A stretch of DNA of 13,829 nucleotides, taken from NCBI GenBank assembly GCA_019649035.1, contig BMAT01008528.1, forward strand, positions 436,114 through 449,942. The letters are read 5' to 3'. Position numbers and translations under genes: made by a program. The DNA is from Elysia marginata. Taxonomy: Eukaryota. A model generated the notes under the pieces. The model did no database searches and was not told the DNA's origin. It saw nothing but the letters and a program-made list of their open reading frames with translations. How positions within the stretch are numbered: position 1 is the stretch's first letter; every line of letters starts with the position of its first letter. This document shows, in pieces, positions 1-13,829 of the stretch.

Positions 1-1295
1 GTCAACTCTTGCTTAAAGTCAACACCAATTTATTCAGACTGTTGTTTGAGTTGTCAGAAGTAAACATGTAGAATGTGCAAAAAACAGTTGTAAAAAAAAA
101 AACAACCCAAGGGTTTTTAAAAAACCAGAGTATAAAGAAAAGGTAAACACAAGATGAGTTTTAACTCAAATAAAGAATGTGCAAAGGAGAGAGGAAAGAA
201 AAAAAAAGAAAATAGAAAATTGAGATGGAGGATGGAAAAGAATGGAAAGCTCTCACAAAAGAAAAAGAAGAGCTTCTTCAGGAAACACTTGTGAATGAAA
301 TGCATTTAAAATTAATTGGCAATTCTCCTAAAAGTACATTATAAAAATAAAGATTCTTTTAAGATATATATAAATTTAAAGTTGACTTCACATTTGAAAA
401 CTGATTTTCAATTGGTCTTAAAGAAAAAAAAATATCTGAAATTCTATTTGTGAGTCAAGCAGGGTGAATAAAGCACAAGTCGCTCGGACAAGTTTTGAGT
501 TGGAGTCTTTCAATATTGAATTTCTTATATAAACAACTATTTTTTTGGCCTTTAAAATTAAGTAACTCAATATATTAAAAAAAAACCAAGAGTAATAGTT
601 TTGCAACCTCTTCCATTCTATTCAAATAATTCTTAAGTTGCAAGGCCCATTTTTGAGGTGTAGGCTTTCAAAATTTTGTGGTTGTTCAGCGGTTTTCACA
701 CCTGATTCGTGTTCTATGGGTTAAATTTAATTGGTGTGGTTGCTAAAGACTTTAAACATATATAGTTGTCAAAACGTTTAATACAATTTGTCCCATTTAT
801 GAAATTTCATCAGTCCTAACCCTGCAAACTTCAAACAGCCATAACTTCAGACAGAAGCATGGTATAGCTGTTCTGTTTCTCGTACTTAAAAGAAGGGAAA
901 AAAAAACTTTTCTGTGATACCAGCATCTCACTGCTTTACAATTTAGACTCATGACTCTTCTTGACTGGTTGTAAGAATAGAGTCCTAGAAAATGTGACCA
1001 ACTCATGAGTTCATTCTGGCTTGTGCCTTATTCACCCTGGATATCTCTCGTTCATTTGGTATTTTGCAGAACAAACAGAGCAGAGCTAAATATAGACTTT
1101 TTTCAAACAACTGATTTATAGGTAACCAGAATATGAAGTCATTTTTTTGTTTAACTAGTGTTATAAGATGAAATTATCAATTATCTCCTGAGATTAGTTT
1201 GCTGCTTGTGCAACATAACATGCATGATGAATACCAAAACCATAATTTGTTCATCCCAGATTCAGTAACTCATATAATTCTCACCAAAATATATG

Positions 1296-1542
1296 ACCCA
1301 ACGTCGTGAAATCAGGCTTATGTAAAAATTTGGACATTTGGAGTTATAAGTATTATGAGAAAGCTTCATATATGTATTTAAATTAGAAAAAAACAATTAT
1401 TACTCTAACTTTACTAGAACCTGAGATATTTGGTTTTTAAGCCGGTGAGGTAAACTTATCTAGCAGTGTTTCATTATTTTTAGCAGCCATTTCCTGGGTT
1501 TGACCCAGTTTGACATAAGCCTGATTTCACCTCGTCGCGTCA
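1296..1542. mobile_element. MITE-like non-autonomous element bounded by terminal inverted repeats
   Basis: The 18-bp stretch gtgaaatcaggcttatgt (1306-1323) recurs as a perfect reverse complement at 1513-1530 (acataagcctgatttcac). Flanking positions also match, giving about 30-bp TIRs (cgtcgtgaaatcaggcttatgt.aaa.t.gg versus cgacgaggtgaaatcaggcttatgt.aaa.t.gg). The roughly 190-bp AT-rich interior is non-coding. Flanks are AT-rich (atat / acatat), compatible with a TA-type target-site duplication but not provable from one copy. Confidence 0.5.
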
Positions 1543-1751
1543 CATATGTTTCAAGATGGATTTAAGGTCAAAAGACTGCTGGTCAAAGGGTGTAGCAAAA
1601 ATATAATAATGTAATTGAAACTCATTTACAATAGAGCTGCCTTCATTGGTGTTATCATATAGTATAAAACTTTAACCTTGTTAAACTCAACTCATAACTG
1701 AGCTTCTTTTTGCATACAAGAGCCTTTTGAAAAGAAAAACATTCTTAAATA

Positions 1752-1757
1752 TTTATT
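1752..1757 (-). promoter_or_regulatory. Candidate polyadenylation signal AATAAA for the MVP transcript
   Basis: Plus-strand tttatt is AATAAA on the minus strand, about 68 nt downstream of the TAA stop. No closer canonical hexamer exists between the stop and this site. Confidence 0.4.
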
Positions 1758-1824
1758 CCAGGACACATCCAGTGAGATGAATATCAGAAGGTGAAGCTGC
1801 CTCTTTCTACTTTTAAGTTAACGA

Positions 1825-1938
1825 TTATTCTGTCTGGTTATTGCCAACAAGGCCTGCAGCAGTGTTGATTAGGTTGATCGGGGAATTCCCGTCTGTTAGA
1901 AGCACGCTCTCCAGCCCAAGACCTTTCAGCAAATTCAG
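1825..1938 (-). CDS. MVP: Major vault protein terminal coding exon encoding [37 protein letters not shown] followed by TAA (stop at 1825-1827)
   Basis: Acceptor ttcaaaatgcag|CTG (AG at 1940/1939). Aligns to human [32 protein letters not shown]. Too short (38 codons) to appear in the ORF track. The protein ends soon after the cap-ring motif, without the long Pro/Gln-rich tail of the human protein. Confidence 0.85.
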
Positions 1939-2375
1939 CTGCATTTTGAAGACAAATTAAGAGTAGTAATGGTTATTCACAGTTGTGCAGAGATTCACTA
2001 TTCAAGAAAGATCACCAGGTTTATGTTGAAGAAAATACACAGTGATCATATTGACGAAAATAAAAAAAAAGATAAAGGTGGAGTTGCAGAAGGTTTGAAG
2101 TTATGATAGCTAGGTTATCAATGTATATGTAAACAAAATCAAGAATGCTTGTAGTCTTCTTTCACTTTTTAATTCAATGGAGACGCGCAGTTTTTAGTAA
2201 TAAATTATATTTTATAAATCTACAATCAAAGGGAACTAAATGCTGTACATTAATATATGAAGAATAATCTGAGAGTGCTTTCCCATTCCCATTCCACACT
2301 ATAGACAGTTAAGAGAAAAAAAATGCAAAGTCTAATGTTCATATATGAATGGAGCGTCTCTAATGAGTTAAACTC

Positions 2376-2440
2376 GAGCGGCTGCACAGTGCTGCCAGTA
2401 GGTTGGACCACTGGTGCAAGCTGCCGCAGTGTGCGCTCTG
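2376..2440. other. GC-rich imperfect palindrome / hairpin island in the last MVP intron
   Basis: gagcggctgcacagtgctgccag ... ctggtgcaagctgccgcagtgtgcgctc: the outer gagcg/cgctc and inner cacagtgc/gcagtgtg arms are complementary. Local GC content far exceeds the surrounding intron. Confidence 0.4.
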
Positions 2441-3335
2441 TAGACACACCATACAATACTTATAGGTATAGAATATTCAATGGATAGAAGAAACACAACA
2501 GTTTTTTTATGGTGACTATTGTTTTGTAAAAATTTATCCTGAAACAACATTGCACACAAACCAAAAAAGTTATCCACTCTCTCATTTTAATTTCTCAAAA
2601 TATTCTAAACTCTTCGCAAAACCATGGTTTTTACCTCCAGGCTAAAGAAATTAAAATAGCCCTCCAGAGGTTAGTAAATCAACACAAGTCTCACCTGTTC
2701 CAACAGCAGATTGGTGATCTTTCCTATCTACTGTGTTTAATAAACTACTAACACTCTTTGAAAAAAATTTACTATTCTCTCTTATAAGCATGTTCAGTTT
2801 CATATTTGACTTGGCAGTCATTCATCTAAATTTATTGCTGAAGTTGTTTTTTTCTCCAAAAGCTTTACAACTTTTCTCTCTCTTTTGATTTCTAAAAAAA
2901 ACTGTATTTGGTTATTTCTATATTTCCTACAAAAAAATACTGTAAGATTTTGATCCATCTTTTTGTTCTATTTTGGCAGAAACTAAAAACTCTCAACATT
3001 ATTGCCTTTAACTCAATATTTTCTCTCAGAACTTTCAAAATTAATCATGCATTTTAGAATTATCTGTGCAGTTTATTCTCTAAATTCTAATTTCTGAGAT
3101 TGTGCACTTAAAAAGACAAGAATATATATTTCATTGCGATCAGAAAACGATGAATGGTCTTCAACACAAGACTACTAAGAAGAGAAACTCACTTTACACT
3201 AAATATGGGCCTTGATTAAAATATAGGAAGTTCAATTATAGAATACCGGTATTGCAACGGGTGATACACAAGACTTTCAGATGATTTCATCTCATTCATT
3301 AAAAATAAAAGAGCAGACATTGCAAAATAACCAAC

Positions 3336-3416
3336 CTGATTCTGTGGGCCAGCATTAGCCATAGCCACAATAGTAGCTGGTCCTAATGCTGTCACCATTT
3401 CTCTGAATTTGTTCAC
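3336..3416 (-). CDS. MVP: Major vault protein exon encoding VNKFREMVTALGPATIVAMANAGPQNQ (81 nt, phase 0-0)
   Basis: Acceptor cttttttttatttttatag|GTG, donor aatcag|gttggt (weak). Aligns to human [27 protein letters not shown]. The ORF-track ORF 3216..3416 reads through the donor into intron. Confidence 0.85.
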
Positions 3417-3582
3417 CTATAAAAATAAAAAAAGGAAGAAAAATTTAAAATAGAACCTTTAATTTGTTTTTCTCACTATAAAGAGGAATAATGGAACCAA
3501 TTCATATTAAAAAACAATTTTTTATGAAGATCCAAAAAACAAACACACAAATATTGATGAATATGGTGACACCAAAAGCCGA

Positions 3583-3712
3583 CTATTACTACATTACTAC
3601 AAATAGTAACAAATAGTAATAATAGTAATAGCTATAATTTATGATATTATGATTATTATCATTCTTTATTGAAGGGATAAGGATAAAAATGATAATGATG
3701 ATGGATGAAAGA
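3583..3712. repeat. Trinucleotide-rich low-complexity tract (TAC/TAA/TAG/GAT units)
   Basis: actattactacattactacaaatagtaacaaatagtaataatagtaatagc...gataatgatgatggatg; intronic, between exons 3750-3830 and 3336-3416. Confidence 0.5.
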
Positions 3713-3749
3713 ACACCGGAAATAGACACTTTTTATGTTAAACTCATAC

Positions 3750-3830
3750 CTCCAGCTGAGCAAGGCTTTTCTCCTTATTGATTTCCATGGCAATGAGTTT
3801 TTTGTTGTAATCAAGTTCACATTCCTGGAG
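3750..3830 (-). CDS. MVP: Major vault protein exon encoding LQECELDYNKKLIAMEINKEKSLAQLE (81 nt, phase 0-0)
   Basis: Acceptor ttgaaaatttcaacag|CTC, donor ctggag|gtatga. Aligns to human [26 protein letters not shown]. Confidence 0.8.
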
Positions 3831-4132
3831 CTGTTGAAATTTTCAATAATATAATGATATCAATATATGGCAAGAAATACTTCAATCAAACATTCTTACA
3901 GCATAGGTTGAAATTACTAAACATACAAGTTTGAAGTTTTTTCGCAGCTGCAAAGTAATCAGTTAAAGTTGTGATATTTGAAATCCATGACAATTGCACA
4001 CTGATTAAAATGTGGATATTAAAAGCAGCCCAAACTATCTTTACAGCATTACTTCGAATAAAAATATACATGCTTTTAAGAAAAAGATTACAATGAACCT
4101 GTGAACCCATTTTTTTAGGCTCTTTTTCAAAG

Positions 4133-4215
4133 AGATTACAAAATTGAAAAAAAAAATACAACATACACCCTAAAAGATTACAAAGTTGAAAAAAAAATAC
4201 AACGTACACCCTAAG
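4133..4215. repeat. 41-42 bp tandem duplication (2 copies, 3 mismatches) in an MVP intron
   Basis: agattacaaaattgaaaaaaaaaatacaacatacaccctaaa followed directly by agattacaaagttgaaaaaaaaatacaacgtacaccctaag. A partial third copy (aaaaagattacaatgaacc) lies near 4080-4100. Confidence 0.7.
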
Positions 4216-5122
4216 GCATATTTCTCTGCTACTCTTTCATCAAGTCATCTTCATGCTATAGAAGGTATTCAGATAAACATGTTACCTACGATTTCGCCTT
4301 CATACAGTGTATTCCACTTTAGCAATATTTTCACATATCAAGGTAATTGGAATTTTTCATTCAATTCAACAACTTGAAATTTCCTTTTATATACACTTCT
4401 TTCTGCTCATCTTCAATATATCAATATATTTGTTAGCATGAGCAACACTAACAGTGTGCTTCATGCTATGTAATCAGTGATCCCATTACTTATGCATAGA
4501 TCCCCTCATCTCAAACAAAGCCAGAGATTGATTTAGCAATACATCAAGAAAGGAAATATCAGTTATAAATATTTCTTTGTTCGGTATTGATCTCTCCTCA
4601 CTTTCTCATTCTGCAGCTTCCTATTTTTTTATTGACAATTTTATGCAGGACATTATTTTGTCTTCTGAGGACATGTCAATGTAAACGAAATTCACTGTAG
4701 ATTTATCCTCTTAAGTTTCAATCTGAGTGAACTTCTCTTGTAAAACAACAATGAAAGTAGATGGTAGTATTTACTAGCCCTTTTGAAATAATTATAAGAT
4801 AGCTTATAATTCTAAGTTAAATACCTTTATAAAAAATTCACCATATTCTCTTTAGTTAAAGATATCTGATCTCACATACCCTCATAATAATGATTGTATG
4901 TTCTGAAAAAATGCAGTCATCCAGCCTCTTTTCTATAGTGCTTCAGCTGAATTTTAAAAATATTTTCCTATATAACTTTGAACATTTATTCATGATATTA
5001 TTTTGTTTTAGTTTGCAATTTCATTTACAGCAAAAATTGTATAATTTGATTTACACCAAAATCTTTGACCCTTATAGAAAGATATTGTATGTCTTACTAA
5101 ATTAAAACAAAAATAAACTCAC

Positions 5123-5187
5123 CATAACTTGTGACGACAACTTAGAGTTGTGCTCAATATTTGCAGCCTCAGCCTCAAGCCTTGCCA
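5123..5187 (-). CDS. MVP: Major vault protein exon encoding (V)ARLEAEAANIEHNSKLSSQVM (2 + 63 nt)
   Basis: Acceptor ccctcatttttctttag|TG, donor gttatg|gtgagt. Aligns to human AKLKAQALAIETEAELQRVQKV with the same residue spacing to the downstream KKF motif. Confidence 0.75.
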
Positions 5188-5757
5188 CTAAAGAAAAATG
5201 AGGGTTTTTAAACAATAAGATCCAGTTAAAGAAAATGGTAAAGTTATAAGAACAATGTCTTCAGTTAAAACTTCTGTTGTAAAAAAAAATGATTAAAATT
5301 TATAATCAACTGCTCTTTGACTAGAACAAGATCTCCCAGACAATGAGAGTGTACTGTGAAAAATATAGGCTTTGCACTGATGGAAAAATAATTGTGTGAC
5401 AAGTTATAAACTTTTTTTTAAGACTAATACTTAAATGCTGTATACATCTACTGATGGAAAACTTATCCTAGTCACATGTAACTTCTAATTGCCAGAACTG
5501 AACTTGCTCTGAAGAAGAATTATATTAGGAAGTTCAGCTGTATATGGTCACATACAGAATATTCAGATCTTTATTAGCGCTACGATGAGTTTTCTAGAAT
5601 ATTAGAGGAATTACATGTAAGTGGTATACATTAAAACACTAATTCCCACAAGTACAATTTCAATTCCACATTCTACTTAAAGGAGATATAAGTATAATAA
5701 ACTTGGCACTGTGCCTTGTCAGAAAAAACATCAAGTCAAAAGCATGGGAGGCTTCAC

Positions 5758-5984
5758 CTTCAATGTGACTCTGTCCCTCAATCAGCAATCTCTCCGCCTG
5801 AGCCTGAGCCTCTGCCTTGGCCTGCCCTGTGGATTCCACAGCTGCGGCCTGAGCTTTGAGCTCATACAACTTGGCTCTCTCTTTCTCTGACTCTCTCTCT
5901 GTAACTAGCTTTTGGCGCTCCAGCTGACCTTGGGCAATCTGCTCTTCCCTCGCTGCTTCATGCGATGCTGCTGCCTCAATAGAC
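5758..5984 (-). CDS. MVP: Major vault protein exon (cap-helix coiled coil) encoding SIEAAASHEAAREEQIAQGQLERQKLVTERESEKERAKLYELKAQAAAVESTGQAKAEAQAQAERLLIEGQSHIE (1 + 225 + 1 nt)
   Basis: Acceptor aaatttaaaatgcag|G, donor attgaaG|gtgaag. Aligns to human [73 protein letters not shown]. The ORF-track ORF 5660..6004 contains this exon but runs on into intron at both ends. Confidence 0.85.
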
Positions 5985-6259
5985 CTGCATTTTAAATTTG
6001 CCAAAAGAAAAATGAAGATTATCTGTGAAATATAAAATTCTTGCTGAGCACAAATTTAAATGATTTTTTTTCTTAAGTGGTTTAGCTCTATCTTGAATTA
6101 AAAAAGAAGACAGTGGAACTTTTACATTCTTTCACATTTTTACATTCTTTTACATTCTCCTATACTTCTGAATAAAGAGATCAACTTGTTTTTCAAAGGC
6201 AATGCTTTTTTTTATTTTGAAACAGTTGATCAAGCAGTTTTTGTTGGGTTTTTTTTGGT

Positions 6260-6293
6260 GGGGGCCTTAGGGGGTCTGTGGGGTGGGGATGGG
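6260..6293 (+). other. G-quadruplex-forming motif on the plus strand, the template strand for MVP
   Basis: GGGGG ccttag GGGGG tctgt GGGG t GGGG at GGG gives five G-runs of at least 3 with short loops, embedded in an otherwise AT-rich intron. Confidence 0.5.
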
Positions 6294-6479
6294 TGTTTCT
6301 TTTTTGTTGAATCATATGAATAAACAATCATGAAAAAAAAGTTATTTTTTATTTTATTTCAATATTTTTTAGACTCTGTGTGTCTTTGAAATCCAAAATA
6401 TATGCTTCACATGTCAAACTGTAAAAACACTCAAACAAATTAAATTCTAGCCATATCACTATCAGTATTTCACTGGGTT

Positions 6480-6497
6480 TTGTTGTTGTTGTTGTTG
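6480..6497. repeat. (TTG)6 microsatellite
   Basis: ttgttgttgttgttgttg read directly from the sequence; intronic. Confidence 0.8.
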
Positions 6498-6626
6498 CAT
6501 TTTTTTTTCTTTCATCACTTCCTACATTTTACTCTTTATAATTATGTCTGTTATGGTTTAAAGAGCATATAAAGTTTGAAAAAAAAATGAGACAAAGTGT
6601 ACTTAAAATAAAAATCAGCAACTTAC

Positions 6627-6727
6627 TTAGTGGCAATTTCAATGGCTAGTTGAACTGATTTGCTTAAACTGTCCCGCATCTTGACATCAACAGGCTCAAT
6701 GCTTTGAACATCAACTCCACTGATGAC
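6627..6727 (-). CDS. MVP: Major vault protein exon encoding [33 protein letters not shown](K) (99 + 2 nt)
   Basis: Acceptor ctgtttccccaag|GTC, donor ctAA|gtaagt. Aligns to human [34 protein letters not shown]. Confidence 0.9.
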
Positions 6728-7056
6728 CTTGGGGAAACAGTGTTAAAAGTAAGTCATGTATCTCATTTGAGGGGAAAAGAGAGATGGAGAAAACGGGAAA
6801 GTGAAGAACGAGAACAATTAGTAGGGGAAAAACAGAGACATTGTGAGAAACAGCTAGTTTTCAAGACTGCATATTTGAAAAAAAGAGGTAAATAGTTTTT
6901 TAATCATAAAATGAATCAGACTTGATCCTTAACACTGCATTAACTAAAAAATATGAGATGTCACAAAGATCCTCCAATGTTACAATATTCTTATGACTCA
7001 GAGTGTATTGCATTGACAACAACAAAGACAATGTTAAAACTGCATTAATAACCTAC

Positions 7057-7199
7057 AAGGTTGTTAGCACTGAACCTCAGGACTCTGGCAGGCTCACCAG
7101 CCTCATGGGGTCCAAACACGGCTGCTTGGATGATTAGAGCAGAAAAACGGTGGAACTCATCAAATGTAGTTAGGGCAACACGAGCTCGAATACGGCTGC
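7057..7199 (-). CDS. MVP: Major vault protein exon encoding (G)SRIRARVALTTFDEFHRFSALIIQAAVFGPHEAGEPARVLRFSANNL (2 + 141 nt)
   Basis: Acceptor tctaatgtttgcttcttgcag|GC, donor aacctt|gtaggt. Aligns to human [30 protein letters not shown]...PQNGL. A second AG lies 4 nt downstream at 7197/7196; using it would frameshift. Confidence 0.85.
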
Positions 7200-7840
7200 C
7201 TGCAAGAAGCAAACATTAGATTAAGTAATTCTTCCCTCTTTATTTCCCATCCATATCCAGTAAAAAAAAATATTAAAAAATTTAGACTAGATTTTAATAG
7301 AATGCCTTTTCAACACATGTGTAAGTCTGAATACTTCATTTTATCATTGTCAAACAAAACTGAGTGGTTTGCAATATTCCGCAAATACTGTCAAGTCCAC
7401 ATAATTCAAACATGGATAATTTAAATACTTACTTTATTCGAACTTTATGCACATCTCTGATTTTAATTTTCTTTTGTTGTGTATCCTAATAATTCAGTTT
7501 TAATACACTTCAAAGTTAAATTTTGTTCCTACGAGGTACATAATATCCAAACTGGATTGTAGATGGTTTTTGGTGGCTGACAGCTAACTGTTGTTGATAT
7601 TCCAATCATACTCTAACCATATTTAAATACCAAATTAATAATGATAAGAATCAGTAAACATAATTCCAGCATGCATAAGACTTTTTGTGACCACTGTTCA
7701 CATCAATTTTCACATACTATCCATGTCTTGGATAAAAGTAATATTGCTGCCCTTCTTGAGAAATCAATTTACTTCAACAGTAACACACTTCAAAAAGTAG
7801 AAAAATAAGAAAAAGGAAGCAGAGTGGCCTCTGAAATTTG

Positions 7841-7960
7841 TGACCTATATGTAGTTTAAGTCCAGCGCTCATTGTCAGGAGCCTCGGGAACAAACATTGG
7901 TTGTAGGTCAGGTTTCCTCTCTGAAACTTCTGTCAAGCTCTTAGTGAGTACCTTTTTTGT
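7841..7960 (-). other. Exon-like GC-rich island inside the intron between exons 8194-8272 and 7057-7199; possible decayed duplicate of exon 8194-8272
   Basis: Minus-strand translation reads TKKVLTKSLTEVSERKPDLQPMFVPEAPDNERWT* and resembles the real exon product VNKADEESAKKIFSVPDFIGFA and human [24 protein letters not shown]. No usable in-frame GT donor exists before the TAA, and the acceptor context is poor. Confidence 0.25.
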
Positions 7961-8193
7961 TTGGAAAATTTTCTGCAAGAATTTATCATGTGCAGGGATT
8001 TTATGACCTTTGCTGCTCTAAAAATAAAGCATTTTACAGCCAAAAGAAGTAATAGCCAGGTTCTAAAAAGGTTATCATTCAAACAAAACAAAAAAGATGT
8101 TAAAAAAATTACGACAGTTGACAGAAATTCCTTATTTTGTACTAAAGAACACCAAGTTCACATTTTATCTCATTTGTAAGTGTTTGGAAATTT

Positions 8194-8272
8194 CTATATT
8201 CACCTAATTGTCGGCAAGCAAATCCAATGAAGTCTGGGACTGAAAATATTTTTTTTGCACTCTCCTCATCTG
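8194..8272 (-). CDS. MVP: Major vault protein exon encoding VNKADEESAKKIFSVPDFIGFACRQL (78 + 1 nt)
   Basis: Acceptor tcttgtcttggtttaaag|GTT, donor ttaG|gtgaat. Aligns to human [27 protein letters not shown]. Confidence 0.85.
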
Positions 8273-8606
8273 CTTTGTTAACCTTTAAACCAAGACAAGA
8301 AATACAGATTTATCTCAAAATGTAAGTCATGATCAAATATTTTTTATGTAAACAATCACTTGAAACCAGATGGATACCGAAAATGTGATTTATTTCTTTT
8401 AAATAATTTGATTTCCTGTTTTTGTTGATCTATGGTATGAAAGAAAAAATTATAACAGACCATTTTGCTGGCTGTACAAAAATATTGTTACTGACAAGCT
8501 TCTAGAATACAAAACACTTATTTTAACATGCAAATGCCTGGAGCTTTTTAAACACAAGTCTGCTTACAGAGTTATAAAACAAATATTAAAAAACTCAGAA
8601 ACCAAC

Positions 8607-8666
8607 CTCAAAGTAGTTATTGAAAGAAAGTTGAATTCTCAGTCTTGCATGGTCAGAAGTTTCAAC
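8607..8666 (-). CDS. MVP: Major vault protein exon encoding VETSDHARLRIQLSFNNYFE (60 nt, phase 0-0)
   Basis: Acceptor tttgtatttgcag|GTT, donor tttgag|gttggt. Aligns to human [20 protein letters not shown]. Confidence 0.85.
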
Positions 8667-9190
8667 CTGCAAATACAAACCAATAGAAAATAAATTATTA
8701 AAGAAAAAATGTTTTTGAAATGCCAGCATGTACAACTGGGTAGAAGACAAAGTAAGGAATGAGTGTTAATAAGAATTAAAACAAACTTAAAGGCTTTATT
8801 TACTACAATGCTTCAATGAGAGACTTTCAACAAAACAATATTTCATAAGTAATAATTTCAAAAGTATAGAAGGAGAAAATAAGAACTGAAAAATATTTTA
8901 GGTCCGAAGAAGTAACAAGCTAGATAAAATGGTGGGGAATTGACTGAGCTGGAGAAAATCTGTACATAAACTTAACTCAAATATGATACAAAAGCTGGAA
9001 AAGTTTCCCAAATTTAAAGAAATGTATCAAATGCAATCTTTCCACTGGCTGTCAAGTAAAAAAAAACGTTCACCGCCCAAATTGTTTTTCAGCTTATTAA
9101 TTGAAAAAATATGGACAGAGTAAGAAAGACATAGGAGAGGCAGAGTAAAATCTATCTATAAATTCTTTTACTTTCTTTACAATAGCTTAC

Positions 9191-9270
9191 TTCAATTATA
9201 TCTGAGATGAAATCTGGTCCCAGCATCAGACAAAGGGACCTTAGGGCACCCTTCACTTTTGGCTTTCCAG
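9191..9270 (-). CDS. MVP: Major vault protein exon encoding (A)GKPKVKGALRSLCLMLGPDFISDIIE (2 + 78 nt)
   Basis: Acceptor aaaaattgcag|CT, donor attgaa|gtaagc. Aligns to human [29 protein letters not shown]. Confidence 0.85.
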
Positions 9271-9610
9271 CTGCAATTTTTATAATATCAACAATGTACA
9301 TGTACTAGAGGCAGTATTAAAAAAAATGTTTAACATTTAAACTGACTTGTTCAGGAAAATACAGTTTTTCAATAAACAATTAAGAATTATTGAAATTTAA
9401 AAAATAAGATTCTTGTAATGGCAGATTTTACATTAATTTTAAATTTTAATAATCACTCATGATATTTCTTGTTGACATGAATAAGACATTTGAAGACGAA
9501 TATTATTAACTTAGAACATTCGGCAGTTTATAGCAAAATCTCAATAACTTTCTATACATAATTCACAGTCAATAAAAGTTAGTCTTAAAGAGACTTTGAA
9601 TGTATCTCAC

Positions 9611-9764
9611 CACTCAGTCTTAAGACATTAAAGTTTTCATGAGGGCCCAGAACAACTAAATCCGGACCAAAGACGACTCGAGCTGTTTTCATTTGGTAGT
9701 TGTTAACTTGTACAGCTGTGTTGCTTGGACACCTGTAAGTCACTACTTTTGTCTTGTCCCTTCC
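9611..9764 (-). CDS. MVP: Major vault protein exon encoding [51 protein letters not shown] (153 + 1 nt)
   Basis: Acceptor ttttatgatcttttag|GGA, donor agtG|gtgaga. Aligns to human [51 protein letters not shown]. Confidence 0.9.
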
Positions 9765-9971
9765 CTAAAAGATCATAAAATAACAAACAGATTATTCAAA
9801 ATGTGTACCCTAGATGATCAAAACAAAATTTTGAACATTTGATATTTAAATATATAAAGAACTTTTCCTAGGAGTTTATCAGAAATTCAATCAAAATTTT
9901 AGCTTAGGCTGGTACAAACCTTAAAAAAAAAACATTTCTATATGTCCATTAAAACTTTGAAGAGTTTATAC

Positions 9972-10050
9972 CTTTACAACACCAGGATCAATAGACTGTT
10001 CAAAATAAGCCAATTTCCGAATGTCACCAGATCCTGATCCGCCTCCAAGA
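9972..10050 (-). CDS. MVP: Major vault protein exon encoding (S)LGGGSGSGDIRKLAYFEQSIDPGVVK (1 + 78 nt); variable linker region
   Basis: Acceptor ctctttttctctttaaactttgcacacaag|T, donor gtaaag|gtataa. The frame is fixed by phase 2 of the upstream exon and phase 0 of the downstream exon. The alternative frame used by the ORF-track ORF 9974..10210 ends in TAA before the donor. Confidence 0.75.
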
Positions 10051-10345
10051 CTTGTGTGCAAAGTTTAAAGAGAAAAAGAGAAAAAAAACCTCTTTGAACG
10101 ATATGTGTTATACCATTACATATTGTCATAATTGATAAAGTTATGTTTATTGCTATGTCATAATGAAAGTTCAAAATTTCCGGGGTTGTGGCTTTATAAT
10201 AACTTTTCAAATATTACACAATGCCTGATAACATAAAGACAAAATTGAATGAGAAAAAAAATAAGATAAAACTAACCGTAAAGGTCTTTAAGCAGTTTGT
10301 AAGACTTTTATCAATTAAAAACTTGGTGCTTAAGTAGATTGCTAC

Positions 10346-10440
10346 CTGAGTAATTCCTCAGTCTCTTCGCTGAGTTGTTTTACCCATGGTTCCTCATGAG
10401 CTGTCAGTCTGTAGGCACATGGACCCATCACCAGCCGCAC
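10346..10440 (-). CDS. MVP: Major vault protein exon encoding VRLVMGPCAYRLTAHEEPWVKQLSEETEELL (93 + 2 nt)
   Basis: Acceptor ttgttactatttgtag|GTG, donor ctcAG|gtagca. Aligns to human [30 protein letters not shown]. Confidence 0.85.
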
Positions 10441-11299
10441 CTACAAATAGTAACAAAAAAAATTAAATAGAGAAAAACCTCATCATCAAAAGTAAGACAA
10501 CATGTTTCATACAGAATCATTCGTAAAATGTAATTGCCAATGTATAGTCCTCCTGTAAATGATCCCAGTGGCAGTTTTTTTTACTCTAAAAAGTTTCAGT
10601 CTTTTATTATAATTTTTCCTTTTCGTTTTTAAGTCTAATGCATTTCATCGCGTACAACCATGAAAACATTGAAATGGTAGCTGAAAATTAGATATTTATC
10701 GGAGCATAAATATCTCTTCATGTCCCTTATAACATGAAATCGGAAATAAATATTTCTTAGGCTTTTTTTAGAATGGATCTTTCTGACCCCAAATCTTTCA
10801 AATGCAATAACTGAGCTCATAATCCAGATATCAAACAGTTTTGCACTGCCTCAAAGTGTTCAGAAGAGTGTTGAAAAACGGATATATTTCAAAGTTCTGC
10901 AACTATATTTTGTGGGAGTCTTACATATATATTTCAGTAGATTATGATAAGAATTACAGTTTTAAGTCTCTTTCAATATTTAAAATTATTGCACAATGGA
11001 AAAAATGTCATAAGTTGCAGGGAAGCAGGTGCGAATATTAGCAAAGAACGAAGTGTTGTTTTGAGAAGAAGAAGGACATGCATATTCTCCACCCTTCATA
11101 GATTGCAAGTCTTTAAGTATGCTTTTAAAAGCGTTTAACAATGTCTTAATATAATCTTAATCACTTTCACCCTGAAACAAAATTAAATTATGAAGTCAGC
11201 AAGAGAGCATCCACTTTTTAGCAATAACTAACTAACACAGCTACTGGAGGCAATATGATACAGCACATCTTTTTAACTTGAAAAAGTTAAAAAGGTATA

Positions 11300-12335
11300 A
11301 AAATTGTTTTCTGTCATGTTACAACTTTACCTTGCCTTCATCTCAATTCAGAATGATTTCATAAAAATATATTTTATATTTTACATAGCTGCTGCTTTTG
11401 ACAAAATAGATTACAAAATTTTGATTGAGCGTCTTTCAAAAAAAATTGGATTGGCCGGCATTGTACTTGACTGGTTCAGGTCATATCTGAGAAGTCATAC
11501 TCAAAAGTTTTTTTAAACATGAAAGACAATCAAAGGCATTTCCCTTAAATTTTGATGTATCTCAGGGATTGGTTCTAGACCCCATGCTATACATGTTGTA
11601 CACTCAGCCACTGGGGTATGTAATGAGATTAGACAATGCTCAGTTCAAAAAGGTATGCTGATTGCACACAGCTTGATAAAGCTGTGACACCATGCAAAAG
11701 CTATCTAATGGTGAGCACCCTGGAAAAATGTATTATTTACTGAAGCAAAAACCTTAATGATGATAAACAAACCTAAAATGGTTGAGGATAAAATGGAAGT
11801 GCTCCCATGTGACCCTAGCAAAGTCAATGAATCCAATGATCAGAACTACATTTGCTTAGACAGTGAATAAAATCCCTTTTAGAACTAAAGCAAAAAATTT
11901 GGGGTATATTTTTATGAAATCTCTCAATGGAAGACCATGTCCATCATGTCTGTAACATTCTCTTTTGTGAGCTCTTGAGAATAGGGCAGATGTGTAGGTT
12001 CTTAAATATTGCTCCCTTGAAAACGTTAATCTCTTTATGTTGGTTTGCCAGACAGGGTAATAAGTGAACTGCAATGATTTCAAAACTATGCTGCCAGGCT
12101 AATGTTAAAAAGAAAAACAGTGATTATATTACTTTTATGCAAAACTCTATAACAATGGCCGGACGCTGTCAACGTCCGGTGCACCATTTTATATCCACGG
12201 TTGGACACTGCAAGCATCCGATGATAACTAAGAAAGGCCACTAGAGCCATAATGCAATTTGGGACTAGGCCGTGTATACTCGATCTGCATTGTTATTATT
12301 ATTTTTGTCGTAATTATTATTATATGTTGCTCTTG
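11300..12335 (+). mobile_element. 5'-truncated, frameshifted non-LTR retrotransposon (CR1/L2-like LINE) ORF2 fragment, antisense to MVP inside the intron between exons 12395-12455 and 10346-10440
   Basis: Plus-strand translation with frameshifts gives RT motifs ...YIAAAFDKIDYKILIERLSKKIGLAGIVLDWFRSYLRSHTQ (domain A region), VSQGLVLDPMLYMLY (GVPQGSVLGPLLF-like) and YADCTQLD (YADD box). Further 3' it gives DKMEVL (KTEVL-like), SDYITF.. / ..TLSTSGAPFYI (resembling the hitP...G.AP.YL C-terminal motif of CR1/L2 ORF2), and then a (TTA)n-like tail at 12292-12330. The 5' boundary is uncertain and may start nearer 11230. Confidence 0.65.
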
Positions 12336-12394
12336 CTTTTAAGTAGTGAGTCTCATAATCTGATGGTAAAGAGTAAAATCTTAAAATTTACTAC

Positions 12395-12455
12395 CTTGCC
12401 AGTTTGCATGTTCTGCACATAGATGCCATCATTCTTATTCAATGGAATTGTTGAT
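12395..12455 (-). CDS. MVP: Major vault protein exon encoding (R)STIPLNKNDGIYVQNMQTGK (1 + 60 nt)
   Basis: Acceptor tctcttttgcag|A, donor ggcaag|gtagta. Aligns to human [21 protein letters not shown]. Phase is consistent with the upstream exon (ag+a = Arg). Confidence 0.85.
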
Positions 12456-12915
12456 CTGCAAAAGAGAATAATCACATAAGTTTATATACAATGTCTGTGC
12501 CAAAGAACAAGGTTGACAGATATTACAGTACAGCTGCAGTTAAAGAAAAATATTAAATCTAGAAAATAAAACTAAGATCAAAGCCAGCACCTTTGAAAAA
12601 TTGGTGAAATAATTTCCTCCTAAATGTCAAATTGACACCTTTTCTAGTTGCCTTGAATAATGATAGATATTCTGCAAAACTATTTGTTTGGGCGATTAAC
12701 TTTGAATCTCAAGATACAGGGATGAAAGAGAATAGCTTCACCTGGAAAAGCAGTTCAGTTGTCAAACGGTAAAGTAACACCGACATAACCATGAAGAACT
12801 TCAAAATTTGATCAAGTCTTCTCAGCAGCAAGTATTTCATACCAGATTTGCACAGTGTTTTCATCAAAACAAGAATATTACTTTTAATGATTTAAGGAAT
12901 AAAAGTTATGTTCAC

Positions 12916-13006
12916 CTTTGTTTAATGATTTCCACTTCAACAGGTGGTATGTAGTTGCATGGCCCATTGATCAGCCACTGGTCTCCAGTTTTTCTCTTTA
13001 TCTTCT
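12916..13006 (-). CDS. MVP: Major vault protein exon, the most 5' one recognisable in the window; encodes (E)KIKRKTGDQWLINGPCNYIPPVEVEIIKQ and ends in phase 2 ('ag' carried forward)
   Basis: Minus-strand translation aligns to human MVP ...[34 protein letters not shown]. Donor caaAG|gtgaac at 12915/12914. The acceptor is uncertain: AG at 13008-13007 after a polypyrimidine tract tttttttccatatcatctgctgtcacttg, with an alternative AG 2 nt downstream. The reading frame upstream of 13010 is nonsense with stops. Confidence 0.6.
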
Positions 13007-13829
13007 CTTTCAAGTGACAGCAGATGATATGGAAAAAAATCACACACACTATCGTTAAAAAAAAATATAGGCCTAGCTCAGAATAATGTTTGAAATACTG
13101 TGTTGCAATGGATGAGTGCCATTTAGGTTTTAGCTTTATGAATATTAACTTTTAGAACCACTAATCTGGCCATGAGTATTTAAATATAGAGTAGAGCTTT
13201 TTTCACATAAGTCATTTGTAAGAAATTTGATAAAATTAAAAAAAAAACATTTGAAAAGGCTCAACCACATTAGGTAGATGGATGACACTTGCTTCAGGCT
13301 CAGACCTTTAACGGGTGAGCTTTAATTTTAAATAAGGCTTGTATGTTCAAAGCAAAATAGTAACTTAAAAATTAACAAAACTGCTTCTTAAAATTGATGT
13401 ACAGTTACTCTGAATCTGATGTTTTTACAAAACTAAGTGAATGGGCCTGGCCTCTATTGCACAAAAAAACACCAACATTTCAGTAACTTTTTTAAAAGTT
13501 CAGATGAAACTTCTGCTAGATGTAAAAAATGCAAGTTCTTCGATTATTAATTACATTTGTTTGGGTCCCATAAAATGAGTCTTCATAGAGAATTTTGTGA
13601 AATGGAGTTACATACAACTTTGGAAATACGTTTCAAATCTCTCTAAGATGGTGAGAATATTGTTTTGATATCTCACTTAGGTCCTGACTTATTGAACACA
13701 AAAGACATGGAATCCAAGTGGCCTATTTGAAAAAAATGGAGAAATTGGACTTCAAGTTTTCATAACTATTGTAAAAGCCAAAAGGGCAATACCCTATTCT
13801 AACAATCTTTAAAAAAAAACTTTTTACAT

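What the first reader, a model, noticed from the sequence alone, without database searches (positions are those of the whole stretch)
1825..13006. C-terminal half of a major vault protein gene on the minus strand, 15 exons with a fully phase-consistent splice chain
Hand translation of minus-strand segments yields, in order, MVP shoulder, cap-helix and cap-ring sequence, including ...GIYVQNMQTGK/VRLVMGP..., ...[14 protein letters not shown]..., ...LCLMLGPDFISDIIE/VETSDHARL..., ...IFSVPDFIGFACRQL..., ...[10 protein letters not shown]...[22 protein letters not shown]..., ...VNKFREMVTALGPAT... and ...[18 protein letters not shown]. Every junction has GT-AG boundaries and the carried phases match (junction codons AGA, AGT, GCT, GGC, AAG, GTG). 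The residue count between the IEG and KKF motifs equals that of the human protein (61). Exons are short (60-227 nt) in AT-rich introns, typical of an invertebrate metazoan genome. The ORF track captures only fragments of three exons. The protein terminates shortly after the cap-ring motif.
Basis: partly seen in the sequence, partly recalled or inferred. Interest (0 to 1): 0.5.

Follow-up and report, generated by a model that had tools for sequence, protein, structure and literature searches.

The report
Sea-slug major vault protein gene

Summary
Confirmed and ordinary. All eleven quoted peptides are on the minus strand. Fifteen exons of 60-227 nt join through AG/GT boundaries into one open frame of 502 codons plus TAA at 1825-1827. 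The six split codons are AGA, AGT, GCT, GGC, AAG and GTG, as stated.

The translation aligns end to end with solved major vault proteins (MVP), residues 348-851, E = 8e-155. It hits Pfam Vault, Vault_4, Vault_3 and MVP_shoulder above their cut-offs. It is identical to residues 321-822 of the GenBank protein "major vault protein-like [Elysia marginata]".

In the Elysia crispata orthologue all 15 exons have the same lengths and splice positions. DNA similarity is confined to the exons, and dN/dS is 0.055. This is a functional gene under purifying selection, not a pseudogene.

Small corrections:
- The protein ends ...[11 protein letters not shown], not ...AAGL*.
- "61" is the span including both motifs; 55 residues lie between them.
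- Exons 1-6 encode the last repeat domains, not the shoulder.
- No further exon lies in 13007-13829.

Novelty: already known. Interest is low.

The parts
12916..13006 (-). Exon 1 of the window (91 nt). It starts with 2 bases (AG) that complete a Lys codon begun in the upstream exon outside the window. Encodes (K)KIKRKTGDQWLINGPCNYIPPVEVEIIKQ, the end of a vault repeat.
   Evidence: Splice sites; Pfam Vault PF01505 at residues 2-21; E. crispata exon of the same length with AG/GT at the same positions.
12395..12455 (-). Exon 2 (61 nt). Junction codon AG|A = Arg. Encodes RSTIPLNKNDGIYVQNMQTGK.
10346..10440 (-). Exon 3 (95 nt). Encodes VRLVMGPCAYRLTAHEEPWVKQLSEETEELL, part of a repeat domain (Pfam Vault_4).
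   Evidence: Pfam Vault_4 at residues 33-82.
9972..10050 (-). Exon 4 (79 nt). Junction codon AG|T = Ser. Encodes SLGGGSGSGDIRKLAYFEQSIDPGVVK, a Gly-rich loop conserved in invertebrate MVPs and divergent in vertebrates.
   Evidence: the loop is conserved in molluscs, a brachiopod, hemichordates and Capsaspora.
9611..9764 (-). Exon 5 (154 nt). Encodes [51 protein letters not shown], the last repeat domain (Pfam Vault_3).
   Evidence: Pfam Vault_3 at residues 115-176.
9191..9270 (-). Exon 6 (80 nt). Junction codon G|CT = Ala. Encodes AGKPKVKGALRSLCLMLGPDFISDIIE, the end of Vault_3 and the start of the shoulder.
8607..8666 (-). Exon 7 (60 nt). Encodes VETSDHARLRIQLSFNNYFE (shoulder).
   Evidence: MVP_shoulder PF11978 at residues 177-294.
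8204..8282 (-). Exon 8 (79 nt). Encodes VNKADEESAKKIFSVPDFIGFACRQL (shoulder).
7057..7199 (-). Exon 9 (143 nt). Junction codon G|GC = Gly. Encodes GSRIRARVALTTFDEFHRFSALIIQAAVFGPHEAGEPARVLRFSANNL (shoulder).
6627..6727 (-). Exon 10 (101 nt). Encodes [33 protein letters not shown], the end of the shoulder and the start of the cap-helix.
5758..5984 (-). Exon 11 (227 nt). Junction codon AA|G = Lys. Encodes KSIEAAASHEAAREEQ...LLIEGQSHIE (cap-helix).
   Evidence: This exon alone hits MVP residues 669-740 at E = 3e-13.
5123..5187 (-). Exon 12 (65 nt). Junction codon G|TG = Val. Encodes VARLEAEAANIEHNSKLSSQVM (cap-helix).
3750..3830 (-). Exon 13 (81 nt). Encodes LQECELDYNKKLIAMEINKEKSLAQLE (cap-helix).
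3336..3416 (-). Exon 14 (81 nt). Encodes VNKFREMVTALGPATIVAMANAGPQNQ, the end of the cap-helix and the start of the cap-ring.
1825..1938 (-). Exon 15, coding part (114 nt including the TAA stop at 1825-1827). Encodes [37 protein letters not shown] (cap-ring and C-terminus).
   Evidence: the E. crispata terminal coding exon has the same length and ends in TAA.
1752..1757 (-). AATAAA hexamer 68 nt downstream of the stop codon. It is a candidate polyadenylation signal and would give a short 3' UTR. This is inferred only.
   Evidence: pattern match only; there are no transcript data.

Best explanation
Window 1825-13006 (minus strand) is the 3' part of the single-copy major vault protein (MVP) gene of the sacoglossan sea slug Elysia marginata, or a genome indistinguishable from it at this locus. 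It holds 15 short coding exons separated by AT-rich GT-AG introns of 207-1954 nt. They encode residues 321-822 of the annotated 822-aa protein. In order, these are the end of one vault repeat, the last two repeat domains, the SPFH-like shoulder domain, the long cap-helix and the cap-ring.

By homology with the solved rat and human particles, the protein should assemble through lateral contacts of the shoulder and cap-helix into 39-fold half-shells. Two half-shells make the 78-subunit vault particle, and the part encoded here forms the shoulder and cap. This step is inferred, not shown.

Shown here: the exon chain, its identity to the annotated protein, family membership by sequence, conservation of exon structure, and purifying selection. 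Inferred: transcription, the polyadenylation site and particle assembly in the slug.
For: - All quoted peptides are present and collinear.
- There are 15 exons with AG/GT boundaries and one open frame of 502 codons.
- phmmer against PDB sequences gives E = 8.2e-155 over MVP residues 349-850, gap-free from residue 297 onward (end of shoulder, cap-helix, cap-ring).
- Pfam hits are MVP_shoulder 152 bits, Vault_3 113 bits, Vault_4 31 bits and Vault 28.6 bits, all above their cut-offs.
- The model is 100% identical at 100% coverage to 'major vault protein-like [Elysia marginata]'. The next best hits are E. crispata at 90% and Plakobranchus ocellatus at 88%. It is an exact suffix of P0001.
- The E. 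crispata locus has 15 of 15 orthologous exons of identical length with splice sites at the same positions. P. ocellatus has 10 with identical length and splice positions, plus a partial hit on exon 15. No DNA similarity lies outside the exons.
- Against E. crispata, differences by codon position are 47/24/188 and dN/dS is 0.055.
- Vault architecture and the role of the shoulder and cap-helix in assembly are described in PMC3762200 and PMC7916137.
Against: No evidence here contradicts this reading; what follows are gaps in support. There are no transcript data, so the junctions rest on sequence, annotation and comparative evidence. Two donors (exon 7 GAG|gttggt and exon 14 CAG|gttggt) are weak matches to the consensus, although their positions are conserved in E. 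crispata. The N-terminal 320 residues lie outside the window. Vault particles have not been demonstrated in Elysia by anything examined here.
Confidence: 0.98

Rival explanations
1. The locus is a decayed or non-functional MVP copy (a pseudogene) that only looks intact in a hand-picked splice chain.
For: Only the C-terminal part is visible in the window. There are no expression data. Two donors are weak.
Against: The frame is open through 502 codons and every splice site is canonical. Substitutions against E. crispata are concentrated at third codon positions, and dN/dS is 0.055. All exon lengths are conserved. Only one E. marginata protein appears among the hits.
Confidence: 0.01
2. It is a genuine MVP-family gene whose product in this animal mainly does something other than build cytoplasmic vault shells. 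An extracellular structural role has been reported for MVP in the salmon louse.
For: A non-canonical use of MVP exists in another invertebrate (PMC11219742, listed). Nothing here tests localisation or assembly.
Against: All assembly-relevant parts (shoulder, full-length gap-free cap-helix, cap-ring) are conserved at about the level seen across animals. The gene looks like the single orthologue of canonical MVP. Nothing in the sequence suggests secretion, but the N-terminus is outside the window.
Confidence: 0.01

Closest known systems
Major vault protein-like [Elysia marginata], GenBank/UniRef entry returned as P0001 (822 aa)
   Same: Residues 321-822 are identical to the spliced translation of the window, including the C-terminus ...[11 protein letters not shown].
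   Different: No difference within the window. The annotated protein is about 32 residues shorter at the N-terminus than its E. crispata (854 aa) and P. ocellatus (855 aa) orthologues. This is probably a missed first exon outside the window.
MVP of Elysia crispata (P0002, locus L001) and Plakobranchus ocellatus (P0003, locus L002)
   Same: 90% and 88% protein identity. In E. crispata all 15 exons have the same lengths, phases and splice positions.
   Different: Intron lengths and sequences are unrelated, with no blastn hit outside the exons. E. crispata uses a GC donor after exon 6 where the window has GT.
Mammalian MVP of solved vault structures (rat 4V60/4HL8, human 11DR and others)
   Same: Collinear alignment to residues 348-851 at E about 1e-154. 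From residue 297 onward (end of shoulder, cap-helix, cap-ring) it is gap-free. The IEG..KKF span has the same length, 61 residues.
   Different: The loop encoded by exon 4 (GGGSGSGDIRKLAYFEQSIDP) is the conserved invertebrate form and does not match the mammalian loop. A shorter loop follows 'AVFG' in the shoulder. The slug protein stops 7 residues after ...AAGL, whereas human MVP (893 aa) continues for about 40 more residues beyond the aligned end.

Membership tests
Major vault protein (MVP) | Vault repeat domains (Pfam Vault, Vault_2, Vault_3, Vault_4) preceding the shoulder | tested here: met
   Within the window, Vault (28.6 bits against a cut-off of 27), Vault_4 (31.1 against 22.9) and Vault_3 (112.6 against 28.8) are all met. 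The earlier repeats lie outside the window, but the identical annotated protein P0001 carries PF17794 and PF01505.
Major vault protein (MVP) | MVP shoulder domain (PF11978, SPFH/band-7-like) | tested here: met
   152.2 bits, E = 7.6e-45, covering the full profile 1-118 at residues 177-294.
Major vault protein (MVP) | Long uninterrupted cap-helix (~155 residues) followed by a cap-ring segment | tested here: met
   Query 297-497 aligns without gaps to residues 650-850 of solved MVP chains. The domain description comes from PMC7916137. Helicity was not predicted separately.
Major vault protein (MVP) | Orthology: best matches are MVPs across eukaryotes, with a single copy in the genome | tested here: met
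   2751 hits at E <= 1e-30. Every named protein among the best 120 is either called MVP or is an uninformative 'hypothetical/unnamed' entry, and all 120 carry the Pfam vault domains. Only one E. marginata entry appears.
Major vault protein (MVP) | Assembly into 78-subunit vault particles | not testable with these tools
   Inferred from homology only. It needs electron microscopy or recombinant expression.
Major vault protein (MVP) | Expressed, correctly spliced mRNA | not testable with these tools
   No RNA-seq was available. Indirect support comes from exon structure identical to E. crispata and dN/dS of 0.055.

The most novel reading that the evidence does not exclude
The only non-ordinary reading the data leave open is that this canonical-looking MVP has an additional or different role in sacoglossan slugs, for example an extracellular or structural use as reported for the salmon louse. 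Nothing in the sequence points to it.
Probability: 0.02. Interest if true: 0.3.

Novelty: already known. Interest (0 to 1): 0.05.

Why it matters
It matters little scientifically. MVP is widespread in eukaryotes, and this gene is already annotated in the public Elysia marginata assembly. The result is useful mainly as validation: a tool-free reader reconstructed a 15-exon splice chain correctly to the base. The window can therefore be filed as ordinary protein-coding sequence from a mollusc.

Tried and rejected
- **Further upstream MVP exon in 13007-13829.** tblastn with the N-terminal 321 residues of P0001 found only cross-matches of other repeats to exon 1. That stretch is therefore intron.
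- **Alternative splice sites.** I considered acceptors 13004, 13001 and 13048 for exon 1, 9759 for exon 5 (which would skip exon 4), donor 5129 for exon 12 and acceptor 3824 for exon 13. The annotated protein and the E. crispata boundaries support the chosen sites.
- **RNA genes.** An Rfam scan at gathering thresholds and ARAGORN on the whole window found nothing.
- **Intronic and flanking ORFs.** Pfam on ten of the longest gave no hit better than E = 0.03, and none was near its cut-off.
- **Conserved intronic elements.** blastn hits overhang exons 5, 6, 7 and 14 by 20-43 nt. On inspection these are T-rich or A-rich tracts next to the splice sites, so they are not distinct elements.
- **A lineage-specific insertion in exon 4.** The Gly-rich loop proved to be the common invertebrate and holozoan form.
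- **The E. marginata contig.** The look-up of encoding contigs has no record for P0001, so the contig could not be fetched to view the 5' exons and neighbouring genes.
- **Guide sequence.** The first tblastn guide was a human MVP sequence recalled from memory. It served only as a lead, and all conclusions rest.
Full report
**Observation.** They lie in the stated order between 12427 and 1849. Around each conserved block I listed every AG acceptor and GT donor inside the open stretch. I read two ambiguous regions base by base.

Only one chain keeps the frame. It has 15 exons:

| Exon | Window coordinates | Length (nt) |
|---|---|---|
| 1 | 12916-13006 | 91 |
| 2 | 12395-12455 | 61 |
| 3 | 10346-10440 | 95 |
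| 4 | 9972-10050 | 79 |
| 5 | 9611-9764 | 154 |
| 6 | 9191-9270 | 80 |
| 7 | 8607-8666 | 60 |
| 8 | 8204-8282 | 79 |
| 9 | 7057-7199 | 143 |
| 10 | 6627-6727 | 101 |
| 11 | 5758-5984 | 227 |
| 12 | 5123-5187 | 65 |
| 13 | 3750-3830 | 81 |
| 14 | 3336-3416 | 81 |
| 15 | 1825-1938 | 114 |

- Introns are 207-1954 nt long.
- Every acceptor is AG and every donor is GT.
- The 1511-nt concatenate is open in one frame only: 502 codons plus TAA at 1825-1827.
The other eight junctions are phase 0.
- Exons are 45.7% G+C and introns 30.4%.

**What it is.** The largest exon alone matches major vault protein (MVP) residues 669-740 at E = 3e-13. The full spliced translation aligns to solved MVP chains over query 1-498 and MVP 348-851, at E = 8e-155 to 2e-153. 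There are no gaps from residue 297 onward, which covers the end of the shoulder, the cap-helix and the cap-ring.

Pfam gives four hits, all above their gathering scores:
- MVP_shoulder, full profile, 152 bits.
- Vault_3, 113 bits.
- Vault_4, 31 bits.
- Vault, 29 bits.

In the large protein collection the best hit is "major vault protein-like [Elysia marginata]", with 100% identity over 100% of the query. Elysia crispata follows at 90%, Plakobranchus ocellatus at 88% and other gastropods at about 70-75%. The model is an exact suffix (residues 321-822) of that annotated protein. The window therefore comes from Elysia marginata, a sacoglossan gastropod. Its genome was released together with that of P. 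ocellatus (PMC8079154).

**Independent support for the junctions.** I fetched the E. crispata and P. ocellatus MVP loci and compared them with the window by blastn.
- Similarity is confined to the exons. No hit at E <= 1e-5 lies outside them.
- In E. crispata all 15 exons are found with exactly the same lengths. AG and GT sit at the same positions, except for one GC donor after exon 6.
- Splicing those E. crispata coordinates reproduces the C-terminus of its annotated protein.
- In P. ocellatus ten exons are recovered at the DNA level with the same lengths and boundaries, plus a partial hit on exon 15.
- Against E. crispata, differences by codon position are 47, 24 and 188. Nei-Gojobori dN/dS is 0.055. 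The gene is under strong purifying selection and is not a pseudogene.

- The protein does not end at ...AAGL. It continues VGNNQTE and then TAA. The coordinate 1825 was nevertheless right.
- The "61 residues" is the IEG..(K/N)KF span including both motifs, with 55 residues between them. The span is equal in slug and human. The human count used a sequence recalled from memory. The gap-free alignment to solved human MVP shows the equal length independently.
- Exons 1-6 encode the end of one vault repeat and the last two repeat domains, so the window holds more than shoulder, cap-helix and cap-ring.
- There is no further MVP exon between 13007 and 13829. The preceding exon (...ESLDKQTVQNARILSEQESLVLRAINDFTETVEG) lies beyond the window.

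**How it works.** In solved vaults, 78 MVP chains form two 39-fold half-shells. The N-termini sit at the waist. The repeats R1-R9 form the barrel, followed by the shoulder, a 155-residue cap-helix and the cap-ring (PMC7916137). The coiled-coil cap-helix and the shoulder drive lateral association (PMC3762200).

The part encoded in this window is exactly that assembly-critical half, and it is conserved without indels from the end of the shoulder to the cap-ring. I infer that the slug protein builds vault shells in the same way. From my memory of Tanaka et al. 2009, the rat boundary Leu802/Gly803 falls at ...TAL|GPAT in exon 14. Assembly, expression and the polyadenylation site are inferences. 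The candidate polyadenylation signal is the AATAAA at 1752-1757, 68 nt after the stop.

**Surroundings.**
- Rfam and tRNA scans found nothing.
- None of ten long intronic or flanking ORFs matches a Pfam family convincingly.
- Intron 2 carries, on the plus strand, a frameshifted remnant of a non-LTR retrotransposon reverse transcriptase. My hand-stitched translation gives RVT_1 at E = 1.3e-4, below the family cut-off.
- Short intron flanks that align between species are only pyrimidine-rich or A-rich tracts.
- The Gly-rich loop of exon 4 is the common invertebrate form, not a novelty.

**Verdict.** The gene is already annotated and wholly ordinary. Novelty is "already known" and interest is 0.05.

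Noticed in passing
window ~11300-11730, + strand (inside intron 2, antisense to MVP): A degraded non-LTR retrotransposon reverse-transcriptase remnant is spread over three frames (…AAAFDKIDYKILIERLSKKIGLAGIVLDWFRSYL… / …FPLNFDVSQGLVLDPMLYMLYTQPLG… / …YADCTQL…). A hand-stitched translation hits Pfam RVT_1 at E = 1.3e-4 and 22 bits, below the 29.6-bit cut-off.
   Followed up: partly
outside the window: annotated protein P0001 compared with P0002 and P0003: The annotated E. marginata MVP is 822 aa. Its Met1 aligns with residue 33 or 34 of the 854/855-aa E. crispata and P. ocellatus proteins (…TLMLQTNEKLVAGP…). The public annotation probably lacks the first coding exon, about 32 residues.
   Followed up: no
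L001 15671/15672 (E. crispata orthologue of the donor at window 9191/9190): E. crispata has a GC donor (GAG|gcaagt) after exon 6, where E. marginata has GT (GAA|gtaagc). This is a GC-AG intron at a conserved position.
   Followed up: no
window 4133-4214 (intron 12): A 41-nt A-rich unit is duplicated in tandem: 2 copies, 92% matches.
   Followed up: no
window 1286-1327 and 1509-1550 (downstream of the gene): An inverted repeat with 42-nt arms, 83% complementary, 181 nt apart. It may mark the ends of a small transposable element. It has no match in the E. crispata or P. ocellatus loci.
   Followed up: no
window 9972-10050 (exon 4): The loop GGGSGSGDIRKLAYFEQSIDP, encoded by its own 79-nt exon, is strongly conserved from molluscs to hemichordates and Capsaspora. 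In mammals it is replaced by an unrelated sequence.
   Followed up: partly
L001 1-515 (E. crispata, upstream of MVP, opposite strand): The neighbouring gene in E. crispata encodes a YL1_C-domain protein. Whether the same neighbour exists in E. marginata could not be checked because the contig was not retrievable.
   Followed up: no
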